A DNA stretch of 63,905 nucleotides, counting the filler, from Octopus bimaculoides (Eukaryota): assembly GCF_001194135.2 (NCBI RefSeq). It is 6 parts of 4 records of this genome, joined end to end, with 100 filler letters (N's around TTAATTAATTAA, not from the genome) between each part and the next. Parts side by side here need not be neighbours in the genome. Positions count along the whole stretch, not along the records: positions 1 to 29,777 come from NC_068985.1; 5 more parts are not named here. One strand, 5' to 3'. The first letter of the stretch is position 1. Every line of letters starts with the position of its first letter. The notes under the pieces are model-generated. The model made no database searches and was not told where the DNA came from. It saw only the letters and a program-made list of their open reading frames with translations. Below are positions 1-63,905 of the stretch, piece by piece. The translations under genes and the position numbers were made by a program.

Positions 1-219
1 ATTACTTACTCGGATATAGTCCAACCCTTTGTCAGCTATTTTTTGTATATGGTGTTTGGGTTTGGGGATGGTCTGTATTTTGATGTAACACGTGTGTTTA
101 CGATCGCTGTTCGGGTAGTGGAGGTATCAAGTTAAAATACATCATTATATTTGGAAAAATAGGAATAAATTTCAATGAGTATTACTTACTCGGGTATAGT
201 CCAACCCTTTGTCAGCTAT
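1..219 (-). repeat. 39-bp direct repeat at 180-bp spacing, possibly a Penelope-like pseudo-LTR fragment
   Basis: 1-39 and 181-219 differ at 1 position. The minus strand reads CTGACAAA-GGGT(tggactat)ACCC-GAGTA(agtaa)TACTC. The left copy is cut by the window edge. Confidence 0.45.
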
Positions 220-312
220 ATTTGGGCTCCATGCGATGTCTTTATTTCCGATGTTCTTGGATAAGTTTCGGAGCAGTGATTTATCGTACTCACATGTTAA
301 ACTTCCCCGGTG

Positions 313-313
<1 letters not shown>

Positions 314-379
<66 letters not shown>

Positions 380-640
380 TTATTCAGAAACTTTTAGGAA
401 ACATGTTTTCCCAACAAAGGCAGTGATTCAGAATGACTTTGGCCAAAACAAACTTCTAAAAGAATTGGACAATGCTTTATATATAAAAAACAAACAAAGC
501 TTTTGCATTCTCCATCTTTATTTTTCTAATCTATTTCTGTATTATTCATATCCATATTATTATTGTTATTATTATTCATGTAATCCTCTATGCCTTGGGA
601 CCTTGTGGCCAATAAAAGAAATCATCATCTTCATCATCAC

Positions 641-675
<35 letters not shown>

Positions 676-930
676 TTATTATTATTGTTGTTGTTGTTGT
701 TGTTGCCATTGCTAGTGGGTCATGTTAGTTGTAGTAGTGGTGGCTTTCTTTTTTGTTGCTGTTGTCATTGTTAAGGACATTTTCAAGTTCACTTGTGACA
801 ATTAAAGAATTCATTATCATTATTACTGTTGTTGTTGTTGCTCTTTTTGTTGTTGTTACTTTTGGAGTTGTTTGATGGCCTTATGGCAACTGAAGAAATC
901 AATCATCTTCATCATCATCATCATCATCAT
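314..930. repeat. (ATT)n/(GTT)n/(CAT)n trinucleotide microsatellite cluster
   Basis: Directly visible runs; they explain the poly-Y/L/I ORFs in the track. Confidence 0.95.
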
Positions 931-1975
931 CTTGTTGTTTGTGTTTCTGTGACCACTAAAGAAAAACATTAACATTGTTGTTTCTGTTCTGTATGCCCCT
1001 TATGGCAAAGAAAAATTACGTCAGTGTTCCTCTTAACATTGCTCCTCATTCTCTCTCCCCTCTTCTCTCTCTTACCCCTACAAATATTATCATCATCATC
1101 ATCATAATCATCATCATTGTTGTCATTATTCCTGTCGCTATTTGCTATCGTTATCATTTGCATTGCTATTTTCCATTGCTTCACCTAAAGCCAGCATTAT
1201 TGAAATAAAATTAAAGACAAGCAGGAACACCCAGTCTATTAAACTAAACAGACCTGCAGGAATTAAGAAGTTCTAGTTGAAACAAATAAAATGGAAACAG
1301 AAGAAAAAAACAAACAAACAAAAATACCAAAAAAACAAAAAAAAAACAAAAACTAATGAAGAAACGTTAGGAAATGAAGAGAAAATCATATAACTTGTTG
1401 TTGTTACATCAAATAAAATTGATTGATTTTCAGTTTTTTTTTCTTTCTTTTGAATAATTAATATATTATGCATTCCATAGATGAAAATATTTAACATTTT
1501 TACATTCTTGACAAACTGTTTGAAGCAGATCTTGCTCAGATTTCATGAAATGATAAACATAGCTTTTGGTAAGGCACAAAGATTGTTATTTGTTTAGAGA
1601 AATAGTATTGATGAATATTCAATCATTTCTTGCAGTGTATTGGTATTTATCAATTTCCAAATAAGAAACTAAAACAAAAACACACACACACACAACCAAA
1701 GTTGATCACAGAATGATCTGACCATAGAGAATGAGACACATTGCTTTGTGTAATAAATCCATTCTTTTACCAGCTTCAATAACTGGAGAGCGACCATGCT
1801 GGAGTGCTGCTTACAAAGGTGTTTCTTTAGTTGATCATACTGACATCAGTACCTTATTCTAATATTTATTTTATCAATTTCTATTCACTGAATAGCTAAG
1901 TCATCTTTTGGTGCAATCTGATGCTACTTGGCACAATAATAAACATAAACACATGCGTTATAGACTAACACACAT

Positions 1976-2010
<35 letters not shown>

Positions 2011-2040
2011 GAGTGGCACCTTGGGCATCTGTATATTGTA

Positions 2041-2368
2041 TGGCTAAAATTTGCCCTGTTTATAATTATACCATATGTTACGTATATATTATATGATACC
2101 TTGATACTGTGTGGACTAAGGTCCCCGTTGACAGGCTGTTGGTATTTATAGAGTGCTAAACACTTTTGGTATGCAAATTAGGGACTCCTTCATAGAGTAA
2201 CTGCTGCATTTGTTGTGTATATAAACAGTTTGGCTGCTTGGAATGATGGGGACCCCTCTGATGAGAACCCAATAAGGTGCAAAAATCGATGAAGGTTGTT
2301 CATTATTTATTTTCAGTCTGCAGGGAAATGGCTGAAATTTGCCCTGTTTATAATTATGCCATATGTTA
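2041..2368 (+). mobile_element. Decayed Penelope-like terminal segment with hammerhead-like motif between 40-bp direct repeats
   Basis: 2041-2080 matches 2329-2368 (2 mismatches). CTGATGA-GAACC(caataa)GGTGC-AAAA lies at 2258-2284. Confidence 0.4.
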
Positions 2369-2627
2369 TATATGTATGAGTTTGAAAAATGCAAAAATCT
2401 TTTGACTCAACCTCATATAAGAGTCTAAAATGGATTTTGAGTCCAGCCATAAACAAACACATTTTGGTCATAAAAGGCAATAGCACTTAGTGCTGTCATA
2501 ACAGTAAGTGTCTAAGAACCTTGTGTTGGTCTGCTGAAAAGTGACCTTTTGTGAACGACAAACAAGACAGTTGAAAGTGTAATGAAATGAGAGATTGCAG
2601 AGATAAGATTATCTCTGACCTCCTTAC

Positions 2628-2688
2628 CTGACACAACTTCAATAATCGTGATAAATATTTAATGGCATAAGATACGATAATGTAAGAA
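2628..2688 (-). CDS. Candidate 61-nt internal exon of an unidentified gene (xSYIIVSYAIKYLSRLLKLCQ)
   Basis: Acceptor tatttctcctactaacatAG, donor CAG|GTAAGG, a single open frame, and CpGs retained in a CpG-poor region. No homology recognised. Confidence 0.25.
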
Positions 2689-2934
2689 CTATGTTAGTAG
2701 GAGAAATACTAGATCTGTGGACCGAAGTCACCAAATAAACTGTAAAAGAGGTAGGACTTTAGAATTGTAGAGACAAATATATTTGTAGGTTCTTTGAGAC
2801 AAACTTCAAAGCTGGGATGAATGGTAGCAAATTCACCCAGATGCTAACAGATCCAGGGTTCAATTTTTGTCAATGAATTCAATGCAATTTTACTCTCTCA
2901 TATTTTTGCTTACAATTGTTGTTTATGTTGTTAC

Positions 2935-3095
2935 TCCAAGTAATCTTGATCAAGCAGGAATATGATAAAAAGTAATCCATGCATGACCATCCTGTCTTTT
3001 TGGAGTATCTACAACTGTGTTAATTTATCATCCCATCTTTTTAAGATGGTGAATGTGATTTGAAGGAAATTTGACAACTATTTCTCACAAGGATG
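2935..3095 (+). mobile_element. Dispersed repeat family D fragment (related copies near 6140-6300, 39355-39430, 40125-40330)
   Basis: Shared motifs ccagccatgaccatcc and gtgatttgagggagattt...gctatttct across copies. Confidence 0.5.
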
Positions 3096-3189
3096 AAGGC
3101 AACAGATGAACAAGAGAGCCAATGTTGATCCAGTATACATCCCAACTTCTGTTCTCACCTTCATTTTAACAATTGTTTTGTTAGGCTTG

Positions 3190-3440
3190 TAGTAATAGGT
3201 AGGTCTTTCCTAGACACCACTTGTGTTACTTCTTGTCAGAGACTTTGTCATTTTGTTCATAAAGTTCAGCTTCTTGAGTTCAATCCTCCTCACTTCCCTC
3301 TATGTCTTCCCAGGTATCCTTCTTCCATCTAAGCAGAAAATGCTTTTTTATATAATGCACATCTTGCACACACATGCCTCATATGTCCAACAGCAACTGA
3401 ACCTTCTCTCTTGTACACTATTACGTATCTGATTCCTCTT
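3190..3440 (-). mobile_element. RTE-clade LINE 3' remnant
   Basis: Degenerate minus-strand translation resembles the RTE C-terminus (GH.R...GR.P.KTW.EV...L..L...MT); contains stops and frameshifts. Confidence 0.45.
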
Positions 3441-4589
3441 ATATTTAGATTTTTTTGTTAAAGTTTACCTCTAACGATAAAGAAAATAGGAAATGGGTGA
3501 ATTATGCATATTTTGATTGTATTATTTACAAAGATGTATTCATATATGAAGTGTCATAACTTTCAGTGCTGTTTCTAAATTAAAAATAAAAAATCTGTGG
3601 AGGTAAACTTCAAAATGATTGAATCCCACTGCAAATACAAAAGCAGGACACAGCATTCACTTATAAACCTTTCATATACTCAGTGGTATATTATGGTTGC
3701 AATACAAAATACAGTATCGTTACCAATGATTAATTAAGTTTTTTTAACAACTCATTTGTGGTCTGTGAAATTATTCTACTCACCTCATCACATTTTCATT
3801 AAACTGTACACACTCTCATGTATGTATGTATGTATGTATGTATGTCTTAGTGGTGTTTCCCCCATGAATGTAAAGATCATAATGCCAGCCTAAGATTGGG
3901 AAATGAATATAAATAAAAAATCCTATTTTGATATAAGCCTTTCATGTTTATGAGAGATTGCTGCAAAGAGGTTGTCTACATGCTGCATGGACTCTACTTC
4001 AATTATACGGTGTGGATTTTTAAAATTGCATTCTCTGGTTTAAGTTCCAGGAGTGGTTCCTCTTACTTATACACACACGCGCACATGCATACATACATCC
4101 ACACACACGAGGACACGTGCATATATACATACATACATACACATACGCACACACACGCACACAGAGGTATGTATGTGTGTGTGTGTGTCCATATGCTGCT
4201 TTCATGCAATTTCTTTTTTCATTGCTCGATAGTTTCTGAGACGAGGGACTATCACAGTCAGGTGGTATATCAATAGTATTTCATGATATATTACTCTAAC
4301 AGAGTAGATCAATATCTACATGATATTTCAGTAGTTTAGAAAGATATATATCTCACATGGTATGTAAATATATGTAGTCGTCGATCAATATCTCTCAGTA
4401 CATCAATATCTTGAGATAGTACAACACACATAGTGATAGATCAATGTCTAGTTATTTCAAGGTATGAACTACAACTGGAGAGATATCCCATGGCACATAA
4501 ATAATACTGTCTGGATTAATATTTCCATTATGTCACATCGTGGTGTATAACTGGTATTAATTTCAATCAAGACAGCAGAATAATTAACA

Positions 4590-4845
4590 TATTTCTGGGT
4601 TCAGTCCCACTGCATGGCATCTTTGCTAATTACTTTTTACTATAGTCTTGGGCTGACCAAAACCTTGTGAGTAGATTTGGCAGACAGAAACTGAAAGAAG
4701 CTTGTCACATATGTGTGTGTGGGTGTGAGTTAGTGTCTGTGCTTTTCCCCACCACCACTCGACAACCTGTTGTCAGGTGGTGGTGATGGTGGTGGTGGTG
4801 TGTTTATGTCAGTGTAACTTAGTGATTCGGCAAAAGATTACGAAC
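4590..4845 (+). mobile_element. tRNA-derived SINE family B, 5'-partial
   Basis: gggttcagtcccactgc B-box region, gaaactgaaagaagc body and gtaacttagtgattcggcaaaag segment shared with other B copies. Confidence 0.8.
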
Positions 4846-4858
4846 AAGATGAGTTCTT

Positions 4859-5206
4859 AATATTCTTTTCTACTCTAAGCACAAGGCCCGAAGGTTTTTG
4901 GCCAGCCGATTTGATTGACCCCAGTACACAACTGGTACTTAATTTATTGACTCTGAAAGTATAGAAGGCAAAGTCAACCTTGGCAAAATCTGAACTTAGA
5001 ACATAAAGACAGACGAAATACTGCTAATCATTTCACCCAGCGTGCTAACGTTTCTGCCATCTTGCTGCCTTAAATATTCTTTTCTCCTCTAGGCCCAAGG
5101 CCCAAAATTTTGGGGAAGGGGGCCAGTTGACTAGATCAACCCTGGTATGCAACTGGTACTTAATTTATCGACCTCGAAAGGATGAAAGGCAAAGTCAACC
5201 TCGACG
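4859..5206 (-). mobile_element. SINE family A dimer (5'-truncated copy plus full-length copy) inside one TSD
   Basis: Two tandem A units, both ending agaaaagaatatt. AGATGAGTTCTT(AATATT) is duplicated at 4847-4864 and 5207-5224. Confidence 0.8.
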
Positions 5207-7234
5207 AGATGAGTTCTTAATATTAACTAAATTAGGGTGGTGGCTGTGGTGGTGGAATTGGCAGAATCATCAGAACATCAAATAAAGTGCCATGCCATAT
5301 TTAATTACAGTTTTTTTGTTTTGTTTTGTTTTTTCATTCTAAGTTTAAATCCTGTCCAGGTTAACTTTTCTGGGGTGGATAAAATAAAGTAGCATTTAGT
5401 TATTGGAGCTGATTTCCTCTGATGCATCTTGGATAGAAATAGAATTATAATAAATGAAGAAATCAAGGTGGATGGATGGAAGACAAAATCAAATCTCTGT
5501 CGAATTTTGGGAAAGAGGAAGGTCTAAAACCAAACTTGTCAAGATCTAATCTCAGAAAGTAAATCTATGGAATCAACCTTTTTCATTATTGTCACCTTTC
5601 TATATCATTCAATCAGCATGCATTTGGTGAGAGTCAAAACAATGACTTGCATATTTAGTGTTAATAAACTCCAGCAGATTGAAAGGTAGATTTGCTAATC
5701 ATTGGAGGACAACTTCTTTCAGACGAATGTTCATCATAACAAGCTCATTTCGTTGGAATAAGAAGATCTTGGTACAGAAATGTGAAGAGACAGACAACAA
5801 GGTTAAGCATCTGTTTTGACCCTGTTGTGTGTCTCCTCAGCCAAAGCTTCTTCAAGGTCAATGAATCTAACAAGAGTTTTGGTCCAGGCACTGGTGTCTC
5901 AAAGTCTCTTTATGTCAATGAATCAATGTATTATGAATTCACATTTGTCTCCAATACAACAGCAATTAGCATAAACACATCTAAATTTGCTGGAATCTGC
6001 TGAGAAGAAAAATGTGTTGTCGTTTATATGTTATGTTGTGACAGATGTATTGTAACTTCCAGAAGCTGTATAGTGTGAAATGAGAATAATCATAAAGAGT
6101 GGATCAAAGTAACTATAAAGAATAAAATAACACTTGTTGCTTAGCTTCTGATCAGCCAGGAGTGAACAGACCTATCACTGAAACTATTCCAGCCATGACA
6201 ATCCAGTTTATCATTCAATCAATGTTTGTTCTTTCTTTAATCATGGTAGTGTGTGATTTGAGGGAGATTTTGTTATTATTTCTCCTATGTCAAGCTTCCT
6301 GGCTCAATAAATACCATTAATATGCTGAGGTTAATTTAATTAAGTACATCACCTATCAAATAACAATTGGTCTTTCCGCTTGGGCAAAAATCAATATGTT
6401 ACGAAATCTTAATTCAAAATAAATCAATAACAATCATATACTCCACTATCACTACTACTGCTAATTACTAATCCTGCGACTAATGATAATAATGATAATT
6501 CAGTTCTACAAGACAATAAAAAGAAAATGGATCTCTGTTTCAATGATGAATTTTCCAGATGTTTGATCAAAATGAACAACTATAAGTGGTTGAGTATTTC
6601 ATAGACACAGTGTGTGGTTAACCTTTTGAATTACCAGTACAATCCATGCAATAGACTACCACATATTATCAGTCTCCCCAAATTCATTTACAAGGCTTGG
6701 CTTAGCACCTGGCTATGGTAGAAGACATCCAAGATAAATGCTGTGGGGTTGAACCTGAAAACTCATGACTGTAAAGTGAATTACTTACCCATTTGGCCAT
6801 TGCTGTCATCAAATCCTTACTACTATATAACATAAGTGAAAGATGAACCGGTATTTAGTTCTTCTACTTGCTAAGAATAACAGCTAAATTCCATAACTCA
6901 GAAAGGATATCTAATGGGCAGGTGATAAGCTCTTTAGTGCTGGTTACCTGAAAATGGTGTTGCAATTTAAACACTGATGAACCTTATAACACACACATCA
7001 CACAGGAAAATAAATACTTATTTTAGTTATTCTTGAAAAGATAGACTTTGTGACTGATTGCACCAGGGTTGTAACAAGAGGTGTACCTACTTGTAACAAG
7101 AGGTGTACCTTCTGTGCTATTTAGGTCTAAGCATTTTAGTCATAAATGGTTAAATGGCATCAAATTATGCTAAACCAAGGAATATCTGAGGCACTGAATA
7201 TATTGATCACTTCTTGGGAATTCAGTCATCTTTT

Positions 7235-7652
7235 ACCTTTTATTTACTTCAGTCCTTAAACTGAGGCCATGCTGGGGCACCACCTTGAAGAATTTTTAGT
7301 TGAATGAATCAACCCCAGGACTTTCTATATTTTCTAAGCCTGGTACTCATCCAGTCCTTCTCTTTTGCTGAGCCGCTAAGTTACAGGATGCAAACAAACC
7401 AACACCAGTTGTCAAGTGGTGGTGGGTTGCACAAACTCAAACACACACACATACACACTCACATGTGCATATGCACACACGTACACACACACACAATGGG
7501 CTTCTTTCAGTTTCCATCTTCCAAATCCGTTTACAAGGCTTTGGTCAATCAGAGGCTTTAGTAGAAGACACTTGCTGAAGATGCCATACAGTGGGACTGA
7601 ACCCAGAACCATGTGGTTGGGTAGCAAGCTTCTTACCACAGGGCCATGCCCT
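7235..7652 (-). mobile_element. SINE family B, near full length
   Basis: Minus strand has an A-box-like tggccctgtggt, B-box gggttcagtccc, a CORE-like gcaccttgggcaagtgtct-type segment, an internal (CA)n and the family tail. Confidence 0.9.
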
Positions 7653-9614
7653 ACCCATGTCCATCAATATTAATGAAATAAATTCATCAGTAAAGGGTAT
7701 ATAATGAAGTCCTCAGTACCTTCATTCCTTAGCACAAACCTCACCTGTGATTCATCTTATCAGGCTCAACCCATCTTCACATAATCAGGCTTATTATCAT
7801 CTACCAATGATCTTTGTAACACCCTCACAACTTTCAATTATTTCTTAATTGGATCTGTTTATTTACTAATAACAGGATTGTTGTTAAAACTTTAAGTTCA
7901 ATACAACTGAAGAGAGAATGTCTAATTCTTAAATGGTGTGTCTGTGTGCTTGGAAACAATTATCTATTTTGATATATATTTATATTTAAATACATTGTAT
8001 GTGTGTATATACATGTGTGTGTGTATGAGAAAATATCATCATGTGCATGTGTTAGTGTGTAGACATGCATATGCATTTGCTTGTACATATACACACACAC
8101 ACATTTATATAGATAGATACATGCATGCATATGTGCACACACACACATACACCTTTCTGTTTCGATGTCCAAGCATGTGTATTCTCATCTACCAAGTGAA
8201 AGATATGAAGATATGAGTTGGTGGGATGTTTGTATGTGAAGGTCAAAAGGTGTGTACAGTGTACATCCGTTAGTTTATTCTCTGCTGTAGATTTACTGGT
8301 CCAGAACAGACAAATAAGCTTCCTTTCTGTCTATACCTTCGAGAATCAAATTCATTTCTCTGTCAGACATGGTTCTTGATTTATCTTCCCAAACTTTTCT
8401 TCACTCATTTTCAGTTATGATGCCAACTCACTGACCCACGTTGACATGTTGGCATTGTGTACAAATACAATGTTTCCTGGCCTCCATTAATGCTCTTTAT
8501 GTGCAAAAGACACCACCACCACCACCACCACCACCTCCACCATTACTAACGATGATGATAATGATGATGATGATGGTAATAATAATAATATACATTAAGT
8601 GTAGTATATATATAAAGATGGTGAAGAAACAATTAAGCACATTCATTGTATCTTGCTGGCCAATCACAGCCAAGAAAGAATACATCTGCATATATGAAAG
8701 AGTTAGAGGCTTTCATACACTGAAAGCGATGCCAGCGTTATAACATACCAAGAGAGATACAGGATGGTGTACCCAGATATATACCAGCAAAGGTCTCCAA
8801 GAAAGACAAAGCCACTATATTCTGCGGTATAGCACTTGATAAAAGACAGGGAGGGCCAAGACTAATCATTCGTTAAATATTGTTGTTGAGAACGACTGTG
8901 AGGTGTGCCACCAAATTGAATCCTCAGTTGAGAAAGAAGATAATGAATCTTCCAAATCTCTAGAAGTAAAACAGCGAATGGGGGTCTGGAAACAGAAATA
9001 GGGATTACTTGGGAATACTTAGTACAGGGGAAGATGTAACCAGAAGCTTGGGACTTGCAAATGTACACAGCAGACAGCACTGCATGTTCCAATACACATG
9101 GTATGTTTAGTAGCTTTAGTATGAGAGGAAAACGGAAGACCACAGCAAAACAATACTAAGGTTGGCGGAGCTCTACTCGCTATTGTAGTGAAAGTACAAA
9201 GTACATTCAATATCCTTTGATTATACTTTCAAAATAAATAAATCTCGAATGTTAATTGATTGTAAAATAAATGATGATTGAATTATCATGATTATGATCA
9301 TGATAACGGTGATGATGATGACCATGATGATGATGATCATCATTCTCATCATCATCATCATTATTTTATGGTTCACTTTCCTATGCTTATATGGATCAGG
9401 CAGAATTCATTGAGGCAGATTTTTCTACAGCTGGATGTCATTCTTGTAGCCGACCCTCACCTGTTTCCAAGCAAGCTTATAATTCCACATAGCTTGACAT
9501 ATTTTCACAGAAGATTAGAAGTGAAAGATATCCCTTGTATGATGGTCATGTATTTCACTACAATCATGTGATGTCAAGACAAGTGTACACAAACACCTAC
9601 ACATTTATACACCC

Positions 9615-9745
9615 GACCACACACAGATGATGGGCTTCTTTCAGTTTCCAGCAACCTAATCCACTCATAAGGCTTCACCAGTCAGCGGCTATAGTGGAAG
9701 GCACTTGCTCAAGGTGCAATGCAGTGGGACTGAGCTGAAAATCTG
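9615..9745 (-). mobile_element. SINE family B 5' part
   Basis: gggcttctttcagtttcc...cacttgctcaaggtgcaatgcagtgggactga matches the other B copies. Confidence 0.75.
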
Positions 9746-9979
9746 GGGTTGAGGAGAGAACAAGTTAACCTTGAGAGACAAGAGAAGTGGTTTGGTGAGA
9801 TAGACCAGGGAGGGAGTGAGAGATACGTATAGTGATAGGGGTAAGTGAACAGGACATGGTTCAGTGGAGAGGAAGAAATAATTTGGTAGAAGGATACATA
9901 TGAGACAAGCAACATAAAAAGTGAGTCAAGAGGGACAATGTTAAGAATGAGGTGAAATGAAATGGTTCCAAGCAGCGAG

Positions 9980-10265
9980 AAAGGGAGCAGGTACTTTTCC
10001 ATTGCATAAAACCATATTCCACTGCAACTGGTCCAACAATTTTAGGAACTAACTGAGCAATAACACTTTCTGTAACTTTCATAATCTGGTCCAGCATTGA
10101 TAACCTGGTCCAATAATTTGATATAACCCCTCTCTAAGGTACCTCTTTTACCTTTCTAACACCTGACTATAATGCTGCTGGTAAGTACAGGTAACTAGGT
10201 CACATCCTACACTCTCAGATTTTTCAAACATATCAGCAGTAATTCCTGATGGTCTTGGAGTTTTT
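9980..10265 (-). mobile_element. RTE-clade LINE reverse-transcriptase-region fragment
   Basis: LDQIMKVTESVIAQL...EYGFMQWKST resembles the RTE motif LLDQVMKV.ERVIAQL...MQFGF.PG.ST; upstream AIKDMK. Disrupted. Confidence 0.75.
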
Positions 10266-10411
10266 CATATCCTTAATTGCTCTATGATGACGATGTTGAA
10301 ATACATATATACATAAATACAGATACATATAGACAGGTACACTCACATTTGTCCATATATACATGTATGCCACATATACTCATGCATATGCATGCACACA
10401 TAGAAACCTGT

Positions 10412-10449
<38 letters not shown>

Positions 10450-10457
10450 ACACATAC

Positions 10458-10494
<37 letters not shown>

Positions 10495-10993
10495 NNNNNN
10501 NNNNNNNNNNNNNNNNNNNNNNNNNNNNNNNNNNNNNNNNNNNNNNNNNNNNNNNNNNNNNNNNNNNNNNNNNNNNNNNNNNNNNNNNNNNNNNNNNNNN
10601 NNNNNNNNNNNNNNNNNNNNNNNNNNNNNNNNNNNNNNNNNNNNNNNNNNNNNNNNNNNNNNNNNNNNNNNNNNNNNNNNNNNNNNNNNNNNNNNNNNNN
10701 NNNNNNNNNNNNNNNNNNNNNNNNNNNNNNNNNNNNNNNNNNNNNNNNNNNNNNNNNNNNNNNNNNNNNNNNNNNNNNNNNNNNNNNNNNNNNNNNNNNN
10801 NNNNNNNNNNNNNNNNNNNNNNNNNNNNNNNNNNNNNNNNNNNNNNNNNNNNNNNNNNNNNNNNNNNNNNNNNNNNNNNNNNNTGAGATTCCGATAGTGA
10901 ATGGGAATTGATTTCAAATGTACTTCAGTAATATCAGATTTAAACATTACATTCATCTTAACATGCCTTTAACACCCACCACAACTTTCCATT

Positions 10994-11026
<33 letters not shown>

Positions 11027-11379
11027 TATATGTACATATCTATATCTACATATCAATCTATCTATTTATATATATCAAATATGTGCTTACAGTAAGTACA
11101 TACATGCATAAATGTACACATATATGCATGTACATTGAAGCACATACGTATATATATATATATATATATACACATGTGTGTGTGTATGTGTGAGTGCACG
11201 TGTATGTATGTGTGTAAGTATATGTACATATATGTACACACACACACACACACACACAAATATACGAGGATGCTATGCATACATATACGCAAAATACAGA
11301 AGCATACATACACATGCCTATGTATGTCTTTTTAAACACATATGCATATATACGTATGCCACATATATGTATGCATATG

Positions 11380-11427
<48 letters not shown>

Positions 11428-11525
11428 TATGTGAGTATCTACATATGAGATATTGCTTAGTGGCACTATCTTATATGGGAGACTAATGATTAGCTCTGTC
11501 TACTTCAACATTCAGAGGAAATATG

Positions 11526-11722
11526 CATTTGTCAGATCATCATCATCATCATTTAATGCCCATTTTCTGGCATGGAGTAGACCGTTTGACAGGAGCTGGT
11601 AAAGCCAGGAGTCACACCAGGTTCTAGTTGTCTGTTTTGGCATGGTTTCTACAGCTGGATGCCTCCATAACGCCAACCACGTTACAGAATGTACTGGGTG
11701 CTTTTTATGTGGCACTAGCACC
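11526..11722 (-). mobile_element. SINE-like repeat with RTE-type (GAT)n tail (family E; also 14210-14400 +, 25050-25200 -, 27620-27720 +)
   Basis: gcatccagctgtagaaaccatgccaaa...catgccag...ttaaatgatgatgat is shared among copies. Confidence 0.75.
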
Positions 11723-11738
11723 ATTAATCAAGTGTGTA

Positions 11739-11783
<45 letters not shown>

Positions 11784-12641
11784 NNNNNNNNNNNNNNNNN
11801 NNNNNNNNNNNNNNNNNNNNNNNNNNNNNNNNNNNNNNNNNNNNNNNNNNNNNNNNNNNNNNNNNNNNNNNNNNNNNNNNNNNNNNNNNNNNNNNNNNNN
11901 NNNNNNNNNNNNNNNNNNNNNNNNNNNNNNNNNNNNNNNNNNNNNNNNNNNNNNNNNNNNNNNNNNNNNNNNNNNNNNNNNNNNNNNNNNNNNNNNNNNN
12001 NNNNNNNNNNNNNNNNNNNNNNNNNNNNNNNNNNNNNNNNNNNNNNNNNNNNNNNNNNNNNNNNNNNNNNNNNNNNNNNNNNNNNNNNNNNNNNNNNNNN
12101 NNNNNNNNNNNNNNNNNNNNNNNNNNNNNNNNNNNNNNNNNNNNNNNNNNNNNNNNNNNNTATATATATAATGTCTGTGAGAAAAACAGCACCATGACAC
12201 AATTCACTCTGCCAGAAATTTGGAAACAACATGCTGTACTGCTTGGCATTCATGCCAGAAGCTCCAATATGAACGTTGCAGAGTGTTTGGGTGCCCATCT
12301 TCAGTCTCTAACTCCTTACAAACTTTGTAGATGAAAGATCTGGTAACTTTTAAAAATTGAGATATTTCTAAATCGCTATGCTCAGCCTTTATAACCACAA
12401 TAACAGCTTGTCTCTTCACTTTTTGAGTAAGCTGAGGGTCTGCCATTATTATTTTCTGAATCAAAGATTATACAGAGTTAGCAAAATATGCAGCAATGAC
12501 CCAAAAACATATGTCCTCAAATATCTTACACACCCTGTATGTCTATTAAAATGAAATGTCAGTGTTATTTTCATTTTTGTGTAATTTAAACAACAATTTA
12601 TTCACTGTCCCCTGTATATGCATATTGGTATGTGTATATAA

Positions 12642-12858
12642 AGGTGGTGAGCTGGCAGAACTGTTAGCATGCCAAGCTAAATGTTTAGCAACATTTCATC
12701 TGTCTTCGTGTTCTGAGCTCAAAATGCACCAAGGTTGGCTTTGCTTTTCGTCCTTTCAAGAACGATGAAATAAGTACCAATTGAGTACTGGGAGTCAATG
12801 TGAGTGACTTAACCCCTACTCTGAAATTGCTGGCCTTGTGACAAAATTTGAAACCAAT
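12642..12858 (+). mobile_element. SINE family A, CpG-decayed
   Basis: Aligns to the 38678 copy, with CpG-to-TpG/CpA changes (ggtggtgagctggcagaa...). Confidence 0.85.
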
Positions 12859-13438
12859 ATGTGTATATATTGATATATAGATATTTAAATACACATGCAT
12901 ATACAGAATTTTAAAATATAAATATGTTTATGTGTGTGTATGCATATACATATGTGTGTGTATGTGTAAGTATGTGTATATATATACACATACATGCAGA
13001 TGTATGTTTACATACATATGTATACCTCCATATATAAATGCATGCACATGTAGATGTTATATAATACTAAATTTATTTTGAAACATAAAGTAAATACAAA
13101 TTTCCTCAGTAAAAATGTTGAGCGATGTTAGGTTGGCATTAAGAAAACATGACTTGATTCCTTTTGAAATATCTAAGAGATCATGTCTACTTGAAGATGC
13201 TACAGAACAGGAATGTCAAAAAGTAAAGGTAATTAATCATGAACTTCTTAGTGTTTCCAATCATTAAAAGATAAATAAATAATTCTTCATTTTCCATTGA
13301 ACTGTAAAATAAAGTTTTAATACAGAAATAGCTGAGAGTTGAATGATTCTTCATATGGAACTAATAATTGATCTTGGGTATTTCTATGGTACCAGTTTCG
13401 GATGGTATCCTGCTCCATGTTAGTTCTAATCATTTGTA

Positions 13439-13922
13439 CACACTCATCTACCTATCAAAACTTCTGTCAAATGTAAACATAATAGGCTGGATATTGTTGT
13501 TTGGAACAGAGTGGCAAAGGTATGTACCGTCATAGAGGTTAGCTGCCCGACAGATATAAATATCTTTTTGAAAATCAAAGAAAAAAGAGGATATCTATGG
13601 ATAACTGCTTTGAAACCTCCAGCTTCCATATCCAAACTATGAATTCATATTCCTACCAATAATAATTGGAGCACTAGGTTTTTGTTAGTAAATGCTTAAA
13701 GAAGAATCTGGATAAACTGGTATTTTAAGAAAGAGAAACTGACTGGCTGATTCGTACATTACAAGTGCAATCTGTGAGTGGAACAGTAAAAATATGCAAG
13801 CTCAAGTTCCAAATGTGAATTTGTCTGGGTTAACTACATCCCAAAGATGGAGCCTTGTATCTTTGTTGGAAACCAGCTCCCTCCTCAGTGGAAGATTTAT
13901 AATAATTAAAAAATAGAAGAGA
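13439..13922 (+). mobile_element. R4/Dong-like non-LTR retrotransposon 3' end: restriction-like endonuclease domain plus 3' UTR (pseudogenised)
   Basis: Joining frames gives KHNRLDIVVWNRVAKVCTVIEVSCPTDINI..KIKEK.EDIY...YEFIFLPIIIGALG.VSKCLKKNL..LQVQSVSGTVKICK, the PD-(D/E)xK RLE pattern of R4-type elements. Two frameshifts and several stops; followed by (CATA)n. Confidence 0.85.
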
Positions 13923-14458
13923 CATACATACATAAGTACATACATAAGTACCTGCAGCATGCATATCTGCACACCTGTATGCCTGTCTGGGATGCCCAAA
14001 TAGAAAAGAATTACCTGAAAGGTGCCAAATTTTATTTAATTATTTGCTGAAAGATAAGGAAGATGAAGCATTGTACCACCACTAACTCTGAGGTTTTACT
14101 CTTTTATCACCCTTGCCATACTCCACTCTGTCTTCTCCTCTTATCGTCCCTTATCCTTCCATCTTAGATCATTACCGACTCTTTCTTCTCTCCTCCCACA
14201 GTTTTAGGAGCCATGAAAAAGTGCTCAGCACACTGTGAAATCACTGGTGTTAGGGACAGGAATCCAGGAATAGAAACCATGCCAAAAGTAGATAATAGAA
14301 CATGATGAAGTCTTTTGACTTATCACCTCCTGTCCAATTTGTGCCAGCATGGAAGCCAGATGTTAAACGATGAGACAACGGTGATGATGGTGATGATGGT
14401 GATGAAACTTTGAGAAGCAAGAGTGTAAATTTTTAGTTTCCAGAAAATTAATACCAGT

Positions 14459-14467
14459 GTGTTTGTG

Positions 14468-14557
<90 letters not shown>

Positions 14558-14592
14558 GTGTATGTGTGTGTGTGTGTGTGTGTGCATGTGTG
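14459..14592. repeat. (TG)n microsatellite
   Basis: Long near-pure TG run; many similar TG/TA/CA runs occur across the window. Confidence 0.95.
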
Positions 14593-15339
14593 TGCAATTA
14601 AGAATATTCTCATTAAATATCTTGATGTCTCTATATTCACGTTTTTTCTTGCATTATTAAACAAGTAAGAGTTTGAATAGAACATTAATTGCTTTAACCT
14701 CAATGAGTTATCCTTATTTGCCATTCTATGAGGGTAGGAAAATGACTGACAGTCAATGAGTTGCAAGAAATAATGATTGATACTAAACAAGATTTTTCAT
14801 TTACTTTCAAGTGTGTCTCTAATAAAATGGTTTTGTAACTTGCAGAAAATTACTTTCTTAAAATTTTCTTTTTCAAGAACAATTTAATCTTTACCAATAA
14901 GATTATTATCATTATTATTATTATTATTATTGGGCTATTAACCTCATGTTTAGAGATGAAGCATTTTATTTTAATATTTACCACATTGTGATCAGTTTGA
15001 TCTCTGATCATCAATTTGATCAAAACATTGCGTAGATATAAAAATTTGACAAATAAAAATGTTTCATCTTTAAAGATGAGGTCAATGGTGTGATAAAAAA
15101 TATAACAAAAATCAAACCATTTTAACAATAACTCATCTCACACATTTAATTATATCTTACTAGTTAACCTTGTAAAGAACTGCTGTATTAACAGTCTAGA
15201 TTTCCATAAGAAGGACACCTCCTCCTTTACCATTGGAGAAAGAAAAAAACCTCTTTCACTTGTAAAGCTGTAGATTTATTTCTTATAAAATGATTACATT
15301 GCTTTGGCACGTCATCTATTTTTCATTTTATCTCTTTTA

Positions 15340-15712
15340 TTTGATTCAGTTATTTAAACTGTGGCCATGTGGGGCAACACCTTGAAGAATTTTAGCTGAA
15401 TGCATCGACCCCAGTACTTACTTTTTTAGAGAGTGGCACTTGTAATATTGATCTCTTTAACCAAACTGTTAAGTCATAGGGATGTATGCACATCAACATT
15501 GCTTCCCAGTTGGTGTGTGTGGGGGACACAAAGACAAAGTGACACACATTCACACGCATGCACGTGCACACACATGTATGACAGGCTTCTTACAATTTCC
15601 ATCTACCAAATCCACTCACAAGGCTTTGGTTGGCCTGGCACTATAATAGAAGACGCTTACCCATGGTGCCATGCTGTGGGACTGAACCCAGAACCATGAG
15701 GTTTCAGCCAAG
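15340..15712 (-). mobile_element. SINE family B, near full length
   Basis: Same head, body and tail as the 7235-7652 copy. Confidence 0.85.
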
Positions 15713-16186
15713 CCTTCGTCTGTGTTTCCATTTTTTCCTTCAGTTACAGAAAGATGTGAACTTAGTTTGTAAGGTAATTTATACACACACACACACTCAC
15801 ACACTTGTATGCATACACACACATGCATGCACACATGCATGCACGCATGCATGCACGCACACACATTCCTTCATTAGCATATACATACAGAAACACTGAT
15901 CCTTCACTATACGCACTTAATGGACAGATTTGTTGTGAGCAGTAACTGTTTGCTGAGTGTGATAAGAGCTGCTGATAAGATGAGACATTGTTAATCTGTT
16001 ATGAAGTGGAATGGGCTCTGCTAAGTTTTAAAAAAGTCCTAATTCATGATTTACATCACAACAGCGTTCTTACTTCTCCAAATCAGAGGTTGAGGACCCA
16101 AGGCCAGACAGGATTATAGCTTTTCAGATTAGTTAGACTCTTCATGTGTCAATGACCAAAAGTGGATAAGAAATGTTCTTATGCTT

Positions 16187-16618
16187 GTACATCATTTACA
16201 TTATTTACATTTGATGGATATTTGCCCTCTTGCTTGTTGTTAACACAATGTTTCGACTGATATACCCTCCAGCCTTCATCAGTTGTCTTGGAGAAATTTC
16301 GAACCTGGGTTCTCATTTCTAAGGTATGCCCGTGAGCATATGGCATAGTGGTTAAGAGCGCGGGCTACTAACCCCAAGATTCTGAGTTCGATTCCAGGCA
16401 GTGACCTGAATAATAATAATAACAATAATAATAATCATAATAACATCGAAAAATACCTTAGGAATGAAAACCAAGGTTTGAAATTTCCCCAAGACACCTG
16501 ATGAAGACTGGAGGGCATATCAGCTGAAACGTTGTGTTAACAACAAACAATATGAGGACAAATATCCGTAAAAATGTAAATAATGTACATAATTCCTCAT
16601 CTCTTAAATATAGAACTA
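16187..16618 (+). mobile_element. tRNA-headed SINE with Penelope-type hammerhead 3' segment and 5' inverted copy of that segment
   Basis: TSD TTCTTATGCTT at 16176-16186 and 16619-16629. Inverted arms at 16187-16327 and 16453-16588. A box TGGCATAGTGG at 16341-16351, B box GAGTTCGATTCC at 16384-16395, (TAA)n linker, and a 3' tail of about 30 nt. Confidence 0.8.
16493..16538 (+). ncRNA. Minimal type I hammerhead-ribozyme-like motif
   Basis: GACAC-CTGATGA-[AGACTG gagggcatat CAGCT]-GAAA-CG-T-T-GTGTT. Stem I is GACAC/GTGTT and stem III is the palindrome AACGTT. A degenerate second copy lies on the minus strand at 16242-16287. Confidence 0.65.
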
Positions 16619-18115
16619 TTCTTATGCTTAGTTTACAAATAAAAGGAACATAGCTTGAATCTAGGATTGATAGGTTAACTTTTGCTTATATAATCCATTT
16701 ATGGTTTGGTTTCTATGTCTGGATTCCTCCAGAAATGGAAGGTCCAAAAGAGATCAGTCACAGAGGACAATGACTGAATAAAACTAGCTCAAACTTGTTG
16801 AATCTTCTTAACCACAACATATTTCAAATAGATGTTTAATCAATTTGTTATATTTTTACCAAGAGATACAACTTTTGTTTCTGATTATTTTGAAAATCAT
16901 GAAGAATTCAGTAAAATCACTGTGTCATTGTGAAGTTTTATGTGAGGAACTTGAAAAAAAAAAGGTTTTTATGGAAGATTTTGATTTAGATAACTTTAGA
17001 ATAAAGTTTGTATCAAAGATCCACAGCAACCCCAGGTGCGTTGATATCAAAAGGGTTCATAGGTAAGCTGGTTCACACATTCATTCAATGCAACACATTG
17101 AAAATCTCTGAAGGATCATTGTTTTTGTATATATGTTTTTGTTTTGTCTATGTTCAATATTTTAGTAAAGATTATAAAAGTTATGTTGAAATATAGGTTT
17201 TTCACAGATATTTTCAAATAAATGATGTCTGTCAGACATTTATAACTTTTGCTCACGCACACAAAACAGAGAATAATAATTATGTACAGATACGTATGAA
17301 TAATATTTATTTGATGCAGTAGTGTAACAGCTGTTGTAGTCATTGCAGCATTCTGAGTTCAAAACTCATTCAGGTCTACTCTGGCTTTTGTCCTTCTGGG
17401 GTCAATAAAATATTCATTAAGCTGGTGGATTGGCAGAAAAGTTTGAGTTGTTTTGTGTTATTTGTTGTGCTCACTGCATTCTGAATTCAAATCCTGCTAA
17501 TATCTTGGTCTACTCACAAAATAAACTCAGTCTTTTTTGGCAGAAGACTTGACCTGTCACCCAGTTTTATGCTGCTACTTGGCCCTTGTGTTTCTTTAGT
17601 GGATTCCCCCCCCCCCNNNNNNNNNNCCACACTGTTACAAATATTTGCTGTTAGGGATCCAGTTTGAGAATACCCTCCTTTCTTTCTCTCACTAAACTAA
17701 AAACAACGAAAAAAGAAAGTAAAAAAATACTCAAGAAAATCATCATCATCAATTAATGTCCATTTCCTATGCTGGCTAAGCTGGATGGCCCTAGCAGGAG
17801 CTGGCAAAGCCAAGGGGCCACAATAAAGCAAGATTGTCACAACTGAAGGGATTATGATCATGTGTGCTCAGTCACAGCTGACCTTGGCCTGAACAACAAC
17901 TGGGTTTGCTGTGACTCAACCATTGAGTCAGCCTAAGATACTACATTTTATACTTAACCAAAAGTACTTGACACATTTTGTACTTAACCCTTTGAGATCT
18001 GCTGTTTATTTCAATTGAACAATGTTTGTAATGATAAACAGGAGTGGTCATCATAACCTTCTGAATCTGTCAGAAGACTGGAAAATTGAGATGGGATAGG
18101 TTATGTAAGAACTGC

Positions 18116-18157
<42 letters not shown>

Positions 18158-18189
18158 ATACTTGTGTGCAAACACTGACATGATGATAC

Positions 18190-18310
18190 CTAAAGTCTCA
18201 CATGTCATCTTCTGCCAGTCAAATGCTAAAGTGCTGCCTTTATGTAAACTTTTAAGCAAAAGTACAGCCAACAACGTCACATCAGTGAAACAGTTTGATT
18301 CCACTGTCAT
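18190..18310 (-). CDS. Candidate 121-nt exon of an unidentified gene (MTVESNCFTDVTLLAVLLLKSLHKGSTLAFDWQKMTCETL-G)
   Basis: Bounded by cttatttaAG and TAG|GTATCA, open frame, non-repetitive sequence. No homology recognised. Confidence 0.2.
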
Positions 18311-20840
18311 CTTAAATAAGACATTTTTTTATGAGGAGTCATTCTGAAGATAGCTTTCCAAGTAAAACTTACTTTAATGTAGGCATTTAGAAATATTGTT
18401 TGTTTGTTAGTGTTGTTTAGGCCACTCCTACCAACACACACTTTGCTACTATGCCAAATGATAGTTTTTCTGCCAGGCACCTCTTTAAATCACGATTATA
18501 CTTTATGATTGATTAGTATTAACTCATCGTTTTATCACATCTTTACCCTTCCCTAGAAACGTGATATTTTTTTCCTTTTACTGTAAGCAATGATCTCTCA
18601 AGACAATAATGGTGCTAAGCAGACACAACTTGATGATGGCAACATGCCAAAAGCCGTCATCACATTGATATCAATGCCATTTCTCAAAGAACCTGGAGTA
18701 TATTGAACCTACCAACATTTGTTCCATACCAAATAATGTAGCTGTTTTAAGCAGGTAAAATATCTTTTGCTAAACTGAATGTAGCATTTTCCAAACTGTA
18801 TTTTGGTGTAAATGATTGGTTTTGATTGAATCAGAAATCTTGAAACAAAGTAAGACAATAGATTCTTGCAGCTGACCTGAGAAAATCACAACCATTGTTT
18901 TAGCATCCACTTTTCAATGCAAACAGAATTCATTGATGCAGATTTTCTATTGCTGGATGACCTTCACCTGTATCAGGTAAGTTAATATTTCTCCATGACG
19001 ATATGTTTTCTGGTTTTTTTTTTATGGAAGATTGGAAATGAATTATATTGTCTGCATGATGGCCAAACAGTGGTATGAATGTGTGGAACTGGCACCTGCA
19101 AGACAAAGACCTCTCACAACTGGGAGAAGGAATTATGTTCCAAGTTCAGAGATGAGGCTGCAGCTAAGGATCCGTAGTAGGCTTCCGAGTTTGCAGGTAT
19201 TTATTTTATTAGAGGAAAAAGGACAACAAAAACCAAGGCAGGATGAATATCTCAAGTCATTTAGAATATTTAATTAGGGTAAGGTGGATTTGAGGTAATT
19301 AATTTATTTGTTAATTAATCTATTAATTAATTATTGCATGTCTCACAGCTGTTTCATGGATATCCCAAAGAAAAGGAAAACACTTCAGTTCTTGACTGGG
19401 ATTTATAATATGTTACTACCTATAGTATACAAATATATGTATATGCTATACACATATAATGAGTTCAGACAATGGTGAAATATGGATCATCAAATAGAAC
19501 ATAGGTTTATACGTTGATAAAAGTGTTATGTTGATTCAAGCTCAGTTCAGGAGTTGAGGTTTATCATTTCTAATAAGAAATGTATGTTGCTCAATTCGAC
19601 ATGATATGTAATATATTGCACTGTGTTTTAGAACTGATACTATTTTACTCCCATTATAATCCTTTATGAGTTGATGGGAATTAGAAACAGCAAGAGTTCA
19701 ACAGGAGAAAACTATTTATAAAAGGTTTGATGCTGTATTTATGTAATCTAACTTGTGTATACAGAGAAATGTGTAAGTGTTACTTGCTTAACAACTGTTC
19801 TTTGTTGTCTAAAATGTGTGAGAAAAATACAAATGCATATTGTGAGAGATCTGTCTTAAAATTATAATGCTATCTAACATGAATTCTTGTCACATCTCAA
19901 GTTAATCTCTTCAGAGGGGTCAAAATTCAGGTTATTTATAAGCACCTTCTAGAATGCTCAGCATTTTTTTTTTTTTTTTAAGTTTGGCAACAATTCATTA
20001 CAAGTCTCACAAAATAACCTTGGCTGGAATAAATGCCCGAAAGTGTATCTTTGCATCCACACAAACAGTTTAGAAGATAGAATCATTGGCTTGACAGTAT
20101 TTTACTTGTGCAAATAGAAACTTTTAAGCTTGATTTGAGAGACAATGAACTGCTGTACACCTACATAAAATAAATATTCCTATATTTGTCTGAAAATAAA
20201 ACTCAAAGTCTCCCAGGTAAAGAACACTGATACACAGTTTTGGATCTCTTAGAAGATCTTATGAAGAGCGAAAACGCAAAATCAAAATAAGAAACCAAGA
20301 AGCCATACGTATGACAGACATTAGGGAAATAGGGAATATCCATTTACTAAGGATCCTTCCTTAAACCGAAGTCAGAACTCACGGCTTCTTTCAGACACAA
20401 CTGCTACAGTTCAATGAAACATTTTAAATAGAAACACTTTTCAAACCAGTAGAATACCTTTTGATGGTTTAGACAAAGAAAGGATTTCCTTGTATAATTA
20501 TTTATACGTGTTTATTTTCATGTATATACATATATATATATATGTGTATATACATACATACAAACATTGGTTCTTTCTCTATTGGCAAGAAATCTTGAAA
20601 TAAACTGAATAATGACATACATACATGCATAAATGTATCATATCCCTTTGGCAACATCTTCTAACCACCAAGTGTTGAAGTGCATCCTTTGACCAAGTTT
20701 GCACACATGAGGCTGATAACATCATAAGACTTGGAAGGCAGCTCCTTGAGCAGCATTCCTTGTCTGATAACTTTCAATACATACCCCAAAAAGTCCCACA
20801 ACTTTACCGCAACATATCATCATACATACATACATACATA

Positions 20841-20944
20841 CCCTGTTGTTGAAGTTGAAATTCCAATGAACGAGCCTTGGATCTAGATTAGAAACTGGTT
20901 CTTTCTCTATTGGCAAGAAATCTTGAAATAAAACTAAACAATGA
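20841..20944 (+). mobile_element. Short element sharing its tail with the R4-like LINE 3' UTR (also 20565-20615 and 25276-25380)
   Basis: attccaatgaacgagccttggatctagattagaaactggttc aligns with 13834-13922. Flanked by (CATA)n-like repeats. Confidence 0.7.
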
Positions 20945-22264
20945 CATACACACACATGTATGAATATATATATATATATCAATGTTCTAGTAATTATTTT
21001 ATATTGCATGTATGAAAAATTACGATGGAAAAAACAGTGTGACAGGAGTGAGAAGATAAATAGACATGGAAGTAATGAAAGGATAATCAAGGATAGACAG
21101 CTACATGTTGGTTGTTGATAAGGAGACTGAATAGAAAAGCAGCAAGGAATGATAGAAGGAGGACAGAGTGATGGAAGAAGGAATAAATGGAAGTGAGAGA
21201 GAGAGAGATGGTTGTCAACAATGAGTTAGAAATGACAGAGTGATATGTGAGAGAATATGATGGTTGGTGATAAAGATGAGTGATGGTGAAACAGACAACA
21301 AATGATGGATAACAATAAAGATGGGTGAGAGGAAAGGAATAGTGAATATTAACATGTAACAGGATAGAGAGCAATGGGAGACAGAGAGAGAGAAAATGAT
21401 GGTTAGCAATAAATAAGTGTGATATTAGGGACAGAATGTAGACAAAAGCAACAATATTTGTTATAACACAAATGACATGATCGGAGAAGTCATAGAGAGA
21501 TAAAGGTTGATGGAGAGGGTGGTAAAAATTGGTGCCGTGATGCAATGGTTTCCTTTGACACATGAGCTGTGATTAGAGAGAAAGGAATGAAGAGATGAGG
21601 CCAACAGCAGATGGACTCTGACCATGGGCATAATAAGTGAGACAGACCTACACATGGATATTATGGACTCCAACTTCCATCGCCATTTCTGTTTCCCTTT
21701 TGTCATGCTTGAATAGCTTGGGTAAGTCTTCCCCAGTATAATGTGTTGCAGACTTTTATGATTTCATCCATGAACATTGCTCTCAAGAATTTCAGTGTTT
21801 TGAGAGCAGTCTTCACTATTTTGTTCCATCTGCTCTCTTGTCTGCCTTCTCCAGGTTCCATCAACTTTGAGTCATTGTTACTGCGTTATACAGCTGACAT
21901 GCCCTAAATGCACCATTTGCCCATACAATTATTATTATTATTATTGTTTTTGTTTTTGCTGAGTCTTTGTATATCCTGCTTTTCTCTCCCTTCATTTCTT
22001 GCTCTCTGTTTTGCTAATCTTCTGCATTTGATGCTGATATTTTGCTGCCAGGCAACACCACACTCATTACACATGCATCAAACAATGTGTCCCTTCACAT
22101 AGTTTCAGTTTACCAGATTCGTTCATATGACATCAGTTAATCCAGGACTAGAAGGAGAAGGCACTTAAGCAAGGGACCATGCAGTGGAACAGAGCCAGAA
22201 ACCAACTGGCTGTGAAGAAAACTTCTTAACCACAAAATTATACCTATGCCTCCCTGTCTCTTTA

Positions 22265-22336
<72 letters not shown>

Positions 22337-22359
22337 CATCACCAACATCATCATAACCA

Positions 22360-22530
22360 CTAACATTATCATCATCATCACATGACAGTTTTGCTATGCA
22401 TGAGTTGTTTTTCTCCAACATGGCATCATGCCCCATGGTACTGTCCCATGTCATCTTGGTGATGTTTAACCCCTTGAGATCCTTCCTCTGTTTTGACTTA
22501 ATCTTCCTCTTCTGCAAGGTTCTTTCCCTT
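22360..22530 (-). mobile_element. RTE-clade LINE extreme 3' end with (GAT)n tail
   Basis: RKDLKGLNITKMTWD...AMLEK resembles the RTE C-terminus and is followed by GAT repeats. Confidence 0.65.
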
Positions 22531-22589
22531 CATCAGCTCAGCACTGATCTACCCATTTCTTGACTTACAACTTTCTCTCTTGCACACAA

Positions 22590-22592
22590 ACA

Positions 22593-22623
<31 letters not shown>

Positions 22624-22832
22624 TGTGTGTGTGTGCACATACATGTCTTTACAGTTCTCCTACTTCGTTGGTTTGCTTAAGTCCTCATGACTTAGTGGTT
22701 CAATAAAACAAACTGACAAAATAAGTTCCAGGTTTAAAACAAAAAAATAATTACTGGGTTTCATTTAATCAAGCAAAACCTTTCAAGGCAGTGCTCCAGC
22801 ATGTCCGCACTTCAATGACTGAACAAGTAAAA
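22590..22832 (+). mobile_element. SINE family B 3' part
   Basis: gacttagtggttc...gcagtgctccagcatg...caatgactgaacaagtaaaag tail. Confidence 0.7.
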
Positions 22833-22836
22833 GCAC

Positions 22837-22896
<60 letters not shown>

Positions 22897-22969
22897 TACA
22901 TAAGAGTTATAATTTATGTATTTCAGTTTCTCATCATTTTTTGCATTTCCTTTCTCTTTCTCAGACACA

Positions 22970-23662
22970 ATCTCTCTCAATCTCTCTCTCTCTTTTCCTC
23001 TCAATCTCTCTCTCTCTTTTCCTCTCAATCTCTCTCTCTCTCTTTACCTCTCAATCTNNNNNNNNNNNNNNNNNNNNNNNNNNNNNNNNNNNNNNNNNNN
23101 NNNNNNNNNNNNNNNNNNNNNNNNNNNNNNNNNNNNNNNNNNNNNNNNNNNNNNNNNNNNNNNNNNNNNNNNNNNNNNNNNNNNNNNNNNNNNNNNNNNN
23201 NNNNNNNNNNNNNNNNNNNNNNNNNNNNNNNNNNNNNNNNNNNNNNNNNNNNNNNNNNNNNNNNNNNNNNNNNNNNNNNNNNNNNNNNNNNNNNNNNNNN
23301 NNNNNNNNNNNNNNNNNNNNNNNNNNNNNNNNNNNNNAATCTCTCTCTCTCTTTTCCTCTCAATCTCTCTCTCTCTTTTCCTCTCAATCTCTCTCTCTCA
23401 ATCTCTCTCTCTCAATCTCTCTCTCTCTTTTCCTCTCAATCTCTCTCTCTTTACCTCTCAATCCCTCTCTTTCTCTTTTCCTCTCAATATCTCTCTCTCT
23501 CTTTTCCTCTCAATCTCTCTCTCTCTTTTCCTCTCAATCTCTCTCTCTCTCTTTACCTCTCAATCTCTCTCTCTCTCTCTCTCTTTACCTTTCAATCTCT
23601 CTCTCTCTTTTCCTCTCAATCTCTCTCTCTCTCTCTTTACCTCTCAATCCCTCTCTTTCTCT
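22970..23662. repeat. CT-rich minisatellite (about 18-22-bp unit ctctcaatctctctctcttttc)
   Basis: Repeated unit visible on both sides of an N gap. Confidence 0.9.
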
Positions 23663-24064
23663 CATGTACCACAGTTACTTTTCATGCATCTTCCTCCATA
23701 TGCAACACAAATCACACAACTGTTACCCTCCCCATCGTCTCAGCCACCATCACCATCATACCATTCTAAATGGCATGAGTAAAGTAAATCGCTCAAGCAA
23801 CAGAAATATATACGATGTCAGGCAGAATTCAGAATACAATCACCGTAATAAAACAATGCCATGATAAACACCACAGTTTTTTTTGTTTGTCTATTCTGTG
23901 TTTTTTTTCAGTAAAGGTAGTTTGAGAAGTGGAACCACACAAGCATATCTAAAACCCAAAACCAAGATAAATAAAACTGATAAAAATATGTGCATATAAA
24001 CACATATGTTTATATGTGTATATATATACATACATGCATACATGCATCACTTTCTCTCTCTCTC

Positions 24065-24099
<35 letters not shown>

Positions 24100-24119
24100 A
24101 GAGAGAGATAGATAAATAA

Positions 24120-24171
<52 letters not shown>

Positions 24172-24400
24172 GCAGACAGATAGGTAGATAGTCTGATGAT
24201 GGCTTAGCTGACTGGAACTTTGAAATCACTGTCAAGACTATTCTTGTTAAAGAATAATAAGTTTGTACTCTACCAAATGTATTGAGTAATCTTTCAATTC
24301 AATGTAAAATTGTTTTTATCAAATCAGAAAGACAAACATTTGTAATCATATCAATATATACATATGCGTGTGTGTGTGTGTGCGTGTGTGTGTGTGTATA

Positions 24401-24703
24401 CAGTAATCCCTCAACTACCATGGGCGTTACATTCCAAAACCACCCCACACTAGGCGAAAATCCGCAAAGTAGAAACAGTACTGTATATTTTTTGAAATTA
24501 TTTTCATAATTTGTATATATTTATTTTATTATAAATGCAAAACAACACCATGGATGAATCGACATAAGCTTAAATAATAAGCAGTGATAAGTGAACCATG
24601 ATAGGTGAACTGTGACAGGTGAACCGTGAGAGGCAAACCACAATAGGTGAACTGCGATAGGTGAACCACGATAGGTGAACCACGATATGGCAAGGGATTA
24701 CTG
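24401..24703. mobile_element. pogo/Tigger-like MITE with a 14-bp subterminal tandem array
   Basis: TA|CAGTAATCCCT ... AGGGATTACTG|TA (11-bp perfect TIR, TA TSD). Seven GATAGGTGAACCRY-like units at 24586-24683. Confidence 0.85.
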
Positions 24704-25798
24704 TATGTGTATATATATATATATATATATATCTATATATATNNNNNNNNNNNNNNNNNNNNNNNNNNNNNNNNNNNNNNNNNNNNNNNNNNNNNNNNNN
24801 NNNNNNNNNNNNNNNTATATATTTATATATATATACATATGTACATACATATATCATATTTTAACATGTATAAGGAACCCATTTTTGTCAAAAATTAGAT
24901 TAAAAACATATGGGAGTTTCTTATACATGGATAGTATTAGAATCCCTTATAAAACCTTTTATCCAAATTTTAAGCCCCAAAAGTTAGGGGTTCCTTATCC
25001 ACATTAAAAATACAGTATATATATTATATGAATATATCTATATATACTCATCATCATTGTCATCTAACATTCATGTTCCATGATGGCATGGGGGTGGACG
25101 TTTTACCAGGATCGAATGCATCTAAGGACTGCATCATACTCCAGTATTACTTTGGCGTGGTTTCTGTACCTTGATGCTCTGCCTAATGCCAACCACATGC
25201 TCGTATGTAGATGGAAATCTGGATACGCATCCATGCTTTTGCACAGTTATGCATATAAACTCACAAAGAAGGCCACCCTGTTGATGTAGTCTACATTCCA
25301 ATGAAGGAGTTTCCTTTCTTGGTTAGAAACCAGCTCTTTCTCCGTTGGTAAGAAATTTGCAAAATAAACTTGGGGAAAGCACACATACACACACACACAT
25401 ATATATATATGTCACAAACAGACTACGTAAAATATATACATGTAGTGAGAAAGTATAAACAATAGGCTTCCAAACCATTTGCTACATCTGCACTCTTTGT
25501 TGAGTTGCCAAAAAATAACAATGTCACCATTAATAAAAATAATAATAGAAAAATAAAAATAATAACAATAATAATAATTGGAATAATGGATAATAAGGGA
25601 CATGATAAAAATGAAAAACAAATAAATAATTATAAAAGATACTTTCCCCTCAGTTTTTTTTTTATTGTAGCTTTATGCTTCACATTCCACTCTCCATGCA
25701 CAGCTATCTGTATGTCTATCTTTCTGTCTATCAATATCCAACTGTCTGTCTGTCACTTTCTCTCTCTCTCTCTCTCTCTGTACACAGACATATATATG

Positions 25799-25829
<31 letters not shown>

Positions 25830-26424
25830 ATACGCATGTATGCATATATGTGCCTATATATATATATATGCGTGTGTGCATGTATATACATATATATATA
25901 TCTTGTTTTTCACATTGCTGTCATCATCGACACACATCATGTAACATTACTGCCAATAACTATTACGGCAAACATCAGTCACCTCCATCAAACCAACGAC
26001 CATATATAATTCATACTTTTGTATATGCATAGATGCACATAACCTATGCATACACACACACAACACGCACGTACACATATATCTACGTATGTATATACAC
26101 ACACATGCATATGTATATATATATATTGGCTGGAGTACACCATCTTTCTGTTACAGTTGCCATGTGATCTCATGTGAATATGTCTGTTTGCATATAAGAG
26201 TTAACCAGGAAGTACTTATGTATGAGCATACATTTGTATGTGTGTATGTGGATGCATAAATTGTCTTATGTGTCCGTGTAGGCATGCTTGTGTATGTGTA
26301 TACATATGTATATCAACACACATACATATACATACATAGAAAATATATATATACACACATACATAGGTGTGTATTTCTATGTGGGTAGTATGTATGGATG
26401 CCTGTGCAAACATGTGTGTATGTG

Positions 26425-26499
<75 letters not shown>

Positions 26500-26570
26500 A
26501 TGTGTATAGTTGTGTATTTCTATGTAGGTACTATGTATGGATGCCTGTACAAATGTGCGTGTGTATGTAT

Positions 26571-26656
<86 letters not shown>

Positions 26657-26870
26657 TCGGTAAATCATAAATCTGATAAAAAAGCACACTCTAAGTTATA
26701 GAGCAGTAGAGTATATAGATGAAAATAGATATGGCCGGTCTATGAGGTTAGCCAGGGTTTCACACCCATAAAGCACTTATCTTTACAGTATTTCTTCAAA
26801 CCATAGGTCTATGGCCTCTCTAGAAAATGTATGGAAAAATGACCTTGTTACTTTATGTCAACAACAGAGG

Positions 26871-27527
26871 ATTGACCCTGTTATCATGTGGATCCCAGGA
26901 CGCTAACAGGAATTTCTTGAAGTGCAAGCAGGGTCTGAAGACTTCCATCCTAGATGTTCCCTAAGGCAAGGGTGTCCTTTAATATCCTCATCCATTCAGC
27001 TACACACAATTTACAATGCTTGGTCCCAGTTATGTAGGAGCCTGGATTTTCTAGGATCTTCCATGAAATTTAGTGTGGAGTCTTCCTTCAGCTGCCAAAC
27101 ATGGCTGGCTAAGGACATAGCATATCTCCTTTTTGGAATCTGTGGTTGGAGAAGTGCTGCTTCAATGAGTTACCAGAACATCTGATGTATCTTCGTGTGT
27201 GGGTGTTGGTGATGTTGATGTTGATGTTGCTGCTACTGCTGTTGCTGGTGCTGGTGTCAGTGGTATTAGTGGTGATGGTGCTGGTGCTGGTATCAGTACC
27301 TTTAACACTAGCATGGGGAACATCATCGGTGGTGGCACTGCTGTTGGTGATGTTATGGCCCTCGTCGTTGGTGTTGTTGGAGTTGTTATCAGTGCTCTGA
27401 ATGTACGAGGATATTAAAGGATGACCTGGGAAACACCCCTAATGCCAGGACAGTAGTCTTCAGAACTTGCTTGCTCTTCAGGATATTCCTGTCGGTGTCC
27501 TGGGATCCACACGTTAACAGGGTCAAT
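26871..27527. repeat. About 130-bp inverted repeat pair around a 400-bp interior (foldback/MITE-like)
   Basis: 26871-26999 is the reverse complement of 27397-27527 (ttgaccctgtt..tggatcccaggac..cctttaatatcctc..cattcag). No TSD seen. Confidence 0.75.
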
Positions 27528-27939
27528 TATGGATAGGGGAGTCAGTCTCTCTCAGATAGGGGAGCCTGTTCTCTCTCAGTTATAGGGTCCACTTTAGACC
27601 TTTAGATTTGCAAGTTATGAGGACCAGTGAAGGTGCCACTAAAAAGGCACCCTCTGCACGCTGTAGAGTGGCATTAGGAGGAGTATCCAGCCATAGAAAA
27701 TATGCCAAAGCAGGGACTGGAACCTGACACAATTCTTTGGCTCATCACATCCTACCAAATTGTCAAACTTAAGGCAGCAGGCCTGGGATTAACAGTTATT
27801 AACATATTACTTAACATATACATACTCATACAAGACCCGCATTAGACTCCTCACTCAATATCGAACTCTATCAGTTTAACTATGGTCCTTCCACTTACAT
27901 GGCATCACCTACCACCTTGGGTCTTCTGGATACCAATAC

Positions 27940-27970
<31 letters not shown>

Positions 27971-27979
27971 GTGTATCTT

Positions 27980-28064
<85 letters not shown>

Positions 28065-28477
28065 GTACATTATATTTCATATTATCGAACTTATGTGGTC
28101 ATACCTAGGTGTGTACTTGTGTGTGCATCTGTGAATGAGAGAACATATTTCTAGACCTGTGAAACAATTTTCAGGTAGCAGTCCCAAGAGAGAACATACA
28201 TGCTAGAATTATGTTCAAATAAGGCTAGAATTACACTCTTAGAGCTAAATTCATATATTAATAATGCATAACAAAAAATTTATGTAATTAAATCCATAGC
28301 ATGAATTTATGCAGTTATTCTGGAGAATCTCAATGATCCCCACTAGGTCAGGCAGAGAGAGTCGCAAAGAACAATAGCCTCATATTAATTCATATGCTCT
28401 ATAATTTCTTGCATAACACACACACATATATACACATATATAGGTACATATACACATTCAACTATTTTGTGTGTATG

Positions 28478-28630
28478 CAACGGGCTTCTTTCAGTTTTCA
28501 TCTATCAAATCTATTCATAAGGTCTTGATCTTCCTGAAGTTATAGTAGAAGATACTTGCTTAAAGTGCCATGCAGTGGGATTGAACTCAGAAACACATGG
28601 CTGGAAAGTGAAGATCTTAATCATACAACC
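28478..28630 (-). mobile_element. SINE family B 5' part
   Basis: gggcttctttcagtttt...gtgccatgcagtgggattgaactc. Confidence 0.75.
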
Positions 28631-28747
28631 TTTTTTTTAAAATTATTTTTTTGCCTCTACCCATGCAGTCACTGACCTAATAAAATAGAAACATTGTGGT
28701 TCGTAAATCTCTCAACAAGAGACATTCAGTTGCAGCACTTTAAAGTA

Positions 28748-29091
28748 ACGATTATTTGCCAACCTAATGTGGCAGTCCCATTTTGGGGCAAATGCTATTG
28801 TTGTTTAACTGTGTGAGTCATTTAGAAAATTATATATATTTTCAAATGGGTGTTTAGCAGCACCATCTCAGCCGAAGAGTTATTCTGTGCTGACAAAGGC
28901 AAATAACCCTGAAACTGTATGGTTCACAGATACTACTTTGTGCTGGGTGGGGGTGCTAACCTCCCCTGTTCGAAAATATAAGGACACAAATCATGTGTCA
29001 TATAGACAGCTGGAGACAATGTCTCCTGGGGCTAAACAACAGCAGAATTCACCCCAAAATGGGACTGCCAGATTAGGTTGGCAAAAAATCG

Positions 29092-29092
<1 letters not shown>
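28748..29092. mobile_element. MITE with about 62-bp TIRs
   Basis: 28748-28809 (acgattatttgccaacctaatgtggcagtcccattttgggg...) is the reverse complement of 29031-29092. TSD ambiguous. Confidence 0.8.
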
Positions 29093-29122
<30 letters not shown>

Positions 29123-29150
29123 CTAGCAGAGGCACCCGGCATTGCTCGTG
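29123..29150 (-). mobile_element. Putative Helitron 3' terminus (degenerate hairpin)
   Basis: The minus strand ends ...gccgggtgcctctgCTAG|T next to (TA)n; the hairpin is imperfect. Confidence 0.4.
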
Positions 29151-31082
29151 AATGAAATTGTTGCTTATATACGTGAAGAAAAAAAGGCAAAATATGCTGT
29201 ATAGAAATTTGAGGACATTCTGTAGATGGACTCTCAGATGAATGATGGCTGGCGCCTCTCATGAATGGGGAAAATTGAAGATGTGCCAAAAAGCCTCATT
29301 GGTACTTAGAAACTTTTACGAAAATTAAAATGGGGATTAAATGAAAAAAATGATTTACGTGAATATCCTCAGAAGAGTAATTGAAATAAATGGCGATTGT
29401 GGAACCCCCACGAGCGCGCGCGCATACACACGTGTGTCTATGTAGATATGTTTGTATACATTTATGTATGTGTGTTTGTAAGAGACAGAGTGTGAGTGAG
29501 AGAGAGAGGTTTGTTGTCATGTATACGTACATGCATGAATATACATACATCTTTGGATGTATGCATATGACAACACAGCCCTTGACTCACTCACACTCTG
29601 TCTCTTACAAACACGCACGCGCGCGCATACACACGTGTGTCTTTGTAAATATGTTTGTATACATTTATGTATGTGTGTGTTTGTAAGAGACAAAGTGTGA
29701 GTGAGTCAAGGGGTGTGTGTGTACATGTGTATGTGTGTGAGACAGAGTGAGAGAGCAGTGTGTATGTAGTATTTACTNNNNNNNNNNNNNNNNNNNNNNN
29801 NNNNNNNNNNNNNNNNNNNNNTTAATTAATTAANNNNNNNNNNNNNNNNNNNNNNNNNNNNNNNNNNNNNNNNNNNNATGTAATGTATGTATGTACGTAC
29901 GTACGTATGTATGTATGTATGTATGTATGTATGTATGTATGCATCCATCTATAAGTGTCTAAGCGTAGAAGGCTCAGTCAATTAAACCACTCGGCGAACG
30001 GAAAGCTCCTAAATTCAACACTTAGTAATTCGTAGGTATGATCTTAGAAAAATTAGGAAGGAGGGTCTCTAATAAAAATCCTGTAATTGGAATAGTTTCA
30101 AGCCACTTTCTTCTTCTTCGAGCCTGGACGTTTAATTATGGGTAATTACAGAGTTGCATGCATGATATATGCAACAAGCGTATATCGCAATAATTCATTG
30201 ATGTACATTTATGAGACCGCTATCATCTGACGAAATAAAGCAATTACGAACTATATACGCATGCATGTATTTATATATGTATGTGCATATACATACTTGC
30301 ATGAATGAATGTATATATATATATGAATGTATTTGCATATGTGTATGTATGTGTGTGCGTGTGCGTGTGTATGTGCGTTTCATATATATATTTGAAAAAC
30401 CTACAAGACTAGGTGAAAAGCGCTTCATTTAATATGTGACATTAATAAAAATCTGTAAATGTACAAACATCCAGGTTTCTGAGTACCTTAATTAAAATTT
30501 TTTTCTATATTATTTCTGTACGTCACCTCCAAACCTTCAAATATATATATATTCACCAAATCGTTTTTATGTTCCTCTGGATGAATCCTCACTAACTACT
30601 ATGCTTAACTATAGTCTCTCTCCCACTCTCTTTCTATCTCTCTCTCTCTCACACACACACGCGCACACACATACGCGCGCGCGCACACACACACGCNNNN
30701 NNNNNNNNNNNNNNNNNNNNNNNNNNNNNNNNNNNNNNNNNNNNNNNCCTTAATTAAAATTTTTTTATATATTTATATATATATATATATATATAATATA
30801 TATATATTCACCAAATCGTTTTTATGTTCCTCTGGATGAATCCTCACTAACTACTATGCTTAACTATAGTCTCTCTCCCACTCTCTTTCTATCTCTCTCT
30901 CTCTCACACACACACGCGCACACACATACGCGCGCGCGCACACACACACGCTCATTCTTTTCCTTGAAAAAGTGCCTATATATATATATATATGCATGTA
31001 TGTGCGTGCGCATGTGTATTATTGAGTGTATGTAGATAGTCACTTCTACCCAAAACCGAAAACACACACACACAGGCAGACA

Positions 31083-31118
<36 letters not shown>

Positions 31119-31859
31119 AACAAGATTAACAAAACACTAGCAATTGATTTTTGTAGCTGAATTCCACTCATTCCTGAAAGCTAAGTGTAAATATATATAT
31201 ATATACATATATAAATATATACACACATATATAGAGATAAATAATAATATATATGTGTGTGTGTGTGTTGGTATGTATTTATATCATTCTTGTATATAAT
31301 CGTGCATAAACATGTAGATATATCAATTTATAAGCAGTATATTAACATCCGATTGTATGTATATACATACATACATATGTGTATGTGTGTGTGTGTGTGG
31401 ATATATAGATATGTATAAATATATATATATATCAATGTATAAATAGATAGATAAAACGCTTGAATGAATCTATGCGGATATGAGTAGTCAGGAATGTCTT
31501 GTACATTATTTTTCGTTGAGAAGAGATATGAAGGGGTGAATAAGACATTGTACTGCTGTCTTACGTACATAATGTGAGTTCATATTCACTAGATATCCGT
31601 TACATGTCCACTTATCTTCTTTCTTTATTTATATATTTATTCATTTATTAATAGCTTAGTCAGAAGCGAGACGGCGGTGCCCTCGACCCTTTTCAAGGTT
31701 TGTGAACCTGATAGAAGAAAGGGAGGGAGAGGCAGTCGGAGGGAATTATCCTCAAATCGAAGACCTGGTTCGAATCAATACAACAGACTTCTCTCCTATA
31801 AAGGCACTCAAGTGATAGTTGTGAGATCTTTGTTTCACTTGACAGGAGCCTTGATTTTT

Positions 31860-32105
31860 CTTTACTTGTTTCAGTCATTTGACTATGACCATGCTGGAGT
31901 ACCGCCTTGAAGGGTTTAAGTGGAATAAATCAACCCTAGGACTTACTCTTTTTGGAAGCCTAGGCCATGCTCATTTTCAAGGCTTTGGTCTGCCCAAGGC
32001 TGTAGTTAGAAGACACTTACCCAATGTGCCACGCAATAGGTATGAACCTGGAATCATGCAGTTTGGAAGCAAGCTTCTTACCACACAGCCACGCCTGCGC
32101 CTATA
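31860..32105 (-). mobile_element. SINE family B with internal deletion
   Basis: Head accacacagccacgcctgcgcc and tail gactatgaccatgctggagtaccgcc are present; the middle is missing. Confidence 0.75.
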
Positions 32106-32696
32106 TTTACAATGGCTTCTCTCGCATGAGGTGATTTTGAATAGACCACTGCTTTTCAGATTGACAAATACCAGACCGCACTGCCAAACTGACATATTAC
32201 GGAATATCTTTGTCTTTCTCCTTATTAAAGAGAGGACAAAAATAGTTTGTAGCCTTGTAATACTTCATTCTTTGCTACAGTGATGGATTTACTTAAAAAA
32301 TAAATGTCTAAAATTATTGCTTTTGCATTTGGTACGCAAGATTCTTGATGCAGATTCTTATGTTGAAACAGATTTTGCTGTATCTTGAACGGGTCATTAT
32401 GCCAATAATAAACACACGCACTGGCTCAATCTTCTTTTATTATTATTATTATTATTTGTCAACCATTTAATAAATTAACAATTAAACTAATCGACTCGTT
32501 GATCAATCGTCGGCCAACCAATAAATCTGCTAGATTCGTCAAAGTCCTTTCATTGTCATTCTTGTCCTCATCAATGGCATGCACTTGACAATTTGTCCAA
32601 CCCTCATTTTTGTCATTCTCTTGGACCATAAACACCAGTTATAAGAAACACTAGAGTAGATGACGTGAATTATAACGATAATTGAAAATATATAAA

Positions 32697-32859
32697 GGTG
32701 CAGACTTGGTAAGAAATTTGCTTCCTAACCAAATGGTTCCAGTTCAGCCTTGCTGCGTGGCACCTTGGGCAAGTGTCTTCTCCTATAGCCTCCAGCCGAC
32801 CAAAGCCTTGTAAGTGGATCTGGTAGAGAGAAGCTGAAAGAATTCCGTCTTGTGTGTGT

Positions 32860-32908
<49 letters not shown>

Positions 32909-33200
32909 GTTTGTATGTATGTATGCATATAAAATTAATATGAACAGCAGTTTGCGATGTTTCACCCCAGTCGCGTATATATGTGTGTTTGTCCCCGCTC
33001 CACCGCTTGACTACCGTTCTTGGTGTGTTTATGTCCCCGTAACTTAGTGGTTGGGTAAAACAAAAACCGTTAGAATAAGTACCACGTTTAAAAAAAAATA
33101 ATAAGTACTGGGGTCGATTCGTTCAACTAAAATTCTTCAGTTCTAAAATGCTCCAGCATGGCCGCAGTCTAATGATTGAAACAAATAAAGGATTAAAAAT
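32697..33200 (+). mobile_element. SINE family B, full length with expanded (TA)n
   Basis: gcgtggcaccttgggcaagtgtcttc core and gctccagcatggccgcagtc tail. Confidence 0.9.
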
Positions 33201-33813
33201 AAAAGATAAAACACGGGAAACCAGTGCGCCCGTCTTGGCCAGGTGTGTATCAGCTAAAATCGTACACGCATAGTGGTCATGGTAGTATTTAATATGGCAG
33301 ATTTTCAATACGAGCGTAAAATTAGGCATGGCAGACGTAGCTACAAATGTGAAGCATTCCTATAATTTATTCCCCGCGTACGTTTCACCATTGTGGCCAT
33401 TTGTATTCTCTGCAGTGGCTATTTGTATTCTCTTGACTTACCGTCTCTAAAACTACAATATCCACTAGATGAATCTATTGATTCCCTACTTACAATTAAA
33501 GCATTAGGGCACGAATGATATTGAAGCTATAAATATTCAGATTTTATAAATGTAATTGGATACTAAACCACAACAGTTCTTCAGGAAGATGCTTTATTGC
33601 TATGCGTTTTTGTTTCAGCATCCAATGGCACTTGGAACGCCATCTGTAGAGAAAATAAATAATCTTTATGGTGAAACGTACACAGAGAACAAATGATATG
33701 AACTGCATCTTGTGTTTATCATACTCCCCCCCACTACATTTGCTCTCTTTATCATAACCGATAAAACTGTTCAGTGCAGCAGTAACTGACTCGCATTAGT
33801 AGGAGTAGCCTAA

Positions 33814-34030
33814 AGGCAGCGAGATGGCAGAGTCGTTAGAACGTCGGAATAAATGCTTAGCGGCATTTCGTCTGTCTGCACTTTCTGAGTTCAAGTTCCA
33901 CCAAGGTCGACTTTACATTCCATCTTTTCGGAGTCGATAAAATAAGTACCAGTTGAGTACTAGGGTCGATTACATCGACTGTCCTCTTCCCCCAAACTCC
34001 AGGCCTTGTGCCTATAGCAGAAAGAATTTT
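33814..34030 (+). mobile_element. SINE family A, full length
   Basis: ggcagcgagatggcagagtcgttag...gaggtcgac-type head, ggtcgat and ccttgtgcctatag tail. Confidence 0.9.
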
Positions 34031-34113
34031 TAGAATTATGATACTTTACGTGGTGTTCTAAACTCACCAACAGCGGTCGTACATCTAACTGCACACCACA
34101 GAAACACTATATA

Positions 34114-34587
34114 CAGGGTGTCCCAGAATTAATTATCTATTAAAAAAAAAAAGTTTATAGAATTTTTATATTTATTAATTATGCTACAAAGACAAATAGA
34201 TTAATAAATCTTATGTGAAAACTTTACATAAAATTTTCAACATGTGCTCCGCTTGTATCCTTCGAAATCAATCCTTAGAATTGCAAAACACATTTTGAAG
34301 CATTTCAAGAGTTGTCACCTGTACTGCTAACTGAATGTGTTCTTTAAGTTCAATTAAACCATTGTTCCATTCTGGGGATGGAGACAAAGAAAATGATCGC
34401 AGCCAAATTAAAAAAAGCTGTCTCATGGACAGATGCGGATTCCAATTGGAATGAAAATTCTAAAATTATAAACAAAATTCAAAATTTATACATTTTTAAC
34501 ATATACTAAACGTGATAAGCGTAAATAAAAGTGAGTTTTAAAAAAATCGTCCAAATTCACTGAAATAGCTAATTTTGGGACACCCTA
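34114..34587 (-). mobile_element. Internally deleted mariner-like (rosa/maT-type) DNA transposon
   Basis: TA|CAGGGTGTCCCAGAATTA ... TAATTTTGGGACACCCTA|TA. The minus strand retains a transposase C-terminus (ELKEHIQLAV..TLEMLQNVF...GAHVENFM*). Confidence 0.8.
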
Positions 34588-35524
34588 TATAAATAAATGA
34601 ATAAATAAATAAATATATATGTGTGTGTGTGTGTGTGTGTGTATCTACACATATATACCATCGTGCCTAGAAGGACGAAAAACGAAGTTAACCTCTGTAA
34701 GATTTATTTGAACTTGTCGTGACTGGTAACTGCCAACCATTTTCATAGCACTTTATTGCTTTTACCACTCAATCATCTTCCGTCTCAGTGTTGATAATAA
34801 TGAATACTATGGTCTAAATTTAGGGAAATGTACTGAAGTCAATTTAACTGAGCCCTGTATTTGCTACCCTTTTGCAATTTTGCTGTTCTCTCATCTAGTG
34901 TTTATAGTAATATAAAAATATAACAAGTAGCCATTTATCATTGATATACATTAAACGTGATAATGACAACAATTTCTTCCATAAGTGGATGATAATTCAT
35001 AAGCAGACGATATTTTTTGACAGACAGCCACCGCCAAACAGTATGGCTTCTACAAACGGCTGGAGACACGTAGTTCAACAGGCGTAGTGGTGGACAGCAA
35101 TGCTAAAATTATAAGTATAGTGACATTAAAAATCTTTAAATGAAACAGAAGTAGTTTGGCCTGAGTGTTTGTTTATTTTGATACAGAGGTCAAAGAAAGA
35201 TTTGGATCTCTGAAGGTCAATGAGTTTAAGAGTGGAGGAAAGGATAAGAAAATGATATAGTAAAAACAAAGAATAAAGACGAAAAAACAAATAAGATAGG
35301 AGATCTAACAGAAAGAGAATAAACTTCAATCAAATATATGCTTACAGGAAGAGTTATAAGTGAGATTGGGTGGCCAGCATCATGTTTGTTCTACTGGAAA
35401 TGAAACCCCTACTTTAGCACAATTTCCAGACTGACAGTCTAAGGTTTTAATCCCCCGCCGGAATGTTGTATACAAACATCCTTACACTTGACAGACGCAT
35501 CTAGTTTATTGACAATCTACCGTA

Positions 35525-35576
<52 letters not shown>

Positions 35577-36394
35577 TATGTATGTATGTATGTACGTATG
35601 TATGTATGTACGTATGTATGTATGTGTGTATGTATATATGTCTTTGTAATGGTGTTTGAATATATGTATTCGCGTGAGTGTGAGGGAGAGAAAACTACGT
35701 TTTGTTGTTGATAATCTTTTACTTAAACTCCATCATACTTGTACATCAATCCATCAGTAAAAAACAAAACTGTAATTGGATGTGTCTTTTTTAATGAGAG
35801 ACCGTGGATCTAACGTGGTCTTTGACAGAACAAACTCAAACTGACGAAGATATATTCGCAGTAAGGTATCTTAAAATCTTAAAGTACGCTCGTGTGAAAT
35901 ATTGATGGGTCAAACGCTCTTGTCCATATCTGACAATTAAGATTATTGTTGGCACCATAATACATAAAAATGTCTACAGAATGGCCTCCATAAATTTTGT
36001 TGGGAGGGAAATGTAGTGGATTTAACTGATATCAGTAGATAACTGGTACATATTCGAGTACAAGGGAGTCAAGAAAGGAACCTTTCTCATCAACACGGGA
36101 GTCACTCCACATTTGCTCGACTTGTTATAAATAACAGCAAAAATTTTTTTCCAGATGATGCCATATTATCTTAAAAAGTTGGAAGAAGACATCGAATAAT
36201 ATATTCTTTGAAACATTACGCCTGTAAGAAAAAATAAAATAAAAAAAAAAGAACGAGTGGTCACGGTTGAAATGTCTTTGATCATAGGTTTGGAGTGTCA
36301 GAGGTGGACTGGGGATAAAAAAAAGACGACGATGGCTTCCTGTGTTTGACTCCAGGGCATCGGATGAGGGGGTCAATTATGAAATAAGATAATT

Positions 36395-36575
36395 ATTTCC
36401 ACGCTAGGCATAAGACATGAAATTTGGAAGGAGGGCTATTTATTTCATCGACCCCGAGAAAATGAAACGCGCAGTCAGTCAACTTCGGCGGAATTTGAAC
36501 TCAGAGCGTAAAGACGAACAAAATACTGTTAACCATTTTTGTCTGTCATGCTAACGAGTCTACCAGTTCGCCAAC
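36395..36575 (-). mobile_element. SINE family A
   Basis: cttcggcggaatttgaactcagagcgtaaagacg...gctaacgagtctaccagttcgcc. Confidence 0.8.
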
Positions 36576-36712
36576 TTGTTATGCATTAGTCGACAATTTA
36601 AAATAATGTCAGAGGAAAATTTTTTCAAGAGTTGCCATCAGTATGAAAAGCATAACTAACATGACATCTAAAAGAAAACAATTCCCAAAGCAATTTATCA
36701 GCATTATTAATA

Positions 36713-36739
36713 CTAGCGGGACCCGTGAATATTTCACGG
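36713..36739 (-). mobile_element. Helitron 3' terminus
   Basis: Perfect hairpin CCGTGAA-tat-TTCACGG (36723-36739), a 6-nt spacer, then CTAG followed by T on the minus strand. This is the canonical Helitron end; the 5' end was not located. Confidence 0.6.
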
Positions 36740-37277
36740 AAGTAATGGTAAACTTACTGGGTTATTTCTGAAAACTTTATCCCCAAAACCTGAAAGCGTG
36801 GCCTGTGTAGTGTTTGTATCAAAAGATCGTCGCTCATCTGATAATCATTGAAAAGTGAAAGAAACTGGAATACGATGATTACTTAATGCACTTTAAGTAT
36901 ATACTTTATGCACAATTTTATAGACTTAATACACAGCATTCTCCCTTTTTCTCTCTTGCTCTTCGCTTCACCATCTTTTTCTCTCTCCTTTCTCTTTCTC
37001 TCTTCACCTTACCCTTCAACTAATCACATGAAAGCATTACAGTTGGGTTAAGTAACGGAGAAAAAAGAAACTTAGTTAAAAAAAATTACACATTTCACAC
37101 CCCACAACCTATACCTCACCCTCTTCTCCCATCCCTTCTCCCTCCCTCCCCCTTCAACAAATCCTGTGGAAGCGTTACGGCCGGGCCAACTGAAGATTCG
37201 GCTGTTTTACCTTCTCTGGAAGCGGAAATAACTTCAATCCATCAAGAAATTTTCTTGTATGGTATTTAATATATTCC

Positions 37278-37416
<139 letters not shown>

Positions 37417-38082
37417 AATTGAACTTAGAACGCAAAGAATGGGAACGAGAGATATGGAGTACATTCCGGAAAGTTAAGTTGTGTCTGCCATTCGATCACA
37501 GAACATTCGCACTTGTGATTGTCTTTTATTTCATTCCTCACGTTGTTGTTCAACTCCAGCTGAGCTCAAAACGAACACATCTGCGCTTAAAGAGAAGCCA
37601 GTCGTACCAATCACCGCCTTTCCTTTCCTTTTTTTTTTCAAGCAGTGAATTGGCAGTCATAGAACAAAATATCTGGCTATATTTATTCTACTTTCGTGCA
37701 GTTTGCATTCAAACCACTCGAAGTCAAATTTACTTTTTATTCTTTCGGGGTCGATGAGTAAAGTACCAGTGTAGAGCGGTTGACTAGTAGAATCGTTAAA
37801 ATGTTAGATGGGATGCTTTGCGGTTTTTGATCCGCATCTAAGCGTTCTGAGTTAAAACCTTACCTTAACCTATAACTGTGGTCGCTCGTTTTAACACCAG
37901 CAATTAGCCCTTGGGTACCTTTAACAGAATCCACTCTATTGTAATCATTCGGCCGCATCCCCAATTTGAAAATACTTTACTTCTAATCTCCTACAGTTCT
38001 TGAAAACCCAGAGATAAGTTCTGGGTCCTATCCTTCTCTCGTAAATAAATAGTTTTAAAAAATGAGTAAAATAATCCTTGAT

Positions 38083-38425
38083 AGGGTAAAGACCCCCATC
38101 CTACTTCTGTCATGAACGACCATGGGATTGCACTAAGAAAGTTACTCTCCGAAGCACAAGTCCGGGCAAGGTTGTTTGTAGAAGACCAGCGATCGCCCAT
38201 GCATATCAGCCTCCTCTCTCCACGCCAGCGATGTTATCCAAGGAAAAGGCCGATACAGCTTGGTACCAGTGACGTCACAACTCATTTCTACAGCTGAGTG
38301 AACTGGAACAACGTGAAATAAAGTGTCTTGTTCAAGAACACAACGCACAACCCAACTCAGGAATCGAACTCACTATCTCATGATTGGGAGCTCGACACTC
38401 TAACCACTGAGCTATGCGCCTTCAC
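38083..38425 (-). mobile_element. tRNA-derived SINE family C with a CORE-like central domain
   Basis: Minus strand has A box TAGCTCAGTGG, B box GAGTTCGATTCC, then gtgttcttgaacaagacactttatttcac...cactcagctgtagaaatgagt. Confidence 0.85.
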
Positions 38426-38623
38426 GGATACGCACAATTTATATCCAGGATTACTTTACCCTTTTCTTAAAGCAGTAAGGAATGATTTTATGGAAATTTA
38501 ATTCCAATTTGACGCATATATTTGGTTCGTGATTCTCCAAGTAATTTACCTCGCTGGTGCCGAGTTCATATCCCAAGCCATTGGGGTCTAATTTTAGTAG
38601 AAGTTCATGGGGCAATCTAGGTA

Positions 38624-38677
<54 letters not shown>

Positions 38678-38678
<1 letters not shown>

Positions 38679-38910
38679 GGCGGCGAACTGGCAGAAACGT
38701 TAGCACGCCGGGCGAAATGCTTAGCGGTATTTCGTCTGCCGCTACGTTCTGAGTTCAAATTCCGCCGAGGTCGACTTTGCCTTTCATCCTTTCGGGGTCG
38801 ATCAAATAAGTACCAGTTACACACTGGGGTCGGTATAATCGACTTAATCCGTTTGTCTGTCCTTGTTTGTCCCCTCTGTGTGTAGCCTCTTGTAGGTAGT
38901 AAAGAAATAA
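38678..38910 (+). mobile_element. SINE family A, CpG-rich and apparently young
   Basis: ggcggcgaactggcagaaacgttagcacgccgggcg...ttcaaattccgccgaggtcgac; 13 CpGs in the first ~97 nt. Confidence 0.92.
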
Positions 38911-41900
38911 CACACACACAAATATATATGCGGTGAGATCATATATATGCAGAGGGCGCTGATCTGACATATGTTGCGTTTGTGAGTTTTAAAACTAGAA
39001 GAAATTATCTCTTTCTTAGTTTGACCACATCGGATTTCTTCTAGAGAGGAAATGGTCGGATTTGAACTCACAACTCACAACCCAAAGAGCTAGAATAAAT
39101 ACCAAAGGCCACTCGGTCCAATATTCTTACACTTCCGCCATTCCACCGCCCTGGATTGGTGCTTTTAACTTTTATCGACCCCTCACCCCCATTCCACTCC
39201 ATATATTTCAGTTGAGCAATGAAACTGGGGAAACGAGTTTATTGTTCGTTAATAGAATGGACTTATTAAAATGAATAGACTTTTCAATGCCTGGGGTACG
39301 TGGGAAAGTTCATTTAAATAAAAGTAATCATTGGTAGTAAAGAGGTTGTGGAAAACTGCGGCAGGGTGGGGATTTGACCGGGGAAATCTGGCTGTTATTT
39401 CTTGCAGGCCGAGCGACAGGTTAGTCGCTCACTCGTTGACACCATATTGATTGTGTTAGCTGTAACCTGCGATGGTGAATAGAGAAAGAGAGAGAGAGGG
39501 AGAAGAGGTGAGAAAGTGCGTGCGTGTGTGTGTGTGCGTGTGTGTGTGAATGAGTAGGTAAACCCCATTAATTAAGGGTGAATCAACACTTGCATACCCT
39601 ACTAAATAAATGAGTCACCACCACTACTACTGCTACTACCTACTACCACTACCGCATCCTCAAGCACCACCATCAACGCCATTACATATCCCGCCCCTAC
39701 CCCCAAAACAACCATCAGCACCATCATCACACTACCACCATGACTACCGTCATCACGACGACGACGACGACGACTAAAACCACCAACACCNNNNNNNNNN
39801 NNNNNNNNNNNNNNNNNNNNNNNNNNNNNNNNNNNNNNNNNNNNNNNNNNNNNNNNNNNNNNNNNNNNNNNNNNNNNNNNNNNNNNNNNNNNNNNNNNNN
39901 NNNNNNNNNNNNNNNNNNNNNNNNNNNNNNNNNNNNNNNNNNNNNNNNNNNNNNNNNNNNNNNNNNNNNNNNNNNNNNNNNNNNNNNNNNNNNNNNNNNN
40001 NNNNNNNNNNNNNNNNNNNNNCCACCACCACCACCACCACCACCACCACTACAACCACCAGCACCATCATCTTCACCAGTTATTACACTATTACACACAG
40101 AGTGCTCAGTTCACTGAAAGTTGAAAGTGTTGTTGTTTAGCCCTAGGCCAGTTCTGAACGAGTAGACCTATGATCAAAAAGTACCATCCATAACAAACTT
40201 CATTGAATTTTCAGGCAAGATATCAAGACGTATTAAAAAGTTTCTGACTTCCGTTTCGACATGGTAAGGTATTGTTTAAGGGAATTTGGATGCTTTTTCC
40301 TCGAAAGCTGAGCGATCATAGAGGGATATTCTCAGTGATTCAATCTGTGGTAAGTAGGTTCCAGTTCGATGGTGGGGTTGCTTTCTTTTTTCGGTGTTTT
40401 GTCAGGACGGAGGAAATCATCCATGACCTTCTTCAGGATCTCTTAGACTAGTGGGAACGAATAGGAACGAAAAGCATCTTCTAACCATGAGATCAGACTC
40501 CAATGCTTGCAACTGAACAGGCTAAAAAAAAAGAAAAACTGCCAGGAGACCAAAGGGCAGTGAAAAACCGAGTGATGGAGTAAGTCTACCATGCAGCGGC
40601 GGGATTTGAACTCAGAAGACAAAGAGTTGAAACAAATACCGCAAGGTGTCCTATCCGACGCTCTGATAATCCCCTTGGTCCACTTGTAGACTAGACAGGC
40701 ACTTTATATATCGACTCTCGAAGAATAAAAGGCAAGTTTGATTTCAGCGGGATTTGATCTCAGAATGCTAGTAATCAGAGCAAATACTATAAGGCATTTT
40801 ATCTATGGCCGTAAAGACCGCCAACTCGATGGAGGCTGTTGTTGTTATTGTTGGAAGGTGATGGTGGCGACAGAGGTTGTGGTGGTAGTGTTAGTGGTGG
40901 AGGGAATGGGTTGTTGTTGTTGTTGATCGTGGAGAAGTGCCGAGGGTGCCGCTGCTGTTGTTGTTGTTGTTGGTGGTGGTGGTAGTAAAGATGGTGTTAT
41001 AACCATGGCGTTGTAGATGTTGCTTAACACTAGGCTAGACTCATGCCCAAGGACAATGCAGCTTTAACTATAGGTCTGGTTGTTCAGGGGCGACCTGGCA
41101 GCAGGAGCAACAATAAACACTACCACATCAATAATAAAAACAACAGCAGCAACAACTTTCACTATAACTTCACCACCAACAAAAAGGAAGCAATAACAAC
41201 AACCACTACAAGAACATACCAGTTTCTCACACTTCTATAGACCACATTTAACTCTAAATATACAAGACACAAACCATGAGACACCGTACCCACATTTATT
41301 CAACATGCGTGACATAAACTAACGCACTATATTTACAAACACTGCATTAAGAGAACCACAGTTCTAGCAATCTCAGCTTTCATACCATCACATTTGACGC
41401 ATGATTTTCTGCACCTACTTTCACTTTCTATCTTACATTTATTCTATTCTTAATTTCAATATTCATTTATTTTTCTTTATTTCTTTCTACTTTTCCTTCT
41501 ATATTTCGTTCTTGATTTCCCTTCTTTCTATCGTTCTTTCTTGTTTTCAATCTCTTTTTTTTTTGTCTTTTTCTTAATTTTCATTATCCTCTTCATTTTT
41601 ATTTTTGCTTCAATAGTTCGCTTCTTTTTCAAAATCTTACGGAAATATATTATCAATATTTCCGATTTAATATTGCTTTCTTTATCTTTTTTTTCATTAA
41701 AATTATTGAATGTCTTTTTTCTTAAACGTCATTCCCTTCCTCTCATTAAGCTATCTTCTCTCTTCTCCACCACCACCACCACCACCACCGCNNNNNNNNN
41801 NNNNNNNNNNNNNNNNNNNNNNNNNNNNNNNNNNNNNNNNNNNNNNNNNNNNNNNNNNNNNNNNNNNNNNNNNNNNNNNNNNNNNNNNNNNNNNNNNNNN

Positions 41901-42966
41901 NNNNNNNNNNNNNNNNNNNNNNNNNNNNNNNNNNNNNNNNNNNNNNNNNNNNNNNNNNNNNNNNNNNNNNNNNNNNNNNNNNNNNNNNNNNNNNNNNNNN
42001 NNNNNNNNNNNNNNNNNNNNNNNNNNNNNNNNNNNNNNNNNNNNNNNNNNNNNNNNNNNNNNNNNNNNNNNNNNNNNNNNNNNNNNNNNNNNNNNNNNNN
42101 NNNNNNNNNNNNNNNNNNNNNNNNNNNNNNNNNNNNNNNNNNNNNNNNNNNNNNNNNNNNNNNNNNNNNNNNNNNNNNNNNNNNNNNNNNNNNNNNNNNN
42201 NNNNNNNNNNNNNNNNNNNNNNNNNNNNNNNNNNNNNNNNNNNNNNNNNNNNNNNNNNNNNNNNNNNNNNNNNNNNNNNNNNNNNNNNNNNNNNNNNNNN
42301 NNNNNNNNNNNNNNNNNNNNNNNNNNNNNNNNNNNNNNNNNNNNNNNNNNNNNNNNNNNNNNNNNNNNNNNNNNNNNNNNNNNNNNNNNNNNNNNNNNNN
42401 NNNNNNNNNNNNNNNNNNNNNNNNNNNNNNNNNNNNNNNNNNNNNNNNNNNNNNNNNNNNNNNNNNNNNNNNNNNNNNNNNNNNNNNNNNNNNNNNNNNN
42501 NNNNNNNNNNNNNNNNNNNNNNNNNNNNNNNNNNNNNNNNNNNNNNNNNNNNNNNNNNNNNNNNNNNNNNNNNNNNNNNNNNNNNNNNNNNNNNNNNNNN
42601 NNNNNNNNNNNNNNNNNNNNNNNNNNNNNNNNNNNNNNNNNNNNNNNNNNNNNNNNNNNNNNNNNNNNNNNNNNNNNNNNNNNNNNNNNNNNNNNNNNNN
42701 NNNNNNNNNNNNNATATACATACACATGCACACACACACACATGCACATGACTCTGTGTGTATGTGGGGGTGGGGTGGTGGTGGTGACTGTATGCATATA
42801 AACAGAACGGGGAACCCCCCCCCCCCCAATAAATTTGGAAAACGATATGGCGGCTTGCTGTGAGTAACATGCCAAACACTTCCGGAGTTTCATTTTCTGT
42901 CATTTCATTTTTCCCCTCTTTTTGTACCCTCTTTATACTCGCTTCACTTCTTTTTAACTCGTACAT

Positions 42967-43003
<37 letters not shown>

Positions 43004-43849
43004 AAAATACACATACACGTATAAAAAAGAATGCACATATACACTCACACACATATATACACACACACACGCACACGTACACACAGCATATGCACGCATA
43101 TACACACTGGAAGCTCTGGAACCCTATTCATCGTAACCGACAGAATGCCAGTATATAGACATAGTGCATATACATATGCACATACATAAATACACCCCCG
43201 CCGCATATATACATTTGCCAAAAAATGAATAGATTTCTATTCATTCTTTTGCAAATGGCTTTTCTTATAACTTTTCCACTTTGATAATTAGATATAATTA
43301 TCAAAGTCGAAAAATGATCAGAAAAGCCATTTCTATTAACTGTTTTTTCAAATATATAATACAGTACCAAGGACTTTCTATTTCTTATTCTACCATATAT
43401 ATATATATATATANNNNNNNNNNNNNNNNNNNNNNNNNNNNNNNNNNNNNNNNNNNNNNNNNNNNNNNNNNNNNNNNNNNNNNNNNNNNNNNNNNNNNNN
43501 NNNNNNNNNNNNNNNNNNNNNNNNNNNNNNNNNNNNNNNNNNNNNNNNNNNNNNNNNNNNNNNNNNNNNNNNNNNNNNNNNNNNNNNNNNNNNNNNNNNN
43601 NNNNNNNNNNNNNNNNNNNNNNNNNNNNNNNNNNNNNNNNNNNNNNNNNNNNNNNNNNNNNNNNNNNNNNNNNNNNNNNNNNNNNNNNNNNNNNNNNNNN
43701 NNNNNNNNNNNNNNNNNNNNNNNNNNNNNNNNNNNNNNNNNNNNNNNNNNNNNNNNNNNNNNNCGTACATATGTATGCGTCTATATGCGCGTGCGTATAT
43801 GTGTGTGTTTGTATGTGACGCTGCTCCCCGGTTTGTTGACGTAAATCCT

Positions 43850-44185
43850 TTCTTCCAGGCATCCATGATTGGGACCTTCTTTTGCGCCCGGCCATTCAAA
43901 GTAGACCTCACACATGGTTCCAGCAAGATGTGGCAACAGCTCATACCGTAAGAGAAACAATGCAATTGCTACGGCAGTGCTTTGGAAAGAGAATAATCTC
44001 CCGCTATGCCAATGTCAACTGGCCTTCATATTCCTCAGGCTTGATTAGTCTGGATTTTTTCTTGTGGGGATACCTGAAAGAGAGGGTTTACGCCAACAAA
44101 CCGGAGCACTTGGTGCAACTGAAGGAGAACATCAATAAAAAAGTCAGAGAAGTCGGGCCCGAAACTCTCGAGGCTGTTATGATCG
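43850..44185 (+). mobile_element. DD41D (rosa-type) mariner-like transposase fragment
   Basis: WFQQDVATAHT...WPSYSSGLISLDFFLWGYLKERVY; 41 residues counted between the QQD and LDFF aspartates. Truncated by a SINE at the 3' side. Confidence 0.85.
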
Positions 44186-44480
44186 ATTAAATAAGTACCA
44201 GTTACGCATTGGGGTCGATATAATCGACTTAATCCGTCTGTCTGTCCTTGTTTGTCCCCTCGTGTGTAGCCCCTTGTGGGCAGTAAAGAAATAAGAAACA
44301 CTAGCACGCGGGGCGAAATGCTTAGCGGTATTTCGTCTGTCTTTATGTTCTGAGTTCAAATTCCACCGAGGTCGACTTTGCCTTTTATCCTTTCGGGGTC
44401 GATAAATTAAGTACCAGTTGTGTACTGGGGTCGATCTTCCCCCAAACTTTCGGGCTTTGTACCTAGAGTAGAAGAGAAAA
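44183..44480 (+). mobile_element. Two adjacent SINE family A segments with alternative tails
   Basis: A 3' part (tail as in the 38678 copy) is followed by a second head-truncated copy with the tail seen at 33814. Confidence 0.8.
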
Positions 44481-45254
44481 ACATATAAAAACATAATTTA
44501 GTCAATTATGTTTTTATAGAAAAAAAAAAAATTAATTGAATAATTAATTTATTTATTCAAATAATTCTTACGAAAAAATAAAATGCTCTCCAATTGGAGT
44601 AAAGCTTGCACTGGAGGCGGCGGAGGTGGCNNNNNNNNNNNNNNNNNNNNNNNNNNNNNNNNNNNNNNNNNNNNNNNNNNNNNNNNNNNNNNNNNNNNNN
44701 NNNNNNNNNNNNNNNNNNNNNNNNNNNNNNNNNNNNNNNNNNNNNNNNNNNNNNNNNNNNNNNNNNNNNNNNNNNNNNNNNNNNNNNNNNNNNNNNNNNN
44801 NNNNNNNNNNNNNNNNNNNNNNNNNNNNNNNNNNNNNNNNNNNNNNNNNNNNNNNNNNNNNNNNNNNNNNNNNNNNNNNNNNNNNNNNNNNNNNNNNNNN
44901 NNNNNNNNNNNNNNNNNNNNNNNNNNNNNNNNNNNNNNNNNNNNNNNNNNNNNNNNNNNNNNNNNNNNNNNNNNNNNNNNNNNNNNNNNNNNNNNNNNNN
45001 NNNNNNNNNNNNNNNNNNNNNNNNNNNNNNNNNNNNNNNNNNNNNNNNNNNNNNNNNNNNNNNNNNNNNNNNNNNNNNNNNNNNNNNNNNNNNNNNNNNN
45101 NNNNNNNNNNNNNNNNNCGTTTCCTACTCTCTGCCACATACTCTTCCCTTCACTCTTTCCATTGAACCCCCTCCTTTCTTTCTCTCTTATATAAAAAAAA
45201 TATATTCTATTGTGTCTTTTGCACGTTGAGTATTATTTTTTTATTTTTATATAT

Positions 45255-45426
45255 TTTTAAAAAATTTTATCTGCCTCAAATGATTTGTTTTCGGTGTAAT
45301 TGAAAGGTTTTGCTGGAGCTGGGGCTTTTTTTGTTGTTGTCCCTGTGGCAAATACAGAGATCGTCATCATCGTCGTCATCATCGTCATCACCAACACCAC
45401 CACCACCAATATCGTCGTCGTCATGG

Positions 45427-45468
<42 letters not shown>

Positions 45469-46030
45469 GCGTCATTGTCGCTTATACCGTCGTTTCTGAT
45501 TGTCTTCCGCCTCGTCTTCGTCGTCCTCATTCTCCTTATGATTACTGTCATCAACATTATCATCATCATCATCATTACCACCATCATCTCGTCCCCTCCA
45601 TCCCTCCTCGCCCTGCCCTTCATTCTATCCTCCTCCTTATCATCATCATAATCATCATTATAATCACCATGTTTCTCCCCTCTTTTTCCTGCTCCTCCTC
45701 ACCCTCTTCCTTCCCCCTCTTCCTCCTCCCCCCCTCTTCCTTCCCCTCTTCCTCCACCTCTCCTTCTACATCATCATCACCATCATCATTCTCCCCTCTT
45801 CACTTTCTTCTTCTTCTTGTTCTTCTTCCTCCTCCTCTTCCTCCTCCTCTTCATCATCATCATAATCATCATTATAATCATCAAGATTCTTCCCTCTTCT
45901 CCGTTCTCCTCCTCATCATCATCATAATCAAGATTCTCCCTGCTTCCTCTTCTTCCTCCCCTTCCTCCTCTTCCCCCTCCTCCTTCTCCTCCTCCTCCTC
46001 CCCCTCATCACCATCATCACCATCATCATT
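45255..46030. repeat. Compound trinucleotide low-complexity tract (CAT/CTT/CCT)
   Basis: Directly visible; source of spurious ORFs. Confidence 0.9.
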
Positions 46031-46570
46031 GTTATTCAGGCTTAAATTACAGCATCATTGTGTGTGACTAAAATCATTTAAGGGATCCCAGTTAGAATGT
46101 TATATGTTACAACCGTTTTCTTCGCAAATTGTCTTTTTTTTGGTGGGGTGGGGTTCACCTTTCATGTTTTGTATCGTTTTTCCCTAACATTTGTTTATAT
46201 ATATTAATTAATTTTATTTTTGTAATTTCTTCCCCCCCTGATTGCTTTTATCTTTCTTTTCTTTCCTTTTTTACCAAATATTTCTTTTGATGTTCTTATT
46301 TTTGCCTCAGCTTAATTTTATCTTTTTTATTTAATTAACGAAAATACATATAAAATAAAATATAGCTAATAGAAACCATTATTAGCATTGTTGTCTTCGT
46401 CGTTCTGGTTATTGTCATTATTATTATTTTTATTATAATTATTATTTGTAGTAGTAGTAGTAGTAGTAGTNNNNNNNNNNNNNNNNNNNNNNNNNNNNNN
46501 NNNNNNNNNNNNNNTTAATTAATTAANNNNNNNNNNNNNNNNNNNNNNNNNNNNNNNNNNNNNNNNNNNN

Positions 46571-46616
<46 letters not shown>

Positions 46617-47053
46617 GTACGTATATTCATTCCTGTTTCAGATATACTTATCTTTCTAACTTATCCATTCAGATATAAATATACACATTTCTTTCACATA
46701 AGCAGAGACAATCTGACAGTGAAGCCATACACACACAAACACAAATTCATTGCAAAGCGAAAATCATCGACACAAAAACAAACAGACTTCCACACAACGC
46801 CTTGCCCTGCATTCCTGTTATATAGCGTCGGAATTTCAGCAAAAGCGCTGACACAATTCAGAATTTGCAAATTCCTTTCACTATTATTTATTGATATTCA
46901 CACATAATTTGTACGTTCATTTCACTCCAACTTACTGATATTCCTTATCAAAAGCATTTCTCATTCTTTTAAGCGATGATATACTCATTTTCCTTGCATT
47001 ACTGTAACATAGGTTCCGAATTTCAGTTCTCAATTATTTATTTATTATAAAAA

Positions 47054-47250
47054 ATGTCTCATAAAAAACCCGTCACAAAACAAACACCAAAAAATGCACG
47101 ACATGCATCAGAAAACGACGATGAGACGCGCACGGCTTGCAGATCAGCGACAGAGAAAGAAATCTCAACGTGCATCTGAAACCGAACATCAACGAAATGC
47201 ACGACTTTCAGCTGATCCTCTTCGCAAAGTATCACATCGTATGCAAAATA
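47054..47250 (+). mobile_element. Helitron-like Rep/Hel N-terminal repeat fragment
   Basis: RHASENDDE.RARLADQRQRKKSQRASETEHQRNARLSADPLRK (one frameshift) resembles the RASET.EQR.ARL repeats of animal Helitron ORFs. Confidence 0.5.
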
Positions 47251-48842
47251 ACAACACAAGAAACTGCAAACAGACTTACAGATGGCCAACAGAAAATGCT
47301 ATTGATCTTTCTTCTTCGATTATTACATAGTTTTCTCTCCTAAAAATGTACACATACAGGAGGAGTAAATTATACATATTATAATACATTCAACGTGCCT
47401 CCCATTAAACAGTAATATACAATACAAGATTATGTTACTTAGAGACAGATGTAAAATTATCAGTATATATCGAGAAAACAACGAAGGCTAATAAATATGG
47501 CATGCAGAAAACTTATAATGAAAAGAGGATATGTTCACTTAATAGAATATGCTTAGAGAATCCCAAGCACAGAGACATCTAATATTTACATCTTCGAAGA
47601 CAACTTTAGTTCATGATTGCATAAACCTGCATCTATCTTCGTGAAATATAATTTAAAGACGAGTGTATAAAACGTTTAGATATTCAATGTGCATTCAACT
47701 AAATAGCACAGGCTATATAAATAAGTGAAGTAGTGTTAGAAAGAAGCATACACCAAAGGGATATATAGTTTAAATATTAATCAGAAATACTATCAAACAT
47801 TTCCTGCTAATTTGCCTGGTCGAAAAAGAACATGATTGTTCTGATGAACCCAGATAATTCGACCAGAAGATTATAATATACGCCTCCACGTATAGAGAAG
47901 CCACAATTCTATTATTAAAAAATGATAGTGGTAGTTATGTCATTTGATGAACGTCTCTTTAGTAAGATATTTGAAGTAATAGAAAATAGTCATCACCTTC
48001 ATTATGCATATTGTTCATGTGAATGTCTGTGTGCCTGTGAGCATCTGTATTTTTGTTGCTGAAAATATTAACTGACTATGATTTACTGCGGTTACATATA
48101 AAAGAAAGAAGACTGATGTTAGAAAATATCTGCGTCTTTACTGAAAAGAAATTCTATTTTAAGAATGTTCACATTGAAAGAATATTGGGCTATTAACCTG
48201 CAGTTCTTCAACACTCCATAAACCGTTCAATTGTTCTATACAAATGTGAAAAAATAAAGCATAAATAATGGCGACAAACGGTTGTAATTTAGAGATTGGG
48301 TGAATGAGGAAGATGTTTGCTATTTTCTCAAATAAAGGCTATAAACATGGAGCAGAAATGTTTTAATTTAGGTTTGTTGAAGAGGAAGAAATTTGTAATT
48401 TTACAAACATTGATTGAAAAGAATGGAAGTGGGGAGGAAACAAACGCGAAAGTATAAGAGTTTAGGAAATTTTGCCAGCTCTTTATTATTTTGCATTATC
48501 AACACAATATTTTTTTATATTTTAACAAACCATTAATGATAAGGAAAATTAAAGTGAAGTCAACTGTGTATTCACAAATGCAATAGATATTTCTAAGACG
48601 CATCTGTTCACTGGGGGAATGTTCACCACGCCTGTATATATGAACGTAATCACACATATGAATTACTTAATATGTTTAATATTTCAAATCTCCTCTGTCT
48701 CTGCTTAGAGTATACCATCCACCATGTGTACACATGCAAATATACAATATGTTTCATATAATTATGAGAATGTGACCATATATATTAGAGTGGTGCTATG
48801 GTCGTATATGTATATTATACATGAGTATAAATATGCATGTAT

Positions 48843-48886
<44 letters not shown>

Positions 48887-49253
48887 GCGTGTGTGTGCGT
48901 GCGTGCGTGTGTGTGTGTTTGCGTGTGTGTGCGAGTGTGTGTAAGAGAGAGAGAGAAAGAGAGAGAGTGAGAGAAAGAGAAAGAGTGAAAGACTATACAT
49001 ATGCAACAGCTACATGAAATAGAAGCATTATTAAAATTTAATAGTGGTCAATATATCAAACTTAGTGTAGATAGAACACTGAAATGCAAATCTACTCTAC
49101 TTCGGTATTCGCCCGGAGATAACATCGCTTATGGATGGGCTGTGATTAAAGATATCATATATAATGGAAATACACACCAAGCATCCCAAAGATAGCTTGC
49201 GAAAACGGGGCTCTGTCAATGTCGCGTACGCACAGTTAACTATATGCTTACGC

Positions 49254-50930
49254 GAGATTTGTCAACTCTAGTATAGAAGTAGACAGTGAATGAACGTTTG
49301 CTGGTATTACGAATAGGAACGCGGCGAAATAAATCTCAGTTATATGCAATGGAAGCACTACTGAAATAAAATAGCCTGCCACGTTTCATTAATGTAAATA
49401 CGTCGCTGAAAGGCAAGTGCAATACAGTACTAGTCTACAGATAGCATCTCTTATAGACGTTTGAAAACACAATATACAACGAAGGGAGACGGAAATCGTC
49501 CACTAAGTATGTCGGTACAGTGATGTTTGAAATGCTTTTTTGCTAAATGTTTACTTCATCAGTACCGAAATGTTGTTAAACAATAACATCATCTCGAAAC
49601 ATCAATGGCTGAAATTATAGATAGTCGCTTAACGTGACAGAAATAGTAGCCATATTTCTATCAAATCACACCAAACAATCCACAACATATACAGGATAAT
49701 GTAGATTTAGATTCACCGCATTTTAAGCAACGATTGGATGATCATTTACCGAAAAACAGTTGATATAAGGTATACTCCAGAAGGTCCTGCCCTGGGCTAA
49801 ATACTATCATTATCAGTAAAAACAACCCGGAATTATGTAAAATATGCACCTAGACTAAGTGGGTATTATTGCAAAGTATGTGACACAAACTAGATTATTT
49901 TTAATTCTGATGTATCACTAAAGAATCTTTGGATTCGCTTATTCCTAGAATTGATGTCAATAACTTTCTCTGGTCATTATTTTACTGTGTTAAGATCTGA
50001 TATCTTATAAAATGAAAAGAAGCTATGAAGTAAAAACCACAATAAAGATAGTGTAACCTTTTTAAAGAAGCATTATAAAAGTATGGTCTATTAGAGGTAT
50101 AATGCAAAACATGTTAAGATATGTCATGACAATATAAATAAGTAGATATCCTTAACCATGTTTTCTATTATAACCGAACACAGTGTGACTTAAATGTGAC
50201 AAAACCAAAGTATATTGAATGTGTACAATCTTTTTCTGTTCCTACCTACCTACCTACCTACCTATAAACAGATTGCTATTTGTAGGAACTCGTTCGACTG
50301 CGTTAAATCTCTTACATTTGCATTTAGTCTTTCTTTGAAGAACGAAACTTTATTTGACAGCCGGAATTTATATCCAGCAATAGCATTGCATTTCGGAGGT
50401 CTTGCTGCGAACCGTGCGTTGGTATTGCATTTTTTATTATTTTTTCTTACAATTGAAGGCTGTTCATTTCCTGATGCATGTCGAGATTTCTATCTGGTTG
50501 ACCACTGTTTTTTTTTCATTAAGTCATTCTTCGTGGCATCTTTTGGTAAATCTAAGAAAATCTGTTACAAATTTGATCAAATACTATTTTAGGCAGACCT
50601 GGTGTTCTTGGATAGATTCATGTGAAGGTGGAGATGGATACTGCTGAAATTCCTCTGTGATACGTTTTTGAAGTTCAACATGATGATTAGGGCATAAAAA
50701 AGTGTGATATGAGATTTGTCGATGATAGTGCTGAGGTAAACAATGAATAAACATTTGGTGGTTTTAAGAATAACTACGAGGCTAAATAAAACTCAGTTAT
50801 AAGCAATGGAAGCAGTACTGGAATAAAGTAGTCATTTAAGTTTCATCATTAAAGAAAATACGTTGCTGAAAGACAAATGTAGTATGGTACTTGTCTGCAG
50901 ATAGCATCTCTTATGGACGTTTAAAAATAC
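49254..50930 (+). repeat. Diverged ~220-bp direct repeat pair (49254-49470 and 50711-50930)
   Basis: Shared gagatttgtc, ctcagttata.gcaatggaagca.tactg, cgt.gctgaaag and cagatagcatctcttat.gacgttt. Confidence 0.75.
50390..50550 (-). mobile_element. Second Helitron-like N-terminal repeat fragment, inverted relative to 47054
   Basis: The reverse complement of 50459-50491 matches 47158-47190 at 26/33 nt; NARFAARPPK is homologous to NARLSADPLRK. Confidence 0.45.
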
Positions 50931-51857
50931 TGTATTCATCGAGAGGATTAATACAGTATACTGATTCGTGGTACGAGTTTCAGTCAGATGAGGACTTCTA
51001 TGATGATCATTCGGTGATCCATCATGAGCGCGTTTCCTGACTACAGCCCTGTGAGCATATGCTGTGCTTCTGGTGATAAGATAGCTGATGAAAATGTCAA
51101 CGTTTCGAACTCAAGTGCATCTACGATGTATTGTATACCTTCTACTTTGAATCTGAACAAAGTATTTGTAACGACAAAGCTGAGCTCACAGCTAAGATTG
51201 AGAAACAAAAAAAATTCAAGTTGACGCTAGCGCCTTCTTTCTTCAATGAACTCTTTGTTCGAAGCCTTGCTTTTAGGTCACCTATTATATGCACATTATT
51301 GTGCTTGAAGAATGGAAGAAGAAACCCAAACAAATATGTGTGAAAGGATTCCTTCATATCGCACTAAGCTACAAAGTTGGAGATATAAACTGAGTATGTT
51401 GATACATTGTCTTCCTGTAAGTAAACATCCCATGTTTATTAACAGCATGAGCAACGACACTAAGTTGCTTCTTGATGGAAATCTTGGTGGGAAATCAATG
51501 CCCAGGCTTCAGTTTGACTCCCATTTTTAAGCTGATTAATCCTGTTATTTGTCCATTACGTATCACGTCTTATGAGAATGCCGACAATACATCGCTGGAA
51601 TTCCTTCCTGAATTATGTATGAATGTGTGTATATATATACAAATATATGTCTTTGATTATTCAAATCTGATTTGCGTACTATCACCTCATTCGAAGAAAT
51701 CCTATCTAAAGCCCATGGATTTGCCTCATATACACTCGGCTGCGGTTCCTTTAGAAATATACACGAGTCAATAGGGGATAGTAAAGTGGTTTTTACACAT
51801 GAATGTTAGTTTGGAATATAATTTAGTCAAATAAGCAGAGAAGCTGCCGCAGACCAG

Positions 51858-51962
51858 AAGCAGCAGCAGCAGCGGCAGAAGCAGCAGAAGCAGCAGCAGC
51901 AGCAGCAGCAGAAGCAGCAGCAGAAGCAGCAGTAGAAGCAGCAGCAGAAGCAGCAGCAGCTA
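51858..51962. repeat. (GCA)n/GAA compound microsatellite
   Basis: Directly visible. Confidence 0.9.
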
Positions 51963-52780
51963 GCTAACACGGAAAATTAGTATGTGAAAACGCTGGTTCA
52001 TGAAAACGTTGAATCCCAACGATGAGTCCCTTAGACGACGAATTTACTGCCAGAATATCTCAAAGAAAACAAACTGGAAATACATATAATATAAAATCGA
52101 ATAGACACTGTGTGAAATACAATATATATCATCATCAAATATACCAGATTTTGGAACTGTATTTAAAATTTTCGACAATCCCAAATACTTACGAAATATT
52201 GAATGAATTCCAGAAACACCTTTCAGGTTTCCATTTATGTGGTAATATTTGCTTTCTTAGACTAATAAGGTAACAAACGAATATGCATGCAATTTTATTT
52301 TCATTATTGAAAGTTATCCAAAGGCAAAATTCTCAGTTAAGAATTGTTTTTGATTTTGTTTACATCTACGGCATCAAGTTCTGTCCAAATAACAGCCTAT
52401 CGTTATCGTGCATCAAGTAAATATAACAAACTTAATTTGATATCCTCCATTGTAAACAAATAGGATATATGTATATATGTATATATNNNNNNNNNNNNNN
52501 NNNNNNNNNNNNNNNNNNNNNNNNNNNNNNNNNNNNNNNNNNNNNNNNNNNNNNNNNNNNNNNNNNNNNNNNNNNNNNNNNNNNNNCGTATACATGCATA
52601 TATCAATATAAACACACAATGTATATACACAGCGGTTGGTCAAAATGCTGGAAACACCTAGCATCATAGCATCATAATATTGAAATATCTATAAAACCGT
52701 CACAAGCTGGTTTGTTTTTGTTTTTTGATTCATTATTATTGTTGCTTAATATGTTTTGCTAATATGTTTTGCTATATATA

Positions 52781-54027
52781 CAGGCGTTGGACAAAATATT
52801 GGAGACGCCTTAAAATTTCAAACAAATCTATATTAATATGGGGTAGGACTACCTTTGACAGTAATTACAGTTTGAATTCTACGAGGTATGGACTCGTACA
52901 AAGTTTGAATGGTTTCTAAAGGAATTTTTGTTCATTCTTCAGCTAAAACAGTCTCCANNNNNNNNNNGTAGGACTACCTTTGACAGTAATTACAGTTTGA
53001 ATTCTACGAGGTATGGACTCGTACAAAGTTTGAATGGTTTCTAAAGGAATTTTTGTTCATTCTTCAGCTAAAACAGTCTCCAGTTCTTGTAGTGATGGTG
53101 GTGGAGAATATGGATTCCTTACTTGCTTTTCTAAATTGCACCATAAATATTCAATAATATTGAGATCTAGAAACTGTAGTGGCCAGATAAGTTGTTCAAC
53201 TTCACTAAAATGTTCTTCGTGCTATTCAGTAACAACTTTAGTTGTGTGAATTGGTGCATTATCATCCTGAAAGATTGCGCTTCGCCCCGGAAAAAAGTTC
53301 CGCAACTATAGGATGAATTTGATCAGATAAAATGCTTAGTTTTTACTATTAATTCTGTCATGAAGGTAAACCATGAAGCTTTCCAGATCATCACAGATCC
53401 TCCTCCATGTATAACAGTGGGGAAAAGGCAGTCCGTGTCAAATGCTTCTTTTGGTTGTTTACACACGTATACTCAGCCGGCGGTCGGAAATAAGGTAAAA
53501 TACGACTCATCCGAGAAAATAACATTCTTCCACTGGTTTAGAGACCAAATCTGTAGGATTTCTTCTCCACACTAAGCCGTTTGTAATATTTGTTTTTGAA
53601 AGTAGTAGTTTTCTGATTGCGACCCTCCTATGAAATCCGGCTTTATGCAGCTCCTGGCGAACGGTTTTTGTGCAAACTGGATTCTCGAGATTACCATTAA
53701 GCTCTGCAATAATTTTGGGAGCTGTACTTCTGTAATCCTTTCTAACAATTTCTATCTGAAAGTTTTGGTTTTGCCGGAGTCTTGCTTCGACGAGTAGGTT
53801 TCTCCCTCTTTCTCAAAGGCTGTCATTACTTTCGAGACAGTACTTCTTGATACACCAAATATTTCGGCTGTTTTCGTTACGCTAGCGCCTGACATACGAG
53901 CACCAACAATTTGACCCTTTTGGAAGTTCGATAGAATTGTCATTTTAATAAATTTTAATTACCTTTTACTGATGATATCTGAAAAGAAAGAGCAATTTTA
54001 GCAAAACATATTAAGCAACAATAATAN
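52781..54027 (-). mobile_element. Tc1-like DD36E (Incomer-type) transposon, decayed
   Basis: TIR TA|CAGGCGTTGGACAAAAT at 52781. CDS about 53943-52833: LSNFQKGQIVGARMSGASVTKTA, IFSDES (53509), FQDDNAPIH...DLNIIE with 36 residues between D (53261-63) and E (53150-52). Contains stops and frameshifts; the other end is lost in a gap. Confidence 0.85.
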
Positions 54028-54471
54028 NNNNNNNNNNNNNNNNNNNNNNNNNNNNNNNNNNNNNNNNNNNNNNNNNNNNNNNNNNNNNNNNNNNNNNNNN
54101 NNNNNNNNNNNNNNNNNNNNNNNNNNNNNNNNNNNNNNNNNNNNNNNNNNNNNNNNNNNNNNNNNNNNNNNNNNNNNNNNNNNNNNNNNNNNNNNNNNNN
54201 NNNNNNNNNNNNNNNNNNNNNNNNNNNNNNNNNNNNNNNNNNNNNNNNNNNNNNNNNNNNNNNNNNNNNNNNNNNNNNNNNNNNNNNNNNNNNNNNNNNN
54301 NNNNNNNNNNNNNNNNNNNNNNNNNNNNNNNNNNNNNNNNNNNNNNNNNNNNNNNNNNNNNNNNNNNNNNNNNNNNNNNNNNNNNNNNNNNNNNNNNNNN
54401 NNNNNNNNNNNNNNNNNNNNNNNNNNNNNNNNNTGTGTGTGTGTGTTTGTGTGCGTGTGTGTGTGTGTGTG

Positions 54472-54508
<37 letters not shown>

Positions 54509-55129
54509 TTACCTTTTATTCTGTTGGGATTGCTCTCCATTTCGATTATTTCTGTCTTCAGCACACTTTCTACTACCAAACTATCTCCCTCCTTTCTATC
54601 TTTTCACTTATTCGCTAAAACTCCAGTTTCTCAAGTTACCTTTCCCTTTCTTCCCAAAACTCTAGTTGCTCTTCTCTCTACGTCTCCACCTATTCTTCCA
54701 TTTTAGCTTCCCCTGGCCCTCCACCACATGCTCTTTCTCGAAATACTTTCCCACCCACTAATTCACGTTCACCTCCATATATCCATTCGCTCCCCTTTCT
54801 CGCCCTTTAAATTCCATCTTCTCTTACCATCCAATTGTTTTCTTCTATCTAAACCTCTGCTTCCTCGAATCTCTGTCTCTGCTTACACCCTTCTCTCCTC
54901 TAATATTCCTATCATTCTTTCACTTTTCTCTCTCTGCACCTCACAACTCTCTTCTCTCTCCCCATCTACTTTCTCTCATCGTTGCCTCAACTTACTTTCT
55001 CCTCTCTCCTCACATATCTGCACCATTTCTTCGCTGTCTCTCTCTCGCTGTCTCTCTCTCGCTGTCTCTCTCTACCTCACTCGCTCACTGTCACTTGCTC
55101 TCTCTCTCTCTGTCCCTCTGCATATATAG

Positions 55130-57830
55130 TCATACCCCATAAAGAAGCACGTAACTATTGCAGGGAATGTATCGAGAAACTGGGATTATCGTAAAAAATG
55201 TTTCACCCAACAAACATATTTCGACTGCCCTGATTTACCAGAACCGTTGCGCAAATAGAGCGAAAAAAATGTCAAATTATCCGCTCCTCTGCACTCATCG
55301 GACAACACTTCAGCAAATTGGACGCCAATTTTTAAAGTGGTGAATCCCCAATCGAAACGCCAGACACAGAAAACAGTGTCAATGTTGAATCCTCTCGCAG
55401 AAATGCCAAGAAGGAAGGCAAAAACAGAGCAAACGTATCACGAGGATATTCATATTCAAGAAGACGATAAACTAGGAAAAGAAAAGAAAAAGAAAAGTCC
55501 TAAGAAAAGCATCGCCAATGCCACCCACCAAAGCAATAGAAAAAGGAATGGAAGATGCCGGAAGTCTGATGAAAGAGAGTTCGAAGCAAAAAACAAGACC
55601 ACAGAAAGAAACAGCAAGAAATAAAAAGAAGGAAGCTATGTGAAGTAGCTACCTTCTCAAACTCTACGTAAAAAGTGTCTACTGGCTTGGAGAGATGGGG
55701 ACGAACTGCAAAGCTCAAGAAGAACGAACCCATGGCAAAACATCACTCTCCATTTAACTAAAATATAGATTAATATTATGCCCAGAGAGACACATATATT
55801 AATGCAGACAGACAGTGAAGAAAACTTCAAATATGATGTATGGAGATGCAGTGAATGCAGCAGCTAGCATTGTTGAAAACAAATTCAGCCATGCACAGCC
55901 ACATACAATACTCCTCAAATAATAATCCCGAGTAGTCACCATTGCTACCAAGCCGATAATCACACCAATTCTACAGATAGCTATCACAGGTTTCACACAA
56001 ACCCAACAGTAACCGCAAGTTTGCCTGCCTGAGGATCTTTCTTCATGTATTGAAACAATATGCATTGCACTTACGGAGACTCATCTGTTTGCAAACATAA
56101 ATGATGCTGTGATACACATATCAATTTATACTGTAGACAGGAAAATAAACCCCGGTGTTGTATGTCCGTTCAGATGTCATACCACTAACCTTGTTAGTAC
56201 ACTCAAATACAGTCTATGACACAATGCATTTAAAACAATTTAACCGACAACACGATGCCTCAAATCATAATGTTAAATTTGAGGAAGGCCTTACGATAAT
56301 AAAAGAAGTACCAATAAATGTATGTCAATGCAGTAATATAGTTCTGATAGTTGACTTCAACTTCCCCAATATCAGATGATCAGGAGGCGACATTACCTCA
56401 GAAATGATACGCAAACTGATACAAGCAGAATCTCTAATTGATCTTACGAAAATGATGTTCATGGAGCAAGCCATACTATTTCCAAATAGAAACAATAACA
56501 TCTTAGACCACTGCTTCCGAAACAATGTGGAACTGACCATGTATCGTACTCAGAAAGCAACCAAACTGGAAGTCCATTCGAAAACAGACACCTCAGCAAA
56601 ATCGGCTTAAAGAATTTTAAAAAATAACTTGCTCACAAAGACAAAATATGGCTTACGTACAGAGAGGAGCAGCTTCACGCAACTCCGACAGCATTATGAT
56701 TGGTACCGAAACAACAGCTCCACCACTCAAATATGGACGTGATGTATCATAACTTTACCGAGTCCTTTGACGAAGTTGATCACGAGATGATATGTCTCAA
56801 ATTCTGTGACATAATTATCCCTAGACAATGCGAGTGACTGCATGAAAAGTCAAACGTCAGACACATATAGCCAAAGGTGCTTCCAATGGGAGGCATCAAT
56901 TCTGAAGCGAGACCCTCAGAGAATTGAACTAGGACCAGTATTATTTCTGGTGGCTCTCTAAGATATGCCCTCACCCAAACAGTTAACCTCTCTCACCAGA
57001 TATGCTGATGATAAAAAAAGTATCACAAACAGTCAAGTACATGTTAAATTGTAGAAAGGCCTGAATGTAATATACAGGCGAACTAAAGAAAATAATATGA
57101 AGTCCACTGTAGGGAAGTTTCGAACATTCCACTGTTGATCTACAAGCCTACTACAATCGGAATACCCATGAACAGGGTCTATTGCTATGTCACAGTTTGT
57201 GCCAGACCTTGGAATCCACATAAGTGATGGTGCAACATTTCTTTTGCATATTTTGAAGATAACAGTATTGTAAAGATGAGTAACTGGATGGATTCTGTAG
57301 TCATTCATAACCAGGGAAAGGTTGTCATGCTGCTACTTATCGATCGATCTCAGTCGGCCGATAACTGCTCCTAAATATGGTCACTGCAGAATATCAAACT
57401 GATTGTGGTACGCGAGGCAATCTAGTGCTACTACAAAAGGAAAAATTGATCCAGAGCAACAGACGAGCTACTGATTGAAGCTAAAAGAACTGAAGCTCTA
57501 CTCCCTAAAGGCAAGACGGGAAGATTCTAAAGGTGTAGCTCGTAACTTTGCAATTGAAAGCTATACAAATAAACAAATCCCCCGTATTCTCCATCTGGAA
57601 TAAGAACCCGGTTCAAGGATCAACAGGTATTGAGCATGCTAGCAAACAGCATCAGAGTTTTGCGAGGAGTAGATGGGGAAATCTCCAGAGAACGTCTAGA
57701 CACTAAGCAGATCCATTCCACTTTACTACTTCACCAGAAATAATGAAGAAAAGAAACCTGAAACGCAATCACACTAAAAGGTAGTGTCCAACTTGGCCTC
57801 ACCCCCTGGATGAAGCTGATTAAACAATAA
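55130..57830 (+). mobile_element. Highly decayed CR1/L2-type LINE (endonuclease plus RT)
   Basis: LTETHL, VDFNFPNI (56350), NNILDHCF, YHNFTESFDEVDHE (RT motif ~56740), PQRIELGPVLFLVAL, YADD (57001). The upstream ORF1-like part is uncertain. Confidence 0.8.
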
Positions 57831-58079
57831 AACAAAACTGTATCTGTACATACATACATACATAAATACATACATACATACATGCATGCATACATACACA
57901 CGTGCATACATGCATACATAAATACACACATACATATGTATAAATACATGCATGGGCAAATATTTATTTATATGAATGNNNNNNNNNNNNNNNNNNNNNN
58001 NNNNNNNNNNNNNNNNNNNNNNTTAATTAATTAANNNNNNNNNNNNNNNNNNNNNNNNNNNNNNNNNNNNNNNNNNNNA

Positions 58080-59552
58080 TATACCAATACTATATTTGCA
58101 TGCACATACATAAACTAAGAATATGCAAAAAAAAACTAATAAATTATAGTAACTAATGAATTTATATACAAATATAAATATTTAGGGGTGAAAAAAGTAT
58201 TCCTACAGAACTGGTCATTCTGATTTAATACTTCGTAGCATAATCATTATTCAGTTCCACTTCAACCAATCTCTTCTTGTAGTTCTTAATCAATTACTCG
58301 CATGTTTCTTGAGGAATTTTTCCTATTCTTCTTGACAAATTTTCTTCAAATCTGGAATGCACATTGGGGCTCTTGAATGAGTTTTAATTTTCAAATAACG
58401 CCACAAATTTCCAATGGGGTTCAAGTCAGGTGGCTGGCTTGGCCATTCTAATAATTTCATATTGTGATTGACAATCCATTTTTTGTAGACTTCGCCGTAT
58501 GCTTATGGTCGTTATCCTGTTGTAAAACCCACCCTTCACAAAGCTGGAGCTTTTCTACAGAGTCCCATAAATTATTGTTCAAAATATTTTGGTACATCTC
58601 TGCATTCATTCTACCATCTATCGCATGTCAATTGCCAGTGCCATTTGTAGAGAAACACCCCTACACAATGATGTTGCCACCTCCAAACTTTACTGTAGGA
58701 ATTGTGTTTTTCGGCGAATAGGTGGTACCATATTTCCTCCAAACATGGCTACGCGAATTTCGTCTACACAATTCAATTTTCGACTCGTCTGTCCAAAGAA
58801 CATTTTCCCAGAATGTATCAGATTTATCGCTATGTTCATAAACAAATTTTAAACGGGCATCTCTATGCCTTTTAGTCAACAGTGGAGTTTTTCTAGGAGA
58901 GCGTGACTTCAGTTCATTCCTATGAAGTTCATTGCTGATTGTTCGTAGTGTAACACTAGTCCCTGAAGCTAACAAATCTTCTCGCAACTCCTTTCTGGTG
59001 ATCATTGCGTTTTTTTTCGATACTTCACTTCATTTTTCTTAAAGATCTAGGGGAAATCTTGTGTGGTGCACCGGATCGTCTTCTGTTTTCAACAGTTCCC
59101 GATTTTTTATATCTTTGAATAAATGAAGGTATGGTAGAAAATGGAATACAAAGGGTCTTTGATATTTTCCTGTAACTTTTACCTGCTTTCCGCTGTTCAA
59201 TAATTAAGTTTTTCACTGAATTGGTGAGTTCTTTACTTTTTGCCATTATTACGACAATACTTTATGTTGTCTCAGTGCTGAATGAAGAAGCTAGCGTTTT
59301 GACATTTAAAAATGACCACTGATAAGATCATTGGAACAAACGAGAAAGTTCTAGTAAAAAACAAAAATTATTTTAACAGTATTTTGTGGCATAGAAATTC
59401 ATAAATTTATTCTGTACGAATACGTTTTTCACCCCTAAATATTTAAAATTGTATATAAATTCATTAGTTACTATAATTTATTAGTTTCTTTTGCATGTTT
59501 ATATTCTTATATTTCTACATTTTTATCATATCTGTCTTTATATAAATATGTG
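58080..59552 (-). mobile_element. Tc1-family DD34E transposon with long TIRs, frameshifted
   Basis: CDS from 59246: MAKSKEL..., WTDESK (58787), QQDNDHKH...WPSQPPDLNPIG. Spacing is 34 after repairing a 1-nt deletion, and the catalytic E is changed to G (58410-12). Inverted repeats of about 95-100 bp at 58117-58210 and 59410-59508; both ends run into gaps. Confidence 0.92.
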
Positions 59553-59899
59553 NNNNNNNNNNNNNNNNNNNNNNNNNNNNNNNNNNNNNNNNNNNNTTAA
59601 TTAATTAANNNNNNNNNNNNNNNNNNNNNNNNNNNNNNNNNNNNNNNNNNNNAAGTAACACTGTCAAAGTAACACTGTCAACTACTCTGCTGACTGTTCA
59701 CTCAGTTCTTATTTATTGTTAGTCCACCTTCAGTCATGTGGGGGTGTTCAGGATTCTCCCATTACAGGGTGTGAGTAGGGAGGGTTAGAAGTTGGNNNNN
59801 NNNNNGGGGGGAGTAAATATCGATTGCTACTTATTACATTAATACTTCTCACAAGAAAGAAATTTCTAGTATACACATTTGTAATGCCTTTTAGTGGGA

Positions 59900-60790
59900 A
59901 GAGGGTGAGCTGGCAGAATTGTGTACCTGACAGGTAAAATGCTTAGTGGCATTTTGTCCCTCTTCATGCTCTCAGTTCAAATTCCACTGAGGTGAACTTA
60001 GCCTTTCATCATTATTATTATTGTTCAAGGTGGCAGGCTGGCAGAAAGCATTTCGCCCATTGCTATGTTCTGAGTTCAAATTCTGCTGAGGTCAACTTTN
60101 NNNNNNNNNTTCAAATTCTGCTGAGGTCAACTTTGCCTTTCATCCTTTTGGGGTCAATATATTAAGTACCAGTGGAACACTGGTTTGATGTAATCGACCA
60201 GTCCCCTCCACCAAATTTCAGGCCTTGTNNNNNNNNNNNNNNNNNNNNNNNNNNNNNNNNNNNNNNNNNNNNNNNNNNNNNNNNNNNNNNNNNNNNNTTA
60301 TTATTATTATTATTATTATTATTAAGGCAGTGAGATGGCAGAATCATCAGCCTGCCAGGTAAAATACTTAGCAGCATTTTGTCTATCATTAGGTTCTGGT
60401 TTCAAATTCTGCAGAGGTCAACTTTGCCTTTCATCCATCTGGGGTCAACAAATCAAGTACCAGTTGAAAACTGAGGTTGATGTANNNNNNNNNNNNNNNN
60501 NNNNNNNNNNNNNNNNNNNNNNNNNNNNNNNNNNNNNNNNNNNNNNNNNNNNNNNNNNNNNNNNNNNNNNNNNNNNNNNNNNNNNNNNNNNNNNNNNNNN
60601 NNNNNNNNNNNNNNNNNNNNNNNNNNNNNNNNNNNNNNNNNNNNNNNNNTCTGAGTTCAAATTCCACTGAGGTCATCTTTGCTTTTCATCCTTCCAGGGT
60701 CAATAAAACAAGTACCAGTTGAGCACTGGGGTCGATTCAATTGACTTACCCCCTCCACCTATATTGCTGGTCTTGTGCCAAAATTTGAAT
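59900..60790 (+). mobile_element. Cluster of CpG-decayed SINE family A copies
   Basis: Three or four partial A copies interrupted by gaps; heads lack CpG. Confidence 0.8.
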
Positions 60791-60914
60791 CCAATGTCTA
60801 TCGGTGGTGATTCTCCTCAGGGCTGATTTGATCACCTCACCCTCTTTTAATAGTATACATACACATATAATATGTCTACCGAACAGCTAAAAGCGACTGG
60901 ATATTTCTGTCTTT

Positions 60915-61312
60915 TCACTTGTTTCAATCATTAGATTGCAGCCATGCTGGAGCATCACCTTGAAGAATTTTAGTTGCATGAATCAAACTCAGTACTTTTT
61001 TTTTAAGCTTGGTACTTATTCTATCAGTCNNNNNNNNNNNNNNNNNNNNNNNNNNNNNNNNNNNNNNNNNNNNNNNNNNNNNNNNNNNNNNNNNNNNNNN
61101 NNNNNNNNNNNNNNNNNNNNNNNNNNNNNNNNNNNNNNNNNNNNNNNNNNNNNNNNNNNNNNNNNNNNNNNNNNNNNNNNNNNNNNNNNNNNNNNNNNNN
61201 NNNNNNNNNNNNNNNNNNNNNNNNNNNNNAAGACACTTGCCCAAGGTGCCATGCAGTGGGACTGAACCCGAACCATGTGATTGGGAAGCAAGCTTCTTAC
61301 CACACAGTTATT
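60915..61312 (-). mobile_element. SINE family B (middle in gap)
   Basis: Tail gcagccatgctggagcatcacc and head agacacttgcccaaggtgccatgcagtgggactgaacc. Confidence 0.8.
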
Positions 61313-62679
61313 CCTATGTCCACTTATATAGACATTAACCTGTATTTCGAGATTTGTTACTACATTTTCTTTCCTGCATATTTCTCCTTGTCCAACCGTT
61401 TNNNNNNNNNNNNNNNNNNNNNNNNNNNNNNNNNNNNNNNNNNNNNNNNNNNNNNNNNNNNNNNNNNNNNNNNNNNNNNNNNNNNNNNNNNNNNNNNNNN
61501 NNNNNNNNNNNNNNNNNNNNNNNNNNNNNNNNNNNNNNNNNNNNNNNNNNNNNNNNNNNNNNNNNNNNNNNNNNNNNNNNNNNNNNNNNNNNNNNNNNNN
61601 NNNNNNNNNNNNNNNNNNNNNNNNNNNNNNNNNNNNNNNNNNNNNNNNNNNNNNNNNNNNNNNNNNNNNNNNNNNNNNNNNNNNNNNNNNNNNNNNNNNN
61701 NNNNNNNNNNNNNNNNNNNNNNNNNNNNNNNNNNNNNNNNNNNNNNNNNNNNNNNNNNNNNNNNNNNNNNNNNNNNNNNNNNNNNNNNNNNNNNNNNNNN
61801 NNNNNNNNNNNNNNNNNNNNNNNNNNNNNNNNNNNNNNNNNNNNNNNNNNNNNNNNNNNNNNNNNNNNNNNNNNNNNNNNNNNNNNNNNNNNNNNNNNNN
61901 NNNNNNNNNNNNNNNNNNNNNNNNNNNNNNNNNNNNNNNNNNNNNNNNNNNNNNNNNNNNNNNNNNNNNNNNNNNNNNNNNNNNNNNNNNNNNNNNNNNN
62001 NNNNNNNNNNNNNNNNNNNNNNNNNNNNNNNNNNNNNNNNNNNNNNNNNNNNNNNNNNNNNNNNNNNNNNNNNNNNNNNNNNNNNNNNNNNNNNNNNNNN
62101 NNNNNNNNNNNNNNNNNNNNNNNNNNNNNNNNNNNNNNNNNNNNNNNNNNNNNNNNNNNNNNNNNNNNNNNNNNNNNNNNNNNNNNNNNNNNNNNNNNNN
62201 NNNNNNNNNNNNNNNNNNNNNNNNNNNNNNNNNNNNNNNNNNNNNNNNNNNNNCCTCCAATGTTGCCTAAGTGATGGGGATATCAATGTACAATTGTACC
62301 AATAATCCGATAAAAATGAATGAATGAACAGAAGCACTGCAAGAAACAAAAGGGGCTGTCTTTAATCTTGTCAGGGATGACACAACTTTTCTGTTGCTCG
62401 TGAATGAATCAACACTGACAACATAGAGCAGGGAGGATTCTTTAGCGCTGTCAGAAAAAAAAAAAAAANNNNNNNNNNNNNNNNNNNNNNNNNNNNNNNN
62501 NNNNNNNNNNNNTTAATTAATTAANNNNNNNNNNNNNNNNNNNNNNNNNNNNNNNNNNNNNNNNNNNNTACATATATACATACGCATATACATAGTTATA
62601 TACATATATATACACACATACACACACATATATATGCATATACATATATATATTTGTTATGGGTGTGTCACCCTTTGTA

Positions 62680-62983
62680 GTAGTAGTAGTAAAATAACAA
62701 CTTCTGCATCGACCGCAAAAGGAATCGAGAAACGTTAAAAGAAAAGGAAGGAGAAACAGAAGTGGAAACATGAAGAACAACAACAACAATAGAAGGAAAA
62801 GAAAAGCGAGGAAAGGGAAAGAGGAAAAAGGAAAGAAGGAAAAAACAAAGAAAGAAAGAAAGAAAGAAGAAAAATAAGTGGAAGGAAAGGAAGAACAACA
62901 AAACACATCAACAACTACTACTACTACTGCCACTACAACAGCTACAACAATAATAAAAAGAAAATGAAGAAACGGGAGAAGGG

Positions 62984-63015
<32 letters not shown>

Positions 63016-63171
63016 AGAAGAAGAAGAAGAAGAAGAAGAGGAAGGAGAGGAAGAAGAACAACAACAACAACTACTACTACTACTATTACTACAACAACAA
63101 CGGCAACAACTGCTACTACAACATCTACAACAGTAACAAAAGAAAACGAAGAAAGGAAAGAAGAAGAAGAA

Positions 63172-63203
<32 letters not shown>

Positions 63204-63356
63204 AGAAGAGGAACAACAACAACAGCAGCAGCAGCAGCAGCTGCAACAGCTATTACTACAACTACATTTACAACAATAATAGCAAAGGAAAACGAAGGAA
63301 AGAAGAAGAAGAAGAAGAAGAAGAAGAAGAAGAAGAAGAAGAAGAAGAAGAAGAAG

Positions 63357-63387
<31 letters not shown>

Positions 63388-63445
63388 GGCACCAACAGCG
63401 ATAATACTAATAATAACACTAATAATAAAACTAATAATAACAATA
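62680..63445. repeat. Compound (GAA)n/(CAA)n/(CTA)n/(GCA)n trinucleotide tract
   Basis: Directly visible; explains the poly-K/L/S ORFs. Confidence 0.95.
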
Positions 63446-63905
63446 GGCAAGAAACAACGAGAACAATGAAAGGCAGAAGAATTCTCGGGAGCCTTAAGGG
63501 AATCTTGTGAAGTAGTATTTCCTGTTGCGTCTCATTCTTTGCCACGTCTAAGGAAACCATTTGTAATACAAGACTTTTGGCAGAGATCAGACAATAACAC
63601 CAACAGCAACAACAGCACCGGCACCAGCAGCATGAGTAGTAGCTATAGACATAAGTATGCTGACTTAAGTGCAAGCTTCAGGCTTGCGATCATTGATTAA
63701 TCATGATGCCAGTGTTAAATCGTTAGTCGTTAATCGTTAACCATTTAGTGTTAACCCAATTCGATGAAGTGAACGAGAAGGAAAAGCTGGAAAGCGTGGG
63801 GTCTATCGGTAAGGGGTTGTGTATGGAGGGGAGTTGCTGTCATTAGGAATTCCTTTCAGGGTGTGGCACTTTGGGTATGTATAAGAGTCCAGGGTCAACT
63901 GATAG

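Follow-up and report, generated by a model that had tools for sequence, protein, structure and literature searches.

The insertion described here comprises 443 bases of Octopus bimaculoides DNA and is one copy of a multi-copy short mobile element. It lies in a stretch of 63,905 nucleotides, referred to here as the window. Along the window, its parts are the following.

16176..16186, no strand: left copy of the target-site duplication, 11 bp, TTCTTATGCTT, an exact direct repeat with 16619-16629
16187..16327, minus strand: inverted copy of the 3' module, 5'-truncated, which begins at the inner 3' end without the tail and stops at ATACC
16242..16287, minus strand: degenerate minimal hammerhead of the inverted arm, from descriptor comparison
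16328..16408, plus strand: tRNA-like head, presumed internal Pol III promoter, from its A and B boxes and its homology to loci L012 and L006
16409..16445, plus strand: (TAA)n or A-rich linker joining the head to the 3' module (Tandem Repeats Finder: (AAT)n at 16409-16443)
16446..16588, plus strand: direct Penelope-type 3' module, to the inner 3' end, with homologous copies at eight other loci
16493..16538, plus strand: intact minimal type-I hammerhead of the direct arm, a descriptor match
16589..16618, plus strand: 30-nt tail, ATAATTCCTCATCTCTTAAATATAGAACTA, the stretch from the inner to the outer 3' end, here on the right side only
16619..16629, no strand: right copy of the target-site duplication, 11 bp, an exact match to 16176-16186

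The 11-bp duplication, the inverted arm, the head with A and B boxes, the (TAA)n and the direct arm of the original prediction are all confirmed at these coordinates. The whole head-linker-module unit measures about 290 nt. Its 3' module, of about 145 nt or about 175 nt with the tail, resembles the terminal region of a Penelope-like element (PLE): a minimal type-I hammerhead is followed by a 9-nt repeat, AATGTAAAT, in one to four copies, and by two alternative 3' ends. The ATG of the module is found in GGAATGAGAACC. The two arms (16187/16191-16327 and 16453-16588/16593) are inverted repeats with 85% identity over approximately 137-141 nt (E=1e-40). Identity to the family consensus amounts to 93.5% for the inverted arm and 93.1% for the direct module; such values, about 93% to the consensus for either arm and 85% between the arms, are as expected if both were made in one event.

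The head contains an A box (TGGCATAGTGG, 16341-16351, no mismatches) and a B box (AGTTCGATTCC, 16385-16395, one mismatch), the starts of which are 44 nt apart, as in tRNA genes. Both boxes are recognisable, with CpG decay, in the two heads of L012, which are 85-88% identical to the window head (E=1e-17), and the 5' end of the head, CCG..GCATATGGC, recurs in L006. Full-length copies (window, L006 and L017) share a 5' start that precedes the A box by between a few and 13 nt. ARAGORN called no tRNA in the window or in seven loci, and the Rfam tRNA model gave no match to the head at E<=10; the likeness of the head to tRNA D- and T-arm sequences was judged by reading only. That the sense strand has no TTTT is compatible with chance (P about 0.2-0.46) and was dropped as evidence for Pol III. 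As judged from its sequence features, the element may be transcribed by Pol III. Alternatively, the head could be a passenger. The element would then be a derivative of a PLE or retrozyme, non-autonomous and dependent on Pol II or read-through for its transcription, and not a true SINE. The failure of the tRNA models and the uninformative TTTT count would agree with such a derivative, as would the occurrence of the module in headless tandem arrays in another genome (L005) and the known non-autonomous PLE derivatives without Pol III heads (PMC8557442). Still, the A and B boxes are well kept at tRNA spacing, the full-length copies have a common start, and three different tRNA-like heads precede the module (the window family, L017, and L009/L018 of a second assembly), as expected if a promoter is needed. 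A passenger head is therefore considered unlikely.

Other copies were retrieved in an exhaustive phmmer search with the read-through translation of the element (ORF cut-off E<=0.001). The search yielded 15 ORFs: 14 derive from other copies, and the remaining one, P0005, is a tandem-repeat protein without relation to the family and was set aside. P0001 could be traced to no contig. On the contigs of the matching ORFs, eight further independent family loci were found, which probably stem from a related genome, together with three loci of a second assembly. Among the sources of the contigs are ENA assembly ERZ21867824 and runs SRR11869384-94. Nine loci, mostly on contigs of 1-2 kb, were inspected in total. 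Word-indexed protein searches with the frame of the antisense arm and with that of the antisense head-linker-arm gave no match, and the exact DNA pattern of the hammerhead region had no matches in metagenome, viral or prokaryote-genome contigs.

As the loci were chosen via ORFs of the module, presence of the head was not a selection criterion. Head and module travel together in this short, non-coding, dispersed family. In L012, the head is joined through a short (TAA)n to the module in the inverted copy and again in the direct copy, the contig of L011 begins within the 3' end of the head (CAGGCTGCGACCTGAATAA) and continues via (TAA)n into the module, and L006 is a deletion derivative in which the 5' end of the head is kept and followed by an A-rich linker. 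The flanks differ each time between the copies in the window, L012 (two), L011 and L006. In L017, a different tRNA-like head is joined by an A10 linker to the same module; hence, two different heads use one module. A microsatellite lies directly 5' of the module in L008 and L010. Overall, a linker of variable length occupies the same site in L008, L010, L011, L012 and L006 (A10 in L017), and the junction ..CCTGAATAA..(TAA)n..CAT.AAAAATACCTTAGG recurs at independent loci with differing linker lengths. The proposed linkage of head and arm thus extends beyond the window locus.

These copies bear on two alternative explanations. A LINE-driven tRNA-SINE with a (TAA)n tail could by chance have landed at a later time in the middle of the palindrome formed by a truncated inverted-repeat PLE. 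BLAST within the window revealed no second copy of the head, arm or tail, the head followed directly by (TAA)n resembles a complete simple SINE, palindrome centres are fragile, and the arms of L001 and L003 abut without a head, all of which would suit such nesting. Conversely, no private duplication of at least 6 bp was found around the head-(TAA)n segment, and the combination of head, linker and module is found twice in L012 and also in L011 and L006, with the other head in L017. The inverted copy of L012 includes the head, an arrangement that a later central insertion cannot yield, and the differences in flanks and break points between loci argue against segmental duplicates of a single nested locus. 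The linkage in both copies of L012 refutes chance nesting, to which we assign a very low probability. The second explanation is a one-off chimera of the U6-L1 kind: in the course of a single PLE insertion, the reverse transcriptase, on reaching the 5' end of a PLE-fragment RNA, would have switched to a SINE RNA, and no family would have arisen. PLEs are known to take host sequences with them (PMC8557442), and the head is complete, extending from a plausible Pol III start as far as its (TAA)n. Recurrence of the same junction at independent loci with different linker lengths and the joining of a second head to the same module leave very little probability for a chimera of this kind.

In textbook terms, SINEs borrow the tails of LINEs and hence LINE enzymes; a tRNA-headed SINE family with the insertion scars of PLEs would add a third retroelement class as SINE driver. 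In the present family, insertions are marked by inverted 5' copies and alternative tails, and the duplications vary in length. An inverted, 5'-truncated copy adjoins the direct copy at five of the seven loci with a visible 5' side (window, L001, L003, L006 and L012), in line with the PLE-style 5' inversion originally predicted. The 3' terminus is common to both arms. Truncation is variable, no two loci sharing the inner break point of the inverted arm; in L017 the inverted arm is absent. The 3' ends of the copies are located either at ...AATAATGTAC (inner) or 30 nt beyond (outer). The resulting tail is found in the direct arm of the window, in both arms of L001, in the direct arm of L003, in the inverted arm of L006 and in ORF P0001, and the remaining copies stop at the inner 3' end without it. 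A tail restricted to the 3' end, as described in the original prediction, is accordingly a property of the window copy and not of the family, where either end or both can be extended. The duplications measure 11 bp in the window and 9-10 bp in L006, with a weak match of 6-7 bp in L017; a clear target-site duplication was not seen at L001 or L003. The direct repeat in the window is extendable to 18 nt with two mismatches. A duplication of 18 nt was rejected because the extra AGAACTA is family tail sequence, also present in P0001, L001 and L003 and diverged in L006, and the duplication in the window is therefore 11 bp.

PLE insertions have been described as heavily truncated on the 5' side, accompanied by a neighbouring inverted copy and bearing a tail of 30-40 bp at either end (PMC8557442). 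In vitro, a PLE protein was found to cut and extend both strands, starting internally at two sites that mark the limits of the tail (PMC11167929), and pairs of minimal hammerheads lie on opposite strands, 100-700 bp apart, in Schistosoma (PMC4209133). Since head-to-head insertion is typical of Penelope-like elements, it is probably the Penelope rather than the usual LINE machinery that was borrowed. Two further explanations must be weighed against these signatures. In the first, the SINE would be mobilised by a LINE, the module representing the 3' end of a stringent-type LINE (CR1, L2, RTE or Dong-R4) and the arms arising via twin priming. The 9-nt repeat, in one to four copies at the inner end, is reminiscent of the 3' microsatellite tails of LINEs, Dong-R4, RTE and CR1 are abundant in octopus (PMC13282606), and a PLE partner was not found (see below). 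In twin priming, however, the inverted segment lies upstream and the 3' terminus remains single, whereas here it is carried by both arms; two ends 30 nt apart with tails on either side are PLE signatures, and the module holds a PLE-type minimal hammerhead with covariation. LINE mobilisation is accordingly rather improbable. In the second, the element would be a miniature inverted-repeat DNA transposon, e.g. a Mutator-like one with duplications of 9-11 bp, and the arms would be its 140-bp terminal inverted repeats. Long inverted arms and an 11-bp duplication would be expected for such an element, but the right end has 30 nt that are missing from the left, the break points of the inverted arm differ per locus, L017 has no inverted arm, and the duplication lengths vary. 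The probability of a DNA transposon is close to nil. As originally proposed, the anatomy of the arm points to a PLE and not to a LINE end or a terminal inverted repeat, in view of its shared 3' terminus, its two 3' ends, its variable truncation and its minimal hammerhead.

In summary, positions 16187-16618 are likely to be one retrotransposition product of a multi-copy SINE family that combines a tRNA-type head with a PLE-type module and is supplied with PLE enzymes in trans. The interpretation as a PLE-mobilised SINE is supported. In the cycle we propose, the unit would be transcribed by Pol III from the tRNA-like head, and the reverse transcriptase/GIY-YIG endonuclease of a PLE, acting in trans, would recognise the 3' module and cut the target strands 11 bp apart. 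Reverse transcription would then start from both nicks at internal sites on the SINE RNA. The bottom-strand cDNA would have started at the outer site, giving the tail, and run to the 5' end of the RNA at 16328, 13 nt upstream of the A box. The top-strand cDNA would have started at the inner site, giving no tail, and stopped after 141 nt. Head-to-head joining of the two cDNAs would leave the inverted arm beside a full copy. By this route the SINE would make use of PLE enzymes, and the hammerhead might play a role as well.

The hammerhead of the direct arm (16493-16538) reads GACAC / CUGAUGA / A / GACUGG-loop-UCAGCU / GAAA / CG / U / U / GUGUU, with a predicted cut after T16533. It is the sole descriptor match in the window, and no match was obtained in 400 dinucleotide shuffles. 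The descriptor was built on published features of minimal hammerheads, namely 4-5 bp in helix I, a base left unpaired after A9, a G10.1-C11.1 pair and a palindromic 15.2/16.2 (PMC4209133). Both boxes, CUGANGA and GAAA, are present in the segment, together with H at position 17, an open-ended type I helix I of 4-5 bp, the unpaired base 9/10.1, the G10.1-C11.1 position and the palindromic 15.2-16.2, present as CG; helix III is absent. The extra A after position 9 is found in 12 of 12 aligned copies and the G10.1-C11.1 pair in the consensus and in 8 of 12 copies, with G-U in the direct arm of the window. The family consensus is a perfect hammerhead motif. A hammerhead had been predicted for both arms. 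The CTGATGA...GAAA boxes do occur in both (plus strand at 16498, minus strand at 16282), but only the direct-arm hammerhead is intact: its inverted counterpart retains CTGATGA, GAAA and all six pairs of helix II, whereas its 2.1-1.1 pair is broken (C>A) and its CG palindrome disrupted (16.2 G>A).

The lowest-energy fold of the 46-mer monomer is the hammerhead fold, and the lowest-energy predicted dimer fold differs from the expected extended helix III and is uninformative. In an alignment of 12 sequences, two rows of which are partly misaligned, the helices are paired in 83% of cells, versus 19-46% in slid controls. Four pairs changed on both sides, and the observed covariation score was reached by none of 500 shuffles, albeit for this small sample of 12 sequences. 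Compensatory changes in helix II include 10.3/11.3 in L011 (C-G to U-A) and 10.4/11.4 in the second assembly (U-A to C-G). No match to the Rfam hammerhead models was obtained in spans of 29.8 kb, 801 nt, 98 nt and 71 nt searched at the gathering threshold and at E<=10 (on 71-801 nt even at E<=10), as expected if the models require helix III. On the structural model, the ribozyme might cleave the SINE RNA, and processing of the 3' region by the ribozyme was part of the original prediction. This part finds no support: cleavage would sever the promoter head from the starting region of reverse transcription, and the predicted cleavage site does not coincide with the beginning of any of the four truncated inverted copies. 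The monomeric minimal hammerhead of the window element should be inactive alone. We suspect that the hammerhead is probably retained as part of an RNA handle inherited from a PLE and not as an active processing step of the SINE.

The phmmer search revealed no long protein with a reverse transcriptase that shares the open frame of the module, and an autonomous PLE whose terminal repeat or ORF start matches the arm was not found in the protein and contig collections searched. No reading frame for a reverse transcriptase or GIY-YIG endonuclease occurs anywhere near the window element. Two candidate partners were rejected. The reverse-transcriptase ORFs near the array of L005 are LINE-like by eye, and the reverse-transcriptase ORF of L018 combines Exo_endo_phos (AP-endonuclease) with RVT_1, as in LINEs, and not GIY-YIG. 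In the second assembly, another tRNA-like head is followed by two to three tandem ribozyme units (L009/L018). Tandem 126-nt units are present in L005, L009 and L018, the array of L005 being headless. The same module in tandem ribozyme arrays behind another head links SINEs, retrozymes and PLE terminal repeats in evolution. The window holds one direct unit and an inverted partial copy without a tandem, and therefore falls outside the retrozymes by the tandem criterion.

The pLTRs of endonuclease-bearing PLEs have, like the window element, a type-I minimal hammerhead without helix III and with an extra base after A9, a G10.1-C11.1 pair and a palindromic CG at 15.2/16.2; helix II measures 6 bp in the window element versus the 7-8 bp reported in Schistosoma (PMC4209133). 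The inverted 5'-truncated copy beside a direct copy and the optional 30-nt tail are likewise shared with PLEs (PMC8557442, PMC11167929), as are variable duplications at AT-rich targets, whereas in the window element a tRNA-like head and a microsatellite linker replace the element body. Chlamys elements such as Chlamydomonas MRC1 are also non-autonomous and have only the 3' end in common with autonomous PLEs, with pseudo-LTRs and head-to-tail insertions. In contrast to the window element, they belong to a green-algal clade and have neither a Pol III head nor a canonical hammerhead (PMC8557442). Non-LTR retrozymes of metazoans, too, lack autonomy, bear a hammerhead and are proposed to be PLE-dependent (PMC7229834; 10.64898/2026.07.22.740005). 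They are headless tandem repeats of 170-400 bp giving circular RNAs, unlike the dispersed single unit with head in the window; the tandem 126-nt units described above look like retrozyme arrays.

A description of such a SINE family with another partner was not found in the literature searched. The original prediction knew of no account of such a SINE class; this needs correction insofar as the Sm-alpha/Sj-alpha elements of schistosomes pair a Pol III promoter with a hammerhead, according to the summary in PMC6765202. They are the only described precedent for this combination. As summarised in PMC6765202 and PMC8490949 (originals: Ferbeyre 1998, Laha 2000), these are likewise short non-coding retroposons with a Pol III-type promoter and a hammerhead. 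Unlike the window element, Sm-alpha has a type I hammerhead capable of cis or trans cleavage in vitro and is mostly arranged in tandem, with the promoter at the RNA's 3' end after cleavage. PLE-style inverted copies or tails are not reported in these summaries, and the sequence is unrelated to the window family. Sm-alpha elements and animal retrozymes are thus partial precedents.

There is an even chance that the family belongs to a SINE class as yet unrecognised, present in cephalopods and possibly in further molluscs, which parasitises PLEs instead of LINEs and in which several unrelated tRNA-derived heads captured the same PLE module. If so, the module would consist of a minimal hammerhead and a mimic of the partner's repeat-ORF junction, two start sites for reverse transcription included, and would represent the minimal RNA handle in nature that suffices for insertion driven by a PLE. 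With its compact size, it may offer a natural minimal substrate for the poorly understood integration of PLEs, for which cutting of both strands and internal starts of reverse transcription have been observed in vitro with one lizard element only (PMC11167929). Such elements would also account for part of the large unclassified SINE load in octopus genomes. In Octopus vulgaris, SINEs constitute 11.6% of the genome, and 893 of the 900 SINE families among the recently active families are unclassified (PMC13282606). Head-to-head copies with optional tails are easily mistaken for MITEs or nested insertions in annotation. The octopus tRNA-SINEs OK, OR1 and OR2 and CORE-SINEs share with the window element a short length and a tRNA-derived head with A and B boxes, and reach high copy numbers in octopods (PMC4824008, PMC4758252). 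They carry a CORE domain and LINE-type tails, whereas the window element has the PLE-type module and no CORE evident by eye. An ordinary, different SINE lies at approximately 6640-6810 of the window.

The element at 16176-16629 has the anatomy of the original prediction, which had described a tRNA-like SINE with a hammerhead-bearing 3' piece (hereafter the module) present as inverted and direct arms. Its parts are:

16176-16186 and 16619-16629, duplication TTCTTATGCTT
16187-16327, inverted arm, between the duplication copies
16341-16351, A box of the tRNA-like head, 0 mismatches
16385-16395, B box of the head, 1 mismatch
16409-16443, (AAT)n tract
16453-16588, direct arm, between the duplication copies
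16589-16618, 30-nt tail, present on the right side only
16191-16212 and 16568-16588, 9-nt repeat AATGTAAAT

The arms are 85% identical to each other over ~140 nt (E=1e-40) and each is ~93% identical to the family consensus, which fits a single insertion event producing both. The two boxes are spaced 44 nt apart. ARAGORN called no tRNA in the window, and Rfam returned neither a tRNA nor a hammerhead there, even when short stretches were searched at E<=10; its silence on the hammerhead is expected for a motif without helix III. No second copy of any part of the element was found within the window.

DNA pattern scans of three contig collections (metagenome, viral and prokaryote-genome) gave 0 matches, and a word-indexed protein search produced no further copies. 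An exhaustive phmmer search, whose query was a read-through translation of the element's minus strand, yielded 15 short ORFs, 14 of which are other arm copies translated in sense or antisense; the remaining one (P0005) is unrelated and was discarded. Ten of 11 ORFs looked up could be followed to their contigs, the exception being P0001. This provided eight independent loci of the window family, from sequencing runs SRR11869384-94, and three more on long contigs in ENA assembly ERZ21867824. All were chosen via ORFs in the module and not via the head.

At every locus with visible, untruncated sequence upstream of the linker, a tRNA-like head was found. Locus L012 holds two copies, one inverted and one direct, and in both a head (85-88% identical to that of the window) is joined to the module by a 9-nt (TAA)n. 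L011 opens at its contig end within the head, whose last 13 nt lead through a 45-nt (TAA)n to the module. The first visible sequence is (AAT)n in L008 and a trinucleotide repeat in L010. L006, flanked by a 9-10 bp duplication (ATAAATAGT), shows in order an inverted arm with tail, the head 5' end (CCGAAGGGCATATGGC, versus CCCGTGAGCATATGGC in the window), a head with an internal deletion, a long A-rich stretch and a direct module. The direct copies of L001 and L003 are each cut off inside the module and adjoin the inverted arm. A nested insertion and a one-off chimera, either of which would have joined head and module by chance, are both refuted by the recurrence of this junction in other loci. 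In L017 (229-540) the window-family module is preceded by a tRNA-like head distinct from the window's (TTAGCAGTGGCT ... GAGTTCAGTCTC) and an A10 linker; this locus lacks an inverted arm and terminates at the inner 3' end. Heads thus seem to have been swapped onto one mobilisation module.

By the signature that Craig et al. list, insertions of Penelope-like elements (PLEs) are heavily truncated at the 5' end, lie next to an inverted copy that is likewise 5'-truncated, bear a tail of 30-40 bp at either end and have hammerheads in their terminal repeats (PMC8557442). In the work of Frangieh et al., both strands of the DNA were cut and extended by a purified PLE protein, which began reverse transcription at two internal RNA sites; the tail is the stretch between them (PMC11167929). 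In Schistosoma, minimal hammerheads occur as opposite-strand pairs a few hundred bases apart (PMC4209133). The window element fits this signature and the two-start-site reaction point by point: one cDNA would run from the outer site as far as the 5' end of the RNA, a second would start at the inner site and stop early, and the two would be joined head to head. Twin priming by a LINE could be considered as the source of the inverted arm, but should not leave two copies of the 3' terminus; symmetric ends would be needed for a DNA transposon. Together with the recurrence of head and module, the PLE-type signature supports the central proposal of a PLE-mobilised tRNA-SINE. Judging from the A and B boxes and from the 5' terminus that copies share upstream of the A box, the element is presumably transcribed by Pol III. 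We infer that it uses the machinery of a PLE partner; no autonomous element of this kind was found in the contig and protein collections searched.

The family alignment shows two copy termini, either near ...AATAATGTAC or 30 nt beyond at ...TATAGAAC(TA), and the tail is found on direct arms, inverted arms or both. Directly before the inner 3' end, the 9-nt repeat is present in 1 to 4 units per copy (alignment columns 290-320), with one unit more in the inverted than in the direct arm of the window. The module consensus has a sense frame that starts at an ATG (GGAATGAGAACC) and meets no stop codon before the 3' end (window 16464-16618), as is also the case in nine of the ORF matches. From this ATG, the inner and outer ends lie ~125 and ~155 nt away, resembling the 111-118 nt at which reverse transcription starts inside the ORF of a lizard PLE (PMC11167929). 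The module may thus mimic the ORF start, or repeat-ORF junction, of its partner, which we regard as a lead rather than a result.

The minimal PLE hammerhead as defined by Cervera and de la Peña has type I topology, a helix I of 4-5 bp and no helix III, with an unpaired base between A9 and 10.1, a G10.1-C11.1 pair and palindromic positions 15.2/16.2 (PMC4209133). Run over both strands of the window, a descriptor built from such features matched only the direct arm (GACAC-CUGAUGA-A-GACUGG-AGGGCAUA-UCAGCU-GAAA-CG-U-U-GUGUU), and gave 0 matches in 400 dinucleotide shuffles (~23 Mb in total). The hammerhead is the lowest-energy predicted fold of the 46-mer, and a perfect minimal motif is present in the module consensus; the copy in the inverted arm has lost two descriptor features. 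In the 12 copies compared, 83% of helix cells pair, versus 19-46% when the partners are slid, and helix II shows compensatory changes from C-G to U-A in L011 and from U-A to C-G in the ERZ21867824 assembly. Nothing suggests that the hammerhead cuts the SINE RNA: a cut would leave the promoter head and the start sites on separate RNAs, no truncated family copy begins at the predicted cleavage site, and minimal hammerheads require a second copy for action (PMC4209133).

Non-autonomous PLE derivatives are known as animal retrozymes (PMC7229834; 2026 preprint 10.64898/2026.07.22.740005) and as MRC1 of Chlamydomonas (PMC8557442), and the SINE-like Sm-alpha/Sj-alpha elements of schistosomes combine a Pol III promoter with a hammerhead (PMC6765202). 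Among the publications compared, which include a recent detailed octopus repeat annotation, no description of a tRNA-headed SINE with PLE insertion signatures was found.

In the ERZ21867824 assembly, L009 and L018 share ~210 nt consisting of another tRNA-like head (B box GGTTCAATCCT) and body, followed by 2-3 tandem 126-nt units that are 72-78% identical to the window module. Pol III-type heads combined with PLE-type ribozyme units thus occur beyond one family and one species. The arrays, each of 2-3 tandem 126-nt units and resembling a retrozyme or pseudo-LTR array, and nearby ORFs are:

L005 3021-3400, sense on minus strand, tandem hammerhead-module units
L009 5772-5980, sense on minus strand, tandem hammerhead-module units
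L018 10000-10400, sense on minus strand, tandem hammerhead-module units
L018 11776-15252, minus strand, LINE-type reverse-transcriptase ORF
L005 4017-6528, LINE-type reverse-transcriptase ORF

The L005 and L009 units fit the descriptor once a helix I of 3 bp is allowed (CUGAAGA-A-GGCCGG...UCGGCC-GAAA-CG-UU); those of L018 appear decayed by eye. The reverse-transcriptase ORFs lie within a few kb of the arrays, that of L018 having Exo_endo_phos and RVT_1 domains and those of L005 looking LINE-like by eye. As no GIY-YIG domain was seen in them, they were rejected as PLE partners. A further tRNA-like SINE (GGTGTAATGGTTAAAGCG ... GAGTTCAAACTCC; L009 5560-5745, minus strand) directly follows the hammerhead array and may be an insertion target or a component of a composite.

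The whole piece at window positions 1-29777 is AT-rich (about 65%), with several N runs and dense (TG)n, (TA)n and (TAA)n microsatellites. It has no convincing protein-coding ORF, nor does any Rfam family reach the gathering threshold there. Two further features were recorded:

22974-23660, 24-nt CT-rich repeat
6640-6810, minus strand, old copy of another tRNA-like SINE, ordinary in appearance (A box 6789-6799, B box 6745-6755, 44 nt apart)

The body of the latter SINE after its boxes is unrelated to the hammerhead module.
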